Shown piece by piece: positions 1 through 64,000 of a DNA stretch of 64,000 nucleotides. The first letter of the stretch is position 1. Each line of letters starts with the position of its first letter. The DNA comes from Bacillota bacterium. Lineage in GTDB: Bacteria; Bacillota_I; Bacilli_A; ML615J-28; CAG-698. The notes beneath the pieces were generated by a model. That model was not told the DNA's origin and made no database searches. It saw nothing but the letters and a program-made list of their open reading frames with translations. The translations under genes and the position numbers were made by a program. The DNA lies in the NCBI GenBank assembly GCA_016280895.1, contig JAEEHM010000036.1, positions 1,367 to 65,366 of the forward strand. Direction: 5' to 3'.

Positions 1-1053
1 CCACAAGGTGCAATTACTTTCCAAGAAGATGAGGTTAAAGCACCTTCTGTTAATAAGGATGAATGGAAAGGTATTGCAGTATTTGTTGAACTTGAATTAG
101 ATAATGTACATCCAGTAGTATATGAACTTATTGGAAAAGCAAGAGAACTTGTTCAAGTAACTAAACAAGAAGTATATGCAGTATTAATCGCATCTAAAGA
201 ACAAGTTGAAAAATATAAAGATGAAATCTTATCATATGGTGTAGATAAATTATTCATATATGAAAATGAATTATACAAGAACTTCAATATGGATAGATTC
301 GCATCAGCAATGGAAAACTTTATTGAGACTGAAAAACCATCTGTAGTATTATATGGTGGTACACCACTTGGAAGAAGCTTTGCACCTAAAATTGCAAGTC
401 ATTTCAAGACTGGTTTAACTGCTGACTGTACAAGATTAGGTATGAAAGAAAATACAGACCTTATTCAAGTACGTCCAGCCTTTGGTGGAAACATCATGGC
501 GCAAATCATTTGTACAAACACACGTCCACAAATGGCTACAGTTAGATATAAGATCTTCCAAAAGCCTGCTCAAGGAAAAGCCCATGGAAGTGTAGTATAT
601 AAAGAAACAAAGAATCTAAAATTAGATTCAATGATTAAGCTACTTAATATAATAAGAAAAGAAAGAACTGAAGATATCAGTGAAGCCGATGTAATTGTTG
701 CATGTGGTCGTGCATTTAAATCAGCTGAAGAAATGAGCATCGCATATGAACTTGCTGACCTACTAGGCGGAATCGTTGCTGTATCAAGACCAATGGTTGA
801 AGCTGGTATTAAAGACGCTAAATATCAAATCGGTCTTTCAGGTAAAACTGTAGCTCCAAAACTAATCATCACATTAGGTATTAGTGGTGCTGTTCAATTC
901 GTAGCTGGTATGAGTGGAAGTCAATTAATCATTAGTATCAACAAAGATCCTAATGCATCAATCTTTGATGTATCACATTACGGAATTGTTGATGACGTAT
1001 TTAAAGTAGTACCAGAATTAATCAGATTAATTAAGGAAGCAAAAGGTGAATAA
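1..1053 (+). CDS. etfA: Electron transfer flavoprotein alpha subunit (EtfA/LctC-like), 5' end cut by window edge
   Basis: Frame 1 is open from nt 1 ([12 protein letters not shown]...) and continuous with the listed ORF 289..1053. C-terminal Etf-alpha FAD-binding signatures are present ([44 protein letters not shown]). The first residues PQGAI resemble the tail of a CxxCxxCxxxCP ferredoxin motif. Confidence 0.85.
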
Positions 1054-1054
1054 T

Positions 1055-2452
1055 ATGTATAAGAGAATAGATAATCAAGATATTAAATATTTAAAATCAT
1101 TATTCGAAGAAGGCTATGCTTTATTTGGTTCTGAAATTAGTCAAGATTATGGACACGATGAATTAGGTACAGTTGCTAATATGCCTGATGCATTATTATT
1201 TGTACGTAGTGCTGAAGAAGTATCAAAAGTATTAAAATATGCAAATGAAAAAATAATTCCTGTTACTGTTCGTGGTAGTGGTACTGGACTAGTTGGTGCT
1301 TGTGTTCCTCTAAATGGTGGTATCATGATTGATACAACTAAGATGAATCATTTCTTAGAATTAGATGAAAACAATTTAACTTTAACTGTAGAACCTGGTG
1401 TTCTATTAATGGAAATATATGATTATGTAGAACCAAAAGGATATTTCTATGCACCTGACCCAGGTGAAAAGACAGCAACAATTGGTGGCAATATTTCTAC
1501 TAATGCTGGCGGTATGAGAGCAGTTAAATATGGTACAACAAGAGATTGGGTAAGAGCTGTTGAAGTTGTACTTCCAGATGGTTCAATTGAAACATTTGGT
1601 CGTAAAGTAGTAAAAGATTCTACAGGCTATTCATTAAAGAACCTTGTTATTGGTAGTGAAGGTACACTTTGCGTAATAACTAAAGCTATTTTAAAGCTTA
1701 TTCCAAAACCTACAGAAACAATTAGTTTATTAGTTCCGTTTGAAACTCAAGAACAAGCATTAGATGCAGTACCTGAAATCATCAAATGTCAACTTAATAC
1801 TGTAGCTATCGAATTCTTTGTAAGAAACACAATTCTATTTGCGGAAGAATATTTAGGAAAGAACTTCCCTGATAAATCAGCTGATGCATATATCTTATTA
1901 ACATTCGAAGGAAAAGATAAAGAAGAATTAAAAGCTAACTATGAAGCTGGTGCTGAACTTTGTATCAATAAGCTAGGTGCAATCGATGCTTTACTAGTTG
2001 ATACTGATGAAAGAAAAGAATCAGTATGGAAAGCACGTGGTGCATTCTTAGAAGCTATCAAAGCATCTACTACTCAAATGGATGAATGTGATGTAGTAGT
2101 ACCAAGAAGCGAAGTTGCTAACTACATTAAATTCACATATGATTTAGCTAAGAAATATAATATTAGAATTCCTTCATTTGGACATGCTGGCGATGGTAAT
2201 TTACATATCTATATTTGTAAAGATGAATATGAAGATTCAGTATTCGAAGAAAAGCTTGATAAGATCTTTACTGAAATGTATGCTAAAGCAAAAGAAGTTG
2301 GTGGCTTAGTTTCAGGTGAACATGGTATTGGCTATGCAAAAAAAGAATATATGAAAGACTTACTTGGACCTGTTCAAACAAAATTAATGCGTGAAATTAA
2401 ACGTGCATTTGATCCAAATGATATTTTAAATCCAGGTAAGATCAGTGAATAA
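1055..2452 (+). CDS. FAD-linked oxidase, GlcD / D-lactate dehydrogenase (LctD-like)
   Basis: 468-aa ORF with FAD-binding PCMH-type motifs ([22 protein letters not shown]) and the C-terminal GEHGIGY...DPN.ILNPGK motif. The ATG at 1055 follows AAGGTG; the listed GTG at 1046 is an alternative start. It abuts the etfA stop. Confidence 0.85.
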
Positions 2453-2456
2453 AAAA

Positions 2457-2485
2457 AGGTTGCTTAAATTAAGCAACCTTTTTTT
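2457..2485. terminator. Bidirectional intrinsic terminator shared by the convergent lctD-like and ribU genes
   Basis: AGGTTGCTTA-aat-TAAGCAACCT hairpin flanked by an A-run and a T-run. Confidence 0.75.
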
Positions 2486-3257
2486 CATCAGTTTCTTCAT
2501 CTTCTAATTCATCTTTATATATCTTCTTATCAAACAAGTGGAATAAATTAGACATACGTTTATATACTAAATATGTAATAATAGATACACCTAAGCTTAA
2601 TAGCGCATTAAAAGGAAGTGCACCAAATAATACATATCTAATATTATAATTACTTTCATTAACTCCTGGTATCATTTCTAACATTGACACAAACACATTA
2701 ACATTACCACCAAAGAATAATGTAATATATGCAGGTACTAAAATAAAGTAATTAGCAACACATCCAACAACAATCCAAGCCAAAGCTGCAAAAGCTAACG
2801 ATACAAGTGCGCCTTTTCTTGTTTTGTGCTTTACATAAATAATTGAAGATATCAATAATACTGCAGATGATATAATTAAATCAGCAAGTTCTCCTACATA
2901 GAAGGTACCAGAAAACGGAATAACTGCTACTGTTCTAATTAGAATAATAATCATTCCTTCTACTGGGCCTAATAAGAAGCCGCCTAATAATATTGGTAAA
3001 TTAGAAAAGTTGATTTTTAAAAACGACGGAAAGATAGGAAGAGAAAACTTAAGTGTTAAATAGAATATGATAGAAAGTGTCGCAAATATAGCGATACTTG
3101 TCATATGTCTAATCTTTTCTCCTCTTTTCTTCTTCTTAAAGCTTTTAAAGAAATATACAAAACTTAAAACAACAAGACCAACGAAGAACAAAATCATCAT
3201 AATAATCATTATTGTTGTTTTGTTTTCTTTCATAAAATCGGCAAAATTTAAAAACAT
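2469..3257 (-). CDS. ribU: ECF transporter S component, riboflavin-specific (RibU-like)
   Basis: 262-aa polytopic membrane ORF. It lies directly downstream of an FMN riboswitch with AGGAGG 6 nt before the ATG, which sets the substrate assignment. Confidence 0.75.
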   Translation of the reverse strand: MFLNFADFMKENKTTIMIIMMILFFVGLVVLSFVYFFKSFKKKKRGEKIRHMTSIAIFATLSIIFYLTLKFSLPIFPSFLKINFSNLPILLGGFLLGPVEGMIIILIRTVAVIPFSGTFYVGELADLIISSAVLLISSIIYVKHKTRKGALVSLAFAALAWIVVGCVANYFILVPAYITLFFGGNVNVFVSMLEMIPGVNESNYNIRYVLFGALPFNALLSLGVSIITYLVYKRMSNLFHLFDKKIYKDELEDEETDEKKVA

Positions 3258-3269
3258 AGACTACCTCCT

Positions 3270-3462
3270 AAAATAAAAAGTGCCTATATCTTTATATAAG
3301 CACGTTAAAAATTAAGATTATTAATCTTTCATTTTATCTAGACTATACTATCGGTACTGGAATCTAACCAGTTCAGCAAAAGAATATATCTTTAAGATTT
3401 TATCATTTGGTCTCGGACTATACCGCCGGTCGGGAATTTCACCCTGCCCTATAAAGATTCTT
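3270..3462 (-). promoter_or_regulatory. FMN (RFN) riboswitch with terminator expression platform
   Basis: The minus strand reads GAATCTTTATAGGGCAGGGTGAAATTCCCGACCGGCGGTATAGTCCGAGACC...GAACTGGTTAGATTCCAGTACCGATAGTATAGTCTAGATAAAATGAAAGATT, matching the conserved RFN core with P1 AATCTTT/AAAGATT. It is followed by hairpin GTGCTTATAT-AAAG-ATATAGGCAC plus TTTTTATTTT (3270-3303), then the SD and ribU. Confidence 0.9.
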
Positions 3463-3478
3463 TTTATTTACGCATACA

Positions 3479-3507
3479 ATTATACTCTTATCGTTTTTTA
3501 TAGTCAA
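3479..3507 (-). promoter_or_regulatory. Sigma-A type promoter of the FMN riboswitch-ribU unit
   Basis: Minus strand has TTGACT, 17 nt, TATAAT. Confidence 0.7.
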
Positions 3508-3520
3508 GTAATATGTATTA

Positions 3521-3549
3521 AAAAAGAAGGAATTTCTTCCTTCTTTTTT
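3521..3549. terminator. Intrinsic terminator after tpiA
   Basis: AGAAGGAA-tttc-TTCCTTCT hairpin flanked by A and T runs, immediately 3' of the tpiA stop. Confidence 0.75.
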
Positions 3550-3555
3550 AATTTC

Positions 3556-4311
3556 TTATTTTACAGCTGCATTTACTAATACTAAGAAATCATCAGCTTT
3601 AAGTGATGCACCACCGATTAAAGCACCATCGATGTTTTCTTTACTCATTAGTTCATCAATATTAGAAGTTTTAACGCTTCCTCCATATTGAATTCTAATT
3701 TCATCAGCAACTTCTTTGCCATATAATTGAGCAACTTTAGCACGAATAAATCCGCAAGTTTCATCAGCTACATCAGCAGTAGCGGTTTTACCTGTACCGA
3801 TAGCCCAAATTGGCTCATATGCGATAACAAGTTCTTTTACTTGATCAGCTGTTAAACCTTCTAAATCATGTTCTACTTGGTAAGCTAAATGTTCTTCAGT
3901 TTTACCTGATTCTCTTTGTTCTAAAGATTCACCTACACATAAAATAGGTTTTAAATCATGTGCAAATGCTTGTTTTAATTTCTTATTACAAGATTCATCA
4001 GTTTCATTAAACATTGCTCTTCTTTCGCTATGTCCAATAATAACATATGTTACATCTAGAGCCTTTAACATATTAGGAGCGATTTCTCCAGTAAATGCGC
4101 CTTGTTCTTCAAAGTGCATGTTTTGTGCACCAATTCTTAAATTATCGCCTTGTCTTTTAACAAGATCTCTTAAGATTACAAATGGAGCACATATAACGCT
4201 ATCAACCTTGTCGATTGATGGTAATTTTTCAGCAACTGCATAGATGAATTGTAAAGCTTCATCTCTAGTTTTATACATTTTCCAGTTGCCGGCAATAATT
4301 GGTTTTCTCAT
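3556..4311 (-). CDS. tpiA: Triosephosphate isomerase
   Basis: [12 protein letters not shown]..., [22 protein letters not shown] and GGASL motifs. Confidence 0.97.
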
Positions 4312-4323
4312 AATTTTTATCCT

Positions 4324-4566
4324 CTATTTAATTAATTCCTTTAAAGCTTCAATAGCTTCTTTTGCATCTTTTCCTTTTGCTTCAATATCAATTGCTGCAC
4401 CTTCTAATACAGCAAGAGACATAATTCCAAGAATAGACTTCAAATCTACTTCTTTTCCTTCATAGCTTAAAACCATATCAGCTTCAAAATCTGATGCTCT
4501 TTGAACGATCTTTTGAGCCATCTTAGCATCAATTCCTGATGTGTTTTCGATATGTAATTTAAACAT
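4324..4566 (-). CDS. HPr-family phosphocarrier-like protein lacking the PTS histidine (Crh-like)
   Basis: 80 aa aligning by eye to HPr. NTSGIDAKMA corresponds to xxSGIHARPA (His15->Asp, Arg17->Lys). KSILGIMSL corresponds to KSIMGVMSL, so the Ser46 site is retained. Confidence 0.7.
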   Translation of the reverse strand: MFKLHIENTSGIDAKMAQKIVQRASDFEADMVLSYEGKEVDLKSILGIMSLAVLEGAAIDIEAKGKDAKEAIEALKELIK

Positions 4567-4591
4567 TATTTTCTCCTCCTCTTTTTATTTT

Positions 4592-5794
4592 TTATTTATC
4601 ATTAATACAAGCAACACCTGGTAATACTTTACCTTCTAAGTATTCTAAGCTAGCCCCACCACCAGTTGAGATATGAGTGAATTTCTTTTCATAACCTAAC
4701 TTAATAGCAGCAGATGCAGAATCACCACCACCAATAATAGTAGTAGCACCTTTTAACTCAGATAATACCTTGCAGATTTCGTTTGTACCTTTTGCGAATG
4801 CTTCAACTTCGAATACACCAGCAGGTCCATTCCATACAACAGTCTTAGCACCATCTAATTCTTTAGCAAATAATTTAATTGTTTCAGGACCAACATCAAG
4901 ACCCATCATATCAGCAGGAATAGCATTAGATGCTACTGTAGCAGTCTTAACTTCTACACCATCTTCTGGGAACTTATCAGCTACAACTGTATCACATGGA
5001 AGAACGATCTTACCATTAGCTTTAGCAAGTAAGCCTTTTGCGAATTCTACGAAATCATCTTCACATTTAGAAGTTCCAACTTCCCAACCTTGTGCTTTAT
5101 AGAATGTATATGCCATAGCACCACAAATTAAAATCTTATCAGCCTTATTTAATAAGTTTTCAATAACAGAAATCTTATCAGATACTTTAGCACCACCTAA
5201 GATAGCAACAAATGGTCTAACTGGATTATCTACAGCATCACCAATAAACTTAATTTCTTTTTCCATTAAGAATCCGGCAACAGCTTCGCCCTTAATATTA
5301 GATGCAATACCTACATTTGAAGCATGTGCTCTATGAGCTGTACCAAATGCATCATTTACAAATACATCACCTAAAGATGCCCAGTAAGCACCAAGTTCAG
5401 GATTATTTCCACTTTCCTTCTTGCCTTCTACATCTTCAAATCTTGTATTTTCAAACATAACAACTTCTTTTTCTTTCATGTTGTTGATTGCATCTTCTAA
5501 TTCTTTACCACGAGTAGCAGCAACGAATTTGACTTTTTGACCTAATAATTCTTCTAATCTCTTTGCAACAGGAGCTAAAGAATTGTTTGCTTTATCTTCT
5601 TCTGTTTTAACACGTCCTAAGTGAGAGAATAATATAACTTTCGCATTATTGTCAATTGCATACTTAATAGTAGGTAATGCTTGAACAATACGGTTATCGT
5701 TAGTAATTACACCATTCTTCATAGGAACATTGAAATCAACACGGATTAAAACTTTCTTTCCCTCTAACTTAACATCTTTAATAGTCTTTTTCAT
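4592..5794 (-). CDS. pgk: Phosphoglycerate kinase
   Basis: RVDFNVP, AHRAHAS and STGGGASLE motifs in 400 aa. AAAGGAGG SD. Confidence 0.97.
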
Positions 5795-5833
5795 ATAATA
5801 TAGCCTCCTTTAGACTTTTTTATTTACTATAAT

Positions 5834-5844
5834 ATTATACCACA
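5834..5844 (-). promoter_or_regulatory. Extended -10 promoter of the pgk / HPr-like / tpiA operon
   Basis: Minus strand TGTGGTATAAT (TRTGnTATAAT), about 40 nt upstream of the pgk ATG. Confidence 0.6.
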
Positions 5845-5900
5845 AATATTTTTAAAATGTGCTTATATGTATACATTTTCACTAAAATAAAAATAAGCAT

Positions 5901-5932
5901 AAAAATAGAGTTGGCAATCCAACTCTATTTTA
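5901..5932. terminator. Intrinsic terminator after the MsmX-like gene
   Basis: AATAGAGTTGG-caat-CCAACTCTATT hairpin with flanking A/T runs. Confidence 0.7.
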
Positions 5933-5936
5933 TTTA

Positions 5937-7055
5937 TTATCTTACGATTCTTAAATCAGTGTTTGGATCGAAGAAATGGCACTTATTCATATCGAATGTT
6001 AATTCGATTTCATCACGCATATGAACATCTACACGTGCATTAACTTTAGCAACAAGTGGTTGGCCACTCATAGTTACATAAATTAAAGTTTCAGAACCTA
6101 ATAGCTCAGATACATCAACAGTTAATTTAACCTTAGCTTCTGGATATGTGTTAGAAACAACATTTTCATCATGTACATCTTCTGGTCTGATACCTAAGAT
6201 GATATCTTTTTCAACATAATGTTGTTCTTCAAGCATCTTAAACTTATTTGCTGGAATCTTAATCTTATGTTCGCCAACTTTATGATCTCCACAAATGAAG
6301 TATCCATCTTCAGTAATCTTTCCTTCAATAAAGTTCATTGGAGGTGTACCAATGAATCCACCAACGAATTTGTTGTTAGGGTAATCATAGATATCTTTTG
6401 GAGTACCGATTTGTTGAATTAAACCATCTTTCATAACTACGATTCTAGATGCCATTGTCATGGCTTCAGTTTGGTCATGGGTAACGTAAATAGTAGTAAT
6501 ACCTAATCTTTCAGTGATCTTAATGATTTCTGTTCTCATTTGTACACGTAGTTTAGCATCTAGGTTAGATAGTGGTTCGTCCATCAAGAATACCTTAGCA
6601 TCACGTACGATAGCTCTACCTAAAGCAACACGTTGTCTTTGACCACCTGATAAAGCCTTAGGACGACGTTGTAATAATGCCTTTAAACCTAAGATATCAG
6701 CAGCATTTTGAACACGACGGTCAATTTCATCACGTCCAAATTTACGTAATTTTAAACCGAATGCCATGTTATCATAAACAGTCATATGTGGATATAATGC
6801 GTAGCTTTGGAAAACCATTGCGATGTTTCTATCTTTTGGTGCTACGTCATTAACGATTTCATCATCAATTCTAAGTTCACCAGATGTAATGTCTTCAAGA
6901 CCAGCAATCATTCTTAATGTAGTAGTTTTACCACATCCAGATGGTCCTACGAAAACGATAAATTCACGGTCTTTTACATGTAAGTTGAAGTCAACAACAG
7001 CATGAACATTGCCATCATAAACTTTATTAACATTTTTAAGTGTTACAGTTGCCAT
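5937..7055 (-). CDS. Carbohydrate ABC transporter ATP-binding protein (MalK/MsmK/MsmX/UgpC type), orphan
   Basis: GPSGCGKTT Walker A, LSGGQRQRVA signature, FLMDEPLSNLD Walker B, and a C-terminal MalK-like regulatory domain. No permease or binding-protein genes are adjacent. Confidence 0.9.
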   Translation of the reverse strand: MATVTLKNVNKVYDGNVHAVVDFNLHVKDREFIVFVGPSGCGKTTTLRMIAGLEDITSGELRIDDEIVNDVAPKDRNIAMVFQSYALYPHMTVYDNMAFGLKLRKFGRDEIDRRVQNAADILGLKALLQRRPKALSGGQRQRVALGRAIVRDAKVFLMDEPLSNLDAKLRVQMRTEIIKITERLGITTIYVTHDQTEAMTMASRIVVMKDGLIQQIGTPKDIYDYPNNKFVGGFIGTPPMNFIEGKITEDGYFICGDHKVGEHKIKIPANKFKMLEEQHYVEKDIILGIRPEDVHDENVVSNTYPEAKVKLTVDVSELLGSETLIYVTMSGQPLVAKVNARVDVHMRDEIELTFDMNKCHFFDPNTDLRIVR

Positions 7056-7098
7056 AAAATTCCTCCTTGTTTATGCAATTTTGTATTTCACAATGAAT

Positions 7099-7109
7099 AT
7101 TTTACCATA
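7099..7109 (-). promoter_or_regulatory. Extended -10 promoter of the MsmX-like gene
   Basis: Minus strand TATGGTAAAAT. Confidence 0.5.
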
Positions 7110-7133
7110 TCTTCGTTCAATATACAATTAAAT

Positions 7134-7161
7134 AAAAAAAGATTGTGCAACTTGCACAATC
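7134..7161 (-). terminator. Intrinsic terminator of the PucR-like gene
   Basis: GATTGTGC-aactt-GCACAATC hairpin with a U-run on the minus strand. Confidence 0.7.
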
Positions 7162-7750
7162 AATTCTTATATGTCATAAACAAATATAAAATAAAAGCAT
7201 CTTGAAAGTTTTGAATATTCAATCCCGTTTTATTTTTTATGATATTCAATTTATTAATAGCAGTATTACGATGCATATATGCATCATTTGCACTCTTACT
7301 AACATTTAAATTATTTTTATACATTGCTTTTGCGATAGTAAATGAGTCATTTTCTTCTTTCATTATGTTTACAACAATGTTTCTTATTATATATAAATCC
7401 TTAGATCTAGCATCTTTTTCAAAGATGTTCATACAAAGACTTGACATATTCATATATTCCTTTGACACATACTTCTTATATAAATCAAAGATTACATCAA
7501 ATAAGCTTTCTTCATCATCTTTAAAAACGCAAGATTCAAATATTTTAACATCTTCATTAAAATCTACTTTGATCAAATCAACTAATGATGCTAGTTCATA
7601 ATCTTTATTTATCTTTAAAGCGTCAAGTTGATATATCAAATATCCATCTTTTTCAAATCTATTACTTGAAAATAGATCATCAAAAAAAGAAAGAAGATTT
7701 TTATTATTCATATTAAATTTTAAAACAACATATTTTGTCTCTTTATTCAT
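7160..7750 (-). CDS. PucR/CdaR-type C-terminal HTH regulator-like protein
   Basis: The C-terminus NDAYMHRNTAINKLNIIKNKTGLNIQNFQDAFILYL resembles the PucR HTH (LHVHRNTLRYRL..I...TG.D). Start is set at MNKETKY (7750) because the listed N-terminal 18 codons overlap the upstream gene's terminator hairpin. Confidence 0.55.
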   Translation of the reverse strand: MNKETKYVVLKFNMNNKNLLSFFDDLFSSNRFEKDGYLIYQLDALKINKDYELASLVDLIKVDFNEDVKIFESCVFKDDEESLFDVIFDLYKKYVSKEYMNMSSLCMNIFEKDARSKDLYIIRNIVVNIMKEENDSFTIAKAMYKNNLNVSKSANDAYMHRNTAINKLNIIKNKTGLNIQNFQDAFILYLFMTYKN

Positions 7751-7790
7751 AATAATATCCTTGCCTTTATTATTATAACAAAAACTAAAT

Positions 7791-7822
7791 AAAAATACAA
7801 GCAAGGATAATCTTGCTTGTAT
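7791..7822 (-). terminator. Intrinsic terminator of the 764-aa lipoprotein gene
   Basis: ATACAAGCAAG-gataat-CTTGCTTGTAT hairpin with a U-run on the minus strand. Confidence 0.75.
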
Positions 7823-7828
7823 TAATAA

Positions 7829-10123
7829 TTAATTAAATGATGTTGAATAAGTACCTTCATAACGAGGTATTTCATTTTCATTAGCATAAGCTGTAGTTAA
7901 AGAGTCTGCACTTACACCAACTAATCTCTTAGAGAATTCATTATCAACAGCATGTAAGCTTTGTGTATCTTCATAGAAATTATATCTAGCATCAAGTAAT
8001 ATAGCTTCATTATATCCACTGATAGCAGTATTGCTAGCATCATATTTTCTATTTGCGATATATCCAGCTTGGAAATCATAGAAATCGAAGTGATTATAAT
8101 TTACAGTTGCAGACCATGTAGATGTATTAGTAACATTATTAGTTGCAATGATAACACCTCTAAATCCATTAGTAAATAAGTTATAATCAACATGAATTTC
8201 AGCACTTGCACCCATATATCCACTAATTGATATCTTAGATGAACTTACATATTGCCATGTCTTACCATTGAAGTAGTTATTTAAAATATTAATTGTAGTA
8301 GCTTCTTTAGCATATCCTTTAATTTCGATATCATGAGTTTGAGATGATGTTAAAGTGTTATTGATAAATTCAATCTTACCATTAATACCATATCCATTAG
8401 CACTCAAAGCAGTTCCATTGAAATCTCCACCTAAATCAAAGATCTTATCAGCTTCATCAGCAGAACTACACATAAAGAACTTATTATTGTTAACAAGTAA
8501 GTTCTTAATATTAGATCCTCTAAAGAAGATAGTACTATCACTTGAATTAGATACACCATTAATACTATTATTCATTAATAAGATGTTCTCATTTACAAGA
8601 TCCTTATTAGTAGCTAAATCAATGATAACTAATGATGTTAATTTACTATCAGCTGATGAATAATTGTTCACAAATGAGAAATTCTTAAATGTAGCAGTAG
8701 GATCCTTCACAATACTAGCTGTTGCACCGAGTGCAATACCATTGATTTCAATACCTTCTAGATTGCCAGTATATTTAATAGTACCTAGTAAGTATGCTTC
8801 ATTTTCTCTAGTTTTAGTTGTATCTAATGGATTAATATCCTTATTAGGTCCATATATCTTAACATTGTTGTGGCTGATATTTAATTCACCATCAATATCT
8901 CCTTCTTTGAAATAAATGACAGTGTCTTCTTTAATTTCAGCATCTACATTTTCTAAGCTTCTAAATAAGTTATAGCTTTCCACGAAATCAAATCCTAAAT
9001 AAGTTGTTGAATCAAACTTTAATCCTTCAAAATAAGGGTCAATTAAAATAACATTATTATTAGGTCTTTCTGGAGCCTTCTTAACTTCAAATAAAACAGA
9101 CATAGATTTAGTTGAATCACTTACAGATGTAGCAGTAATAAATACTTGACCATCTTTTAAACCTGTAACTAAACCATCTTCACTAACACTTGCAATTGTT
9201 GCATCACTTGTTGACCATACAACTTCTTGAGGAGCAAGAGCTGGAGTGATACTTGCACTTAATTGTGTGCTTGAACTTACAAATACACCATTTTCATCAC
9301 CAGATATAGCAACAGATTGAACATGAGGTGTGATAACTTTAACTAAGTAATTGCATAAAACAGTATCTTTTGTTAATGCTTTAGCAACAATATTAACTTC
9401 ACCAACTTTTAAACCAGTAACTAAACCATCAACTGTAACTGTTGCAATACTTTCATCAGCGCTTGACCATGTAACAGCTTGTACTGCATATTTAGGATTA
9501 ATCTTTGCAGATAGTTGAATACTTTCTTCAAGTTCAACTTCATCTTCACCACTAACTACAACTTCTTCAGGATCTGGAAGTTTAACATTAATAGTATATG
9601 AATCAGTCTTTGAACTATCTTTTACTGCACTAGTTGTGATTGTTGTTTGGCCTGCACTTAAAGCTGTTACCAAACCATTCTCATCAACTGTTGCAACATC
9701 AGTATTACTAGATGCATATGTTGCTTTTTGATCAGCATTTCTAGGTAAAATGCTTGCACTAAATTGATATGTGTTACCAGCAATGTAATAATCTAAATCT
9801 TCTTCAGCTTTTAACACAATGCTTGTTGGCATTTGTTCACTTACAACTACTAAGATACTTGCTTCCTTATCTTTAATAGTAGCCTTAACAGTGGCTTCAC
9901 CAATTCCAACAGCAGTAACTTTACCATTTTCTACTGTACAAACAAGTTCATTACTAGATGTCCAAACAACATCTCCTTTACCTTTCACAATAGCACTAAT
10001 TTCTGCTGTTGTGCCTTTTTTCATTTCCAATGTACTTTCTTCAATTGTAATTGAAGTACATCCTAATAATACTAAAGACATAACAAACAAAAACAAAAGT
10101 AAAAATAAATTGTTTCTTTTCAT
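7829..10123 (-). CDS. Surface lipoprotein with about 4-5 Big_2 (bacterial Ig-like) repeats and a C-terminal parallel beta-helix-like domain
   Basis: Signal peptide with lipobox LVLLGC. Repeated ...VTAVGIGEATVKA / VTALSAGQTTITT / VTGLKVGEVNIVA / VTGLKDGQVFITA Big_2 signatures. The C-terminal half has Asn/Gly-rich repeats (NNxF..N) typical of right-handed beta-helix proteins. Confidence 0.7.
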   Translation of the reverse strand: MKRNNLFLLLFLFVMSLVLLGCTSITIEESTLEMKKGTTAEISAIVKGKGDVVWTSSNELVCTVENGKVTAVGIGEATVKATIKDKEASILVVVSEQMPTSIVLKAEEDLDYYIAGNTYQFSASILPRNADQKATYASSNTDVATVDENGLVTALSAGQTTITTSAVKDSSKTDSYTINVKLPDPEEVVVSGEDEVELEESIQLSAKINPKYAVQAVTWSSADESIATVTVDGLVTGLKVGEVNIVAKALTKDTVLCNYLVKVITPHVQSVAISGDENGVFVSSSTQLSASITPALAPQEVVWSTSDATIASVSEDGLVTGLKDGQVFITATSVSDSTKSMSVLFEVKKAPERPNNNVILIDPYFEGLKFDSTTYLGFDFVESYNLFRSLENVDAEIKEDTVIYFKEGDIDGELNISHNNVKIYGPNKDINPLDTTKTRENEAYLLGTIKYTGNLEGIEINGIALGATASIVKDPTATFKNFSFVNNYSSADSKLTSLVIIDLATNKDLVNENILLMNNSINGVSNSSDSTIFFRGSNIKNLLVNNNKFFMCSSADEADKIFDLGGDFNGTALSANGYGINGKIEFINNTLTSSQTHDIEIKGYAKEATTINILNNYFNGKTWQYVSSSKISISGYMGASAEIHVDYNLFTNGFRGVIIATNNVTNTSTWSATVNYNHFDFYDFQAGYIANRKYDASNTAISGYNEAILLDARYNFYEDTQSLHAVDNEFSKRLVGVSADSLTTAYANENEIPRYEGTYSTSFN

Positions 10124-10207
10124 TTCATTATAAAATTAGTCGTATATTCTCCGTTGGTAAGCGACTAATTATTCTCCTTCTCCAAATTTTTACCAACTTA
10201 TAATCTT
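10124..10207 (-). promoter_or_regulatory. Structured 5' leader of the 764-aa lipoprotein gene (candidate cis-regulator)
   Basis: The minus-strand leader carries two interleaved helices, GTTGGTAA/TTACCAAC and TTAGTCG/CGACTAA, followed by TTTTAT. GGAGAAGGAGAA sits in a loop, and there is no SD next to the ATG. Confidence 0.35.
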
Positions 10208-10218
10208 ATTATATCACA
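10208..10218 (-). promoter_or_regulatory. Extended -10 promoter of the lipoprotein gene
   Basis: Minus strand TGTGATATAAT. Confidence 0.6.
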
Positions 10219-10265
10219 AATTATAAAATATAAAAAGTATTTTTCGTAATTACAAAAAAAGCAGA

Positions 10266-12083
10266 TTATTCATCTGCCTTTTCTTTCTTTAAATATAATT
10301 CAGTTTGTGTCGTAAACATCTCATAATATCTACCTTTTTTAGCCATTAGTTCTTGATGTGTACCTTCTTCAGTAATTTGTCCTTTTCTTATTAGATATAT
10401 CTTATCAGCATCAACTACAGTAGATAATCTGTGCGCAATGATAATCATTGCTTTATTAGTAACATTTTGCATAATAAGTTTATTAATTCTCTCTTCTGAG
10501 AAAGGATCTAAAGCACTGGTAGGTTCATCAAGAATATACACGTTTGCGTTTGATGCGAATACACGCGCAATAACAAGCCTTTGGGTTTCACCACCAGAGA
10601 ATGTTGCACCTTCACGGTCAAATTCTCTTGTTACTTGGGTATATATACCATTTTTAAACGACATAACTTTGTCAAGTAGACCAACACTTTCTAAAGCTTT
10701 CTTAACTATCTCTTCATCTTCTTTACCATTTACTTTACGCATTAGCACATTTTCCGCAATACTTAAAGCATATATTTGGAAATCTTGATACACAATTGAA
10801 TATTGTGCTCTAATGCTTGCTTCATTGTATGTTCTTATATCCTTACCATTAATTAATATCTTACCTGTTTCCGGATTATAAAAACGAAGTAGTAGCTTAG
10901 TAAGTGTTGTTTTACCTCCACCATTATCACCAACAATAGCAATCTTATCATATTTATTCAATTTCATTGATAAATGATCAATACTATTCACATTAGTATT
11001 TGGATATTTAAAGGTAATATCTTGAATTTCTAAATTATCAAATTCTTCTAATACTTCTCCTTCGCCCTTTTCAATATTAGGCTTATATTCCGTAATCCAC
11101 ATGAAATCACTAATGTAATAAGAATGCTCTCTTAAATTTGTGTAAATACTGATAGCACGCATAAAGTTATTATATAACTTTAATGTTGCATTAATTGTAG
11201 CAGTAAATATTGAAGGACTCATACCATTCAATAATCGATATCCTAAATAGATATATGAAAGGGCATTTTGAAGAATTACATTTGAAAATATATTAATACC
11301 AGCTGGTAATAATAATTTCTTTTCTGCTGATCTATAAATATGATCAATATCATTTATTGCATCAGTATGGCGATCAATTAATAAATCACCAATTGATGTA
11401 GTTTTTATTTCAGCTGCAAATTTTTGTTGATAAAATGTTCTTCTAACATAATATTGATATCTTCTTGATCTTTCACTCTTTCGATATACCTTATACCATG
11501 TCTTATTGATTACATTTATTGCAACTAAACTAATAATAGCACTTAATAGAATTATTCCAAGTAGCCATGCATCTTTTACAAGCACATAAGCACCAAGTGC
11601 TATTGATATACTGATAGATTCCACAAAATTCACAAAAGTTGTGAATACTTGCATGCCTCTCCAAGTACTATCGCCTAAAGCACGAGAAAACTTATCATAG
11701 AACTCTGGATTATCATATGATGCCATATCGATATGCTTAACCTTATTAAATAAGAAAGTTTGCATCTTTTTACGATATACCATACGATATCTATTGCTAA
11801 TAAAACGGTCATAGATTGTTTTTACTAAATAACCTACAAGAATCACAATAACATATATAATTAGATTCTTAAATAAGATATTTATATCTTCACCTTTCAT
11901 TACTAAATCAATTGCATTAGAAATAAAATTAACCTCAGCAAGGGCAATAACAACTGATGCAACAATACTAAATATTGATGCAACAACATATACAGGACAG
12001 AATTTAAATACATATCTTAATACGTATAAATTCATTTTGATGACTGATGTTTTAACTCTTGGTCTTTCATTCATAGTCATCAC
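10266..12083 (-). CDS. ABC exporter, fused permease/ATPase (heterodimer partner B)
   Basis: Six N-terminal TM segments plus GDNGGGKTT, FSGGETQRLVIAR and ILDEPTSALD. Overlaps the upstream partner by 17 nt. The terminator hairpin spans its stop codon. Confidence 0.9.
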   Translation of the reverse strand: MMTMNERPRVKTSVIKMNLYVLRYVFKFCPVYVVASIFSIVASVVIALAEVNFISNAIDLVMKGEDINILFKNLIIYVIVILVGYLVKTIYDRFISNRYRMVYRKKMQTFLFNKVKHIDMASYDNPEFYDKFSRALGDSTWRGMQVFTTFVNFVESISISIALGAYVLVKDAWLLGIILLSAIISLVAINVINKTWYKVYRKSERSRRYQYYVRRTFYQQKFAAEIKTTSIGDLLIDRHTDAINDIDHIYRSAEKKLLLPAGINIFSNVILQNALSYIYLGYRLLNGMSPSIFTATINATLKLYNNFMRAISIYTNLREHSYYISDFMWITEYKPNIEKGEGEVLEEFDNLEIQDITFKYPNTNVNSIDHLSMKLNKYDKIAIVGDNGGGKTTLTKLLLRFYNPETGKILINGKDIRTYNEASIRAQYSIVYQDFQIYALSIAENVLMRKVNGKEDEEIVKKALESVGLLDKVMSFKNGIYTQVTREFDREGATFSGGETQRLVIARVFASNANVYILDEPTSALDPFSEERINKLIMQNVTNKAMIIIAHRLSTVVDADKIYLIRKGQITEEGTHQELMAKKGRYYEMFTTQTELYLKKEKADE

Positions 12084-13830
12084 CTATATATTTCTTAGAT
12101 TGACTCACAAACATCTTACGGTACAATCCATCTTTAGCCATAAGTTCGTCATGAGTTCCCTCTTCAATAATCTTTCCATCATCAAATAGATATATCTTAT
12201 CTGCATTTACAGTTGTTGTTAAACGATGGGAAATAAAGATAATTGTTTTATCTTTACCCATTGCAAGCATGTTTTTATATACTTCAGTTTCTGCAATTGG
12301 ATCAAGGGCGCTAGATGGTTCATCTAATATAAACAATTCATAATTTTGAGCATAACCTCTCGCAATTGCAAGTCTTTGATTTAATCCACCAGAAAATACT
12401 AGACCTTGATGGAAGAATTCTCTACTTAATTCAGTATTCAATCCATCTTCTAAACTATTAACATATTCAACCAGTCCACTAAATTTTAATGCTTCATCAA
12501 TTATTTTATAATCTTCTTCTGTTTCCGGTTTTCTAAGTAATATATTTTCCGCAATACTTACTGCATATGTTTCCACATTTTGGAAAACTGCACCAACCTT
12601 AGAACGTAAAGATTTCAAATCTAAATCTTTGTAATCCTTACCATTATATTTAACAATACCTGTTTTTGGATCATATAATCGAAGAAGTAATTTTACAAGT
12701 GTTGTTTTACCTGCACCATTAGCACCAACAATTGCGATATGTTCACCCTTTTTAATATGCAAGCTGATATCTTCTAATTGATTCTTATCACCTAAATAGC
12801 TAAATGACATATTTTCAATATCTAAAGATGTAAAACTATCAACTTTTTCTTTTCCTTTAATTCCTTCAATCACTCCATGCATTGCAAGTACATCAAAAGG
12901 AACCTTAGTATCAGGAAGCACAGATTCCACTTCACCAATTGAAGTTGCAAGTTGACTAATTAGTGTAGATATATTAGTTGCAGCAACAGTTAATGACGCA
13001 AATACAGCTAATTCAGTATTCTTATATGCTAGAAGACCAATAATAGCAGGATATAATAATATCAAAAATATTTGACCCACATATGTCCAAGCTGTAATTC
13101 TTGATGCATATTTATCATATACCTTAATAGCACTATCTAAAGATTTCTCATTATTTTCAATCAACAATTTATCAATATCGCTTGTTTTGATATCTGCCAT
13201 ACCATCTCTAATCGAAAATGCACGATTAGAATACCAACTCACTCTTTGAAAAGGTCTTTGTAGCTTATGTTGCTTCTTACTTAAAAAGCCTATTCTAATA
13301 TAGATAAGTAGATATATAAGGGCAATCACAAATGCGAAAATGATAATCATAAAATTATCCTTCGCAAGGATTGAAAATACACTTAATAAACTAAAACTCT
13401 GAACTAAAATACGAATTGTTTGAAAAGAATTGTTGGCAACCTGATAAATGTTATCAACACCTTGTTCCAAAGCCCGAGTATAATCATTTAAGAAAGCAGG
13501 GTTCTCATGAAAATCATAATCAATTTCAGCAAGTTTCTTATAGAACTCTTCAGATGTTTTACCAACAAACAGTCTTTGAATATTCATTGTGAAAAAGCCA
13601 AGGATATAATCTATAAATGCTAATACGGCAATTATACCAAATACAATCAACACATATCCTGCAATTTCTTTTATTCCTTTTCCGTCATTATAATAATTGA
13701 TGATATCTCTTACTACATAAATTGGAAGTATAGATCTTGCTATCGCAATCAATGTTGAAAATATTTGAACAAATAAATATCCTGGATATTTTTTTATTAA
13801 TAGTCCAATTGATTTAAAACAATACTTCAT
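12067..13830 (-). CDS. ABC exporter, fused permease/ATPase (heterodimer partner A)
   Basis: TM domain plus GANGAGKTT, FSGGLNQRLAIAR and ILDEPSSALD. Confidence 0.9.
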   Translation of the reverse strand: MKYCFKSIGLLIKKYPGYLFVQIFSTLIAIARSILPIYVVRDIINYYNDGKGIKEIAGYVLIVFGIIAVLAFIDYILGFFTMNIQRLFVGKTSEEFYKKLAEIDYDFHENPAFLNDYTRALEQGVDNIYQVANNSFQTIRILVQSFSLLSVFSILAKDNFMIIIFAFVIALIYLLIYIRIGFLSKKQHKLQRPFQRVSWYSNRAFSIRDGMADIKTSDIDKLLIENNEKSLDSAIKVYDKYASRITAWTYVGQIFLILLYPAIIGLLAYKNTELAVFASLTVAATNISTLISQLATSIGEVESVLPDTKVPFDVLAMHGVIEGIKGKEKVDSFTSLDIENMSFSYLGDKNQLEDISLHIKKGEHIAIVGANGAGKTTLVKLLLRLYDPKTGIVKYNGKDYKDLDLKSLRSKVGAVFQNVETYAVSIAENILLRKPETEEDYKIIDEALKFSGLVEYVNSLEDGLNTELSREFFHQGLVFSGGLNQRLAIARGYAQNYELFILDEPSSALDPIAETEVYKNMLAMGKDKTIIFISHRLTTTVNADKIYLFDDGKIIEEGTHDELMAKDGLYRKMFVSQSKKYIGDDYE

Positions 13831-13894
13831 ATTTCTGCCTCTTATTCATAATAATAACATATTTTTAATAATAAAAAAAGAGTAAAAATAATAT

Positions 13895-14089
13895 TTACTC
13901 TTTTTCTACTTTCTTTTTTACTTTCTTTTTTAAATCAACCCTCGGTAAAAGAATAATTCTTTTACAGCCCATACATTCTAATTTATAATCAATACCTGTT
14001 TTTAATACCTTCCATTCATTAGAACCACATGGATGATTCTTTTTAAATTGAAGGATATCTCCTACATCATAAATATTCGCACTATTCAT
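13895..14089 (-). CDS. DUF951 family small protein (YyzM-like)
   Basis: 64 aa. YDVGDIL.FKK.HPCGSNEWKVLKTGIDYKLEC.GC matches the conserved DUF951 pattern, which is typically origin-proximal in Firmicutes. Confidence 0.7.
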   Translation of the reverse strand: MNSANIYDVGDILQFKKNHPCGSNEWKVLKTGIDYKLECMGCKRIILLPRVDLKKKVKKKVEKE

Positions 14090-14879
14090 ATTTGTTTTCC
14101 TTATAATCTATTCTTTCAACACCAACTCTAATGTTGTATTTGTTGCAAATTTCATATATACGTTTTCTTAAAGCACGTTCTACAATATGTTTTGTTTCAT
14201 AATTAGTCTTAGCACTAACTTTGATAATAACATTTCCACCTATAAAATCTTCAATACCATTTACATTAGGCCCTTCCACAATTTGTGGATAGTCTTCTTT
14301 TAAACTACGTAGCTTTTCTTCTAATTTATTGATAAATTCTAATGTATCTCTTGTGTTTTCAATTGGAATTGTGACACTAGCACTAATTGGATTCTTAGAA
14401 TAATTAATTACTTCTTTAATTAATCCATTTGCGATTGTTTTTATTTCACCATTAGATGCTAAGATTTCTGTTCTATTGATAGAAATACTAATTACTTTAC
14501 CTTTAAAGTCGTTGATACATACATAATCATCTACTTCATACATATTAGTAAATATTGTATTCATACCAACAAAGACATCATTTAATAAGCTATGGAAGCC
14601 TAAACCAGCAATAGCAAGAATTGTGCAGAATATAACAAGACCAATAGTTGGATCCATACCCCATATAGCAATAATCACAAAGATAAATATTGCTGTAAGT
14701 AAGAATCTACAAATATTATAAATAAGTGAAAGCAAAGAAATTGCTTTATTAGACTTACCTTTCTTAGTACGATTAAATATAAATTTTAAAATAGCGAAGA
14801 TAACAATTGCGCTAACAATCGCAATTAATGTGAAAATTAAATCCTTAGCGTTGTTTTTAAACCATTCGATTATTGGCAT
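14082..14879 (-). CDS. Small-conductance mechanosensitive channel (MscS family)
   Basis: Three N-terminal TM helices followed by an MscS beta-domain pattern (DDYVCINDFKGKVISISINRTEILASNGEIKTIANG). Confidence 0.75.
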   Translation of the reverse strand: MPIIEWFKNNAKDLIFTLIAIVSAIVIFAILKFIFNRTKKGKSNKAISLLSLIYNICRFLLTAIFIFVIIAIWGMDPTIGLVIFCTILAIAGLGFHSLLNDVFVGMNTIFTNMYEVDDYVCINDFKGKVISISINRTEILASNGEIKTIANGLIKEVINYSKNPISASVTIPIENTRDTLEFINKLEEKLRSLKEDYPQIVEGPNVNGIEDFIGGNVIIKVSAKTNYETKHIVERALRKRIYEICNKYNIRVGVERIDYKENKYE

Positions 14880-14891
14880 ATTATCTCCTTT

Positions 14892-15668
14892 CTATTCTTG
14901 ATTATTAAAGATAATCTCTTTAGCAAGTTCTCGATATTCCTTTGAGCCCTTTGAATTAAACGCATATTGTAATACTGTTTGACCATGCATTGGTGCTTCT
15001 TGTAAATGTGTTGAACGATTAATGATTGTTTTAAAAGTTTTATTTGGAAACATTTCTTTTACTTCTTCAATAATCTTATAACCAAATAGATTTCTATTAT
15101 CAAGTTTAGTTAATAATACACCTTCAATTGTTAAAGACATTGAAAGTTCATTCTTATTTTTTTGAATTTGATTGATCTTATTAACCATTTGTGTTAAAGC
15201 ATCATATGCATAATATTCACATTCTACTGGAATAATTACAGAATCTGCTGCAAATAGCGCATTATCTACTAGTATTCCTAAAGTAGGTGGACAATCAATT
15301 AAAATATAATCATACACTTCTTTTAAATCTTTTATTTTATTAAATAAAATTAATTCATTATCTTTCTTATTTAATAATATCTCATATGCATCAACTAGTT
15401 TTACAGAAGATGGAATAATTTCAAATTTACTATCTAAATTACGATAGATAACATCACTTGCATTAATATCTTTTGTCATTAAATCGAAGCTTGTTGCATC
15501 AATCAATTCTCTTGATATTCCTAATCCTATTGTTGCATTAGCTTGAGGGTCTAAATCAATTACTAGAACCTTTAATTTCTTGTTCGCAAATGCAGCTGCT
15601 AAATTAATTGTGGTTGTTGTTTTACCAACACCACCTTTTTGATTAGTAATCGCAATTATCTTGCTCAT
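14892..15668 (-). CDS. soj: Chromosome partitioning ATPase ParA/Soj
   Basis: MSKIIAITNQKGGVGKTTT deviant Walker A, DLDPQANAT, IDCPP. Lies downstream of mnmG-rsmG as in the canonical cluster. Confidence 0.92.
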   Translation of the reverse strand: MSKIIAITNQKGGVGKTTTTINLAAAFANKKLKVLVIDLDPQANATIGLGISRELIDATSFDLMTKDINASDVIYRNLDSKFEIIPSSVKLVDAYEILLNKKDNELILFNKIKDLKEVYDYILIDCPPTLGILVDNALFAADSVIIPVECEYYAYDALTQMVNKINQIQKNKNELSMSLTIEGVLLTKLDNRNLFGYKIIEEVKEMFPNKTFKTIINRSTHLQEAPMHGQTVLQYAFNSKGSKEYRELAKEIIFNNQE

Positions 15669-15681
15669 ATTCCTCTCCTTA

Positions 15682-16341
15682 TTATAGTGGTTTTTTCTTT
15701 ATTTGCGCATATGGCCTTGGATAAATCTTATTTGTTTCTTTATCTTTCAAAAATTTAATTAATGAATGTCTTCCATATTCTTCTAGATCATATTCATAAA
15801 CATCTACAAGCTTCACATTAAGTGCCTTAATTGCACCATTTGCACCTTCTAACTCTTCTTTGTAATTAGATCCTTTATATCCTATAAAGTATCCATTCAC
15901 TTTTACAAGTGGAATACATAATTCAAGTAAGATACTTAAATTACTTACAGCTCTTGCAGTAACAATATCAAAATATCTATTTTTAATATTCTCAGCACGA
16001 TCATTAATTATTTCAACATTCTCTAATTTTAATAATTCAACTAAGCTTTCTAAAAACTTGCATCTTTTTAATGTTGGTTCAATGATGGTTAATTTAATAT
16101 TTGGATACATAATCTTTAAAGGAATCGATGGAAAACCTGCACCACTACCAACATCACATAAACTGATATCTTTTAAATCCATGATATTTTCTAAAGCAAG
16201 ACTGTCTAAGAAATGTTTAACATATACTTCATTTTCTAAAGTAATACTTGTTAAATTGTATTTTTCATTCTCACTTATTAGAAATTCATAATATTTCTTA
16301 AAAGCTTCATTATTATAAATATCAATTATTTTTGTTTTCAT
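15682..16341 (-). CDS. rsmG: 16S rRNA (guanine527-N7)-methyltransferase RsmG (GidB)
   Basis: DVGSGAGFPSIPLKI SAM motif. Position is after mnmG, with an overlapping stop/start. Confidence 0.92.
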   Translation of the reverse strand: MKTKIIDIYNNEAFKKYYEFLISENEKYNLTSITLENEVYVKHFLDSLALENIMDLKDISLCDVGSGAGFPSIPLKIMYPNIKLTIIEPTLKRCKFLESLVELLKLENVEIINDRAENIKNRYFDIVTARAVSNLSILLELCIPLVKVNGYFIGYKGSNYKEELEGANGAIKALNVKLVDVYEYDLEEYGRHSLIKFLKDKETNKIYPRPYAQIKKKPL

Positions 16342-18223
16342 TGCGTTTATAACTTTCTAAATATACAAGTAAGATAGAAATATCTGCTGGATTAACTCCG
16401 CTTATACGACTTGCTTGTGAAATTGTTGCTGGAAGCACCTTCTTTAATTTATCTCTTGCTTCACTTGCAATATTTGCAATCTCATCATAGTTGATATCTG
16501 CAGGTATCTTCCAATTTTCCATACTTTGCATCTTACGAGCTAAAGTATATTCCTTCTTTATATATCCTTCATATTTAATTTCTATGATTAATTCTTCTTC
16601 CTCGAACTTATCTAAATCAAATTTTAAATCAAACAAATATGAAATATCACTTAAATTAATCTCTGGACGTTTTAATAAATCATATGCAGATACTTTTTCT
16701 GATATCGCACCCTTATTATTCTTACTTAAATATTCATTTACCTCAGGTTTTGGATTAATCTTACTTTCTTTTAAGGTATTATAGATATCTTCAAACTTCT
16801 TTCTCTTAGCTAAAAATCTATTATATCTTTCATCAGATATCAGCCCAGCATAATGACCATATTTAAGAAGTCTTTCTTCGCTATTATCATGTCTTAGTAT
16901 TAATCTAAATTCAGCACGAGATGTTAACATACGATAAGGATCTCTAACACCTTTAGTAATTAAATCATCAATTAATACACCAGTATATGCTTCATCACGA
17001 CGTAATACAAGTTCTTTCATACCACGATTGTTCAAACTTGCATTGATTCCCGCGATTAAACCTTGACACGCTGCTTCTTCATAGCCACTTGTACCATTAA
17101 CTTGACCAGCAAAATATAAGCCTTCTATCTTTTTGGTTTCTAATGTATTTTTAAGCTCAAGTGGATTAATAGCATCATATTCAATTGCGTATGCATATTT
17201 TGTGATTGTACAATGTTTGAAACCTGGGAGTGAATGTACCATTAATTCCTGTACATCATGTGGCATAGATGTTGAAAAACCTTGTATATACATTTCATCA
17301 ATTCCTGTTCCTTCAGGTTCCACAAATAATTGATGGCGTGGTTTATCACTAAAACGCACAATCTTATCTTCAATTGATGGACAATATCTAGGTCCAACTC
17401 CTCTTACTAATCCAGAATACATACTACTTTTACCAAGATTCTCTTTTATTATTCTGTGAGTTTCATCAGTTGTATATGTTAAATAACATTTAACTTGCTT
17501 ATCTTTTGGTTTGATATCTTCAATTTTAGTTTCTTCGCTGAAACGATATAGTTCATCGTCGCCATATTGTTCTTCCATTACATCATAATCAATTGTGTCA
17601 ATCTTAATACGAGGAGGTGTTCCTGTTTTAAGTCTGATTAATTCTAAGCCTTCATCTCTTAAGCTTTGACTAAGAAGTGAAGTTGTAGGCTCTTGATCAG
17701 GACCAGATGGTGTTTTTGTGAACCCACATAAAATACAAGAATCTAGATATGTACCTGATGCAATAATCAATTTCTTACAATAATACTCTTCATTATCAAC
17801 TACTATTCCTTTAATATGCTTCTTAGCATTAATCTTTTCAGTTATAATTGCAGTAACATATGCTTCTTTAACCTCTAAGTTTTCTGTGTTTAAGCACAAA
17901 TCTTGCATATATTTAGGATAATATGTTTTATCAGCTTGGGCACGAAGTGCTCTAACAGCTGGTCCTTTGGAACTATTTAGCATCTTTAATTGTAGTAATG
18001 TCTTGTCAGTAGCACGTGCCATCTCGCCACCAAGTGCATCAATCTCTCTTACTATTACTCCCTTTGCGGGACCACCGATAGATGGATTGCATGGCATATT
18101 ACCAATTCTTTTAATACTACCGACAATCATTAATGTTTTTTGATTTGTGCGCGCACCGGCTAAAGCTGCTTCAATTCCGGCATGGCCTCCACCAATAACT
18201 ATAATATCATACATTTTATTCAC
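16322..18223 (-). CDS. mnmG: tRNA uridine 5-carboxymethylaminomethyl modification enzyme MnmG (GidA)
   Basis: YDIIVIGGGHAGIEAA FAD motif, GQVNGTSGYEEAA, and a C-terminal GidA-associated domain. Confidence 0.97.
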   Translation of the reverse strand: MNKMYDIIVIGGGHAGIEAALAGARTNQKTLMIVGSIKRIGNMPCNPSIGGPAKGVIVREIDALGGEMARATDKTLLQLKMLNSSKGPAVRALRAQADKTYYPKYMQDLCLNTENLEVKEAYVTAIITEKINAKKHIKGIVVDNEEYYCKKLIIASGTYLDSCILCGFTKTPSGPDQEPTTSLLSQSLRDEGLELIRLKTGTPPRIKIDTIDYDVMEEQYGDDELYRFSEETKIEDIKPKDKQVKCYLTYTTDETHRIIKENLGKSSMYSGLVRGVGPRYCPSIEDKIVRFSDKPRHQLFVEPEGTGIDEMYIQGFSTSMPHDVQELMVHSLPGFKHCTITKYAYAIEYDAINPLELKNTLETKKIEGLYFAGQVNGTSGYEEAACQGLIAGINASLNNRGMKELVLRRDEAYTGVLIDDLITKGVRDPYRMLTSRAEFRLILRHDNSEERLLKYGHYAGLISDERYNRFLAKRKKFEDIYNTLKESKINPKPEVNEYLSKNNKGAISEKVSAYDLLKRPEINLSDISYLFDLKFDLDKFEEEELIIEIKYEGYIKKEYTLARKMQSMENWKIPADINYDEIANIASEARDKLKKVLPATISQASRISGVNPADISILLVYLESYKRNENKNN

Positions 18224-18315
18224 CTTATTTCACTTGTTTATTTTATCACATTTACTCAATTTCTTCAATATTATTTTAACACAAAGTAAAAAGAGCGAAT
18301 AATATCGCTCTTTCT

Positions 18316-20817
18316 TTATTTTTCATTTATTGTAACTCCACTTGCATTTCCTTTTTCTAAAACGTCAAATAGTGGATTAAATGTATCCCAAGCATTATAA
18401 TTTAGATAAATCTTCAATAAATCAAAATCATTGTAGTCATCGCCATCAGCTGGATCATCTAAAAATACAAGAGTTACTTTAGATGTATATTTTAATACTT
18501 CAACTAAGATATCTTTGTATTTAACATCCTTATAGTTAACAGCTTCATATGTATTACCCTCACCATCAGTATAAGGCTCTGTGTACATATATGTATAGAT
18601 ATCTCCTCTAATGAACATTATTACTTGCGAATCTGCATTTAATTTCTTATAGATACATTTATCACTAGATTCATCTAAATTATCATAGCTAATTTGATAT
18701 CTATTTAAATTCTTATATCCTCTTGAAATATATGATGCGTTACCAATTAATGATGTAACATCACTATCACCAAAGATGACATCAACTTCATTGTTCTTGT
18801 TAATGGCACTAAATTTACCTGTATATGAAATAGTATTATAGCCATTATCGATTGAATTGATATATTTTTGATTATCTTCGTTAGGTCTATATTCATCAAT
18901 TGGATATGTACCCTGGATTAAATTATGTCTTATCTTATATAATAATATCTTTTTAACACTTTCGTTGATATCATTAATATTAATAGTTCCATCATTTACC
19001 TTTTCTTCTAAGGCATTTAAGAAATTGAAAGTTTCTTCATTTCTTGCAATATTACGATAATTACGACGATCAGATGTATTTTCTAAGAAGATATTTAACT
19101 TAAATAAGTTAACTCCTTCTTTAATAGCATTAACATAATAGTCTAATAAGTAATAGAAGTTATTATCATAATCCCATCTTCCTTCATATACCATGTATTC
19201 TTCAGGATTATAATGATTATCAATATCAATAATTAATCCTTTATAGCCACCTTCTCTTAATTGTTGAGAAATAGATTTACCTTTATTCATTGCATATTCA
19301 TTATCAGTAATTGAAATAGAATCAATTCCTTCATTAATAGCACTCTTAATATATAAATTATTCTTATCATTTCCATAAGATAGAATTGGAGATAAGCCTA
19401 AGCCATTATTTTTGAATGAATTATAATAAATACTTGAATATAAAACCTGTTTACTGAATACATTAGAGAACTTTTCTCTAGATGAATTGCTGGAAGCATA
19501 AGCATATGTAGAATATGAATTTACACCAGATGCTGCAAAATCAGATGCATATGTCGCAAAATACTTACTAGCAATACCATAATCATTAATTGTACCAATA
19601 GTTAGATTATTTAGGTATTCATTAAAGCCATCACCTAAGTTTGTTCCACCATCTTGACTAATAACATGCACAATTCCACCAATTTTATTAGTGCTCAAGA
19701 AATTAGTTTGCATTCCAAGAACTAAATTACTAACATTTGAACCATTTAATGAAAGTGATGAATCCACAATTAAATTGCCAAATGGGTATGATTTAATTAA
19801 AGAATTGATATATTGTGCATTAGTAGGGTCATTATTAGCATAATAATAAACACCCTTATCATCCATCTCAATACTATATTGAACAATTCTCCAACCAGTT
19901 TGAATAGTTTGAAGATCTAGCATAAACATTTGGCCTAATTTTTGTTCTAAAGACATCTTACTCAAGAAATCATTGATTTGTGTTTCTTCTTGAGAATTTG
20001 CATCTTCGTATTTGTTTGTTTCTTTCACAATATTAATTTCAAATGTCTTAGATTCAAGCTTCTTATTATTCTTTTGACTAACCTTAATTTTAGCAAGTCC
20101 TTCACTTAAGCCATATAAATAGTTGTTTGTAACTTCAATATTATCACTCAATGCTTCAATTACTGGATTATCAATATTGAAATCTAAGTATAAAACTGAT
20201 GAAACACTAGCTTCATTATCATTATACATTTCAATTTCAGTGATTGCTTTTGTAACATTAATAGTAAATGAAGCACTTGCACTTGAACAAGTAACAGTAA
20301 TAGTAGCACTTCCTTCGTTTAAAGCAGTTATAATAGCACTTCCATCAGCAGGATCAATTGCGACAACATCTTCATTATCGCACTGCCAAATAGCATCAAC
20401 ATCTAAAACTGCATCGCTAGGCTCAGTTAAAATAGTAACAATGAATTGATCTCCCACTTTAACATCTGTTTTTGCGTTACGTAAACTTACACTTTCGACT
20501 ACAGATTCAATGATAGTAACAGTTTTATTAACATAAACGCTTGGATCTTCTTTTAATACAGCTTTAATATTCACAACACCGGTATCAAGTCCATATAATG
20601 TAGAACCTGCACGACCAGCAACCTCTGTATTATCAATAATCCAGTAAAATTCGCTTTCACTTAGAATCTGATCTTCATAATATACCTTATATTCACTACT
20701 AAAACCAACTTCTATTGTATCATTACCCTTAATTTCCATTTTAGCGCTCTCATTTTTGCACCCAAACATAAATAGCACTGCTGATAATAACACAAAAAAT
20801 ACAACTATTTTTTTCAT
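18316..20817 (-). CDS. Surface lipoprotein with Big_2 repeats and a divergent glycoside hydrolase family 3 N-terminal-like domain
   Basis: Lipobox LFMFGC and Big_2 signatures (AIITALNEGSATITVTC). Then LEQKLGQMFML and ISQDGGTNLG, resembling GH3/NagZ motifs (KxGQLFM, DQEGG). I could not find the canonical KHFPGHG or nucleophile motifs. Confidence 0.55.
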   Translation of the reverse strand: MKKIVVFFVLLSAVLFMFGCKNESAKMEIKGNDTIEVGFSSEYKVYYEDQILSESEFYWIIDNTEVAGRAGSTLYGLDTGVVNIKAVLKEDPSVYVNKTVTIIESVVESVSLRNAKTDVKVGDQFIVTILTEPSDAVLDVDAIWQCDNEDVVAIDPADGSAIITALNEGSATITVTCSSASASFTINVTKAITEIEMYNDNEASVSSVLYLDFNIDNPVIEALSDNIEVTNNYLYGLSEGLAKIKVSQKNNKKLESKTFEINIVKETNKYEDANSQEETQINDFLSKMSLEQKLGQMFMLDLQTIQTGWRIVQYSIEMDDKGVYYYANNDPTNAQYINSLIKSYPFGNLIVDSSLSLNGSNVSNLVLGMQTNFLSTNKIGGIVHVISQDGGTNLGDGFNEYLNNLTIGTINDYGIASKYFATYASDFAASGVNSYSTYAYASSNSSREKFSNVFSKQVLYSSIYYNSFKNNGLGLSPILSYGNDKNNLYIKSAINEGIDSISITDNEYAMNKGKSISQQLREGGYKGLIIDIDNHYNPEEYMVYEGRWDYDNNFYYLLDYYVNAIKEGVNLFKLNIFLENTSDRRNYRNIARNEETFNFLNALEEKVNDGTININDINESVKKILLYKIRHNLIQGTYPIDEYRPNEDNQKYINSIDNGYNTISYTGKFSAINKNNEVDVIFGDSDVTSLIGNASYISRGYKNLNRYQISYDNLDESSDKCIYKKLNADSQVIMFIRGDIYTYMYTEPYTDGEGNTYEAVNYKDVKYKDILVEVLKYTSKVTLVFLDDPADGDDYNDFDLLKIYLNYNAWDTFNPLFDVLEKGNASGVTINEK

Positions 20818-20848
20818 ATAGCCTCCACTATTACTAAAAATCTTACAT

Positions 20849-20859
20849 ATTATAACACA
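20849..20859 (-). promoter_or_regulatory. Extended -10 promoter proximal to the 833-aa lipoprotein gene
   Basis: Minus strand TGTGTTATAAT, about 30 nt upstream of the GGAGG SD and ATG. Confidence 0.55.
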
Positions 20860-20886
20860 AATATTTTAAAATAATACTAAAATTTT

Positions 20887-21054
20887 AAAAAAAGTAGTTC
20901 TTTTTCAGAACTACCTTGGACCTTGCATTTAAATATTCATGAAATACACACAAGGAAACATTATGAAATCACAAACATTATTGGATTTTTGTTAAAGAGG
21001 GAATAAGAGTTGTTTGTGTAAAATGCGAGATCCTTCTCCTGTAAGCTTCCTTAC
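20887..21054 (-). ncRNA. Candidate structured RNA of about 165 nt (unclassified sRNA or riboswitch-like leader)
   Basis: Bounded by its own TGTGTTATAAT box (21061-21071) and an intrinsic terminator (GTAGTTCT-ttttc-AGAACTAC plus a U7 run, 20887-20914). A long-range helix GGATCTCGCATTT/AAATGCAAGGTCC encloses a second helix TACACA(AACA)/(TGTT..)TGTGTA. No SD-preceded ORF. Confidence 0.45.
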
Positions 21055-21060
21055 AAATAA

Positions 21061-21071
21061 ATTATAACACA
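21061..21071 (-). promoter_or_regulatory. Extended -10 promoter of the candidate RNA
   Basis: Minus strand TGTGTTATAAT. Confidence 0.5.
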
Positions 21072-21117
21072 TTAAAAATACTTTGTAAATAGTTTTTTCG
21101 CATTTACGAATATTTTT

Positions 21118-21534
21118 TTATTTATTTTTTCTTTTTGCTTTATTATTAATAATGAGAAACGTAATTACTTCGGAAATTAATCCTACAACAAACCTAAAGA
21201 AGTATTTAAAATAATCAATTGAATCAAAAAAGCTTCTAATCATCATAAAAAATACTACAGATGCCGCCATTATTAATATAGAAAAGATGATTAAATACTT
21301 TAAAGAATCAATATTTTCAAATATAACCATCATTAATAATGAACCAAACAAAAAATATACTACAAAATATAATATATATTCAAATAAAATACCTAAAATA
21401 TCGATATTTTTGGCCTCATTAAAGACATATAAAAGCGATGATATTAAATATGAAGGCATTTCCTTAATAAAAGATACTAAAAACAAACAGAAAAACAAAG
21501 AAATTAACACGAAAAAAGCAGCTTTATTTTTCAT
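21118..21534 (-). CDS. Hypothetical small polytopic membrane protein
   Basis: 138-aa ORF with about 4 hydrophobic segments and a basic tail. No recognisable motif. Confidence 0.5.
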   Translation of the reverse strand: MKNKAAFFVLISLFFCLFLVSFIKEMPSYLISSLLYVFNEAKNIDILGILFEYILYFVVYFLFGSLLMMVIFENIDSLKYLIIFSILIMAASVVFFMMIRSFFDSIDYFKYFFRFVVGLISEVITFLIINNKAKRKNK

Positions 21535-21652
21535 ATAATATATCCTTTCTTATTTTTAAATAATAATTCTTGAAAATGGCATGAAAAAAATATCAAAATC
21601 TAATCTAAAAAAATCAGCAATATTTTTCCACATTTTTTTCTTTCATTTTAAA

Positions 21653-21663
21653 ATTATATCACA
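21653..21663 (-). promoter_or_regulatory. Extended -10 promoter of the 138-aa membrane protein gene
   Basis: Minus strand TGTGATATAAT. Confidence 0.5.
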
Positions 21664-22030
21664 AATTTTTTCTTAAATCATCAACTTTTCCCCAAAATTT
21701 AGACCAAACCCGAAATTTCGCGTATTTTCCAAAAAAGTCTTTCAACGAAAACTTAATTGTGAAATCTTTAAAAATGGAAATTTCGCCCAAATTTGCCCTG
21801 TTTTTGATAAAATAAAAAAGACTCGCAAAAATAAAATCATTTTTTTGTATTGATTTTATAAATTTTTAGATGTTTTTAAATTATTTGATTTAACTTAGTC
21901 TTTTTAAAATGTTTTAATATGCAGTTTTTATTTAGATAAATAATCTATTTTTATTCTAAAAAATAATACTAATTTTGTTGTAGAAAAATATAGCATTTTT
22001 AAAACTTTAAATTGAATTAAAAAAGAGGAA

Positions 22031-22624
22031 TTATTCCTCTTTTTCTCTTCTTGCCATCCAATCATTCAAATATCTTTCATATTTTTCTGGATTTGGCTTA
22101 AAATTCATACTCAAATTTATGATATCTTTACGCTTTTTCATTAATTTTTCGTATTCTTCCTTTTGTTTCTGACCTGTATAGTTCATTAAGTAGTCATAAT
22201 TCTCATTTACAGTAATGATGAATAAGCAAATATCATATATTTCTTCTTGTTTTTTAGTGTATTTTGCCTTATTTTCCTCTTGTGCCTTGGCACTTTCTTC
22301 TACTCCTAGCTTTTTAATCTTACTTTTTAGCACAATTTTAATGATAAATACCACTAATGCAGCTAACACAAAGACCGAAGCATAGATAAAAATCGTCCAA
22401 GTGTATAGATATTCTTGCATAAAGATATAAAATGGATACAATAATATCGCAAAAAGAGCTGCAATTGCGATATATGCTTTATCTGCCTTACGCAAATCTT
22501 CCTTGATAAAGTTGATTTCACGATCATTTTCGTTTAATTTTATCTCTAAATCATGAGCCAAGTCTTTTCTTTGATCATCAATTTCCTTTAAATAATTATC
22601 GTATAGGTATTTATATTTAATCAT
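22031..22624 (-). CDS. Hypothetical membrane protein with coiled-coil flanks (2 TM)
   Basis: Start set at MIKYKY (22624), which has GGAGG 5 nt upstream and overlaps the upstream stop (ATGATTAA). Charged helical N and C regions flank two TM helices. Confidence 0.55.
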   Translation of the reverse strand: MIKYKYLYDNYLKEIDDQRKDLAHDLEIKLNENDREINFIKEDLRKADKAYIAIAALFAILLYPFYIFMQEYLYTWTIFIYASVFVLAALVVFIIKIVLKSKIKKLGVEESAKAQEENKAKYTKKQEEIYDICLFIITVNENYDYLMNYTGQKQKEEYEKLMKKRKDIINLSMNFKPNPEKYERYLNDWMARREKEE

Positions 22625-23510
22625 TTGAACCTCCAAAAGCACTATTAATTGCTTCATTAATCTCACTTAGGCAGTTTTTTAGATGATAAATATAGTTGTT
22701 TATAATACCATTTTCGCTTCCAATATTATATCTTAAGCTCAACAAGAAGGATAGAATGATAAAAATCACTACAAGTAGGGCTATAAAGATAATAATATTT
22801 ATAAAAGTCTTCTTTATATTTATGAATTTAATTACAGATAAGCTAAATAATATACTTGGAAGTACTGAAATTACGATAGTAGACGCAAATACAATCTCTT
22901 CTTTAAACAACACCTTCGACAAAAACAATATCAATATCGATATAATAAGACCAATTGATGAAAATAATATTCCAAATTTATATGAGTTATCAACAATCTT
23001 ATCATATGATTTTAATTCTTCCTTTACTTCGTATAAGTTGTTGAATAATTCTTGGTCTTCACTATTATCTTCTAATCTTTTTAAATATTCATCTTTATAA
23101 TCACATTTTTTGATTTGTTTTTTCTTATCTTCTAGACTATAATCTTTATTTTGAATAATTAAATATTCAATAATAAAATCCAAATCGCGCTTATCAGTTA
23201 CATTTTTTAAGGCTTTTCGTCTCATTATGTGTAAAAAGATGTCGTTTTTAGATTCTAATAATGATAAATTATCAATTGCCTGCTTTTTTAATTCTTCATT
23301 ATCATTGATAATTGCAGCCTTAAGCTGATAAATATAATAGCTTTCACTCTGTATTCCTACATCTTGGTTAAACGCAATAGATAAATCAATAGCTTCGCCA
23401 CAATATTTACATCTTACTTCTTCATCTTTCTTAATGTGAACTAAAGAACCACAATGATTACATATAATATTCAATTTTTTTGATGTTAAGTTATATGTTT
23501 TTTCGTTCAT
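22617..23510 (-). CDS. Hypothetical zinc-ribbon membrane protein
   Basis: N-terminal CNHCG...CKYCG zinc ribbon, an approximately 150-aa helical region, and 3 C-terminal TM helices. TGATATAAT box at 23530-23538. Confidence 0.55.
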   Translation of the reverse strand: MNEKTYNLTSKKLNIICNHCGSLVHIKKDEEVRCKYCGEAIDLSIAFNQDVGIQSESYYIYQLKAAIINDNEELKKQAIDNLSLLESKNDIFLHIMRRKALKNVTDKRDLDFIIEYLIIQNKDYSLEDKKKQIKKCDYKDEYLKRLEDNSEDQELFNNLYEVKEELKSYDKIVDNSYKFGILFSSIGLIISILILFLSKVLFKEEIVFASTIVISVLPSILFSLSVIKFINIKKTFINIIIFIALLVVIFIILSFLLSLRYNIGSENGIINNYIYHLKNCLSEINEAINSAFGGSND

Positions 23511-23572
23511 AATACATCCTCACATACTTATTATATCAAAAATAAAATAAAATACTAGATAAAATCTAGTAT

Positions 23573-23854
23573 TTATTTGCTTTTTTTAGATTTATATTTA
23601 GATAAAATCTCTTCATCAGTAGCTTTTACTGTTTTACTTGTCTTCTTATCTTCGATGCTAGCAACAACTACAATTGCGATTAATATCAATAATGCAACTG
23701 CAAATGCGATTAAACCAATGATTTGAAGAGTTTTAACCCATGATGGAGAAACAGCCTTGCTGAATAGTTTTTCACAGATAACGATGATCCATAAAACTAG
23801 ACCAACTGCTCCAAAACATCCACTGATGATATATGGTAATTTATAATTTTTCAT
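23573..23854 (-). CDS. Hypothetical small membrane protein
   Basis: 93 aa with 2 TM helices. Has its own TATGCTATAAT box (23890-23900) and a terminator hairpin ATACTAGAT-aaa-ATCTAGTAT at its stop. Confidence 0.5.
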   Translation of the reverse strand: MKNYKLPYIISGCFGAVGLVLWIIVICEKLFSKAVSPSWVKTLQIIGLIAFAVALLILIAIVVVASIEDKKTSKTVKATDEEILSKYKSKKSK

Positions 23855-23926
23855 ATTTCCTCCTAAGTATTATAACCTCAATTAATAGTATTATAGCATA
23901 ATCCTTTAATTTCTTCAAGTTTTTAT

Positions 23927-26900
23927 TTAAGAAATATTCTCAAAGAATTCGATTGCGTTATTAATCCATGCTTTTCCTTTTACCATTTTTATAATATAAA
24001 CAATGAATCTCTTATTTTTATATTCAAGTGAGAAATCTTTACCCAATTCATATGTTACTCTCATCATTGTTTTTCCATCCATCTTCTCGCTGAATTCTTT
24101 AGAAAACACAATTTTTGCTTTAAAATCATTTTCGGTAATTTCTTCTACCTTACATTTTTCACTTAAATAATCAAAATATTTCTTATTGATATATAAAATA
24201 ATCTCATCATTTAACTTTCCAAACCTATCTGTTAAGATATCGATTACTTCATCTCTTCTTTCTTTTGAATTAATCGAGTCAATAGTTTTGTGGATATATA
24301 TCTTAATATCATCATCACTTACATAAGAATCATCGACATGTTTAGATACCTCAATTGTGTTTGTATATCTAATTTCATCTTCAGTTTTAATTCCTTTAAC
24401 CTCATTAATGCTCTCATTAAGTAGTTTCATATATAAGTCCATACCAATAGCATCGATATAGCCTGATTGTTCATGACCTAAGAAATCACCAGCACCACGA
24501 ATAGCTAAATCACGGGATGCAATCTTAAATCCACTACCAAAACTTGTGAATTCTTTTATTACCTGTAATCTTTGTTTACCTTCATTAGTAAGTATTGTGT
24601 CATGTTTATACATGAAATATGCATATGATACTCTATTCGTTCTACCAACACGTCCTCTTATTTGATACATTTGCGCAAGGCCTAATCTATCAGCATTTTC
24701 AACAATTAATGTGTTGGTATTAGGAATATCAATTCCAGTTTCAATAATTGTTGTACACAACAATACATCATATTCGTGGTCTATGAAGGCCTGCACCGAA
24801 TTTTCCAGTTGAATTTTTGTCATTTGGCCATGTGCCACAATAATTCTTGCTTCAGGAACAAGCTTTCTAAGCTTATTTTTTACTACTTCAATATCTTCAA
24901 CACGATTGTGTAAATAGAATACTTGACCGTCACGACCCAATTCATTATATATAGCTTCTTTAATGATTGCATCGTTTTCTTCTAACACATATGTTTGAAT
25001 TGGATATCTATTAGCAGGAGGCGTTTCCATTAAAGACATTTGTCTGGCACCCATTATTGCCATTTGTAAAGTCCTTGGAATTGGTGTAGCTGTTAAAGTA
25101 AGTACATTTATATTATTTTTGTACTGTTTGATCTTTTCTTTATGGCTTACACCAAATCTTTGTTCCTCATCAACTATTAATAAACCTAAATCTTTATATT
25201 TAATTACATCATTTAATAAAGCATGTGTACCAATTATTACATCAATTTTACCACTTTGTAAATCTGATTCGATTTTTCTTTTATCTTTTGCGCTAATTAA
25301 ACGATTCAATAATGCAACATTTACTCCATACTTTTCCATTCTTTCTTTAAATGTATAGAAATGTTGTCTTGTTAGAATAGTAGTTGGAGCTAAATATGCA
25401 ACTTGTTTTCCGCTCAATACAGTTTTAAACGCAATTCTTATCGCAATTTCTGTCTTACCATAACCGACATCACCACATACTAGACGATCAATTATCTTAC
25501 CTTCTTCCATTTCTTTTTTGATTTCATTGGTAATTTCTATTTGATCGTTTGTTTCATTATATTCAAAATCAGCCTCAAATGCTTCTTGCATTTCATTATC
25601 GCTTAAATATTTGAATCCTTCTTTACTATCCCTATATGCTTGAAGAAGAATTAGATCACGAGCAACATTCAATAATTTCTCTTTGATGCTCTTTTTTTTC
25701 TTTTCCCACTCCTTTGTGCCTACATTTGTAAGTTTAGGAATATATCCTTCTTCTCCCTGATATTTTTCTAGTAAATTAATATTTTCAACAGGTATATATA
25801 AATCAACGTTTGCAAAACGTATCGCAATATAATCATTAACGATATCATTTGTGTTTACAGTCTTAATACCTAAGTATTTACCAATACCATAATCATAATG
25901 AACGACATAATCGCCAATCTTTAAATCATCTTTAGAATTAATTAGCGAAGTTGATTCAGTAGAACGATATTTTACATATTTACTTTTTGATTTCTTATAT
26001 ATATTTGCTTCATCAATTACATATATACCATCAAAGAAAGCATAGCTTATGCTGTTATCACATCTAATCAATCTAATTTTTTCGCTGCTTTCTTCATTTA
26101 GTGAATACTTAATATTATTAGCTTCTAAAACTTCTTTCATTAGATTTAAGTATTCTAGTTTAGAAAAAGTAAGTATATACTTTCCTTCTCTTCTTAAATC
26201 TTCAATTAAAAGTTTAATATTGTTTTGATAATTAATTGCTTCATATGCACCTATATCTAAAGTTTTATCAACTTTTACAATATTCTTCTCACCCTTAGAT
26301 GCAAAATATGATGTTAAAACACATTTATCATAATCAAATAATTTATAGAAATCATGTCCATATGCGATATCGATATCTTTATATTCTTCTTTAGATGAAA
26401 AATAATAATTCAATTCTTCTATCATTTTCGTATAACTTGACTGTAAATTATTTAAATCTTCAAAGATTATCGCTTTATTATCTGTATAATCCAAGATAGA
26501 TTCAGTCTTATCATATAGATAATGAACATATTTCTTTAATCTTTCACTATATGTATAATTCTTTAAATATTCTAAATCCTGATTTATATTATAATTAGTT
26601 GAATTTAATGCTTTTTCTAAATCTTTGATATCTTCATATATCAATTCTGTATATGGCATAATTACAAGATCATTAAGTTTTTCGCCTTTAATTGATATTT
26701 GCTTATCTTTATCAAAGAATTTGATTGCTTCAATGCTTGTATCAAAGAAGTCTAATCTAATAGGTTTGTCATAATTAATTGGATATATATCGATAATCTC
26801 TCCACGAACGCTAAAATCGCCAACTGTGTTAGTAGTTGGCACTTTCTTATATCCAAGCTTAATTAAATGTAGAATTAAGTCTTTTCTTTCAATATCATCA

Positions 26901-27331
26901 CCAAGTTTTAATCTTAGCACAAACTTATCAATAATTTTTCTTGGCATTAATTCTTTTAAGCAAGAATTAACATCACATACAATCAATTTCTTCTTGTTTT
27001 CTAAAATATTGGTAACAGTTTGAAGTCTTTCAAATAGAAATTCTTTATTAACTGCATCAACTTCGGTTGCTACAACTTCGTTAGATACATATAAATTAAC
27101 ATTATCTAGACCTAAGACCTTAACAGCACTGTCATAAAACTTACTTGCTTTATAAACATTGCTGGCAACATAGAACACGAACTCATTATTTTCTTCATAT
27201 AAAAGTGAAGATAATAATACATTGTGATTATCTGTTGTCGATGTTATTTTAATAATATTGTTATTATTTAATTCACTTAATACAGTTTGGATATTTTGAT
27301 TATTCTTAAAAAGACTAAGAATGTTTTTCAT
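23927..27331 (-). CDS. mfd: Transcription-repair coupling factor
   Basis: 1134 aa with the CarD/TRCF RNAP-interacting domain (GDYVVHYDYGIGKY), superfamily 2 helicase motifs (GDVGYGKTE, DEEQRFG, TATPIPRT, QIRGRVGR), and the conserved pth-mfd order. Confidence 0.97.
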   Translation of the reverse strand: MKNILSLFKNNQNIQTVLSELNNNNIIKITSTTDNHNVLLSSLLYEENNEFVFYVASNVYKASKFYDSAVKVLGLDNVNLYVSNEVVATEVDAVNKEFLFERLQTVTNILENKKKLIVCDVNSCLKELMPRKIIDKFVLRLKLGDDIERKDLILHLIKLGYKKVPTTNTVGDFSVRGEIIDIYPINYDKPIRLDFFDTSIEAIKFFDKDKQISIKGEKLNDLVIMPYTELIYEDIKDLEKALNSTNYNINQDLEYLKNYTYSERLKKYVHYLYDKTESILDYTDNKAIIFEDLNNLQSSYTKMIEELNYYFSSKEEYKDIDIAYGHDFYKLFDYDKCVLTSYFASKGEKNIVKVDKTLDIGAYEAINYQNNIKLLIEDLRREGKYILTFSKLEYLNLMKEVLEANNIKYSLNEESSEKIRLIRCDNSISYAFFDGIYVIDEANIYKKSKSKYVKYRSTESTSLINSKDDLKIGDYVVHYDYGIGKYLGIKTVNTNDIVNDYIAIRFANVDLYIPVENINLLEKYQGEEGYIPKLTNVGTKEWEKKKKSIKEKLLNVARDLILLQAYRDSKEGFKYLSDNEMQEAFEADFEYNETNDQIEITNEIKKEMEEGKIIDRLVCGDVGYGKTEIAIRIAFKTVLSGKQVAYLAPTTILTRQHFYTFKERMEKYGVNVALLNRLISAKDKRKIESDLQSGKIDVIIGTHALLNDVIKYKDLGLLIVDEEQRFGVSHKEKIKQYKNNINVLTLTATPIPRTLQMAIMGARQMSLMETPPANRYPIQTYVLEENDAIIKEAIYNELGRDGQVFYLHNRVEDIEVVKNKLRKLVPEARIIVAHGQMTKIQLENSVQAFIDHEYDVLLCTTIIETGIDIPNTNTLIVENADRLGLAQMYQIRGRVGRTNRVSYAYFMYKHDTILTNEGKQRLQVIKEFTSFGSGFKIASRDLAIRGAGDFLGHEQSGYIDAIGMDLYMKLLNESINEVKGIKTEDEIRYTNTIEVSKHVDDSYVSDDDIKIYIHKTIDSINSKERRDEVIDILTDRFGKLNDEIILYINKKYFDYLSEKCKVEEITENDFKAKIVFSKEFSEKMDGKTMMRVTYELGKDFSLEYKNKRFIVYIIKMVKGKAWINNAIEFFENIS

Positions 27332-27332
27332 A

Positions 27333-27893
27333 TCAATTATTATACCTACTCATCAAATTCTCAAATGTGATAGATGTAAAATCATATATCATATCACTTA
27401 TTTTATCTAAGAAGATATCTAAAATAGATAATTCTTCCTTAGTGAATTTGCCTAAAACATAATCAATAGTATATTTTGATTCTACTTTATCGATTCCTAT
27501 TTTTAATCTCTTTATTTCATCAGTAGCAAAATTATCAATAATATTTTGGATTCCTTTATGACCACCACTACTTCCATGTGCTCTAAACCTAATCTTTCCG
27601 ACTTCTAAATCTAGGTCATCATGGATTACTAAGATATCACTTACATCAATATTATAGTAATTGCATACTAATTTAACTGATGTACCACTTAAATTCATAT
27701 ATGTTTGTGGCTTAATTAAGATGACCTTCTCACCATTAATTAAGATATCACATATTTCACATTTAAGTTTTACATCTAATTTAAATTTAGCTTTATAATC
27801 TTTTGCTAATCGATCAATAAAGATAAAACCCGTATTATGACGGGTATTTGCATATTCCTTTCCAGGATTACCTAAGCCAACAATTAGCTTCAT
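27333..27893 (-). CDS. pth: Peptidyl-tRNA hydrolase
   Basis: MKLIVGLGNPG..Y..TRHN.GF. Start is taken at MKLIVG, sharing one nt with the folD stop (TAATG). Confidence 0.95.
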   Translation of the reverse strand: MKLIVGLGNPGKEYANTRHNTGFIFIDRLAKDYKAKFKLDVKLKCEICDILINGEKVILIKPQTYMNLSGTSVKLVCNYYNIDVSDILVIHDDLDLEVGKIRFRAHGSSGGHKGIQNIIDNFATDEIKRLKIGIDKVESKYTIDYVLGKFTKEELSILDIFLDKISDMIYDFTSITFENLMSRYNN

Positions 27894-28732
27894 TATTCTA
27901 TCTCCTTTTGCATTTTGTAGCATTCAACAACATTTTCAAGTAAGCACGCAATTGTCATTGGGCCAACTCCACCAGGAACTGGAGTGATTCGTGCACATTT
28001 AGGAGATACATTTAAATAATCTACGTCGCCAACAATAGTTCCGTGAATTCTATTGATACCAACATCAACAATTATAGTTCCTTCTTTTACCATATCAGCA
28101 GTAATTGTTTTTGGTTTACCTACTGCAGATACAATAACATCCATTCCTAAACATAATTCTTTTAGATTCTTTGTTTTTGAATGAGCAATAGTTACAGTTG
28201 CATTCTTATTTAGCATCAATATTGCAAGTGGCTTACCTACAAGTAAGCTTCTTCCAATAACAAGAGCATTCTTGCCTGTTAAATCAACATTATATTTCTC
28301 AAATAAGTGCATTACTCCCTTTGGAGTACATGGTACAAGACCGTTTTGGCCCATAAATAGTTTTCCTTGATTAGCACTTGTTAATCCATCAACATCTTTC
28401 ATTGGATCAATTGCAGCTATTACATCTTTTTCATTGATATGATCTGGAAGTGGTAATTGAACTAATATTGCGTTAATTGATTTATCTTTATTTGCTTTTT
28501 CAATTTCATCAATTACTTCTTTTTGACTAACATCAGCCGGTAAACAAAGAGTAAGTGCTTCTATTCCACATGCTTTGCATGCTTTTTCCTTAGATGCAAC
28601 ATATATTTTACTTGCTGGATCATCACCAACCAAGATTACAAAAAGTTTTGGTTTACTTGGTAATTCTTTAACCTGCATTTTTAAGGCTTCTTTTAATTCT
28701 CTACTTGTTTCCTTGCCATCCATAATATACAT
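27893..28732 (-). CDS. folD: Bifunctional methylenetetrahydrofolate dehydrogenase/cyclohydrolase
   Basis: IMDGK...ILVGDDPAS..YV..K, VQLPLP, GRS.LVGKP and TPVPGGVGPMT motifs. The ATG at 28732 is 6 nt after GGAGGTG. Confidence 0.95.
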   Translation of the reverse strand: MYIMDGKETSRELKEALKMQVKELPSKPKLFVILVGDDPASKIYVASKEKACKACGIEALTLCLPADVSQKEVIDEIEKANKDKSINAILVQLPLPDHINEKDVIAAIDPMKDVDGLTSANQGKLFMGQNGLVPCTPKGVMHLFEKYNVDLTGKNALVIGRSLLVGKPLAILMLNKNATVTIAHSKTKNLKELCLGMDVIVSAVGKPKTITADMVKEGTIIVDVGINRIHGTIVGDVDYLNVSPKCARITPVPGGVGPMTIACLLENVVECYKMQKEIE

Positions 28733-28832
28733 AGAAGACACCTCCATCCATTTATAATTATATTATATCAAATATTCTTCTTTTTTGCAAACAAATAAAA
28801 AAGCATTAATTTTACAATTAATGCTAATTATC

Positions 28833-29390
28833 TTATTTTCTTTGTTTTCTCAAAGCTTCTTCGATGTCATCTTCTTCGTCTTCTTCATCGATGTCTTCAT
28901 ATTCATCTTCATCATCGTCATAAGAACGACTCATATCATCTGAATCAATTTCACTTGTTTCTTCATCTTCGCCAACAAGACCAAGTTCTTCTTCGATATC
29001 ATCTTCATCATCTTTCTTATCGATTTCATCATCATTAATATAATCATCAACGTTTTTATCAGCGAAGTCTACGTCATCTCTTAATTCGTTCTTTGTAGCT
29101 TCTTCATCGTTTTCGTATAGATCTAATACACCACCGTCTTTATCAAGTAATGAAGAAGGTTGACGTTCTTTTAAATCCCATAATTGGTTTTTATCTTTAT
29201 CTTCACCACAATAAATGAATAAGCCACTTAGCATAAAATCTACTTCGAATTGAGCAACTGCTTGTTCAGTTTGTTCGATGCCCTTACGTTCAAAAATTTC
29301 ATTAAGCATAGATTTTAAAGTTTGAGGTTTTTTCTTTCTCTTCATTAGGTTAACAGCTATTTCTAATAAAGAATCATTTCTTTCGTTCAT
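28833..29390 (-). CDS. rpoE: DNA-directed RNA polymerase delta subunit
   Basis: N-terminal HARE-HTH-like domain (LLEIAVNLM...FEVDFMLSGLFIY...WDLKER) followed by a long Asp/Glu-rich tail. Confidence 0.85.
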   Translation of the reverse strand: MNERNDSLLEIAVNLMKRKKKPQTLKSMLNEIFERKGIEQTEQAVAQFEVDFMLSGLFIYCGEDKDKNQLWDLKERQPSSLLDKDGGVLDLYENDEEATKNELRDDVDFADKNVDDYINDDEIDKKDDEDDIEEELGLVGEDEETSEIDSDDMSRSYDDDEDEYEDIDEEDEEDDIEEALRKQRK

Positions 29391-29485
29391 ATATGTCCTC
29401 CATTAATCTTTATATATTTTATCTTATTTTCATAAATTTTTCAAGTGTTTTAAAAAATTAATTATCATTTTTATTAAAGAACTAA

Positions 29486-30214
29486 TTATTTCTTATCAAA
29501 TTCTTCAATAAATGACTTTAAGACTTCTTCATTTGTACGTGAATAAGTTAAAGGTGTAATAGTGATATATGATTTATATGTTAAATCTACATCACTTAAT
29601 TCAATACCATCTTCTGCCTCAACTGGTCTTCCGATGCTAGCAAGTTTTCCGTTTTTCTCACTATAATTTGATACATAATGAGTTTTACCTTGTCTTGTAA
29701 ATACTATCTTTTTAAATTCTGCTGGCATATTTACATTAAGAAGTGGCCATTTTTCATATAGTTTGTGTTTAAATATGAAATCAAGACTATATTCTAAAGC
29801 ATAATCGATATCTTCAACTTCTTTGAAATTACAAGATAGCGCAATACCAACCTTACCAAGCATGGCAGCCTCTGTAGCAGCAGCACATGTACCAGAATAT
29901 GTGATATCTTCTCCTAAATTGTAGCCTCTATTAACTCCAGATAATACTATATCAAAATTAGCACCTAAATGAAAGTAAGCAATACGCACACAATCAGCAG
30001 GTGTAGATGCAGCATAATATGTATCAACACCATCTATTATGTCTTTTACCTTCTTAAATTTGATATCTTGTCTGACTTTAATCGAATGACTCTTTGCAGA
30101 TTGTTCTTCTTTAGGAGCTATCACAAATACTTCGCCATATTTTTTTGCGATATTTGCTAACTTCTTAATACCTAAAGCATTATATCCATCATCATTAGTA
30201 ACTAAAATGCGCAT
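29486..30214 (-). CDS. surE: 5'/3'-nucleotidase SurE
   Basis: MRILVTNDDGYNALGI, SGVNRGYNLG..ITYSGT. Confidence 0.9.
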   Translation of the reverse strand: MRILVTNDDGYNALGIKKLANIAKKYGEVFVIAPKEEQSAKSHSIKVRQDIKFKKVKDIIDGVDTYYAASTPADCVRIAYFHLGANFDIVLSGVNRGYNLGEDITYSGTCAAATEAAMLGKVGIALSCNFKEVEDIDYALEYSLDFIFKHKLYEKWPLLNVNMPAEFKKIVFTRQGKTHYVSNYSEKNGKLASIGRPVEAEDGIELSDVDLTYKSYITITPLTYSRTNEEVLKSFIEEFDKK

Positions 30215-30217
30215 AGT

Positions 30218-31312
30218 TTAGAATTTATCCTCATTATTAGCCTTGTATTCTTTTAATACTTGATCAGCTTCTAATATTACTTTCTTAATTTCTTTCTTAT
30301 TTAATATTCTTCCACCTGCAGCATTTTCGTGGCCACCACCATAAAATTTACTAGCAATACCAACACAAGGTACAAATCTACTTCTAAATCTTATTCTAAT
30401 CTCATCATCATGCTCAATAAACATAATCCAAATTAATGAACCTTTAATACTATCCATTAGATTTACGCAATTTGATGCATCTTCAAGATTTACTTTAAAG
30501 CGTTTCATAATACGCTTTGTCATAAACATATATGCAACTCCATTTTCACTGTATTTAATATTTTGAAATACATATGCTTGAAGACGATATGTTTCTTTAT
30601 CCTTAGAATATAAATTGCTGAAGATTTCTTCTGTATCAATGCCCTTATCTAATAGAATTGATGCTAAACGTAATGCAGTTCCATCAACTTCCTTATATTT
30701 AAATCTACCAGTATCAGTAACAACAGCAAGATATAGATATCTAGCGGCACTTGCACTAATCTTTAATTTCATTGAATCACATAATTCAGTTATAACTAAG
30801 GAACAAGAACCATAATTTTCTCTAACCAAATTAATTGAACCATAATTATCTGTTACAATATGATGATCAATCTTAATAACTTCCTTTGCTAAATCCATTT
30901 TATTTAAGCTAATACGGTCAGATGTTGCAGTATCAACAACAATCATTAAGGCTCCATCATATTCCTTATCATCAATTTCATCTTGCATACCAACAAATTT
31001 TAAATATTCAGGTAGTTTTTCACCAACTGCATATACCTTCTTATCAGGCCAATTTGTTTTAATAAGCTCTCTTAAACCTAATGCAGAACCAATTGCATCA
31101 CCATCTGGTCTGACATGACGATGAATAATGATAGTATCGTATTCTTCAATCTTATCGATGATTTGCTCTTTGATAGTTCTAAATTCATCATTATGTAACT
31201 TGTTGTTTATTTCAGCATATTCTTCGCTACTTTTAATTTTCTTTGATGTTTCATTAATAGCATCAACTATTTTATTTTTTACATCATTTAGTTTTTCTTT
31301 AATTTCCATCAT
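30218..31312 (-). CDS. DHH/DHHA1 phosphoesterase (NrnA-like) with an approximately 45-aa N-terminal extension
   Basis: IIIHRHVRPDGDAIGS, VDTA, IDHH and GGGHENAAGG motifs. Confidence 0.85.
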   Translation of the reverse strand: MMEIKEKLNDVKNKIVDAINETSKKIKSSEEYAEINNKLHNDEFRTIKEQIIDKIEEYDTIIIHRHVRPDGDAIGSALGLRELIKTNWPDKKVYAVGEKLPEYLKFVGMQDEIDDKEYDGALMIVVDTATSDRISLNKMDLAKEVIKIDHHIVTDNYGSINLVRENYGSCSLVITELCDSMKLKISASAARYLYLAVVTDTGRFKYKEVDGTALRLASILLDKGIDTEEIFSNLYSKDKETYRLQAYVFQNIKYSENGVAYMFMTKRIMKRFKVNLEDASNCVNLMDSIKGSLIWIMFIEHDDEIRIRFRSRFVPCVGIASKFYGGGHENAAGGRILNKKEIKKVILEADQVLKEYKANNEDKF

Positions 31313-32264
31313 TATTCTCCTTTAAAAGTGCTTCTAGATCCTTTATCATTGCTTTTGCAGCATCGAAGTTTGCAATAGTTGCACCACTTGCTTGTTTGTG
31401 ACCACCGCCACCCCACTTAACAGCAATAGAATTAACATTATATTTACTAGTGCATCTTAATTCTGCAATTACTTTTCCATTCTCGTCTTCAGTAAAATTT
31501 GCCCAAACATTAATACCTCTAATGCCAGACATAATACCTACCATACCACGAGATATAGTGAAGACATCAGTTTTATAATTCTTTATATCTTCTTGAGTAT
31601 TCATTAAATATGCTACTCCGCCTTCACTTAACACAAATTTTGATGTTAAACTAGCTCTTAATTTTACAACTTCTAGATCTTCAACATAAATTTTACTGTA
31701 TACATCATCTAAATTAAAGTTGTACTTAACTAATTTGGCTACAATTTCAAAGACTTTATCATTTGTGCCTTCATATCTAAATCTTCCACTATCAGTTACG
31801 ATACCTGTAAATAAAGCCTTAGCTCCTAAATCTGTTAGTTTAAATGATAATTTAAAAATTATATCAGCAATCATACTTGCACAGCTTACTTCATCAGATT
31901 CAACTATTTCTAATGAAGCACAATCCCATTTTGATTTCGCAATATGATGATCTATTTTAATAATACATCTTGCTAACTTATATCTATCATCTGATATTAA
32001 ATATTCGTCGCCACTATCTACAACAATCGCTAGTGCTTGATTATATACATCATCTGATATATTATCCATTTCTCCTAAAAACATAAATTTTTCAGTAGTA
32101 TCACCTACTACATATACCTTTTTATATGGGTAAGTGGCCTTAATTGCTTCCTTTAAGCCTATTTGGCTTCCGATTGCATCACCATCCGGACGAGAATGTC
32201 TATGAATGATGATAGTTCCATATTCACTAATTTTCTTTTTTAATTCTAAGTATTTGTTGTTCAT
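31299..32264 (-). CDS. nrnA: DHH/DHHA1 phosphoesterase, bifunctional oligoribonuclease/pAp phosphatase NrnA-like
   Basis: IIIHRHSRPDGDAIGS, VDSG, IDHH and GGGGHKQASGA motifs. Overlaps the downstream paralogue by 14 nt. Confidence 0.85.
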   Translation of the reverse strand: MNNKYLELKKKISEYGTIIIHRHSRPDGDAIGSQIGLKEAIKATYPYKKVYVVGDTTEKFMFLGEMDNISDDVYNQALAIVVDSGDEYLISDDRYKLARCIIKIDHHIAKSKWDCASLEIVESDEVSCASMIADIIFKLSFKLTDLGAKALFTGIVTDSGRFRYEGTNDKVFEIVAKLVKYNFNLDDVYSKIYVEDLEVVKLRASLTSKFVLSEGGVAYLMNTQEDIKNYKTDVFTISRGMVGIMSGIRGINVWANFTEDENGKVIAELRCTSKYNVNSIAVKWGGGGHKQASGATIANFDAAKAMIKDLEALLKENNDGN

Positions 32265-32343
32265 TTTTTTCTTCCTTTTTTATATTATAGCATATTTTAA
32301 AAAACTTGTAAAACAATTCTATAAAATAAAAATAAGGATAAAC

Positions 32344-32877
32344 CTAATCCTTATTTTCATCTTCTTTCTTATTATATATATTCAAATATAACTTATTAAC
32401 ATAAAATGCAAGTATTGCAAGTACAACAGCAGATATGATTGCTATCAAATACAAATAGAATCCATACGCAAATACTTCATTTCCCATGCCATACATAAAC
32501 TTAATTGTGAATAGTTGAGATGTAGTATGAATTATGGCTCCAGCAATACTAATAGAATATAAGCTTATCTTATCTTTTATCTTCATTAAGAAATACATCA
32601 CAATAAAACTTAGGAAGGAAGCAATACCACCAATTATAAAACTAGTTAGCCCAAATGCCAGCAATCCTCCGATTAATGCTTTTAATAAAACGAGCGCAAA
32701 TGTTTCTTTAAAATCATGATTCATCAATGCAATCAGTATAATAATATTCGCAATACCAATTTTAGCACCTGGAATAAATGAAAATATAGCACCAGATACA
32801 AATCTATCTACAATCGATAAAACAGATGCTAATGCTGCAAGTATTGCTAAAAACACAATTTTTCTTGTTCTACTCAT
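32344..32877 (-). CDS. Gx transporter family / heptaprenyl diphosphate synthase component I-like membrane protein
   Basis: About 177-aa polytopic protein. Its overall pattern (IPGAKIGIANIIILIAL...) resembles the Hpre_diP_synt_I family. The ATG at 32877 follows AGGTGA. Confidence 0.45.
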   Translation of the reverse strand: MSRTRKIVFLAILAALASVLSIVDRFVSGAIFSFIPGAKIGIANIIILIALMNHDFKETFALVLLKALIGGLLAFGLTSFIIGGIASFLSFIVMYFLMKIKDKISLYSISIAGAIIHTTSQLFTIKFMYGMGNEVFAYGFYLYLIAIISAVVLAILAFYVNKLYLNIYNKKEDENKD

Positions 32878-32978
32878 AAATTTCACCTATAAATATTATA
32901 TCACATATTTCTTAATTTATCATCTTTCAATTGAATAATTTTAATAATTAGTTTATAATAATCATAGGAGGCATTAAT

Positions 32979-33380
32979 ATGTGTATTTTTTGTGAAATAA
33001 TAAAAGGAAACATTCCTAACTATACAGTTTATGAAGATGACAAGTGCCTAGCTTTTTTAGATATATCACAAGCAACAATAGGCCACACTCTAGTTGTACC
33101 AAAACAACATTTTGAAAATATCTTTGAACTTGATGAAGATACTGCAAAACATATCTTTAATGTTGTAAGAATAGTTGCAAATAAGATATCTAAATCATTA
33201 AATGTGAAAGATATCAACATCTTAAACAATAATGGTAAATTAGCATATCAATCTGTCAATCATTTTCATATTCATATCATACCTAGATATGAAAACGACC
33301 AATTTAATATCCACTTTAGTGAAAACAAATTATCAAATGAAGAATTAGTTGAACTATTAGATAAAATAAAAAGGGCTTAA
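32979..33380 (+). CDS. HIT family (histidine triad) nucleotide hydrolase
   Basis: CIFC..I, GHTLVVPK and the HFHIHIIP triad motif. Followed by hairpin AAGGGCTT/AAGCCCTT. Confidence 0.92.
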   Translation: MCIFCEIIKGNIPNYTVYEDDKCLAFLDISQATIGHTLVVPKQHFENIFELDEDTAKHIFNVVRIVANKISKSLNVKDINILNNNGKLAYQSVNHFHIHIIPRYENDQFNIHFSENKLSNEELVELLDKIKRA

Positions 33381-33389
33381 AGCCCTTTT

Positions 33390-33632
33390 TTATTTCATAA
33401 TAAGCGCTAAGCACAACCAGATACTTGATGCTATTATTCCAGTTGCTCCAAGGATTATTCCACTTAGTGCCTTATTCTTATATTCTTTAAATACGATTAT
33501 TCCAAAAACTATAGCACATATTCCCATTATTATTCCAATAATAATGAGTGGCAAAAAACATTCAACTGCGGAAAAAGAAACCGATACAATGCCTAAAACC
33601 AATGACACTTGCGCAAATATTTCTTTTTTCAT
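33390..33632 (-). CDS. Small membrane protein (DUF4190-like)
   Basis: 80 aa with 2-3 Gly/Ile-rich TM helices. Stop/start junction with serS. Confidence 0.4.
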   Translation of the reverse strand: MKKEIFAQVSLVLGIVSVSFSAVECFLPLIIIGIIMGICAIVFGIIVFKEYKNKALSGIILGATGIIASSIWLCLALIMK

Positions 33633-34909
33633 TACTTAATTACCGCTTTTCCTCCCATGTATGGACGTAATACTTTAGGGATATTAATAGATCCATCAGC
33701 TTGAAGATGATTTTCAAGTAGCGCAATCAACATTCTTGGAGGTGCAGCAACAGTATTATTTAAAGTATGAGCATAGTAATTACCATTTTCTCCCTTAATT
33801 CTAATACCTAATCTTCTTGCTTGTGCATCACCTAGGTTAGAACAACTACCTACTTCAAAATATTTTTTTTGACGTGGGCTCCATGCTTCTACATCAATAC
33901 TCTTAACCTTTAAATCTGCTAAGTCACCAGAACAACATTCAAGTGTACGTACTGGAATTTCCATACTTGTGAATAATTCAACAGTAAAATTATACATTTT
34001 TTCAAACCAAGCTTTTGAATCTTCTGGTTCACATACAACAATCATTTCTTGTTTTTCAAATTGGTGAATACGATATACACCACGCTCTTCAATACCATGA
34101 GCGCCTTTTTCTTTTCTAAAACATGGTGAATATGATGTTAAAGTATATGGAAGATTTTCTTTTGGATTTATTGTATCAATAAATTTACCAATCATTGAAT
34201 GTTCAGATGTACCAATTAAATATAAATCTTCGCCTTCAATTTTATACATCATTGCATCCATTTCCGCAAAGCTCATTACACCAGTAACAACATCACTTCT
34301 AATCATAAATGGTGGAATTACATATGTAAATCCTTTATTAATCATAAAATCACGTGCATATGATAATACTGCAGACTCTAATCTTGCAATATCTCCCATT
34401 AAATAATAGAAGCCATTACCAGCAACACGTCTTGCACTATCTAAATCAATACCATGAACACGTTCCATAATATCTGTATGATATGGAACTTCGTAATCTG
34501 GAACACGTGGTTCTAAGAATCTTTGTAATTCCACATTTTCACTATCATCTTTTCCAATTGGAACAGTTGGATCAATGATATTTGGAATAGTCATCATATC
34601 TTTTTTAATCTTAGCTTGAAGTTCAGTTTCTTTTGCTTCTAATTCAGGTAACATTTTCGCAATATCAGCTACTTCTTGTTTTACCTTATTAGCTTCTTCA
34701 ATTTTCTTTTCTCTCATTAAAGCACCAATTTGGCTACTCATTGTGTTTCTTTGAGCACGTAATTGGTCAGCTTGAGCCATTGTTTTTCTTAATTCTTCAT
34801 CAAGTGCAATTACCTCATCAACTAATGGTAATTTTTCATCTTGGAATTTCTTTTTTATGTTTTCTTTTACAACATCTGGGTTTTGTCTTAAAAATTTAAT
34901 ATCAATCAT
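33632..34909 (-). CDS. serS: Seryl-tRNA synthetase
   Basis: N-terminal coiled-coil arm (MIDIKFLR.N) and class II motifs (FRKE.G..G...RG..R.HQF.K.E, GSCSN..D.Q.RR). Preceded by a T-box. Confidence 0.97.
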   Translation of the reverse strand: MIDIKFLRQNPDVVKENIKKKFQDEKLPLVDEVIALDEELRKTMAQADQLRAQRNTMSSQIGALMREKKIEEANKVKQEVADIAKMLPELEAKETELQAKIKKDMMTIPNIIDPTVPIGKDDSENVELQRFLEPRVPDYEVPYHTDIMERVHGIDLDSARRVAGNGFYYLMGDIARLESAVLSYARDFMINKGFTYVIPPFMIRSDVVTGVMSFAEMDAMMYKIEGEDLYLIGTSEHSMIGKFIDTINPKENLPYTLTSYSPCFRKEKGAHGIEERGVYRIHQFEKQEMIVVCEPEDSKAWFEKMYNFTVELFTSMEIPVRTLECCSGDLADLKVKSIDVEAWSPRQKKYFEVGSCSNLGDAQARRLGIRIKGENGNYYAHTLNNTVAAPPRMLIALLENHLQADGSINIPKVLRPYMGGKAVIK

Positions 34910-34924
34910 TTTTCTTTCCTCCTA

Positions 34925-35125
34925 AAAATAAAAGTCCCCACATATAAATAATATATGTAGGGACGAATTATATCTCAATAAATTCGCGGTGCCACCCTGC
35001 TTAAGGATAATATCCTTCACTTTTAATATTAAATTGTATTCCTCATAGGTAGATTTCTAAATTCATATATATAAGTTCGCACCAAACACTTACTCTCTTT
35101 AATATATTTCTTTATACTTATCCTA
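34925..35125 (-). promoter_or_regulatory. T-box riboswitch (Ser) controlling serS
   Basis: Minus strand carries AGAGA in stem I, the T-box sequence AGCAGGGTGGCACCGCGAATT and terminator GTCCCTACATATA...TATATGTGGGGAC plus TTTTATTTTT. The candidate specifier is UCU in GAAAUCUACC. Confidence 0.85.
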
Positions 35126-35136
35126 TTTCATCGGAA

Positions 35137-37812
35137 TTATTCATCTTCTTGATTATTTTCATCCATGAATTTATAATCAAGATCTAATTCGTATTCATCT
35201 TCAAATTCATTTGTGAAATCTTCTTCATTTTCTTCTTCTTGACGAGGTACAATTGCGATATTAGATACCTTTTGTCCTTCATTTAGAAGAATAACTCTAA
35301 CTCCTTGTGTATCACGACCTATTGTTAATATTTGGTCAAGGTGAGTTCTAATAATCATACCCTTATCAGTTACAACCATTAGGTCTTCATCACCTCTAAC
35401 TGTTAAAATAGCTGCTAGATTACCATTCTTTGCAGTTAAGTTAAGAGCCTTAACGCCCTTACCACCTCTAACCTGTACTCTAAATGCATCTACATTAGTA
35501 CGTTTTCCATAGCCTTTATCAGTTACAATAACAATTTCATCACCATCTGTATTAACAACAGCCATACCTACTACAATTGCTGGATCTTCAACTAAGATAC
35601 CTCTAACACCAGCAGAGATACGACCCATTGGTCTTACATCAGATTCAGAGAATCTAATTCCTTTACCGCTTGATGCTCCTAAGATGATATCTTTTTCACC
35701 ATCAGTTAAAGCAACTTTAAATAATTCATCGCCTTCGTTTAGTAGAATTGCACGAATACCATTTGTTCTAATGTTTTTGAATTCAGATACTTCTGTCTTC
35801 TTTACAATACCTTTTCTTGTAGCAAAGAATAAATATCCTTCTTTATCTTCTTTTTCGTTAACATTTAAAACTGCAGCAAGTTTTTCATTTTCATCGAAGT
35901 TCAATAAATTAACAATTGGAAGTCCTTTTGCAGTACGTGAAGCATATGGAATTTGATATGCACGTAGTTTATATATCTTACCTAAATTACTAAAGAATAG
36001 TAATGTATCATGGCTAGATGTATATAATACCTTCTCAATGAAGTCTTCGTCTACCATCTTAGCGCCTGTAATGCCTTTACCGCCTCTATTTTGAGCACGA
36101 TATGTATCAACAGTCATACGTTTTACATATCCCTTATTAGTAATTGTGATAATTACATCTTCTACTGGAATCAGATCTTCATCTTCAATTTCAAGTTCAT
36201 CACTTAAACTAATTTCAGTCTTTCTATCATCACCAAATTTTTCTTTAATTTCAGTTAATTCATCAACAATGATATCTAACTTTCTTTGGTGACTAGATAA
36301 TATATCAGTTAAGTCGACAATTTGTTTCTTTAATTCAACATATTCTTCTTTTAACTTTTCAACTTCTAGTGATGCAATCTTAGATAATCTCATATCTAAA
36401 ATAGCCTTACCTTGAGCTTCAGTTAATTTGAAACGCTTCATTAAGCTTGCAAGTGCATCATCAGTAGTAGCAGCAGTCTTAATAATTTGAACTACTTCAT
36501 CGATATTAGCTGTTGCAGTTACTAAGCCTTCTACGATATGGGCTCTTGCTTTTGCTTTATCTAAATCAAATTGTGTACGTCTAGTAATTACATCAATTTG
36601 GTGTTCTAGATAATTCTCTAATACTTCTTTTAAGTTTAATACCTTTGGTTGTCCCTTAACAAGTACTAAAGTGTTCATACCAAAATTGAATTGTAGTTGT
36701 GTATGCTTATATAAGTTATTTAAGATAACATTTGCGTTTGCGTCTCTTCTTAAATCAATAACAACACGCATACCTTTCATACTAGATTCATCTTGAATAT
36801 TAGTAATACCTTCAATTAGTTTTTCTTTTACGCATTCCGCAATTCTTTCAATAATCTTCCTCTTATTTACTTGATATGGAATTTCAGTAATAATAATGCT
36901 TTGACGGCCCTTTTCAAGTTCCTTGATTTCACATTTAGCTCTAATAGTGATTGTTCCATTACCAGTCATATATGCTTTACGCACTTGTGAAAGACCCATA
37001 ATACAACCACCAGTAGGGAAATCTGGTCCCTTGATATATGTCATCAATCCTTCAATTGATATATTAGGGTTTTTAATTAAAGCAAGTATTCCTTCAATTA
37101 CCTCAGTTAAGTTGTGAGGTGGAATAGACGTAGCCATACCTACCGCAATACCCATAGCTCCATTTACTAGTAAATTAGGGAACTTAGAAGGTAATACTTC
37201 AGGTTCTTTTTCTGATCCATCATAGTTATCAATGAAATTAACTGTGTTTTTATTTAAGTCTCTTAGTAATTCCATTGAAATCTTACTCATTCTTGCTTCA
37301 GTATAACGCATAGCTGCAGCGCCATCGCCATCGACTGAACCAAAGTTACCATGTCCATCAACTAATTGATAACGATATGAGAAGTCTTGTGCCATACGAA
37401 CCATTGATTCATAGATTGCAGTATCACCATGTGGGTGATATTTACCCATAACATCACCAACAATACGTGCTGATTTCTTATATGGCTTATCACAATATAC
37501 ACCTAATTCATTCATACCATATAGAATTCTACGATGAACTGGCTTCATACCATCTCTTACATCAGGAATAGCACGTGATACAATAACTGACATTGCGTAA
37601 TCTAGGAATGATGTACGCATTGTTTGTGCTAAATCTACTTCTCTAACATATCCAGTATGATGTCCTTCTTCAACTTCATCAGGAGTATATACTTCTTCAT
37701 AATCTACAGTTTCTTCTTTAGCTGTATCTTTTTCGATATCATTATTGTCGTTTTCTTCAACTTTATCTAAAGATTCATCTGTATTATTAAGTTCTTTTTC
37801 TTTATCATCCAT
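35137..37812 (-). CDS. gyrA: DNA gyrase subunit A
   Basis: [34 protein letters not shown] and six C-terminal beta-pinwheel blades. Start taken at MDDKEKE (9 nt after GGAGG). Acidic extensions at both the N and C termini. Confidence 0.97.
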
Positions 37813-37825
37813 AAAATACATCCTC

Positions 37826-41016
<3,191 letters not shown>

Positions 41017-41023
41017 AAGACCT

Positions 41024-41233
41024 CTATTTAATCACAAATTCTTGTTTTTCAACAACAATATGATCATTTGGATATAATTTTCTGCCTCTTCTGCAGTCAA
41101 TTTCGCCATTTATAAGCACTTCGTTCTCGCTTAAATAAATTTTGGCTAAAAATCCGCTGTCAATTATGCCAACAAATTTTAAAAATTGCCCAAGTGTAAT
41201 ATATTCTGTAGTAATTTTAACTTCTTTTGCCAT
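41024..41233 (-). CDS. yaaA: S4-domain RNA-binding protein YaaA
   Basis: 69 aa. ITLGQFLKFVGII.SG..AK......V.INGE...RRG.KL. Sits in the conserved position upstream of recF. Confidence 0.85.
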   Translation of the reverse strand: MAKEVKITTEYITLGQFLKFVGIIDSGFLAKIYLSENEVLINGEIDCRRGRKLYPNDHIVVEKQEFVIK

Positions 41234-41285
41234 AATTTTCTCCTGTTTTTTAGCCCTTTTTCTCTTTCTTATTATATATATACAT

Positions 41286-41296
41286 ATTATACCATA
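41286..41296 (-). promoter_or_regulatory. Extended -10 promoter of the yaaA-recF-gyrB-gyrA operon
   Basis: Minus strand TATGGTATAAT, about 50 nt upstream of the yaaA ATG. Confidence 0.55.
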
Positions 41297-41403
41297 AAAT
41301 TTACCAATTTTCCAGCATTATTTTAACGAATTTTCTCATTTTTTTCATTAATTTTGCACTTATCTTCCAAAGATAGAAAATAAAGACATTAAAATTACTA
41401 AAT

Positions 41404-42690
41404 ATTTATGGTTTTATGTATATACATACAGATAATCTGCCATATTTATGCTATTTCTGGTCTTATTTTAGATGTAATTCCATATTTACTCCTTTCTTTA
41501 AATAAATATATACATAAATATTTATATATTTACTCGTTATTATCATAATATCGGCTAAAATTGTGTATGGTTTTATGTATTTATGTATAAAATCTGGCTT
41601 ATTGGGGTTTAAATATAAACTAAATTAAGTTGAATCTTCTATTACTGCCTGTTTTATTGTCTGTTAGTGCTAATTTAATTACAAAAATTGTATGGTTTTA
41701 TGTATTTATGTATGAGTTATAGCCAATAAAATGACCATATTTGCATCAATTTAACAGAAAACCACATATAAATATCTACATAAATACGTATTTATGCATA
41801 TATTTACAATTAAAGCAGCAAAAACGCGTATGGTTTTATGTATTTATGTATAAATTATGCTCAATTTATGCCATTTTACAGTATGAACCCGATATTTTAG
41901 CTAGAATTATTTACTAATCATGATCTATAAATAGTAAAATCAGTTATTTACAAGCCAGTACAAGGGAAATTTAGGGCTAATTTAGGCTATTTTTCTGTTA
42001 TAAAGCAGCCGAAAAGGGCAAAAACACCACAAAAATCATAAATATTGCTATACATATTTATGTATTTATGTATCTATTTAAATATTTTTATATTTATTTA
42101 CTTATTTCCTTCTTGATTTAATGAAAAATATAGTTTATAATATATATTGTAAATGTTAAGAATCAGATTGTTGAAACGATCAACATTGAAAGATTTATAC
42201 ATATTTACATAAATACATAATATTTTAAATACATTTTTACATATTTATGTATAAGCATAATTACATTTATATGTATTTATGTATAAAAATAATTGTTTTA
42301 AGCTTTTCATCTGCTTTTAAAGGTCTTAAAACCGGTCAAATTGGCCCAAAAATGGCCAAAAATTATTTCGCTTATAATCATTTTGAAAGTCCGGGACAAT
42401 TTAGTTTACCTTAAAAGGCCAAAAAACGATTCTAGGGCAAAATTTAGTCAGTTTTCGAGGTTTTAATTTTAACTGATTTTTGTAATTGCATTAAAATATC
42501 GGCCGATTACAGAAAAAATGACCTTTTAAAAGATCAAAACCAAGAAAAAGTAGATTGAATTTGTGGTCAAATTTTCTAAAATCATGGTAAAAATGTGTCA
42601 TTTGTATGTATTTATGTATAGTTGTATTTATTCTTTTATGTATGTATTTAAAGATTTATTTATGTTTGTATGTATATACATAAATATGTA
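41404..42690. repeat. Dispersed array of TATGTAT / 8-bp-periodic repeats (candidate centromere/operator field)
   Basis: GTATGGTTTTATGTATTTATGTAT occurs identically at 41565-41588, 41690-41713 and 41828-41851. Related copies lie at 41407-41428, 42055-42073, 42238-42253, 42266-42285, 42603-42620, 42635-42650 and 42655-42690. Inverted copies lie at 41511-41520, 41777-41798 (palindrome TACATAAATAC/GTATTTATGCA) and 42196-42219. Confidence 0.85.
42113..42141 (+). promoter_or_regulatory. Consensus-like sigma-A promoter inside the repeat field
   Basis: TTGATT, 17 nt, TATAAT on the plus strand, pointing toward the RHH/ParA-like genes about 570 nt downstream. No convincing ORF follows it directly. Confidence 0.45.
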
Positions 42691-42712
42691 AACAATCTAG
42701 TAAGGAGGAATT

Positions 42713-43003
42713 ATGAATACACCATTTAAAAAGAGAACAGATCCATTTAAAAACGATACTGTAGCTGCTAAGGAAACAGAAGTTATAGTTGAAGAACCTG
42801 TAAAGGAAGTTAAAGTCGTAGAAACACCTAAACCAAAGGCAAAAGTTGTTGAAGTTAGTGATGAAAGTAGAGAAAAATACACTGCTACTATGGACAAAGC
42901 ATTACGTAAACGTATTAAATTAGCTGCAATTGAGGCTGGAGTGCAAGTTTCTACGTACATTGAGATGGCTTGTCTAGAAAAATTGAGTAGAGAAGGTAGA
43001 TAA
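42713..43003 (+). CDS. Ribbon-helix-helix (ParG/omega/CopG-like) small DNA-binding protein
   Basis: 96 aa. Disordered Lys/Glu/Val-rich N-terminus, then a beta-alpha-alpha pattern KYTATMDKALRKRIKLAAIEAGVQVSTYIEMACLEKL. Strong SD TAAGGAGG. Its stop lies 2 nt before the ParA-like ATG. Confidence 0.6.
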   Translation: MNTPFKKRTDPFKNDTVAAKETEVIVEEPVKEVKVVETPKPKAKVVEVSDESREKYTATMDKALRKRIKLAAIEAGVQVSTYIEMACLEKLSREGR

Positions 43004-43005
43004 AA

Positions 43006-43788
43006 ATGTCAACAATTTCAGTATTTTGTAAGAAAGGTGGCGTAGGAAAGACTACTTTCATTGGTTATTTAGGACATTATTATGCTAAACAAGGCAAAAA
43101 GGTCTTAATTATAAGTGCGGATGACCAAAATAGTATCTTTAAAATCTTTGGTGAAGACGATAAAATCTTCGAAAGCGACGATAATTACTTAGAATTCTAT
43201 ATTGCAGGCCGTGCAGAGCTTGGAGATTTGCTGATTCCTGTTCGTGAGAACCTTTATTTGATAAAAACATTGAATACAGACAAGTTATCAATGAAATTAA
43301 CTTATGAAAGAGCTCAAGAAAAGGTAATTAAGAGCATGTTTAAAGAATATGCAACATTCTTTGACTATATTTTAGTGGATTTTCCACCTTCAAGTAGCCG
43401 TTTAACTGAAATATTACTAGAAATAAGTGATCATGTTTGTATTGTAGTAGGCCTAGATACCCTAGGATTAGGTGGTTTTTGGAACACAATTCAATATTTT
43501 ATTGATAATGAGTTGGATTTAGAGTCAATTAAGTACATAATTCCTAATGGATATAGTAAAAATAGACGTGCTCCTAAGGTTTCTTTAGAGAAATTACAGG
43601 AACAAGTACAAGAATTTACTCCTCATGCAAAGCTTTTGAACCCAATTGCGGATAGAAGTATCGTTAAAAACCTTCAAGCTGAAGGAATTAGTGCTTTTGA
43701 TGAGGTTGAACTTCCTCCATATGACCGTGGACTTAAGGAACAACTAGAAAAAGACTTAAAAGCTTTGTTTGATGAATTAGAATTTTAA
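43006..43788 (+). CDS. ParA/MinD-superfamily ATPase, small type (no N-terminal HTH)
   Basis: ISVFCKKGGVGKTTF deviant Walker A, LIISADDQNS, and ILVDFPPS Walker B-like. 260 aa. Confidence 0.85.
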   Translation: MSTISVFCKKGGVGKTTFIGYLGHYYAKQGKKVLIISADDQNSIFKIFGEDDKIFESDDNYLEFYIAGRAELGDLLIPVRENLYLIKTLNTDKLSMKLTYERAQEKVIKSMFKEYATFFDYILVDFPPSSSRLTEILLEISDHVCIVVGLDTLGLGGFWNTIQYFIDNELDLESIKYIIPNGYSKNRRAPKVSLEKLQEQVQEFTPHAKLLNPIADRSIVKNLQAEGISAFDEVELPPYDRGLKEQLEKDLKALFDELEF

Positions 43789-43793
43789 TATAA

Positions 43794-43827
43794 AAAGAAA
43801 AAAGAACCATTGATTTGGTTCTTTTTC
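43794..43827. terminator. Bidirectional intrinsic terminator between the ParA-like gene and dnaN
   Basis: AGAACCA-ttgatt-TGGTTCT hairpin flanked by an A-run and a T-run. Confidence 0.7.
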
Positions 43828-43830
43828 TTA

Positions 43831-43850
43831 TTTATTTATGTATTTATGTA
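43831..43850. repeat. Extra copy of the TTATGTATTTATGTA repeat downstream of the ParA-like gene
   Basis: TTTATTTATGTATTTATGTA lies between the terminator and the dnaN stop, so the repeats bracket the gene pair. Confidence 0.7.
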
Positions 43851-43854
43851 AATA

Positions 43855-44976
43855 TTAGATTCTAACAGGCATATTTAATTGCATGTGATTTACATCATAA
43901 TCACTATTTATGATAAATGGTTTTACTTCACCGGTAAAATGAATAGTGATTTCATTTGAATCAAAGGCTTTTAATGCATCTAAGAAGTTCTTAGCACTAA
44001 ATGCAGTTTCAAAATTTAAGTATTTAGAGCAGCTAATTGGTTTAACCTTTTCTAAAGATCCACCAATTTCACTTGCTGAAGATGATATTAAGATCTCATT
44101 TTGTTCATTTATAGTAAATTTAATTACATTTGCTAAATCATTTGCTACAAAAAGTGATGCTCTATCGATCGCATTTATTAATTCTTGCTTGTTAAATTTG
44201 ATATCTGTAATAAATTCAGTAGGAATTAGACTCTTTGTATTAGGGAAATTGCCTTCAATTAGTCTAGTTTGGAATAAAATATTCTTATATTTGAACAAAG
44301 CTCTAGTTTGAGTGAAGTGAATTTGAACAATTTCTTGTACTTCTTCTACTATCTTATTCAATTCATCTAGAGATTTAGATGGGATGATTGCTTTTATTTG
44401 GGCATTCATGCCTTCAATCTTCATATATTTCTTAGCTAATCTAAAGCTATCTGTCGCAATTGCTTCTAATTTATCGCCATTTACAGTGAAGCTTACACCA
44501 GTTAAAACCATTTTAGCTTCTGATGGAGAAGTTGCAAAAGCAGTTTTCTTGATAATTTGTTTTAAATTGATACCATCTAAGTAAATAAAGTTTTGACTAT
44601 CATCGAATGCGATGTATGGAAAGATTGATTTATCATGTAGATTTAGAGTAAATGTAGATTGATCAGCTAATATTTTTACAGAATTCTTTTCAAATGTTTG
44701 AATAAGAAGAGAATCACAATCACATTTTCTTACAATATCACAAAAATATTTACCTGGTAATACAACTACACCTGTTTCTTTTATTGACAAATCATCGCTT
44801 GCTTCTATCTTTGTTTGGATAGAAATATCAGAATTTGATGCTGTTAGAGTTAAAAAGTTATTTTTAACATCTAATTTCATACCAGTAAGAATTGGCATTT
44901 GTGGTTTATTAGATAATGCCCTGCTGACATTATTCAAATTGTTTAACAACAACTCTCGTTTTATTTGGATTTTCAT
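43855..44976 (-). CDS. dnaN: DNA polymerase III beta sliding clamp
   Basis: 373 aa. N-terminus MKIQIKRELLLNNLNNVSRAL...PIL.G. Three-domain length. Immediately downstream of dnaA. Confidence 0.95.
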   Translation of the reverse strand: MKIQIKRELLLNNLNNVSRALSNKPQMPILTGMKLDVKNNFLTLTASNSDISIQTKIEASDDLSIKETGVVVLPGKYFCDIVRKCDCDSLLIQTFEKNSVKILADQSTFTLNLHDKSIFPYIAFDDSQNFIYLDGINLKQIIKKTAFATSPSEAKMVLTGVSFTVNGDKLEAIATDSFRLAKKYMKIEGMNAQIKAIIPSKSLDELNKIVEEVQEIVQIHFTQTRALFKYKNILFQTRLIEGNFPNTKSLIPTEFITDIKFNKQELINAIDRASLFVANDLANVIKFTINEQNEILISSSASEIGGSLEKVKPISCSKYLNFETAFSAKNFLDALKAFDSNEITIHFTGEVKPFIINSDYDVNHMQLNMPVRI

Positions 44977-45035
44977 TTTATTTCTCCTTTGAATTTATTT
45001 ATTTTAAATTATTTTTATTATTAAGAATGTTAATA

Positions 45036-45044
45036 TGTGGAAAA
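45036..45044. promoter_or_regulatory. DnaA box (1 mismatch) in the dnaA-dnaN spacer
   Basis: TGTGGAAAA, the complement of TTTTCCACA, compared with consensus TTATCCACA. Confidence 0.5.
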
Positions 45045-45046
45045 GT

Positions 45047-46435
45047 CTATTTTAACAGCTTTTCTTTGATATATTGGATATCGTTTTTAGTGTTATTATT
45101 CTCATTCAACATATCTTTTATGCGTTCATAGCCGTAATTTACAGTTGTATGATCTTTTCCACCAAAGATTTCACCAATTTTTACTAGTTGTAATTTAAAT
45201 TCTGTTCTTAAAATGTAGAAGCAAATGTTTCTTGCATACACAATATTTGGTTTTCGACTTGCAGAAAGTAAATCAGTCTTACTAATTTGGAAATATGATG
45301 ACACTACATCTTTTAATTTCTCTACTGCTTGATCATCTTTATTTTCACTGTTTTTATTCTTTGGCATAATACCATCTAGAGTATAATACACGTTTTCAAC
45401 AGTGAATGGAAGATTCATTGATACACAATATGTGATAAATCTTCTAAGAGCGCCTTCTAATTCTCTTATATTGTTAGTGAAATTGTCTGCAATTACTTCT
45501 AAGCAGTCATCACTTACATCACTTACATTAGAAATCATGAATTCTAGCTTACGTCTTAAGATATTAACACGTAAATCTTTATCAGGAGATTGAATATCTA
45601 CAACAATTCCCCAGCTGAAACGTGATACTAATCTATTCATTAGTTTTAATTCACCTACTGGACGGTCACTTGTAATAACAATTTGTTTGTTATTTTCGTG
45701 TAAATATTCAAATACCTTAAAGAATTCTTCTTGAGTTCCAGGCTTATTAACTAAGAATTGAATATCATCGACAAGTAATACATCAGCTTGACGATATTTA
45801 TTATAGAAAAATTCAATATTCTTTGTATCTTTCTTTGTGTATACAAAATAATCTTCAGTAAATTGTTGGGCAGTTGTATAAATTACATTTGCATTGATGT
45901 TTCTATCTAAGATATAGTGGCCAATTGCCATCATTAGGTGAGTTTTACCCAAACCAACATCACCAAATATATACAAAGGATTTAAAACTGCATAAGGAGA
46001 TTCAGCAATTTTCATTGCTGTCACAAAAGCAAACCTATTTGATTCACCAACAACGAAATTATCAAAAGTGAATTCAGCTCTTAGTTTTCTTGAACTTCTT
46101 TCAAAGTTCATAGCATCTACTTGTGCTAATTTTTCTGTTGCTTTGTTTTCTTTTTCAGCATCTTCTTTTGTGATAAACTTAAATCCTGTCTTTGTTTGTA
46201 ATAAATCAGTTAAAATTTCGTTCATTCTTCTTGAATTAAACTTTTCAATCAAGAGTTTTGTTAGAGGATCTTTCACAATTACGTAAATATAATTGTTTTC
46301 GAACTTTAATACTTCGCGAGATTCACCAAATCTTTCTTCGAAGTTATCTAAATTCTCTGTTGGAGTTTCTTTTTTTAATTGATCTAAAACTTGTTCTAGA
46401 TATTTCTTAGCTTCTAAATTAGTCATAATATCCAC
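45047..46435 (-). CDS. dnaA: Chromosomal replication initiator DnaA
   Basis: FDNFVVGESNRFA, GDVGLGKTHL, LLVDDIQF and the C-terminal DNA-binding helix (DHTTV.YGYERI). A GTG start at 46435 lies 8 nt after AAAGGA. Confidence 0.97.
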   Translation of the reverse strand: MDIMTNLEAKKYLEQVLDQLKKETPTENLDNFEERFGESREVLKFENNYIYVIVKDPLTKLLIEKFNSRRMNEILTDLLQTKTGFKFITKEDAEKENKATEKLAQVDAMNFERSSRKLRAEFTFDNFVVGESNRFAFVTAMKIAESPYAVLNPLYIFGDVGLGKTHLMMAIGHYILDRNINANVIYTTAQQFTEDYFVYTKKDTKNIEFFYNKYRQADVLLVDDIQFLVNKPGTQEEFFKVFEYLHENNKQIVITSDRPVGELKLMNRLVSRFSWGIVVDIQSPDKDLRVNILRRKLEFMISNVSDVSDDCLEVIADNFTNNIRELEGALRRFITYCVSMNLPFTVENVYYTLDGIMPKNKNSENKDDQAVEKLKDVVSSYFQISKTDLLSASRKPNIVYARNICFYILRTEFKLQLVKIGEIFGGKDHTTVNYGYERIKDMLNENNNTKNDIQYIKEKLLK

Positions 46436-46673
46436 GCGAAGAGTCCTTTCTAATTTATCATATCACAAAATAGCAAAAAAATAAAGTGCTAATTTTTAAA
46501 TAATATATTTTTTGATTTTTCCACTTTTCCCCAGAGGATAAATTTTTAATAAGTTTGTGGATAAGTCTAAATTATATCGATACATATAATATAAGAAAAA
46601 GAAACAAAACTAAAAATAACTTGATTATATTTCGCATTTGTAGTAAAATACTATTACGTATGGAGATTATTAT
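46436..46673. promoter_or_regulatory. Candidate oriC core (DnaA boxes plus AT-rich stretch) at the strand-switch point
   Basis: A perfect DnaA box TGTGGATAA lies at 46556-46564. Weaker boxes TTTTCCACT (46517-46525) and GAGGATAA (46534-46541) are present. An AT-rich run spans 46474-46516. Gene orientation flips here. Confidence 0.55.
46457..46467 (-). promoter_or_regulatory. Extended -10 promoter of dnaA
   Basis: Minus strand TGTGATATGAT. Confidence 0.5.
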
Positions 46674-47840
46674 ATGAAAGAATCATGGTTTTCAAAATTA
46701 AATAATAGATTAGGGAAGTTATCACAAACTGCTTTAATATTAATACTTGTTATTTATTCATGTGTACTTGGTGGTATATATGCTCTTGTTACACTAACTA
46801 GATCATATCTTGTAGTACCAAATTATGAGCATGTATATTGGGATGAGGAAGTTAATCCACAAATTACTATTATTGGACGTCGTACTTTCGATTCGGATAA
46901 CAAGATGACTTTAAAATATAGTGTAAATGTAAGTGTTTATGGTCGTATTAGTCCTGCTTCTACAACAGATCCTGGATATGCACTAACAGATTTTAAGATG
47001 AGCGCTGCAACTGTTACATCTACTACATCTAAAAATCCAGCTAATATGTATTATTTTACTGAGTATAAGACTTATACAACTCCTACTACTCACTATTTCA
47101 CCTTAGATAATTCATCTGTAGATCAACATCCATATGAGTTATACACAATGATTCAACATAAAAAAGGCGGAAAAACAAAAATTTCCACTTATAAAGAAGA
47201 TGTCTTTTTATATCCTGATAGCAATGATATAACTAAGATTGATGATTATTTTAGTGCTCCAACTTCTGCTGATGCTACATCTAGAAATATTAAAAAAGGC
47301 GATGAACAAATCGCAAACATTCAATTTATTGCATCTAACCAAAGCGAATATTATTCTGGTGGTGTAAAAATTATCATGGATAAGCTTGGTGCTACATATA
47401 AACATCATATCGATATGCAATCTTGGATATTAACTAGTGATGGAAAATATTTGCCATTTGTGGGAGTATATAGTTATTCTCAACAAAAGACTAATTATAG
47501 TCAATCTGGTATTTCTATTTATAAACAACTTAATCCACAATATATAGTTGCTAAATTGAGATATTATTTCAGTGAAACAGAGTATCAAGATTATTATTTC
47601 AAACAAGCATTTGATAAATTACCTACTTCTTTCCAATCTAGCCCAAATGCAGCAGATGAAATTGAAGATAATAAAACAATCAATAAAGGACTTGTTATTG
47701 GTATATCAATTGGTGCAGCTGTATTAGTATGTGCAATTATTCTTCCATTGACAGTTGTATATATTAATAAGAAAAAGAAAAATAAGGAAACAAATTCTCT
47801 TCCTGAAAACGAGACTTCAGATAGTCCAAATCAGGAATAA
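46674..47840 (+). CDS. Hypothetical bitopic surface protein (N- and C-terminal TM anchors)
   Basis: 388-aa ORF. A TTGATT-17-TAAAAT promoter lies at 46621-46649. A hydrophobic helix sits near each end, with a Thr/Ser/Tyr-rich middle. No recognised motif. Confidence 0.55.
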   Translation: MKESWFSKLNNRLGKLSQTALILILVIYSCVLGGIYALVTLTRSYLVVPNYEHVYWDEEVNPQITIIGRRTFDSDNKMTLKYSVNVSVYGRISPASTTDPGYALTDFKMSAATVTSTTSKNPANMYYFTEYKTYTTPTTHYFTLDNSSVDQHPYELYTMIQHKKGGKTKISTYKEDVFLYPDSNDITKIDDYFSAPTSADATSRNIKKGDEQIANIQFIASNQSEYYSGGVKIIMDKLGATYKHHIDMQSWILTSDGKYLPFVGVYSYSQQKTNYSQSGISIYKQLNPQYIVAKLRYYFSETEYQDYYFKQAFDKLPTSFQSSPNAADEIEDNKTINKGLVIGISIGAAVLVCAIILPLTVVYINKKKKNKETNSLPENETSDSPNQE

Positions 47841-47850
47841 TAAAAAATAC

Positions 47851-47879
47851 TTGACTTATAAAACAAAATAAGATATAAT
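47851..47879 (+). promoter_or_regulatory. Consensus sigma-A promoter of rpmH
   Basis: TTGACT, 17 nt, TATAAT. Confidence 0.7.
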
Positions 47880-47910
47880 AATTAAGCAAGTTTAGTATAG
47901 GAGGTATTCT

Positions 47911-48054
47911 ATGAAGGGATGTTACAGAACATATCAACCTACAAAGTTGAAAAGAAGTAAAGTACATGGATTCCGTGCTCGTATGTCTACAGTAGGCGGT
48001 AGAGCAGTAATCGCAAGAAGACGCGCTAAAGGAAGAAAGAAATTAACTGCATAA
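47911..48054 (+). CDS. rpmH: 50S ribosomal protein L34
   Basis: Not in the ORF track because it is only 47 aa. [47 protein letters not shown], with an AGGAGG SD. Confidence 0.95.
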
Positions 48055-48069
48055 TATATAAGAAACTCG

Positions 48070-48107
48070 GACTACTAGAAAAAACATATATGCTAGTAGT
48101 CTTTTTT
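48070..48107 (+). terminator. Intrinsic terminator between rpmH and rnpA
   Basis: GACTACTAG, a 14-nt loop, CTAGTAGTC, then TTTTTT. Confidence 0.6.
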
Positions 48108-48136
48108 CTTGAATTATTATAGGGGGATTCGTTTTT

Positions 48137-48466
48137 ATGAACAAAAAATATATCTTAAAAGCAAATCATGAAATCGAAGCGCTATTAGCAAAAAAGCATA
48201 GTGTTGGTTCTAAATACTATGTATTGTATTTTGAGCGTACTGATGAAGTTAAAATAGCTGTGTCTGTTTCTAAAAAATTAGGTAATGCAGTTGTTAGAAA
48301 TTATCAGAAGCGTGTGACAAAAGAAATATTGAGAGAATTTTTAGAAGATTATCAAGGATATAGTTTTCTTCTTGTTTGTAAAATCGCAAGTGTTGATCTG
48401 GATTTTGAAAGCAAAAAGACACAAATACAATATGTCCTTAATAAAATGAAAGACTTTAAAGCATAG
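48137..48466 (+). CDS. rnpA: Ribonuclease P protein component
   Basis: 109 aa, basic. Carries the AVVRNYQKR (RNR-like) motif. Sits in the conserved rpmH-rnpA-yidC order. Confidence 0.9.
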   Translation: MNKKYILKANHEIEALLAKKHSVGSKYYVLYFERTDEVKIAVSVSKKLGNAVVRNYQKRVTKEILREFLEDYQGYSFLLVCKIASVDLDFESKKTQIQYVLNKMKDFKA

Positions 48467-48474
48467 GAGAAAGA

Positions 48475-49440
48475 ATGAAAAAGAGTAAAAATTTAGTTTT
48501 AATTGTTCTTTTGCTTGTACTAGTGCTTACAATGTCAGGTTGTGCTAAAACAAGCTATATGGAAACACCACTAGGTGATGGTTTTGGCTTCTGGGATATC
48601 TTCGTATATCCAATGGCTGGTATCATGTGGCTGGTTGGTAAATCAATTGGCTTTGGTAATTATGCTTTAACAATCATCTTTTCAACAATTATCGTTCGTA
48701 CTATTGCATGGCCTATTTATGCAAAATCAAACGATATGCAATTAAAGATGAAAATAATGCAACCAGAAATTGATAAGTTACAAGCAAAATATGCAAATAA
48801 AACAGATCAAGCAAGTCAACAAAGAATGCAAATGGAAATGATGCAAATCTATAAGAAAAATGGTGTAGGTATTGGTGGATGTATTATGCCATTCGTACAA
48901 ATGCCAATCTTTTTAGGTTTCTATTATGCACTTAGAAAATTACCAGCAAGTATGGCTGTAGAAGGTCATTGGTTAAATATCTTCAATAATACTAAATTAT
49001 TTGGTATCTATTTAACATTAACAAGAACAGCTGGTGAAGTAAATGAAGCAGATTTAGCTACTTTATATCCTGATTTTAGTGCTAAAGCACAAAACTGGGG
49101 TGTTATTATCTTAGCCATCCTTGTAGGATTGACTCAAGTTGTAAGTATTATTATTAGTGAAATTAGACAAAAGAAAGTTACCAACGAACAACAAGCTGGT
49201 ATTCCTGAATATCGTCGTGCTAAAGCGCAAAACCCAAATGCAAAATCTACAGGTATGGCAATGAAGGTTATGTTATACTTCTTTGCAGTAATGATGGTAA
49301 TCTTTGTATTACAAAGCCCTGCTGCCTTGGGTTTATATTGGGTAATTGGTAACATTTATTCAACTGGCCAAACAGCAATCGGCCAAGTTACATCTAAACG
49401 ACGTCTTGAAAAGTTAAAACAAAAGAGTCGTGGCTATTAA
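48475..49440 (+). CDS. yidC: Membrane protein insertase YidC/SpoIIIJ (lipoprotein type)
   Basis: Lipobox TMSGC. Conserved I..T...R....P....S, MQ...P....LQ.KY and GCLP-like (GGCIMPFVQMPIF) motifs. Confidence 0.92.
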   Translation: MKKSKNLVLIVLLLVLVLTMSGCAKTSYMETPLGDGFGFWDIFVYPMAGIMWLVGKSIGFGNYALTIIFSTIIVRTIAWPIYAKSNDMQLKMKIMQPEIDKLQAKYANKTDQASQQRMQMEMMQIYKKNGVGIGGCIMPFVQMPIFLGFYYALRKLPASMAVEGHWLNIFNNTKLFGIYLTLTRTAGEVNEADLATLYPDFSAKAQNWGVIILAILVGLTQVVSIIISEIRQKKVTNEQQAGIPEYRRAKAQNPNAKSTGMAMKVMLYFFAVMMVIFVLQSPAALGLYWVIGNIYSTGQTAIGQVTSKRRLEKLKQKSRGY

Positions 49441-49451
49441 GGAGAAAATAA

Positions 49452-50069
49452 ATGAAGACAAAAGTATATGAAGTAAAAGAAGTTGAAGAAGCATTACAAC
49501 TAGCTTCAACTGAATTTGGTATCTCTGAAGATGAATTAATTGAAAAAATCATTAGAGACAAGGCTGATGGCGTTGATACAATGGAAGTTGAAATCACTGT
49601 TTGTATCGATCCAATCGAAAAAGGTAAGAGATATATTCAACAAATCTTAGCTGACAACGGTGTTGAAGGTATCATCGAAAAGAGAGTTAGAGACAATGTT
49701 GTTGAATTAGGCGTTGATGCTGGTGATTTCAATGGTGTTTTAATTGGTAAAAACTCTCGTCACTTAGGTGCTTTACAAGTATTAGTATCATCAATCATTA
49801 ATAAATATTATTTTGAAGATGAACAAATCGTTGTTAAAGTTGATGTAGGCGGATACAGACGTAGACACGAATCTAACTTAGAACGTATGGCAGTTGAATA
49901 TGGAAAACAAGTTGCTAAAACAAAACAAGTAATTGCACTTGATAATTTAAACGCATATGAAAGAAAAATAATTCACGATAAACTTTCTACTTGGAAAGAT
50001 GTATATACTCATTCTGAAGGTGAAGGAACTGAAAGAATATTATATATCGAACCTAAAAAGGAAAAGTAG
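49452..50069 (+). CDS. jag: RNA-binding protein Jag/KhpB (Jag_N, KH, R3H)
   Basis: C-terminal R3H motif (LNAYERKIIHDKL...THSEGEGTERIL.I.P). Sits in the conserved position after yidC. Confidence 0.88.
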   Translation: MKTKVYEVKEVEEALQLASTEFGISEDELIEKIIRDKADGVDTMEVEITVCIDPIEKGKRYIQQILADNGVEGIIEKRVRDNVVELGVDAGDFNGVLIGKNSRHLGALQVLVSSIINKYYFEDEQIVVKVDVGGYRRRHESNLERMAVEYGKQVAKTKQVIALDNLNAYERKIIHDKLSTWKDVYTHSEGEGTERILYIEPKKEK

Positions 50070-50076
50070 ATATAAT

Positions 50077-50110
50077 AAAAAAGCATTTCACTATAAAGAA
50101 ATGCTTTTTA
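50077..50110. terminator. Bidirectional terminator between jag and the Fic gene
   Basis: AAGCATTTC, an 8-nt loop, GAAATGCTT, with flanking A/T runs. Confidence 0.7.
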
Positions 50111-50122
50111 TTTATTTATCTA

Positions 50123-50815
50123 TTAATATGTTTGAATAGATTTCATTTCAAGATCTTCTAAGAAATCCATAAATGGTTTGATATCTTTATCAACCTTGAA
50201 TGATTCTAATGCAGAGAAATATTTATCTCTTTCGTCTGATGTAATAATAACAGGCATAAATCCGTTCTTCATTAATTCATAATTTAATACTAAACGAGCT
50301 AAACGTCCATTACCATCTAAGAATGGATGAATCTTAGCAAGTTGTAAATGTAGATATGAGATATATTCCCATAAATCGCCTTTTGGTCCTTCTTGCATGA
50401 AAACAAAATACTTAGCCATTCTATCATATACCTTTTCATATGAACAAGGAGTATGATTAGATCCTTTAACAGAAATATTAACACGACGGTATAAACCACC
50501 AACTTCTGCTTCTCCATCACATAGGATTTGGTGAAGATCTTTTAATGTGTTTTCATCTAATTCTACTTTGTCCTTAGCCATTTGAAGAACTTTTAAGAAT
50601 GCGTTCTTTTGATTAATGATTTTTCTTACTTTGTCTGGATTAACTCCAACAACTTCGCCGTTTAAAACCTTTACTACATCTTCCTTCTTTAATGAAGGGT
50701 TATCGAAAGCTAGAGCACTTTGAACCAAATTGACTAAGAATTCTTCGCTAATCTCTAAAAAATTCTTTGTTTGTTTTGCTTCTTCAAGTGCTTTAGATAA
50801 TTTCTCGTTTATCAT
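50123..50815 (-). CDS. Fic/DOC family protein (AMPylase-type motif)
   Basis: HPFLDGNGRLARL matches the Fic motif HxFx(D/E)GNGRxxR. Start is at MINEKL, 8 nt after GGAGGT. A TGTGTTATAAT box lies at 50849-50859. Confidence 0.85.
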   Translation of the reverse strand: MINEKLSKALEEAKQTKNFLEISEEFLVNLVQSALAFDNPSLKKEDVVKVLNGEVVGVNPDKVRKIINQKNAFLKVLQMAKDKVELDENTLKDLHQILCDGEAEVGGLYRRVNISVKGSNHTPCSYEKVYDRMAKYFVFMQEGPKGDLWEYISYLHLQLAKIHPFLDGNGRLARLVLNYELMKNGFMPVIITSDERDKYFSALESFKVDKDIKPFMDFLEDLEMKSIQTY

Positions 50816-50993
50816 ATATTTTACCTCCAATATATATATTACAATTCTATTATAACACAAATAAAATATATTTCAACAAAAATTGTAAACGATTTTATTT
50901 TTATTTTAAATTATGATTAAGATGGTAAAATAATATAAAAGTTGAAATGTAGTAAAAAATGAATTATAATAAAAATAAAGAGAGAAAGTTTAT

Positions 50994-51749
50994 ATGATTA
51001 AGAGATTTAAAAGACCACTTGTAATTATATTATCAATTATATTAGTATTTATAATCATATTTATATCTACTGTAGAAATTGAAGCATCACGCGCAAATAG
51101 TTCAATTGAGGAATTCATCAATCGAGGTGAGCTTATATGCACAGAAGGTTCTACCGAATACTACCTTGTTAGAAAAGAATATGATTATGAAAATACTGAT
51201 TTAAGAATTGTAGATACATATAATGATGGTGTCGTAGGTACAATCGGCGATATCTATTTTACTGATACCGATTTTGGTTCAAATTTTGTAACAAAATATA
51301 TATGTAAAAAACTTAGAGTTGGTCATTGTGCCGTTGTAGCTTCACCAAATGCGGAATTCAATTATGAAATTGTTGGCAATGTTAACAAAAAAGATAATAT
51401 TGTTAAAATATATGAAAATGATTGGCAATATCTAGTCAATTATCATGAATATATTGCAGTACGTGTTAAAGGTATGGATGCAGATAAACAAAACAAATTA
51501 ATCCTTCAATTACAAAAGATGGAAGGAAGTCCATATAACTTTTTTGTGTTTGCACATATGAAGAATAGATATTATTGTACTGATATGGCAACATATGCAT
51601 ATAAAGAAGCACTTGATATGAATATCAATAAGTTCTTTGTAAGTACAGGCGCATCAATGATTTCAAATGATAATACCTATTTGATATATTATAAAAGGGA
51701 AGTAAACAAGGGTGATATTAAATATCAAGTTTACTTTTTAGGTGAATGA
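50994..51749 (+). CDS. YiiX/permuted-papain (NlpC/P60-like) family protein, membrane anchored
   Basis: N-terminal TM helix, then GDIYFTD, RVGHCAVV and later RYYCTDMATYAY. The His-before-Cys order is typical of permuted papain-fold hydrolases. Confidence 0.5.
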   Translation: MIKRFKRPLVIILSIILVFIIIFISTVEIEASRANSSIEEFINRGELICTEGSTEYYLVRKEYDYENTDLRIVDTYNDGVVGTIGDIYFTDTDFGSNFVTKYICKKLRVGHCAVVASPNAEFNYEIVGNVNKKDNIVKIYENDWQYLVNYHEYIAVRVKGMDADKQNKLILQLQKMEGSPYNFFVFAHMKNRYYCTDMATYAYKEALDMNINKFFVSTGASMISNDNTYLIYYKREVNKGDIKYQVYFLGE

Positions 51750-51750
51750 T

Positions 51751-54087
51751 ATGATTAAGCTAATAGATGTTTGTAAGATATATAAAACAAAGGATATCGA
51801 AACAAATGCGTTAAAAAATATAAATATCGAATTTGATAATAAGGGTTTTACCTTTATACTTGGACCATCAGGTTCTGGTAAGACCACATTACTTAATATT
51901 ATTGGTGGACTTGATAAAGCAAATACAGGTGATATCCTAATAGATGATATTAGTATTAAAGATTATAGTAGTAAAAAGTTTGATGAATATCGTAATACTT
52001 CTGTCGGTTTTATTTTTCAACAATACAATTTAATCGATCATTTGAATGTTTACGATAATATTGCTCTTCCCTTACGTATTCAACATATCAAAATAAAAGA
52101 TATCAAAAAGAGTGTAGATAATTTACTTGATAAATTTGGTTTATCAGATAAGAAGAATAAATATCCAAATCAACTATCAGGTGGAGAGAAACAAAGGGTT
52201 GCAATAGCACGAGCTTTAGTGACTGAACCTAAAATTATTTTAGCTGATGAACCTACTGGTGCACTTGATTCTAAAAATAGTGAAACTATTATGGAAGAAT
52301 TAAAAGAAATCAGTAAAACAAGACTTGTTGTAATGGTAAGTCATAGTGAAGAGTTGGCATCCTTATATGCTGATAGAATTATTAGATTAAAAGATGGTGA
52401 AGTTGTTTCTGATGATGTAATTAATAAAAAAGAAGATATCAATTTCGAAAAAGAAAAACGCAAATTCAAATTCATTTCTCTGTTAACATCAATTAAATTG
52501 TCGTTTAGAAATATGTATACTAAATGGATAAGGACACTTCTTACTATTTTGGCCACTTCTGTCGGTATTGTATCAACAACATTAGTATTAATGGTATCTA
52601 ATAGTATGACTAATTACACTGAGTTTGCGCAAAAGCAAGCCTTAGGTTCATATCCAATTACGATTACATCAAGATTAAATGAAACTGATGAGATTGAAAA
52701 TAAAAATTATGAAGAATATCCAAGTTCTAATATTATTCATGTAACTAACGAATATACCTCATATTATAAGCATGTTAATATCTTTGATGGGGCATATTTA
52801 GATTATGTTAAAGCATTAGATAAGAATTTATATACTGTAATTGATTATGGTTCTTCTCTTAATATGCATATTTTAAGTCACACAAATACAGGATATGATT
52901 TCTTAAGTACAAGTTCATATCTAAAAAGCCTAAATAAAGATAGTAATTACTTGAGCGAAGAATATGATTTATTATATGGATCTAAATATCCATCGGCTTA
53001 CAACGAAGTTGCATTAGTTATAGATAAGAACAATTGTATTGATGCATATGTTCTTGATTATTTAGGTATCGATTATAAAGATATCGATTCTTACACATTC
53101 GAAGAGATGTGTAATAAGGAATTTAAGGTTATTAGTAATAATCAATACTACAAATATGATGCTGTAAACGATAAATATACATATAATTATGAATATGAAG
53201 ATATGTATAATAATTCTTCAATCACATTAAAGATAAGCGCAATATTAAGAATAAAGAAAAATGCAACTACAAAATTGTATTCTACAGGTCTTCTTTTTAC
53301 TAACGAATTAGAAGACATGATGCATAGTGATGCAGTAAGTAGTGATATCGTTGTTGCACAGCTTGCATATGGAACTGATAAGAATGTATTTACAGGTAAG
53401 CCATATGAAGATCGAGAATATGATTTTCAAACACTAACTAAAGAATATCAATTGGAAAGCAATTTAAGAAGTATAGGTTATTATTACAATATCTCTTCTA
53501 TTAGGATTTATACTGATAAATTTGAAAACAGAAATCTAATTAATAAATATTTACAAGCATACAATATTGATAAGGATGCAGAAAAGCAAGTTATATATCG
53601 AGATTATATGGGTACAATCACTGAAGAGTTTGAAAAGTTTGTGAAGATTCTCACAAATGTGTTGATTATCTTTTCAATGATATCATTAATTGTATCTTCG
53701 ATTATGATTGCATTGCTAATGTATATTAGTGTTGTAGAAAGAACGAAAGAAATTGGCTTATTGAGATGCCTTGGATTTAGTAAAACTAATGTTGGAACAA
53801 TATTTTTAACTGAAGCATCCGTAATTGGTTTTACTTCTGGAGTAATTGGTGTTATAATAGCACGTGTAGCAATCAAACCAATATTGAATTTCGTGTCTAA
53901 TGTTGTTGAAGACTTGTATTCTAATGATTATGATATTAGTGAATTGACAAGGTTAGATATGAATATTACACAAATTGGTATGCTTATATTAGGTGCAGCC
54001 TTAATTGCGATATTAGCAGCTTTAATTCCATCAATTGTTGCATCAGTTAAAGAACCAGTAAAAGCAATCAGGCATCAAGGAGATTAA
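51751..54087 (+). CDS. Fused ABC ATPase / FtsX-like permease (MacB-type architecture)
   Basis: GPSGSGKTT, LSGGEKQRVAIARA and LADEPTGALD. Then a TM helix, an approximately 350-aa extracytoplasmic region, and a C-terminal FtsX-type 3-TM bundle (ERTKEIGLLRCLGFS). The ATG at 51751 is 5 nt after AGGTGA. Confidence 0.85.
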   Translation: MIKLIDVCKIYKTKDIETNALKNINIEFDNKGFTFILGPSGSGKTTLLNIIGGLDKANTGDILIDDISIKDYSSKKFDEYRNTSVGFIFQQYNLIDHLNVYDNIALPLRIQHIKIKDIKKSVDNLLDKFGLSDKKNKYPNQLSGGEKQRVAIARALVTEPKIILADEPTGALDSKNSETIMEELKEISKTRLVVMVSHSEELASLYADRIIRLKDGEVVSDDVINKKEDINFEKEKRKFKFISLLTSIKLSFRNMYTKWIRTLLTILATSVGIVSTTLVLMVSNSMTNYTEFAQKQALGSYPITITSRLNETDEIENKNYEEYPSSNIIHVTNEYTSYYKHVNIFDGAYLDYVKALDKNLYTVIDYGSSLNMHILSHTNTGYDFLSTSSYLKSLNKDSNYLSEEYDLLYGSKYPSAYNEVALVIDKNNCIDAYVLDYLGIDYKDIDSYTFEEMCNKEFKVISNNQYYKYDAVNDKYTYNYEYEDMYNNSSITLKISAILRIKKNATTKLYSTGLLFTNELEDMMHSDAVSSDIVVAQLAYGTDKNVFTGKPYEDREYDFQTLTKEYQLESNLRSIGYYYNISSIRIYTDKFENRNLINKYLQAYNIDKDAEKQVIYRDYMGTITEEFEKFVKILTNVLIIFSMISLIVSSIMIALLMYISVVERTKEIGLLRCLGFSKTNVGTIFLTEASVIGFTSGVIGVIIARVAIKPILNFVSNVVEDLYSNDYDISELTRLDMNITQIGMLILGAALIAILAALIPSIVASVKEPVKAIRHQGD

Positions 54088-54088
54088 A

Positions 54089-55456
54089 ATGACAAAATTA
54101 AACACAAGATATGAAGATACAATTGCGCAAGTCAGTACTGCACTTGCAAATAATGCAATTAGTATTATTAAGATATCAGGAAGTGATGCAATATCAATTG
54201 TATCTAAAATATTTAGTAAGGACTTAAGTAATGTAAAAAGCCATACAGTTCATTATGGATATATCAAAGATGGCAATGATACAATTGATGAAGTATTAGT
54301 TACTGTGTACAGAAGTCCTAAATCTTTTACTAAAGAGGATGTTGTTGAAATAAACTGCCATGGTGGTATATTTGTAACTAACAAAGTCCTTGAATTGGTT
54401 TTAAGAGCAGGTGCAAGAGAAGCTCTACCTGGTGAATTCACTAAAAGAGCATATCTAAATGGTAGAATTGATTTAACACAAGCTGAAGCTGTAATGGATA
54501 TGATTGAAGCTAATACTAATAATAGTTTGAAGCTTGCTAATTTAGGTCTTAGTGGTGAAACTAAAAAGCTAATTAAATCATTTAGAGATGAAGTCTTACA
54601 AATAATGTTGCAAATTGAGGTTAATATTGATTATCCTGAATATGAAGACGAAGAACAAATCACAAATGATAAATTATATCCTGCATTAAAAGCATTACTT
54701 GCAAAGATTGATGAAGTTATTAAGAAAAGTGAGATATCTCAAGTAATTAAAAATGGTATCAAAACTGCAATTGTAGGTAAACCTAATGTTGGTAAAAGTA
54801 GTCTACTTAATGCCCTTCTTCGAGAAGACAAAGCAATTGTTACTAATATTGCAGGTACAACAAGAGATATCGTTGAAGGTGAAGTTAATATTGGCGGAAT
54901 AGTCTTGAAACTTGTTGATACTGCTGGTGTTAGAGAAACTTTAGATGTTGTTGAAAAGATTGGTGTTGAAAAAAGTAAGAAGGCCTTAAATGAAGCTAGT
55001 CTTGTAATACTAGTTCTTGATAATAATCAAGCACTTGATGAGGTTGATAAAGAACTTTTAGATATATCTAAGGATAAAATGCGAGTTATTGTAGTTAATA
55101 AAAAAGATCTAGAAAACAAACTTGATTTAAACGGCTTAGATAATTATGTTTTGATGTCGGCATATGATAGTGAAGATATATCTAAACTTGAAAAAGAAAT
55201 AAAAAAATTATGTAATATATCTGATGCATTAAATATTGATGCTTCATATATTGGCAATGCGCGTCAAATCGCGAAGTTAAAAGATGCTAAACGCAATTTA
55301 GAAGATGCTATTAAAAGCTTAGATAATAAAATGCCAGTTGATATCGCAAATATAGATATCAATAATGCATGGGTTAATTTAGGCGAAATAATCGGTGAAG
55401 TATCTAGCGAAGAATTAATTGATGAATTATTCTCAAGATTTTGTTTGGGTAAATAG
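54089..55456 (+). CDS. mnmE: tRNA modification GTPase MnmE (TrmE/ThdF)
   Basis: DTIAQVST, GKPNVGKSSLLNAL, DTAG and a C-terminal FCLGK. Confidence 0.97.
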   Translation: MTKLNTRYEDTIAQVSTALANNAISIIKISGSDAISIVSKIFSKDLSNVKSHTVHYGYIKDGNDTIDEVLVTVYRSPKSFTKEDVVEINCHGGIFVTNKVLELVLRAGAREALPGEFTKRAYLNGRIDLTQAEAVMDMIEANTNNSLKLANLGLSGETKKLIKSFRDEVLQIMLQIEVNIDYPEYEDEEQITNDKLYPALKALLAKIDEVIKKSEISQVIKNGIKTAIVGKPNVGKSSLLNALLREDKAIVTNIAGTTRDIVEGEVNIGGIVLKLVDTAGVRETLDVVEKIGVEKSKKALNEASLVILVLDNNQALDEVDKELLDISKDKMRVIVVNKKDLENKLDLNGLDNYVLMSAYDSEDISKLEKEIKKLCNISDALNIDASYIGNARQIAKLKDAKRNLEDAIKSLDNKMPVDIANIDINNAWVNLGEIIGEVSSEELIDELFSRFCLGK

Positions 55457-55458
55457 GT

Positions 55459-55548
55459 GGAAGAATACTCTAGCTGGTTGATGAGGCAGGTCTCGAAAAT
55501 CTGTAGGCTGTAACAGGTGCGTGGGTTCGAATCCCACTTCTTCCGCCA
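55459..55548 (+). tRNA. tRNA-Ser (anticodon CGA)
   Basis: GGAAGAA acceptor pairs with TTCTTCC, then G and encoded CCA. Anticodon stem CAGGT/ATCTG with loop CTCGAAA. Long variable arm. T arm GTGGG-TTCGAAT-CCCAC. Confidence 0.9.
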
Positions 55549-55583
55549 TATTGAAGAAATTTTATAAAGTAAGAGGGTTGTAT

Positions 55584-56015
55584 ATGAGAAAACCAATAAT
55601 TATTGTTGTATCAGTTGTAGTTGGATTGATATTTCTTGGAATGTTTATATCATTATTAGGCGGTTCAATGTTATTTAATTGTGGAAGCGTTGAAATGAAA
55701 TCTGTTAGATTTATTGAACAAAATGTAACATATAGTAGATTTACAAGACAATTTGAAAAGAAAACATCTAGTGATGGTGGCTATATTTATTTTGAGATTG
55801 TAGAAAGATCATTAGTTAGCCATAAGATTGAAGTAAAAATTAATAATACTGAATTGTATGTAACTTATAAAATTGTAAAAGAACCAGAAAACTCTTGGGG
55901 TGGAACACATACTTTTGGAGTTAAGGTTTATTTAGATTCCAAACAATTAGCTAGAATAAGTAAAGTTAGAATAGTTGGAGATATATCTCAAGTACTATAT
56001 GAAAAAAGTGGATAA
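55584..56015 (+). CDS. Hypothetical membrane-anchored protein
   Basis: Start moved to MRKPIII (AGAGGG SD) because the listed ORF start lies inside the tRNA. One N-terminal TM helix. No recognised motif. Confidence 0.55.
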   Translation: MRKPIIIVVSVVVGLIFLGMFISLLGGSMLFNCGSVEMKSVRFIEQNVTYSRFTRQFEKKTSSDGGYIYFEIVERSLVSHKIEVKINNTELYVTYKIVKEPENSWGGTHTFGVKVYLDSKQLARISKVRIVGDISQVLYEKSG

Positions 56016-56037
56016 TTGCTTGCATAATGTTTAATTA

Positions 56038-56048
56038 TTTGATATAAT
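56038..56048 (+). promoter_or_regulatory. Candidate extended -10 promoter upstream of the terminator-first leader
   Basis: TTTGATATAAT on the plus strand. Confidence 0.4.
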
Positions 56049-56066
56049 ATTATCGGGCAAAAAAAT

Positions 56067-56113
56067 AAAGAGCTTTGACCGTTTCTGTATCAAACGGACC
56101 AAGCTCTTTTTTT
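56067..56113 (+). terminator. Strong intrinsic terminator 13 nt upstream of the next ATG
   Basis: AAAGAGCTTTGACCGTTT-ctgtatc-AAACGGACCAAGCTCTTT plus T7. No room for a promoter between it and the gene at 56126. Confidence 0.75.
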
Positions 56114-56125
56114 AGGGAAAAGGAT

Positions 56126-56878
56126 ATGAAGAAAATAAAGTTTAGTAGAGAATTGTCATATTTTGTAGGTATATTGTTGCTCGCAATCGGTGCAGCTATG
56201 ATGTCTAAAGGTGGATATGGTATGTCGATGGTTGTTGCACCGGCATATATCATATATCAAAAGCTATCTGCATATAGTAGCATAATCACATTTGGGCTTG
56301 CTGAATATATTGTGCAGGGAATATTATTAATTGTGTTAATAATTGTTGTTAGAAGATTTAAGATAACTTTTATTGGTGCTTTTATTACAACTTTTATATA
56401 TGGATTAATATTAGATTTGTTCATGTATTTAATGTCTTTATTTGCTTTAGATGCGATTGCGTTAAAAATAATCTTCTATATAATTGGTGAATTATTATGT
56501 GCTATGGGAATTGCGTTTATCTTTCAAACATATCTTATCCCAGAAGTATATGATTTATTTGTAAAGGAAGTAAGTAAAAAATTCAATTTTAATTTTTCCA
56601 AAACAAAGATAGTATACGATATAGTAAGCTTAGTTGTCGCAATTTCTTTATCTTTCATCTTATTTGGTTTTGGTAATTTTGTTGGAGTTGGAATCGGTAC
56701 TGTTATTATTGCATTTATTAATGGACCATTAATTGGTTTATTCACAAAATTATATTTAAAGATATTTGAATTTGATGATGCATTTCATAAATTAAAAAGA
56801 TTCTTAAAAGATGTTGATGACAAAGCAGTCAAGAAAGAAGATATAAAAGAACAAGAAAATAATGAAAATGATAATTAA
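56126..56878 (+). CDS. Polytopic membrane protein (YczE/DUF6198-like)
   Basis: Start at MKKIKFSREL (AAAAGGA SD). About 6 TM helices and an acidic/lysine-rich tail. The family assignment is by resemblance only. Confidence 0.45.
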   Translation: MKKIKFSRELSYFVGILLLAIGAAMMSKGGYGMSMVVAPAYIIYQKLSAYSSIITFGLAEYIVQGILLIVLIIVVRRFKITFIGAFITTFIYGLILDLFMYLMSLFALDAIALKIIFYIIGELLCAMGIAFIFQTYLIPEVYDLFVKEVSKKFNFNFSKTKIVYDIVSLVVAISLSFILFGFGNFVGVGIGTVIIAFINGPLIGLFTKLYLKIFEFDDAFHKLKRFLKDVDDKAVKKEDIKEQENNENDN

Positions 56879-56879
56879 T

Positions 56880-56890
56880 TATGGTATAAT
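56880..56890 (+). promoter_or_regulatory. Extended -10 promoter of the hydrolase gene
   Basis: TATGGTATAAT directly after the preceding stop codon. Confidence 0.5.
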
Positions 56891-56909
56891 GATGAAAAAG
56901 GAGATCATT

Positions 56910-57833
56910 ATGCCATTTTTAATTATTGGAATTGTTGTATTTATATATCTAATATTGTGTTTTGTAGTATATATGATTATATTTTTCTCTAGATATAAGA
57001 AGGATAAAGATATCTATAATATTCCTTCATCACCTCAATATGCAAAACATCACGATTTAATGATTAAATTAATTGATGAATTTAAAAGTGAAAATTGCGA
57101 AGATGTATATATAAAAACATTTGATGGAAAGAGACTGCACGCAAGATATTATAAAGTATCAGATGATAGTATTGTCGATATATGTTTTCATGGATATAGG
57201 GGTACCGCTATAAGAGATTTTTGTGGTGGTAGAAAGATATCTTATATCACAAAGCATAATTTATTAGTTGTTGATCAAAGAGGACATGGTTTAAGCCAAG
57301 GCCATCATTTAACATTCGGTGCTAAAGAAAGTAAGGATGTTAAATATTGGATTGATTATGTTAATGAAAGATTCAACGATGATGTTAAAATATTCTTATA
57401 TGGTGTATCAATGGGTGCATCTACTGTTTTAATGGCATCTGATATGAATTATAAAAATGTGAAAGCGATAATTGCAGATAGCCCATATACTAGTGGTGCA
57501 GATATAATAAGAAAGGTATGTAATGTTGATATAAAAATACCTTGGTTCTTTGTAAGACATATTATCTATTTAAGTGCTTTTATTTTTGGATGCTTTAGAT
57601 TATCAAATGCTAATGTAATTAAGCATGTAGAAAATACTAGTGTACCAATAATGATAATACACAGCGAAGATGACAAATTTATTCCTATAGATATGAGTAG
57701 AAAGTTATATGAAAGTAATAAAGAACATATAGTTTTAAAAACTTTTAAAGATGCAGGGCATGGAATTAGTTATCTAGAAGATAAAGAAAATTACGAAAAA
57801 GAAGTTATTGGTTTTATAAAAAGAAATGAATAG
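56910..57833 (+). CDS. Alpha/beta hydrolase (membrane anchored, S9/BAAT-like)
   Basis: N-terminal TM helix, FHGYRG, GVSMGAS nucleophile elbow, and a late D...H pair (HSEDDKFIP, AGHGIS). The ATG at 56910 is 6 nt after AAGGAG. Confidence 0.8.
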   Translation: MPFLIIGIVVFIYLILCFVVYMIIFFSRYKKDKDIYNIPSSPQYAKHHDLMIKLIDEFKSENCEDVYIKTFDGKRLHARYYKVSDDSIVDICFHGYRGTAIRDFCGGRKISYITKHNLLVVDQRGHGLSQGHHLTFGAKESKDVKYWIDYVNERFNDDVKIFLYGVSMGASTVLMASDMNYKNVKAIIADSPYTSGADIIRKVCNVDIKIPWFFVRHIIYLSAFIFGCFRLSNANVIKHVENTSVPIMIIHSEDDKFIPIDMSRKLYESNKEHIVLKTFKDAGHGISYLEDKENYEKEVIGFIKRNE

Positions 57834-57868
57834 AAAAAAGGCTACTTATATTTTAAAGTAGCCTTTAA
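57834..57868. terminator. Bidirectional terminator between the hydrolase and SPFH genes
   Basis: AAGGCTACTT, an 8-nt loop, AAGTAGCCTT. Confidence 0.7.
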
Positions 57869-57874
57869 TTTATC

Positions 57875-58834
57875 TTATTTAGAATTTTTAGTTTTTTCTG
57901 CAGTTTCAGAAATAGCAGATACTAAACCAGCCATACCTTGAATTTCAGAAGGAATAATTAATTTAGTAGCTTGACCTTTTGCAGTTTCAACTAATGCTTC
58001 ATAAGCTTTTAATGTTAATACAGCTTTATCAGCACCAGCCTTTTTAACAAGTTCAATACCTTGTGCTTCAGCTTCTTTAATCTTTAGGATAGCTTCTGAT
58101 TTACCTTCAGCTTCTTTGATTAATGCTTCTCTTTCAGCTTCAGCTGCTAAGATCTTAGCTTGCTTTTCGCCTTCAGCCTTTAATACTTGAGCTTCTTTGA
58201 TACCTTCAGCGTTTAAGATTGCTGCACGTTTTTCACCTTCAGCACGTAAGATTTGTTCACGTCTCTCACGTTCTGCTCTCATTTGTTTTTCCATTGCATC
58301 ACGGATGTCTTTTGGAGGTAAGATGTTCTTTAACTCAACACGGTTTACCTTAATACCCCATGGGTCAGTAGCTTCATCAAGAATAGTTCTCATCTTTGTA
58401 TTGATTAAATCACGACTTGTAAGAGTTGCATCTAATTCAATTTCACCGATGATATTACGAAGTGTAGTAGCAGTTAGTTTCTCTAAAGCAAGTTCAGGAT
58501 GTTCAACACCATATGCGAATTGTTTTGGATCTGTGATTTCATAAAATACTACAGTATCAATTTGCATTGTAACATTATCTTTTGTGATAACTGGTTGTGG
58601 ATCGAAGTCAACAACTTGTTCTTTTAATGAGATTCTCTTACTAATACGGAAGATGAAAGGAAACACAAAGTGAATTCCAGTACCTAATGTTTTGTGATAA
58701 GCACCAAACTTTTCAACAACGAAAGCATGAGCTTGTGGAACAACACGAATGCTTATAGCAACAAGTAAAATAACCAAACCAATTAAAATTACAATAATAA
58801 TTGGAACAATGTTAGTAGTTTCTAATATTTTCAT
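57875..58834 (-). CDS. SPFH/Band 7 (stomatin-like) protein
   Basis: N-terminal TM helix, an SPFH core (VVPQAHAFVVEKFG...VDFDPQPVITKDN) and a C-terminal AEGEK/AEAE coiled-coil repeat region. Confidence 0.9.
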   Translation of the reverse strand: MKILETTNIVPIIIVILIGLVILLVAISIRVVPQAHAFVVEKFGAYHKTLGTGIHFVFPFIFRISKRISLKEQVVDFDPQPVITKDNVTMQIDTVVFYEITDPKQFAYGVEHPELALEKLTATTLRNIIGEIELDATLTSRDLINTKMRTILDEATDPWGIKVNRVELKNILPPKDIRDAMEKQMRAERERREQILRAEGEKRAAILNAEGIKEAQVLKAEGEKQAKILAAEAEREALIKEAEGKSEAILKIKEAEAQGIELVKKAGADKAVLTLKAYEALVETAKGQATKLIIPSEIQGMAGLVSAISETAEKTKNSK

Positions 58835-58843
58835 AATTTCCTC

Positions 58844-59326
58844 CTATAATATTACTTCTTTATTTTCTTCTTCAATTTTAGAAACGATTAGTTTTGTACC
58901 TGAAATAGCTTCAACTAATACTTTTTCATTTTCTTCAAATGTTAAGCCATCATTATTAATAGCTCTCCATAATCTACCTTCAACCTTTACTTCACCGATT
59001 TCATCAACATCAATCTTCTTAGTAACGATTGCCATTTTACCAACAACCTTGTCAGAGTTTGTTCGAATAATTTCTTTTTGTTGCAACTTCTTTGCTAGAG
59101 GTCTAGTAAGAATAATCGCAATTACAGAAATTCCTAAGAATATACTAATTTGGATCCAAAAGTTTTGTTTACACAAAGCAGCAATTAATGCTCCAACTCC
59201 ACCTAATGTGAACCAAATTGTAACTAAGTCAGCTGTTTGAAGCTCGATGATTGCAGTAGCAACAATAAATACTGCCCAAACAATTGCCATAATACTAAAA
59301 GAATCCAATGCTAAAAAAGTGTTCAT
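58844..59326 (-). CDS. NfeD family membrane protein
   Basis: 3-4 TM helices plus a C-terminal OB-fold pattern (GKMAIVTKKID..GEVKVEGRLWRA). Canonical pairing with the SPFH gene. Confidence 0.85.
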   Translation of the reverse strand: MNTFLALDSFSIMAIVWAVFIVATAIIELQTADLVTIWFTLGGVGALIAALCKQNFWIQISIFLGISVIAIILTRPLAKKLQQKEIIRTNSDKVVGKMAIVTKKIDVDEIGEVKVEGRLWRAINNDGLTFEENEKVLVEAISGTKLIVSKIEEENKEVIL

Positions 59327-59703
59327 TAACTGATTCTCCTTTCTAAGAAAATTTTTAATGTTTTTTCCTCAGTATTCCATTCACATTCATATTTATTTAA
59401 ATTAGACCCACTAAAATCAATAGGAAAAAGCTGTGTTAATTTAGTTATCACATTCTTTCCTGTGATTCTACCATAACTAGGTTTAATAGAAATTGTATGA
59501 ATATCTAAATCTTGATACAGACCCATGGCTAAATCTTCTTTGGATACAGATTTTAAGAATAAAGCTTTTGCTTCATCAGAATACCCAATCAAGATGCCAT
59601 ATGCATTTTTAAAATGATTTGTTGCAACAGTATTTAATGTGATATTATTATCATAAATAGTTGCAACGCCTCTTGGACTTTTTGAAAACCATTGAATATC
59701 CAT
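59326..59703 (-). CDS. Hypothetical soluble protein, first gene of the NfeD-SPFH operon
   Basis: Start at MDIQWF (GGGAGG SD). Its stop overlaps the NfeD start. No recognised motif. Confidence 0.5.
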   Translation of the reverse strand: MDIQWFSKSPRGVATIYDNNITLNTVATNHFKNAYGILIGYSDEAKALFLKSVSKEDLAMGLYQDLDIHTISIKPSYGRITGKNVITKLTQLFPIDFSGSNLNKYECEWNTEEKTLKIFLERRIS

Positions 59704-59885
59704 ATATTTTTCCTCCCACAATAGTATTATACAATAAAATACATAAAAATACAATAGATTTTTAAAAATATTTTCAAATATTTTTTGATGATATTTTTGC
59801 TTAATTTATTTTTAAGCAAAAAAAGATTGAAAAAAAGGGAAAATATGATATAATATTTATATCGTAGAGATTATAGGAGGCTTTT

Positions 59886-60845
59886 ATGAAGCGTATATAT
59901 AAAATATTATTATTAGTGCTTGTTCCACTACTTGTAGCAGTGGGCGTAGGTATTTATTCATATCATAGATATCAAAATTATTTCTATGGATATTATTTAC
60001 AAAGTGCTAAATATAAAGATACAGAAGATCTTATTAATCGTTATATGATGTATAATGATACACATTTCCAAGAATATCTTAAACAAGACGTTGTAAATGA
60101 AGCTGGTGATGATTTATTCACAATTGCTGTTTATCGTGAATTCGATTTAGCTGAAAAAGAAAACGAAGATGATGAAGATACATATACAATGAGATATTCA
60201 TTCTGGGTATATAATGTTGATTATGAAAATGTATATCGTACAATTCCAGGATATACAGATACAAAAGAACATAAATTCAACGGTTATTTAGCTACATTCA
60301 AAATTATTATCAAAGATGCAGCTGATGAAGATAATGTAATTGAATTAACTTTAGCTACAAATACTAATTACGCATTTAAAGATTATAATTTCACAGGTGT
60401 AGGTGATACTCAAAAATGGCAAGATGGTACTAAGATTCAATCTGGTTATGTTAAGTGGGCTGAATTTGATGTATCAGAATATGAAATTACTGAAAATGTA
60501 AACTTTAAAGTAAGAGCTATTGATACTGAACATCCTAATGAAGATGATGGCAATTATTTCGATGCATTAGAAAGCGATAAAACAGACTTTTTAACTAACG
60601 TTAAAAAATTAAATGCTAGCGCTAATACATATGATGGTAGCGAAATAACAGCCGCTTACAATGGTGACTTCAAAGCTGCAGGATATACTAAATATGTTAT
60701 CACTAAATGGATGTGGTGGGAATGCTTAATCGGTTTAGCTTTAACTTTAGTTGTTACTGGCTCTACTGTTCTTGTATGGCAAAGCGAAGATGCTAAAGAA
60801 AAGAAATTACAAGAAAAGTTAGCTGAAAAGAAAAATAATAAGTAG
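59886..60845 (+). CDS. Hypothetical bitopic protein (N- and C-terminal TM anchors)
   Basis: 319-aa ORF with an AGGAGG SD, hydrophobic helices at both ends, and a terminator AACTCTAATCA/TGATTAGAGTT plus T-run after the stop. Confidence 0.55.
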   Translation: MKRIYKILLLVLVPLLVAVGVGIYSYHRYQNYFYGYYLQSAKYKDTEDLINRYMMYNDTHFQEYLKQDVVNEAGDDLFTIAVYREFDLAEKENEDDEDTYTMRYSFWVYNVDYENVYRTIPGYTDTKEHKFNGYLATFKIIIKDAADEDNVIELTLATNTNYAFKDYNFTGVGDTQKWQDGTKIQSGYVKWAEFDVSEYEITENVNFKVRAIDTEHPNEDDGNYFDALESDKTDFLTNVKKLNASANTYDGSEITAAYNGDFKAAGYTKYVITKWMWWECLIGLALTLVVTGSTVLVWQSEDAKEKKLQEKLAEKKNNK

Positions 60846-60930
60846 ATATATAAACTCTAATCATATTTGATTAGAGTTTTTTATTGTGTTATTAGAAATA
60901 TAATGATAAAATAAGACTGAGGATATAAAT

Positions 60931-61869
60931 ATGAAAAGAAATAAAAGGATATTAGTATTATTAATAATTATCATATCACTATTCTTATTGTGTTCGTGTA
61001 AGAATAAATTCGAATGTGAAATCATTTATAATGCAGAGAGCACTAGAGTAGAAGATTTCAAATTATCAGATATCAAATTACATATCAAAAACAAAAAAGT
61101 TGATACTATAGTAGATGTTACTAAAGATATGTTAAGTGCTGAAGATATCGAAAAGCTTAAAACTGCAGGTAACCACACAATTACAATCAATTTTAAATCT
61201 TATTCGAAAACGATAGATATATCTTTGATTGGTCAAAGTGGTGATGGTGTATATTTTGACATGCCGTATTATGCACTTGCAAATGGATACAAAGGCCAAG
61301 AATTGAAACTTGCATTAAGATCAATTATATCAGTTCAAACAAAAACTGAAAAATATGATGATTTAAGAACTGATTTAGCAAAGACTGATAAGGGCTCTAC
61401 TGAAGGAACAATCATTTGTTTCTATTGTCAAAAAGAAATGGATGCTAAATGGGATGGTGGTAAAACATGGAATAGAGAACATGTATGGCCTCAATCATTA
61501 GGATGGTTTTCTACTACAATGGCTGGTGCAGATCTTCATCATTTACGCCCATGCCATCAAAGTGAAAATTCAAGTAGAAACAATACCTTGTATGGTGTGA
61601 GCTTAGGATATTATGAACCTAAAGATAGTGTTAAGGGAGATGTAGCAAGAATCCTATTCTATTTATATGTTAGATATCAAGAAGCTGATAGATATCCACT
61701 TAACACTGTTTGTGAATCTTTTGATATGTTGTTGATATGGAATGATTTAGATCCAGTTGATTCTTTAGAGAAACAAAGAAACGAGGTTGCATATTCAATT
61801 CAAGGTAATAGAAATCCTTTTATTGACTATCCAGATTATGCAGATTATATTTGGGGTTCATTGAGTTAA
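60931..61869 (+). CDS. Endonuclease I family extracellular nuclease lipoprotein
   Basis: Lipobox LLCSC. NREHVWPQS, DLHHLRP..QSENSSRNN and NRNPFIDYP motifs of PF04231-type nucleases. Confidence 0.8.
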   Translation: MKRNKRILVLLIIIISLFLLCSCKNKFECEIIYNAESTRVEDFKLSDIKLHIKNKKVDTIVDVTKDMLSAEDIEKLKTAGNHTITINFKSYSKTIDISLIGQSGDGVYFDMPYYALANGYKGQELKLALRSIISVQTKTEKYDDLRTDLAKTDKGSTEGTIICFYCQKEMDAKWDGGKTWNREHVWPQSLGWFSTTMAGADLHHLRPCHQSENSSRNNTLYGVSLGYYEPKDSVKGDVARILFYLYVRYQEADRYPLNTVCESFDMLLIWNDLDPVDSLEKQRNEVAYSIQGNRNPFIDYPDYADYIWGSLS

Positions 61870-61880
61870 TATATATAATA

Positions 61881-61914
61881 AGAAAAGCACTTCAATTGAA
61901 GTGCTTTCTTTTTT
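61881..61914. terminator. Bidirectional terminator between the nuclease gene and asnS
   Basis: Palindrome AAAGCACTTCAA/TTGAAGTGCTTT with flanking A/T runs. Confidence 0.7.
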
Positions 61915-63292
61915 AATATTCACAATTCTTAGGTGTACGTGGGAATGGAATGACATCTCTAATGTTATCTACACCAGTTAGATACATAATTAATCTTTCA
62001 AATCCCATACCAAAGCCTGAGTGTACACATCCGCCATATCTACGTGTATCTAAATACCATTCGATATCTTTTCTTGATACGTGCATTTCTTCCATACGTT
62101 TAAGTAATACATCTAAGTTTTCTTCTCTTTGGCTTCCACCCATTAATTCTCCTGCTTGTGGAACTTCTAAATCTACTGCAGCAACAGTTTTGTTATCTGG
62201 GTTGACTTTCATATAATATGCTTTGATATCTTTTGGCCAATCCTTGATAAATACAGGGCCATTGAAGTATTCGGTAATATATCTTTCATGTTCTTTAGAT
62301 ATATCATCTTCATATGATGGTTTGAATTCCCATTTAACTGGAGCCTTAAGTAAGATGTCTACAACATCATGATGGCTAATACGCACGAAGCTTGAAGATA
62401 ATACTTTTTCTAATTTTTCTTTCAAGCCTTTTTCAACAAATTGGTCACAGAAATCTATTTCTTCTTTAGCATTATCTAAAACATATTTAATAACATATTT
62501 CAACATTTCTTCTTCAATATCCATTAAGCCTTCTAAATCACAGAATGCCATTTCTGGTTCAATCATCCAGAATTCATTAGCGTGTGTCTTAGTATTTGAA
62601 TTCTCAGTTCTAAATGTTGGGCCAAATGTATAGATATCACCGAATGCCATTGCATATGTTTCTCCATGTAATTGACCAGAACCAGTAATGAAGGCTTGTT
62701 TTCCAAATAGGTCTTTAGAATAATCTACTTTGCCATCTGGTCCTTTTTCTACCTTATCCATATTCAATGTTGTAATCTTAAACATTTGATCACTACCTTC
62801 ACAATCAGCACATGTGATTAATGGAGTATGAACATATAGATATCCATGACTTTGGAAATATGAATGAATTGCCATGGCAGCAACTGATCTAATTCTAAAT
62901 ACAGCATTAAATAGGTTTGTACGTGGACGAAGATGGGCAACCTCTCTTAAGAATTCTCTTGTGTGACGCTTTGGTTGTATTGGATAGTTTTCTGGACAAT
63001 CGCCTAATAATTCAACTTTAGTAGCGTGCAATTCTAATGGTTGTTTCATTTCAGGTGTTAATTTGATATCACCTTCAACCATTACAGATGAACCTACACG
63101 ATATTTAGATATCTCTTCAAAGTTAGATAGATTATTATCATATATAACTTGAAGGCTTGTAAGTGTTGATCCATCATTAACATTTAAGAAACCAAATTGA
63201 GCTTGTGCTCTGTTTGTACGTACCCATGCACAAATAGTTACATGTTCTTCCTTTTTGTTGATAAAGATTTCTTTTACTCTAATTCTTTTCAT
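61913..63292 (-). CDS. asnS: Asparaginyl-tRNA synthetase
   Basis: N-terminal OB fold (WVRTNR), class IIb motifs (FRTENSNT.HANEFWM.E.E, GSQRE, GFGMGFERL). Start at MKRIRV, 4 nt after AGGAGG. Confidence 0.95.
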   Translation of the reverse strand: MKRIRVKEIFINKKEEHVTICAWVRTNRAQAQFGFLNVNDGSTLTSLQVIYDNNLSNFEEISKYRVGSSVMVEGDIKLTPEMKQPLELHATKVELLGDCPENYPIQPKRHTREFLREVAHLRPRTNLFNAVFRIRSVAAMAIHSYFQSHGYLYVHTPLITCADCEGSDQMFKITTLNMDKVEKGPDGKVDYSKDLFGKQAFITGSGQLHGETYAMAFGDIYTFGPTFRTENSNTKTHANEFWMIEPEMAFCDLEGLMDIEEEMLKYVIKYVLDNAKEEIDFCDQFVEKGLKEKLEKVLSSSFVRISHHDVVDILLKAPVKWEFKPSYEDDISKEHERYITEYFNGPVFIKDWPKDIKAYYMKVNPDNKTVAAVDLEVPQAGELMGGSQREENLDVLLKRMEEMHVSRKDIEWYLDTRRYGGCVHSGFGMGFERLIMYLTGVDNIRDVIPFPRTPKNCEY

Positions 63293-63308
63293 ATATCCTC
63301 CTAACAAA

Positions 63309-63563
63309 AAATCCTTAAATTAAAGATAACTTTAATCTAAGGACGAATATTCAAATTCATTCGCGGTACCACCTTAGTTTCTAAAGAATAATACTTTAGA
63401 CACCTCAATTTTTCTTTAATGCAGAAATACAGTTGGTTCTACTAAATGACAATCATTTTTCTTCCAACAGCTCCAAGTGTTCTTTCTTTATAAATATGTA
63501 TAACTTACACCAAACGTTATATCTCTATGTTTCATTTTATAAATACTTTTCTTATCAACGCTT
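63309..63563 (-). promoter_or_regulatory. T-box riboswitch (Asn) controlling asnS
   Basis: Minus strand carries the AGAGA stem I element, the T-box AACTAAGGTGGTACCGCGAATG and terminator TCCTTAGATTAAAG...CTTTAATTTAAGGA plus TTTTTT. The candidate specifier is AAC in AAAGAACACUUGG. Confidence 0.85.
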
Positions 63564-63569
63564 ATAAAT

Positions 63570-63580
63570 ATTATATCACA
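63570..63580 (-). promoter_or_regulatory. Extended -10 promoter of the asnS T-box leader
   Basis: Minus strand TGTGATATAAT. Confidence 0.6.
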
Positions 63581-63677
63581 AATGATTTTTATGTCAAGAT
63601 TTTAAAAGATTAAAAATAATATAAGAAAGAGATAGATAAAATAAATCAAGAATTTTTTCTTTAATTATTGATTAAGT

Positions 63678-63688
63678 TGTGTTATAAT
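63678..63688 (+). promoter_or_regulatory. Extended -10 promoter of dnaX
   Basis: TGTGTTATAAT on the plus strand, about 40 nt before the dnaX ATG. Confidence 0.55.
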
Positions 63689-63728
63689 ATAAGAAAGAAG
63701 AAAAAAGATATATTAAGTGAGGTATTTT

Positions 63729-64000
63729 ATGTCATACAAAGCACTTTATAGAAAATATCGTCCACAGTCGTTTTCAACTGTTGTAGGTCAAGCATCTATC
63801 ACTAAGACTTTGCAGAACGCAATTATTAGTGGTAAGATTTCACATGCATATCTATTCTGCGGTCCACGTGGTACAGGTAAAACTACTGTTGCAAGAATCT
63901 TTGCGAAAGCATTGAATTGCGAGAATCCTAATAATGGCGAACCATGTTTAAACTGTACAAACTGTAGAGAGATATCTGATAGCATGAGTCCAGATGTTGT
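63729..64000 (+). CDS. dnaX: DNA polymerase III subunit gamma/tau, 3' end cut by window edge
   Basis: MSYKALYRKYRPQSFSTVVGQ...HAYLFCGPRGTGKTT.ARIFAKALNC and the zinc module C..C..C. Confidence 0.93.
   Translation, partial: MSYKALYRKYRPQSFSTVVGQASITKTLQNAIISGKISHAYLFCGPRGTGKTTVARIFAKALNCENPNNGEPCLNCTNCREISDSMSPDV

Follow-up and report, generated by a model that had tools for sequence, protein, structure and literature searches.

A ParA-RHH cassette between dnaN and yaaA, a probable chromosomal type-Ib-like partition system at oriC of uncultured Bacilli

Ribbon-helix-helix (RHH) centromere-binding proteins are known from plasmids and, among chromosomal systems, from archaeal SegB. Omega of plasmid pSM19035 and ParG of plasmid TP228 are regulators and centromere binders at once, and the omega unit of pSM19035 is a 7-bp heptad. 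In parH/OF of TP228, 4-bp ParG boxes are separated by 4-bp spacers and occur in direct and inverted orientation, with one dimer bound per box (PMC3130281). The unstructured N-terminus of SegB stimulates SegA, the SegB sites are found immediately before the operon on its upstream side, and a higher-order chromatin-like complex is formed (PMC8682754). Here we describe a cassette at oriC of a bacterial chromosome that is probably a vertically inherited, type-Ib-like partition (origin-segregation) system, a function that we infer from its sequence. A full-text literature search of incomplete coverage found no earlier description of such a cassette, which is weak evidence of novelty.

The sequence examined (the window) comprises 64 kb around oriC of a Bacillota bacterium, a member of an uncultured, Acholeplasma-like gut lineage of Bacilli that is known solely from metagenome-assembled genomes (MAGs). 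Between dnaN (43855-44976, minus strand) and the yaaA-recF-gyrBA run (yaaA, S4_2, 41024-41233; recF, 39934-41016; both on the minus strand, with gyrB and gyrA beyond recF), we found a gene for a 96-aa candidate centromere-binding protein (42713-43003, plus strand), a gene for a 260-aa ParA/MinD-superfamily ATPase (43006-43788, plus strand), a bidirectional terminator and a gene-free repeat field of 1.48 kb. According to the original prediction, dnaN is split from yaaA-recF-gyrBA by a two-gene block, and the ORF calls place both genes at the positions given there. The RHH gene is followed by the ParA gene after a gap of 2 nt, and the operon is oriented head-on to the replichore. This order, RHH gene first, is the reverse of that in parFG and segAB and counts against a partition function. 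The bidirectional terminator, also claimed previously, was recovered as an intrinsic-terminator-like hairpin with stems of 11-12 bp and T tails on both strands (43799-43826 on the plus strand, 43827-43798 on the minus strand), and is predicted to be common to the convergent ParA and dnaN transcripts. DnaA boxes, one perfect and the others near-perfect, are found on either side of dnaA (45047-46435, minus strand), so the RHH-ParA locus is origin-proximal, at a distance of 1-4 kb from oriC. A PADLOC scan for defense systems returned nothing meaningful.

An alignment of 22 homologs divides the 96-aa protein into three modules: a conserved, basic N-terminal peptide (PFKKRxDPF, residues 4-12), a variable linker rich in E, K, V and P, and an RHH domain at the C-terminus (about residues 53-96) with the beta-strand KYTATM, in which the putative DNA-facing residues K55, T57 and T59 are almost invariant. 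The RHH fold had been proposed from the sequence, and all comparisons point in the same direction. The family profile matches the RHH regulator SvtR (2kel, E=7.2e-6). The AlphaFold2 (AF2) model has a pLDDT of about 92 at residues 61-96 and of 71 at residues 51-60, with helices at residues 62-75 and 79-94, and is of low confidence at residues 1-50. In a Foldseek comparison with the PDB, ranks 1-44 were all occupied by RHH proteins (TM 0.7-0.8 on the target), with Arc, CopG, AmrZ and antitoxins at the top. Neither ParG nor SegB was among the best 50 of 63 fold matches at E≤10, and a sequence search likewise matched neither the ParG chain nor SegB. The family has sharp limits; a search of 1.84 billion representatives gave 65 clusters at E≤1e-10. 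As judged by profile, model and fold matches, the product of the first gene belongs to the RHH proteins and has a flexible tail at its N-terminus, in which it resembles the small centromere binders of type Ib systems.

The ATPase has a deviant Walker A motif (KKGGVGKTT), a Walker A' motif (DDQ) and a Walker B motif (DFPP), and these catalytic motifs are invariant across the homolog alignment. Walker A begins at residue 9, so the protein lacks an N-terminal HTH, and with its 260 aa it corresponds to the small Walker ParA without HTH (about 200-300 aa) of type Ib systems, as had been claimed. Pfam identified AAA_31 (3.9e-24) and CbiA (3.2e-10) and no other significant domain, and PHROG 164 ('ParA-like partition protein') matched at 4.6e-30; among NCBIfam models no equivalog reached its cut-off, all matches being far below. 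In a profile search against the PDB, partition ParAs ranked first (pNOB8 ParA, 4.6e-9; HpSoj, 2.5e-8), the longest aligned stretch being that with delta (2oze, E=2e-7, residues 9-230), and the E-values were only 2-3 orders apart from those of MinD-type proteins (MinD, 4e-7). McdA, MinD and MipZ were among the best single-sequence and fold matches, with scores similar to those of ParF, Soj and delta. Foldseek, run with a mediocre AF2 model (pLDDT below 50 at residues 40-72), ranked partition and positioning ATPases together, with SegA at rank 24. Its identity to the Soj encoded in the window is 27%. The C-terminal alignment is too weak to place the non-specific DNA-binding arginine of Soj on this protein. 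On these comparisons, it is a small member of the ParA/MinD superfamily, for which sequence and predicted fold do not separate partition ParA from MinD, McdA and MipZ.

The gene-free field upstream of the RHH gene (41234-42712, about 1.5 kb), our candidate centromere, is AT-rich (23% GC) and contains 14 phased arrays. Their repeat unit, of the type (TATGTATT)n, is 8 bp long and consists of the pseudo-palindrome TAYRTA (mostly TATGTA or TACATA) plus 2 bp, and the units are found in both direct and inverted orientation. The original prediction had reported TATGTAT-type repeats in this stretch and one more copy beyond the genes; the latter proved to be an array of three units (TATTTA TATGTA TATGTA) at 43829-43850, in the gap that separates the terminator from the dnaN end. 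Including this distal copy, 15 phased arrays of at least two units lie in 41273-43850; outside this region, over 61 kb, the window contains zero arrays with at least two exact units. Enrichment was also evident for TATGTATTTATGTA (≤1 mismatch), with 10 copies, all in 41574-43850, versus 0.31 expected, and for TATGTAT, with 9.5 per kb in the block versus 0.55 per kb elsewhere. In the pooled loci, same-strand cores are spaced by 8, 16, 24, 32 or 40 bp and opposite-strand cores lie at -9/-17 and +7/+15, offsets with which the two strands share one 8-bp register about the TG/CA step. Distances between the arrays vary widely (median about 100 bp) and show no periodicity, in contrast to the regular spacing expected of nucleosome-like wrapping. 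The sites are spread over 1-3 kb, versus about 100 bp for a compact centromere, which counts against a partition function.

Three proximal arrays (42605-42618, 42637-42650 and 42661-42690), the last of which ends 23 nt before the RHH start codon, overlap the hexamers of promoter-like sites (42555-42582 and 42595-42622) and may represent an autoregulatory operator. A hidden gene or RNA in the field was considered and ruled out. The field contains no ORF of at least 60 aa (chance ORFs of 41-58 aa only), gene callers placed no gene in it on any of 14 homologous contigs, in agreement with the earlier description of a stretch without genes, and Rfam gave just a sub-threshold chance miRNA match. The spacers between arrays have no further copies in the window and are not conserved between species.

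Comparison of the dnaN-recF interval in relatives showed an identical layout in 80 of 80 species-representative genomes recovered, always at the chromosomal position between dnaN and yaaA, with ParA identities of 47-84%. A strain-specific insertion, the scenario that had been set against the original prediction, is excluded by this shared layout. A more general origin as a recent insertion or mobile element was also rejected, based on the same synteny and on the absence of integrase or att remnants beside the cassette. The designation as 'plasmid-type' holds for the architecture; against it stand the closest plasmid ParAs, which are 26-30% identical to the ATPase, a plasmid search with the RHH protein, which gave no match, and the RHH-first gene order. 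By its distribution and synteny, the cassette is chromosomal and vertically inherited.

Over 62 loci, the intergenic field (102 kb) yielded 297 arrays, the gap between ParA and dnaN 16, and the flanks, with a total of 671 kb, 2. The downstream array is present in 11 of the 62 related loci, and in most of them the distance from the end of the last array to the RHH start is 23-100 nt. Array blocks are the sole part of the field that resembles the fields of other species, and the TACATA/TATGTA motif is kept even in the most distant subclade. Within the species, 9 of 240 columns in array cores were polymorphic versus 220 of 1187 elsewhere (p=1.6e-10), array bases being five times less polymorphic than spacers. 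The repeats are under selective constraint. Iterated short repeats adjoining the operon, as in type Ib systems, are present both upstream and downstream, specific to the locus and constrained.

The window also contains a canonical Soj-type ParA gene (soj, 14892-15668, minus strand; Pfam AAA_31, 1.6e-60), and the retention of a canonical Soj in the same genome counts against a partition function of the cassette. As had been noted, no parB adjoins soj, which has gidB upstream and an MscS-type channel gene downstream; relatives L095-L097, in which soj likewise lacks an adjoining parB, share the gene order gidA-gidB-soj-mscS. A search for the 16-bp palindromic parS (TGTTNCACGTGAAACA), proposed along with the original prediction, gave no match with ≤2 mismatches in the 64 kb around oriC, and the ParB box II motif GERRxRA was absent from all frames of the window.

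As a partition system, the cassette could work as follows. RHH dimers would insert the KYTATM beta-ribbon into the major groove of TAYRTA hexamers, one dimer per 8-bp unit, with cooperative binding to adjacent units. Bound at about 15 arrays, the dnaN-yaaA interval would become a large nucleoprotein centromere, and the proximal arrays would double as an operator for autoregulation of the operon. The PFKKRxDPF peptide, on its flexible linker, would contact the ATP-bound ParA dimer and stimulate its ATPase activity, and nucleoid-bound ParA-ATP would move or position the origin through a diffusion ratchet of the kind used by plasmid ParA systems. For this lineage, the cassette would probably stand in for the Spo0J/ParB-parS system that is missing beside soj. 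We infer repeat binding by the RHH protein, ParA stimulation and the segregation role from the motifs and arrangement described above.

The position of the locus, which immediately adjoins dnaA-dnaN with the DnaA boxes around dnaA, would also suit a cassette that regulates or organizes the origin and does not segregate it. The RHH protein would then coat the field and thereby keep it silent or insulated, or govern initiation or the expression of dnaN/dnaA, and the ATPase would modulate DnaA or origin architecture; Soj is known to modulate DnaA in B. subtilis. RHH proteins are typically repressors (the top fold matches Arc, CopG, AmrZ and antitoxins among them), the proximal arrays overlap promoter-like sites, and the field far exceeds a plasmid centromere in size. 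A repressor, however, needs neither a catalytically intact partner ATPase nor a conserved N-terminal peptide resembling a ParA tail, there are zero DnaA boxes within the field, and regulator and centromere roles are compatible, as in omega and ParG, so that we consider a purely regulatory role unlikely. It is decidedly unlikely that the ATPase is a positioner like MipZ, MinD or McdA, with the RHH-coated origin serving as landmark for the division site or for a protein complex. McdA, MinD and MipZ match it about as well as ParF, Soj and delta do, and a separate Soj is retained in the genome; but the signature lysine (KKGGVGKT) is present, unlike in McdA, the DxxDxQ-type Walker A' (DDQNS) is nearer to the DPQ of ParA/Soj than to MinD, the neighbors include no MinC, MinE or McdB-like gene, and partition ParAs lead the profile search.

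Two further explanations concern the nature of the block as a whole. The cumulative GC-skew minimum near 41-42 kb and the AT-rich, repeat-laden composition might suggest that replication starts from the 1.5-kb field, which would be an origin of iteron type or the unwinding part of oriC, in which case the two genes would be co-directional with one fork. This is very improbable: no DnaA box (≤1 mismatch) was found in 41234-43854, whereas perfect and near-perfect boxes flank dnaA, there is no Rep-type initiator gene, and the GC skew is driven by the coding strand and cannot resolve 5 kb. At four-fold sites, G and C are too scarce for an informative skew. The field as oriC was rejected for its lack of DnaA boxes. 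Least probable of all is that an integrated plasmid or prophage left its partition module behind as a relic, carried as a selfish or neutral passenger without chromosomal role. The type Ib plasmid architecture, the PHROG ParA-like match and the head-on orientation of the operon would fit such a relic, but 80 species, among which ParA identity falls to 47%, share the position and orientation, the catalytic residues are invariant and the putative DNA-contact residues almost so, the repeats are under purifying selection within the species, and neither integrase or att remnants nor a close plasmid homolog were found. As a recent event, this explanation is largely refuted; an ancient domestication is possible and would be compatible with the partition reading.

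Starting from the probable partition function, a broader and more tentative proposal can be made, which we regard as quite possible. Wall-less or low-GC Bacilli of one order-level lineage (Acholeplasmatales-like MAGs from gut and digesters) may have swapped the near-universal, CTP-dependent ParB-parS for a CTP-independent RHH centromere, made up of a kilobase field of 8-bp-phased TATGTA units by oriC, a clade-specific RHH protein and the ParA dedicated to it. The cassette would be the first type-Ib-like segregation system of a bacterial chromosome and a counterpart of archaeal SegAB, and the RHH complex may take on further roles of ParB, for example in origin organization or condensin recruitment. 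If true, one bacterial lineage, represented by at least 80 species, has kept a chromosomal RHH centromere at oriC, wholesale replacement of ParB-parS is possible, and plasmid type Ib systems are linked with archaeal SegAB. As a candidate, the locus would be a natural case of a dispersed, kilobase-sized RHH centromere and a model for large partition complexes built from non-spreading binders. It would also account for the recurrent 'hypothetical protein + ParA + long gap' at origins in many gut MAGs, and phased TAYRTA is a motif that could be used to annotate such loci.

Among described systems, Sulfolobus SegA-SegB is similar in that a ParA-type ATPase and a site-specific RHH binder are encoded on the chromosome. 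It belongs to another domain of life, segA precedes segB, and the SegB sites are two 23-bp palindromes, whereas the present locus has a kilobase field of 8-bp units. Neither the sequence matches nor the best 50 of 63 fold matches of the RHH protein included SegB, SegA was one of many superfamily fold matches of the ATPase, and the resemblance to SegAB is, on that basis, an analogy of architecture. With Soj-Spo0J-parS, the cassette shares the origin-proximal location and the combination of a ParA-superfamily ATPase with a putative site-specific DNA binder, and the N-terminal ParA-activating peptide of ParB has a candidate counterpart in PFKKRxDPF. The partner here, however, is a 96-aa RHH protein and not an HTH/CTPase ParB, and neither a ParB partner nor parS was found in the window.

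Type Ib plasmid systems, which include ParF/ParG, delta/omega and pB171 par2, are also similar in organization. In pSM19035, a Firmicutes ParA (delta) is likewise combined with an RHH protein (omega) that acts on short repeats in either orientation at several sites, and omega also represses; unlike the present cassette, this system is plasmid-borne, delta and omega are transcribed separately, and sequence identity is very low. TP228 ParF-ParG offers the same pairing of a small Walker ParA without HTH and an RHH binder with a flexible N-terminal tail, although ParF matches the ATPase at the fold level only. The ParG tail activates the ATPase, and a comparable conserved basic tail is seen here at the level of sequence. 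As in parH/OF, short boxes in an 8-bp register and in both orientations lie upstream of the operon. The box is ACTC in TP228 and TAYRTA here, the gene order of parFG is the reverse of the RHH-first order, and 20 contiguous boxes in about 160 bp contrast with about 15 short arrays across 1-3 kb. TP228 is a plasmid, whereas the present locus is origin-proximal and vertically inherited over at least 80 species; its architecture is type-Ib-like, but we do not class it as a plasmid system because it is chromosomal in all 80 species.

The ORF map of the window reproduces the gene layout of the original prediction. Between yaaA (41024-41233, minus strand; S4_2 domain, Pfam YaaA) and dnaN (43855-44976, minus strand; Pfam DnaN), the plus strand carries genes for a 96-aa ribbon-helix-helix (RHH) candidate (42713-43003) and, after 2 nt, a 260-aa ParA-like ATPase (43006-43788), followed by a predicted bidirectional terminator-like hairpin (43799-43826). 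The field upstream of this operon (41234-42712, 1.48 kb) contains no ORF of at least 60 aa. Together with dnaA (45047-46435, minus strand), recF, gyrB and gyrA, yaaA completes the minus-strand cluster; the DnaN, YaaA and RecF assignments were verified with Pfam, those of DnaA, GyrB and GyrA on metagenome contigs identical to the window. GyrB (37826-39937, minus strand, 703 aa) is lengthened at its N-terminus by an acidic segment of about 60 aa, which is absent from the GyrB of relatives (639-642 aa in related loci L011-L014).

The exact ParA protein is present on 23 metagenome contigs, with the same gene order in 10 of the 10 places shown. Homologues at 66-70% identity have this order as well, and their gene-free fields measure 1.6, 2.1 and 2.8 kb. 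Scanning one genome per GTDB species yielded 80 loci (ParA identity 47-84%), with record titles of uncultured Bacilli, Acholeplasmatales, Mollicutes, "Staphylococcus sp. CAG:324" and "Coprobacillus sp. CAG:698". Wherever the flanks reach far enough, a locus reads gyrB-recF-yaaA (minus), a field of 0.7-3.2 kb, RHH (plus), ParA (plus) and dnaN-dnaA (minus); in every genome, the operon is oriented head-on to the left replichore.

The TATGTAT-type repeats noted in the original prediction are real. The 14-mer TATGTATTTATGTA occurs 10 times with at most one mismatch, always in 41574-43850 (0.31 copies expected), and the density of TATGTAT in the block is 17 times that in the remaining sequence of the window. 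In homologous intergenic fields pooled from 40 related genomes, ATGTA cores are strictly phased at 8 bp, with distances of 8, 16, 24, 32 and 40 bp on the same strand and offsets of -9/-17 and +7/+15 on opposite strands. Both orientations thus share one register around the TG/CA step, and the repeat unit is a pseudo-palindromic hexamer TAYRTA (mostly TATGTA/TACATA) plus 2 bp. In the window, the stretch from 41273 to 43850 contains 15 arrays, each with 2-5 phased units (31 exact units among 45 in all); no array with two exact units occurs in the remaining 61 kb. Arrays are typically 2-5 units long and about 100 bp apart, with no regularity in their spacing, and occupy 10-30% of the field. The proximal ones (42605-42690) end 23 nt upstream of the RHH start codon and overlap promoter-like hexamers; a three-unit array lies past the operon (43829-43850).

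A count over 62 loci of arrays containing two or more exact units gave 297 in 102 kb of field, another 16 between ParA and dnaN, and just 2 in 671 kb of flanks. Between species, the array blocks are the sole parts of the window's field with similarity, the spacers having none. Among 10 contigs of the species encoding identical ParA, 9 of 240 columns were polymorphic in array hexamers versus 220 of 1187 outside arrays (Fisher p=1.6e-10, with a mild ascertainment bias from defining arrays on the window sequence). An insertion, which in strain-specific form had been named as a refuting scenario, is rejected by the conserved order across species-level loci, the arrays and the within-species constraint. 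From the conservation of order and arrays, the cassette is ancestral in a large lineage and has been maintained by selection.

The spacers at 41874-42030 and 42300-42600 are GC-richer and species-specific. They have their own short repeats (AAAAGGCCAAAAA; GGGCWAAWTTTAG), and a terminator-like hairpin lies at 42341-42359. Strains sharing identical ParA differ by about 5-12% in these spacers; a 51-nt piece (42421-42471) weakly matches related loci L053 and L055. Over these fast-evolving stretches the window shows 100% identity to L007 (GCA_016295295.1, JAEEGK010010468.1), a contig of an NCBI metagenome assembly; it probably derives from that assembly or from one almost the same.

The 96-aa protein has three modules: the N-terminal peptide PFKKRxDPF is nearly invariant, the linker varies in length and composition, and the C-terminal 45 residues (REKYTATMDxxLRxRxKxA...S.FIE.A..EKL.REG) are again almost invariant. 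Several lines of sequence and model evidence point to an RHH fold. Single-sequence Pfam and PHROG searches gave weak matches to RHH/Arc families, and the family profile matches the RHH regulator SvtR (2kel, E=7.2e-6). The AlphaFold model places helices 62-75 and 79-94 after an extended strand (pLDDT about 92 at residues 61-96, 71 for the 51-60 block), and Foldseek PDB ranks 1-44 are RHH proteins (Arc, AmrZ, CopG, antitoxins, SvtR, MatP RHH). The family is small and has a sharp boundary: when 1.84 billion representative proteins were searched exhaustively with its profile, just 65 clusters reached E<=1e-10, the next matches beginning near 1e-5. It has no plasmid relative at E<=1. In the most distant subclade (strand KYTSTM) repeat copies are fewer, and the top recurrent k-mers are still TACATAAATA-type words, in line with the near-invariant putative DNA-facing residues. 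In six relatives (L033, L034, L039, L056, L062, L082) the open frame of the RHH gene runs upstream into repeat arrays; such extension produces artefactual N-termini such as MFICAFMYICFYVF in some relatives, and automatic annotation may mis-call the start there.

Sequence searches assign the 260-aa protein to the ParA/MinD superfamily (Pfam AAA_31 3.9e-24, CbiA 3.2e-10; PHROG 164 "ParA-like partition protein" 4.6e-30). Throughout the family there is no variation in Walker A KKGGVGKTT, Walker A' DDQ or Walker B DFPP, and an N-terminal DNA-binding domain is absent. It is a divergent member, because identity is 27% to the window's own Soj and 26-30% to the best plasmid ParAs, the protein reaches none of the curated NCBIfam families, and rankings do not separate subfamilies: the profile places pNOB8 ParA, a mycobacterial ParA-like protein, HpSoj and pSM19035 delta slightly above MinD, and Foldseek with a mediocre model (pLDDT 71) mixes McdA, MinD, ParF, Soj and MipZ. 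Its "type Ib" character comes from architecture, not phylogeny.

The canonical soj (14892-15668, minus strand) lies in the order gidA-gidB-soj-mscS(-DUF951) (14082-16341), as predicted without parB beside it; related loci L095-L097 (Soj 65-69% identical) keep this order and likewise miss spo0J/parB from its usual place. Within the window, no parS match at up to 2 mismatches and no ParB GERRxRA motif was found. The dnaA-rpmH interval, the usual place of oriC sequences, holds a 388-aa ORF (46674-47840, plus strand) with no Pfam or PADLOC match, hydrophobic segments at both termini and a tail rich in lysine; by tblastn, about 38 related species-level loci have a homologue in this position (50 matches including the window and same-species contigs). 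A Fic-domain gene (50123-50860, minus strand) directly follows jag (R3H/KH) on the opposite strand, a position kept in related loci L001-L013.

The simplest account, which we consider probable, is that cassette and field form a chromosomal partition system of type-Ib-like design. In this account, dimers of the RHH protein would bind to the phased hexamers, where they would both assemble a large complex close to the origin and repress their own promoter; the basic N-terminal peptide on its tether would activate the cognate ParA, which would then move or position the origin region. A role in origin organisation or replication control is unlikely as the explanation, and would be compatible with segregation. 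Slightly less likely still is MipZ/MinD-like positioning of another cargo by this ATPase. That the field is itself the replication origin seems very improbable: DnaA boxes, one perfect and several with one mismatch, flank dnaA and none occurs in 41234-43854, so that oriC most likely lies at dnaA, 1-4 kb from the cassette. A functionless relic, finally, is hardly credible for a selectively maintained locus.

A literature search of incomplete coverage found no published description of such an arrangement. The partition reading does not make the cassette a ParABS system, because the partner of its ParA is not a ParB. The 8-bp register with mixed orientation is also the geometry of TP228 parH/OF, in which 4-bp ParG boxes alternate with 4-bp AT-rich spacers and each box takes one RHH dimer (PMC3130281). 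The cassette would work like TP228 ParFG-parH, pSM19035 delta-omega and archaeal SegAB (PMC8682754), but it is a member of none: its proteins are only remotely related in sequence, its gene order is reversed, its box sequence differs, its putative centromere is a dispersed kilobase field, and its location is chromosomal and its inheritance vertical.

Follow-up and report, generated by a model that had tools for sequence, protein, structure and literature searches.

Repeat boxes beside the replication origin of a Bacillota lineage: a candidate centromere and operator array of an RHH/ParA module

Active segregation of bacterial chromosomes is thought to depend almost always on ParB, which spreads from parS as a CTP-dependent clamp. 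Type Ib systems based on a ribbon-helix-helix (RHH) protein are treated as plasmid devices, with SegAB as the archaeal chromosomal counterpart. A stretch of 64,000 nucleotides from a Bacillota bacterium, here called the window, carries an RHH gene and a parA gene close to dnaN and dnaA, preceded by a non-coding field of short repeats. What are these repeats, and which protein reads them? An earlier note on this DNA interpreted them as the cognate sites of the RHH protein, acting as centromere and operator. The indirect tests (protein fold, selection on the boxes, conservation, flanking arrays) all support that assignment, while the long tandem unit proposed along with it found little support and the field turned out to contain more than boxes.

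Anatomy of the repeat field

The field has a GC content of 23% and its longest ATG-initiated ORF encodes 55 aa. It holds 28 strict boxes (18 TATGTA and 10 TACATA) in 11 clusters. The field and its surroundings comprise the following features:

41234-42712, no strand: whole non-coding field, from yaaA (S4-domain gene) to the RHH gene (ORF list, box map)
41286-41314, minus: promoter-like site for yaaA-recF-gyrBA, TGGAAA-17-TATAAT with extended TG (consensus scan, 10/12 matches)
41415-41428, no strand: distal cluster 1, one plus and one minus box 8 bp apart, part of the degenerate copy at 41407
41511-41516, minus: single inverted box TACATA
41565-41588, plus: perfect 24-mer copy 1, three 8-bp units GTATGGTT TTATGTAT TTATGTAT (TRF period 8)
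41690-41713, plus: perfect 24-mer copy 2, 125 bp (11.9 helical turns) from copy 1
41777-41799, no strand: palindromic pair TACATAAATAC/GTATTTATGCA
41828-41851, plus: perfect 24-mer copy 3, 138 bp (13.1 helical turns) from copy 2
42051-42072, no strand: three-box cluster (minus, plus, plus), immediately 5' of the conserved promoter
42113-42141, plus: conserved sigma-70-type promoter sequence TTGATT-17-TATAAT, facing the RHH gene; best promoter match in the field
42198-42283, no strand: seven-box cluster (four minus, three plus), downstream of the conserved promoter
42316-42500, plus: conserved non-repeat A-tract island (~130 nt), without boxes; GC blocks alternate with A/T tracts
42605-42690, no strand: promoter-proximal clusters, seven boxes (four plus, then plus, minus, plus), abutting the Shine-Dalgarno sequence (SD); candidate operator
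42700-42706, plus: SD AAGGAGG of the RHH gene
42713-43003, plus: RHH gene, 96 aa (homologue alignment, profile match, AF2, Foldseek)
43006-43788, plus: parA, ParA/MinD-family ATPase, 260 aa, starting 2 nt past the RHH stop codon
43799-43826, no strand: bidirectional terminator hairpin common to parA and convergent dnaN
43828-43851, plus: downstream mini-array (TTATTTATTTATGTATTTATGTAA) in the 66-bp parA-dnaN spacer

The 24-mer GTATGGTTTTATGTATTTATGTAT is exact at 41565, 41690 and 41828 and is found nowhere else on either strand of the 64-kb window, in agreement with the three identical copies reported before. The 8-bp period of its units is recovered both by TRF and in the distance histogram. 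All degenerate direct copies listed in the earlier note (41407, 42055, 42238, 42266, 42603, 42635 and 42655) were found again, as were the inverted copies at 41511 and 42196 and the palindromic pair at 41777, and the last clusters do adjoin the SD. Additional inverted boxes are located at 41281, 41423, 42051 and 42677, and a site of two boxes at 43828-43851, flanked by the parA terminator and the 3' end of dnaN, is likewise an addition to that list. The box at 41281-41286 is directly downstream of the -10 element of the yaaA promoter-like site. The seven-box cluster at 42198-42283 forms an inverted repeat with the proximal cluster, with 90-nt arms that are 70% complementary and 313 nt apart. 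Decayed tandem units of 125-160 bp, which had also been suggested, find little support: only ~45 nt around the core can be aligned (64-82% identity, spacings of 159, 125 and 138 bp). Beyond these ~45 nt, similarity among the four units does not exceed that of AT-rich background, and TRF periods range only from 4 to 32 bp.

The two-unit site TATGTATTTATGTA (≤1 mismatch) occurs 10 times in the window where 0.31 sites are expected, a count reached in 0 of 100 shuffles; eight of these sites lie in the 1.48-kb field and two directly 3' of parA. Of 18 exact copies of TTTATGTAT in the window, 16 are inside the field or the parA-dnaN spacer. The whole window contains 17 box pairs with a spacing of 8 or 16 bp, 16 of them in the field and the 17th in the parA-dnaN spacer. 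The field has 18.9 boxes per kb, the remaining intergenic DNA 1.7 per kb and coding DNA 1.07 per kb, and relative to intergenic DNA elsewhere whose GC is equal or lower the density is ~10 times higher. Because site counts and densities exceed chance and are concentrated in the field and spacer, a generic feature of AT-rich DNA, which the earlier note had named as the outcome that would undo its own reading, is rejected within the window.

Several other identities of the motifs were considered. DnaA boxes are ruled out, since no TTATCCACA-like sequence with ≤1 mismatch is present in 41234-42712. By eye, a dif/Xer site was dropped for want of an 11-6-11 dif structure and IHF sites for want of a match to YAANNNNTTGATW. 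An iteron-type plasmid replication origin was rejected as well, the units being 8 bp and not 17-22 bp long and the conserved neighborhood containing no Rep-like gene. A metagenome scan with a 23-mer returned one additional RHH-parA locus and two unrelated GC-rich contigs.

Chromosomal setting and conservation across the lineage

The locus was compared among 31 species-level genomes, Acholeplasmatales-like MAGs annotated as "Bacilli bacterium", and 27 fields were analysed; these are not independent samples because related species share ancestry. As far as the contigs reach, the gene order gyrB-recF-yaaA-[field]-RHH-parA-dnaN-dnaA is found at 31 of 31 species-level loci, and the locus co-diverges with housekeeping genes in the 31 species. 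Judged from gene order and divergence, the locus is chromosomal and vertically inherited, located between dnaN and yaaA next to oriC, and is not a plasmid-like cassette. A plasmid origin of the module was rejected: the closest plasmid ParA proteins are 26-30% identical, and no plasmid relatives of the RHH protein were matched. The following features lie outside the immediate locus:

14892-15668, minus: a genuine soj, after mnmG-rsmG; the next gene is MscS-like, not spo0J/parB
45036-45044, minus: DnaA box TTTTCCACA in the 70-bp dnaA-dnaN spacer, the presumed oriC
46556-46564, minus: perfect DnaA box TTATCCACA, the only one in the window, upstream of dnaA

The order mnmG-rsmG-soj followed by an MscS-like gene is shared by this genome and four other species (five in total). 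No parS (≤2 mismatches) is present in the 64 kb, and no ParB domain was detected in the window ORFs scanned. By its gene neighborhood, soj is an orphan without spo0J at the canonical locus and in the window.

All 27 fields are non-coding and span 0.84-3.2 kb. TATGTA/TACATA occurs in every one of these gaps at 5.4-25 per kb, compared with 0.1-2.0 per kb elsewhere in each locus; in 15 of the 27 it ranks first among over-represented hexamers, and in 24 if a shifted version is counted (scored against an order-2 Markov model of the gap itself). Each locus contains 9-59 boxes in 4-27 clusters over 0.8-3.2 kb, with up to 59 boxes over 2.6 kb in relatives. The 8-bp register holds in all loci and for both orientations. 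Distances between clusters are multiples of 10.5 bp (n=270, Rayleigh nR2=18.2, mean phase -0.6 bp, 24/27 loci). Boxes are found ≤130 bp from the RHH ATG in 26 of 27 loci, and the parA-dnaN spacer carries boxes in nine of 27, with 11 in L046. Among strains, boxes contain 5 of the 245 variable columns while covering 11.2% of the field (p = 6e-8), and they are under purifying selection. Only two variable columns are found in 42634-42712, and the three-box cluster at 42051-42072 is inside the least strain-variable 100 bp of the field (one variable column).

Two further elements of the field are conserved. The -10 element of the promoter at 42113-42141 ends 571 bp upstream of the RHH ATG, and at a strict threshold the same element is located 505-798 bp 5' of the ATG in 18 of 27 loci (1113 bp in L040); in L011 the distance is 571 bp. 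The region shows no excess of promoter-like hexamer pairs (24 versus 21.2 in shuffles), and only this candidate stands out by conservation; it may well be used in expression of the RHH gene. At the opposite end, the site at 41286-41314 is a putative promoter of yaaA-recF-gyrBA, of which the TGGTATAAT segment also occurs in L011 and L013.

The second element is the A-tract island, whose near-invariant motifs are AAATTTCG and AAAA(N)(C/T)GATT. Its nhmmer profile is matched in 27 loci, always on the same strand, and it lies 315-430 bp upstream of the ATG in 19 of the 23 loci measured and up to 956 bp upstream in the remainder. Its A/T tracts are phased at 10.5 bp, and strain variation within it is low. 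As the field holds this island and a promoter 571 bp upstream, operator and promoter logic is more complex than clusters abutting an SD.

The earlier note had left the field unplaced in its origin context; soj without spo0J, the island and the distal promoter were also new to it.

The RHH protein, ParA and their relation to known systems

In an alignment of 22 homologues, the 96-aa protein begins with a basic N-terminus that is conserved (MNTPFKKRTDPF), followed by a variable linker and, at the C-terminus, a ribbon-helix-helix whose predicted DNA-reading beta-strand, REKYTATM, is invariant. The sequence profile matches the RHH protein SvtR (2kel, E = 9.5e-6). In the AF2 model, helices 62-75 and 79-94 are predicted with pLDDT >90 and the N-terminal 50 residues are disordered. 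The top Foldseek matches are all RHH proteins (TM 0.7-0.8 on target), including Arc, CopG, AmrZ and antitoxins. On the model, the protein has an RHH fold; with its flexible N-terminal tail it is a predicted centromere binder of the type Ib kind. The protein of the window has no match in Pfam or NCBIfam. Among its homologues, ParG (PF09274) is hit at E = 0.13 in one of 22 members, below the gathering threshold, Omega_Repress (PF07764) at a sub-threshold E = 0.02 in two of 22, and RHH_10 and RHH_3 each at sub-threshold level in 11 of 22. By these profile searches the protein is outside every curated partition family.

ParA carries a deviant Walker A motif (KKGGVGKT, residues 9-16) and matches the Pfam families AAA_31 (3.9e-24) and CbiA. 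Its AF2 model (pLDDT 83) shows the ParA/MinD fold. McdA, Soj, PF-32, MinD, delta, SegA and TP228 ParA (ParF) all score alike in Foldseek, and a subclass assignment by structure was therefore rejected. As in type Ib, ParA is a small Walker-type ATPase without an N-terminal DNA-binding domain. It is 98% identical between species whose RecF and DnaA are 63% and 83% identical, respectively, and evolves as slowly as GyrB.

Short repeats in direct and inverted orientation next to the operon, another property of type Ib systems, are conserved in the 27 loci. The precedent cited in the earlier note, ParG binding of 4-bp boxes separated by 4-bp AT-rich spacers, agrees with the published description, in which the boxes are direct and inverted (PMC3130281). 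In TP228 parH/OF, such boxes follow an 8-bp register and the ParG tail acts on ParF (PMC3130281). The present module resembles ParF-ParG-parH/OF in its small ParA without N-terminal DNA-binding domain, an RHH binder with flexible tail and boxes in 8-bp register; the array beside the TP228 operon doubles as operator, which by analogy may also apply here. TP228, however, is a plasmid with ~20 contiguous boxes in ~160 bp that are reported not to be curved, whereas the present locus is chromosomal; its boxes, at least 28, are scattered over 1.5 kb in 11 helically phased clusters, and it also contains an A-tract island and an internal promoter. Box sequences differ (TATGTA here, ACTC in TP228), the gene order is reversed and there is no detectable sequence kinship to ParG. 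Placing the RHH gene first is the reverse of the classical type Ib order with the ATPase first, and the sites are dispersed over 1.5-3.2 kb as opposed to compact plasmid centromeres of ~100 bp; both, like location on a plasmid, are customary, not mechanistic, features of type Ib.

The omega protein of pSM19035 is an RHH protein that binds the centromere and represses several promoters (PMC5016525). Its delta-omega-parS system, a type Ib system of Firmicutes, likewise uses short units in either orientation in several separate clusters, and delta is among the Foldseek matches of ParA. In contrast, it has 7-bp heptads and not 8-bp units, three parS of 7-10 repeats on a plasmid, and its genes are in separate operons. 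The Sulfolobus SegA-SegB system is, like the present one, a chromosomal pair of ParA-type ATPase and site-specific RHH binder with sites beside the operon (PMC8682754). The unstructured N-terminus of SegB stimulates the ATPase, and multiple dimers build a higher-order superhelical complex (PMC8682754). SegAB differs in being archaeal, in its two palindromic 23-bp sites directly upstream of segA with limited lateral spreading, and in the ATPase gene being first. SegB was absent from the PDB profile matches of the RHH protein, and no sequence relationship was found.

Like Soj-Spo0J-parS, the module would combine a ParA ATPase with a centromere near oriC and assemble a large nucleoprotein complex there. 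ParB, however, is a CTPase clamp of the HTH type, which is loaded at palindromic parS sites of 16 bp and spreads; the binder here is a 96-aa RHH protein, and the size of its complex would be set by the array itself. Repeat arrays are located upstream and downstream of the operon in pB171 par2 (ParA, RHH-type ParB, parC1/parC2). In R1 parC, the promoter lies between two iteron sets, and ParR-parC forms a helical or ring scaffold. Both arrangements appear to recur here by analogy, although pB171 and R1 are compact plasmid systems (<200 bp per site), R1 uses an actin-like motor, and there is no sequence relationship.

Proposed function and competing explanations

Taken together, the field is probably an origin-proximal chromosomal centromere and operator array of a type-Ib-like RHH/ParA partition module. 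Against this best explanation stand the lack of a curated partition family and of plasmid relatives for the RHH protein, a ParA without subclass, the dispersed sites and the reversed gene order. Conservation of TATGTA boxes in all loci is matched by the invariant REKYTATM strand, which supports pairing the two, and soj without spo0J in five species, together with the missing parS (≤2 mismatches in 64 kb), suggests a need for such a system. From the anatomy, the conservation, the selection on boxes and the two folds we infer a mechanism whose steps are all conditional. Each RHH dimer would read one 8-bp unit (TATGTAT+W), and as the unit is near-palindromic, either orientation would work. Dimers would coat clusters of 2-7 neighboring units cooperatively. 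About a dozen clusters in the window, and up to 27 in relatives, would be presented on one helix face, at multiples of 10.5 bp, in DNA with phased A-tracts, and the bound field could therefore fold into one large partition complex ~2 kb from oriC. The basic N-terminal tail would stimulate nucleoid-bound ParA, so that newly replicated origins are moved apart. Through the clusters that flank the 42113-42141 promoter and abut the SD, the RHH protein may also repress its own operon; both its binding to the boxes and this repression are putative. Spreading along DNA is not known for RHH proteins, and a hard-wired site array may thus do the job of ParB spreading.

An alternative that we consider unlikely assigns the field to the replication origin or to its control, either with RHH arrays and ParA acting mainly on initiation, as Soj does on DnaA, or with the curved, AT-rich field itself as unwinding region or second DnaA assembly site. 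The cumulative GC skew has its minimum near 42 kb, and the field, between dnaN and yaaA, is 2.3 kb from the dnaA-dnaN spacer. The 2-kb GC skew, however, is dominated by the coding strand rather than the replication strand, and skew at 4-fold sites cannot place genes on a replichore, with only 24 G+C sites for dnaA/dnaN and too few also for RHH/parA. Many other species have tight DnaA-box clusters where the gap borders yaaA: L034 has five boxes within 70 bp, including two perfect ones, and further examples are L032, L036, L026, L022, L025 and L046-L048. The field of the window has no DnaA box (≤1 mismatch), and the DnaA boxes of the window, the perfect one and that of the spacer, flank dnaA. 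In 24 of 27 loci one or more DnaA boxes are retained in the dnaA-dnaN spacer, which means that a canonical oriC exists. An origin role would fit the phased A-tracts and curvature, which replication origins often show, but two contact positions distinguish the repeat boxes from the DnaA box, and their 8-bp register is unlike DnaA arrays.

The boxes could instead be transcriptional operators only, for their own operon and perhaps the divergent yaaA-recF-gyrBA, with ParA in another positioning role and no centromere. Most RHH proteins are repressors, among them several of the Foldseek matches, and the positions of the clusters around the 42113-42141 promoter and at the SD, as well as of the one box at the yaaA promoter, would suit such a role. 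A repressor needs few sites, though, and not 9-59 boxes in 4-27 helically phased clusters over 0.8-3.2 kb, and the small genomes of this lineage retain kilobases of non-coding DNA here. Boxes are also present downstream of the operon, and obligate pairing with a translationally coupled, highly conserved ParA plus a basic N-terminal tail is a signature of partition adaptors. We therefore regard operators alone as quite improbable.

Similarly doubtful is that another protein, nucleoid-associated or origin-organizing, binds the TATGTA arrays while the RHH protein reads the island motifs AAATTTCG and the AAAATCGATTT palindrome. The island matches the boxes in conservation, and in many species it includes a 10-bp palindrome, a typical target of dimeric repressors. 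The invariant RHH strand could equally fit the island motif AAAANYGATT, in which case the boxes might belong to another protein, and no computed result ties the RHH protein to boxes rather than island. RHH partition proteins, in turn, typically bind short iterated units, direct and inverted, with 7-8 bp spacing (PMC3130281, PMC5016525), and the arrays adjoin the operon on both sides. The conserved neighborhood contains no other conserved DNA-binding gene; the 388-aa neighbor of dnaA, with hydrophobic segments at its two ends, appears to be anchored in the membrane.

Very little speaks for functionless AT-rich low-complexity DNA, a decaying tandem repeat or a mobile-element or plasmid relic: despite the low GC, TA-rich motifs resembling simple sequence and a ParA/RHH pair of plasmid-like type, the density of the motif, the purifying selection on boxes, the co-divergence of the locus in 31 species, the distance to plasmid homologues and the unsupported long units have already largely refuted it. 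Equally remote is a structured non-coding RNA transcribed from the conserved promoter, which does point into the region, and although the island is conserved on one strand, an Rfam scan of 40900-48200 (E up to 1) gave only a spurious mir-297 miRNA match (E = 0.44), RNAalifold predicted 0 consensus pairs from 28 island sequences, and the sequence from promoter to island, boxes excepted, is unconserved among strains. Moreover, the GC block of the island is a G-run, C-run or palindrome depending on species, and A-tracts and T-tracts replace each other, which is a property of double-stranded DNA and not of RNA.

Starting from the partition module as the preferred explanation, a bolder proposal is offered tentatively: the lineage may have lost ParB and segregate its chromosome with a plasmid-type ParA/RHH pair through a hard-wired kilobase array next to oriC, a bacterial 'regional centromere'. 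Its 8-bp boxes, clustered on one face of intrinsically curved DNA around the A-tract island, would write the size of the complex into the DNA in place of ParB-CTP spreading. The orphan Soj might use the array as well, and since several species have DnaA-box clusters at the far end, segregation might be coupled to initiation through it. Neither this locus nor any ParA/RHH system on a bacterial chromosome is described in the part of the literature covered.

If the proposal is true, a ParA/RHH module that is inherited vertically and found between dnaN and yaaA in at least 31 species has become central to the chromosome cycle of a bacterial lineage. A non-spreading protein could then build a large partition complex from many phased sites on curved DNA. 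A defined centromere could stabilize vectors for uncultured gut and rumen organisms. The finding would also bear on DNA segregation in wall-less and reduced Bacilli, including Mollicutes that lack ParB.

Genomic position and conservation of the RHH-parA locus

The window comes from the origin region of a chromosome. The repeat field is the non-coding interval 41234-42712, and it lies upstream of the genes for a 96-aa ribbon-helix-helix (RHH) protein and a 260-aa ParA-like ATPase.

Genes around the field
41024-41233, minus strand: yaaA
42713-43003, plus strand: RHH gene, between dnaN and yaaA, field upstream
43006-43788, plus strand: parA-like gene, between dnaN and yaaA, starting 2 nt past the RHH stop codon
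43855-44976, minus strand: dnaN
45047-46435, minus strand: dnaA
minus strand: recF, gyrB and gyrA
right side of the window, plus strand: rpmH, rnpA, yidC and jag

The RHH-parA locus is core chromosomal and not a recent insertion. A profile search with the RHH protein recovered 31 species-level genomes, recorded as 'Bacilli bacterium', Acholeplasmatales/Acholeplasmataceae, 'Mollicutes bacterium Phil14' and Coprobacillus sp. CAG:698. The order gyrB-recF-yaaA-gap-RHH-parA-dnaN-dnaA, in which the gap is orthologous to the field, is found in all 31 to the limit of each contig; a contig of GCA_016295295.1 (locus L007) matches the field itself at 100% identity. The module co-diverges with the housekeeping genes. 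The closest plasmid ParA shares at most 30% identity, and no plasmid relatives of the RHH protein were found. Few proteins of the region evolve as slowly as the origin-linked ParA: between the window and loci L011/L012 it is 98% identical, compared with 96% for GyrB, 91% for DnaN, 83% for DnaA, 76% for the RHH protein and 63% for RecF.

Two neighboring genes have features of their own. The gyrB gene (37826-39937, minus strand) encodes an extra acidic N-terminal stretch, some 65 residues long, ahead of the usual ATPase-domain start; close relatives (700-704 aa) share it, and distant ones (643-659 aa) have a shorter version or none. Between dnaA and rpmH, a 388-aa protein (46674-47840, plus strand) keeps its position across the lineage at 20-69% identity. 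It is without a Pfam or NCBIfam match, and its hydrophobic N- and C-terminal segments give it the look of a surface protein anchored in the membrane.

The 96-aa protein is 'hypothetical' in public records, and no Pfam or NCBIfam model matched it above threshold. A profile of 22 homologues matched the RHH regulator SvtR (2kel; E = 9.5e-6), and the best Foldseek matches were exclusively RHH proteins (Arc, AmrZ, MazE, CopG, SvtR). Sub-threshold Pfam matches across the family were RHH_10, RHH_3, 56B_RHH, Omega_Repress and ParG. In the AlphaFold model, helices 62-75 and 79-94 (pLDDT >90) follow a disordered N-terminal half and a segment resembling a strand. The residues R53-E-K-Y-T-A-T-M60, at the position of the DNA-reading strand of the RHH fold, are invariant in 22/22 homologues; the N-terminal MNTPFKKRTDPF is nearly invariant and the intervening linker varies freely. 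The protein thus shares its build with ParG, omega and SegB, in which a flexible ATPase-acting tail is joined to an RHH domain (PMC3130281; PMC8682754). The 260-aa ATPase has a deviant Walker A motif (KKGGVGKT) and a ParA/MinD fold; its ParA subclass cannot be assigned because its structural matches (McdA, Soj, Borrelia PF-32, MinD, delta, SegA and TP228 ParA) all score about equally.

The genome carries an orphan Soj in addition to this divergent origin-linked ParA, the two sharing only 27% identity.

Location of soj
14892-15668, minus strand: soj (E = 1e-44 to 8e-58 against Soj/ParA structures; region 14082-18223)

A true soj, the gene stands in the canonical order mnmG-rsmG-soj and is followed by an MscS-like gene and then, in relatives, by DUF951. 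The order mnmG-rsmG-soj-MscS-like recurs in four further species of the lineage, in one case within a MAG that also carries an RHH locus. No spo0J/parB was found after soj in the window or in four other lineage species (L049-L052), no parS with up to two mismatches within the 64 kb and no ParB domain among the window ORFs scanned. These negatives suggest that the organism lacks ParB, although they fall short of proof.

Box repeats of the field

The 24-mer GTATGGTTTTATGTATTTATGTAT is found in perfect copies at 41565, 41690 and 41828 and nowhere else in the window. The degenerate and inverted copies named in the earlier note are all present and the 8-bp period was borne out, but the 'decayed tandem unit' of 125-160 bp was not, as the likeness ends about 45 nt around the core. 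The two-unit site TATGTATTTATGTA (≤1 mismatch) occurs 10 times against 0.31 expected, a count reached by no shuffle. Eight copies are located in the field and the other two in the 66-bp spacer downstream of parA, a site that the earlier note overlooked.

The strict hexamer box, TATGTA/TACATA, has a density of 18.9/kb in the field, compared with 1.7/kb in the rest of the window's intergenic DNA and 1.07/kb in coding DNA. Much of this other intergenic DNA equals or exceeds the field in AT-richness. Box pairs at a distance of 8 or 16 bp number 17 across the 64 kb; all but one belong to the field, and the exception lies in the spacer. Since boxes and pairs are concentrated in this way, the idea that the repeats are a generic feature of AT-rich DNA fails.

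The gap was measurable in 27 loci, where it is non-coding and 0.84-3.2 kb long; the longest ATG ORF (≤101 aa) reads as translated repeats. Box density is 5.4-25/kb in each gap versus 0.1-2.0/kb in the remainder of the 12-kb locus. With no prior, and with each gap's own order-2 Markov model as background, TACATA was the top over-represented hexamer in 15 of 27 gaps, and TACATA or an overlapping shift (CATAAA, TAAATA) ranked first in 24. Boxes are overwhelmingly 8, 16, 24, 32 or 40 bp apart, in the same and opposite orientation alike. Apart from its central GT/AC, the unit T-A-T-G-T-A-T-W is near-self-complementary, as would suit a dimer with two-fold symmetry. Typically, one or two clusters (boxes in 8-bp register) lie within ~200 bp of the start codon, followed outward by a box-free zone of ~300-450 bp and distally by numerous small clusters (2-3 boxes each; median spacing 94 bp).

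Purifying selection acts on the boxes, and the intervening DNA drifts. Among 11 strains of the window's species, ParA is identical and the fields are 89-100% identical; 5 of 245 strain-variable columns fall inside boxes, which make up 11.2% of the field (binomial p = 6e-8). Separately, two unrelated metagenome contigs of high GC content (54-56%), L054 and L055, each contain the 23-mer TATGGTTTTATGTATTTATGTAT exactly once (at 3080-3102 and 1117-1139, respectively); no RHH/ParA homologue was found on the DNA examined from either.

Cluster spacing was taken from first box to first box of neighboring clusters (n = 270, 27 loci, 27-260 bp). These distances peak at integer multiples of ~10.5 bp (Rayleigh nR2 = 18.2, approximately p = 1e-8), in loci that are related by descent and thus are not independent trials; the sequence between boxes is, however, already ~10% diverged within one species. 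The mean phase is -0.6 bp; 24 of the 27 loci agree in the sign of the signal, which persists once distances that are multiples of 8 are dropped. The perfect 24-mers of the window are 125 and 138 bp apart, i.e. 11.9 and 13.1 turns, and AAA/TTT tracts are phased at 10.5 bp throughout the field. Because cluster distances and A-tracts are both phased at 10.5 bp, the clusters share one face of the DNA, for which curvature is predicted, and within a cluster the boxes spiral round the helix at 8 bp.

Island and promoter

Non-repeat elements of the field
42316-42500 (core ~42336-42500): island, a conserved box-free element (nhmmer profile, island alignment A2)
42113-42141, plus strand (towards the RHH gene): strong sigma-70-type promoter TTGATT-17-TATAAT, -10 ending 571 bp before the ATG

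The nhmmer profile recovered the island in 27 loci, always on the same strand; its distance to the RHH start codon, which lies downstream, is 315-430 bp in 19 of 23 loci measured and up to 956 bp in the others. A structured RNA was considered and rejected (no Rfam match; no pairs predicted by RNAalifold). GC blocks alternate with A/T tracts, and the motifs AAATTTCG and AAAA(N)(C/T)GATT are near-invariant, the latter forming the palindrome AAATCGATTT in many species. Depending on the species, the GC block is a G-run, a C-run or a palindrome, and A-tracts are exchanged for T-tracts, which points to a duplex-DNA feature. The tracts are phased at ~10.5 bp (mean power 7.6 versus 3.7 in coding controls, p = 3e-8). 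In the window, two box clusters flank the island as mutual inverted repeats with 90-nt arms 313 nt apart. Our guess is that the island is a bend, or the site of a second protein, that unites them.

The promoter lies likewise 571 bp before the ATG in L011, at 505-798 bp in 18 of 27 loci (strict threshold) and at 1113 bp in L040. A three-box cluster lies on one side of it and a seven-box cluster on the other, and no other 100 bp of the field varies less among strains than the stretch that holds it. The proximal clusters, too, are overlapped by promoter-like hexamers, so either these or the conserved promoter at 42113-42141 may be the one in use. A hairpin-capable TGTTGA/TCAACA follows the promoter at ~42170-42187; window and L011 both have a short inverted repeat here, of differing sequence.

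Proposed role in partition, and the replication origin

The field and the RHH-parA pair are rather likely to form a type Ib-like partition locus, for which we infer binding, autoregulation, ATPase stimulation and segregation. Type Ib loci comprise a small ParA, a flexible-tailed RHH binder and boxes in 7-8-bp register, which occur in both orientations, adjoin the operon and double as operator (PMC5016525; PMC3130281). The window locus matches the essentials, namely a small ParA, a tailed RHH protein and operon-adjacent boxes. In contrast to type Ib, it is chromosomal, vertically inherited and adjoins oriC, its gene order is reversed, its array, 10-30 times longer, is scattered over helically phased clusters, and it adds the island and an internal promoter. 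Its RHH protein is without sequence kinship to ParG and omega.

A link between the field and initiation is a live minority reading, because in many other species DnaA boxes form tight clusters in the gap, at its yaaA end. L034 has five DnaA boxes in 70 bp, two of them perfect, ~1800-1870 bp upstream of the RHH ATG; further loci with such clusters are L032, L036, L026, L022, L025, L046, L047 and L048. The window's own field has no yaaA-side cluster, and in this organism the field is probably not the origin itself. The cumulative GC skew has its minimum near 42 kb, but skew in this region tracks the coding strand, and skew at 4-fold sites is too sparse for placing dnaA/dnaN on either replichore. 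The field has no DnaA box with up to one mismatch, whereas the sole perfect DnaA box of the window is located at 46556, upstream of dnaA, and a one-mismatch box at 45036, in the 70-bp dnaA-dnaN spacer. This spacer has at least one DnaA box in 24 of 27 loci.

No earlier description of the locus was found in the full-text literature searched. Among known systems, the closest functional counterpart is SegAB of archaea, in which a chromosomal ParA is paired with an RHH protein and the sites adjoin the operon (PMC8682754). Extensive spreading has not been observed for RHH centromere binders (PMC8682754), so a hard-wired array may be this lineage's route to building a large origin-proximal complex without ParB.
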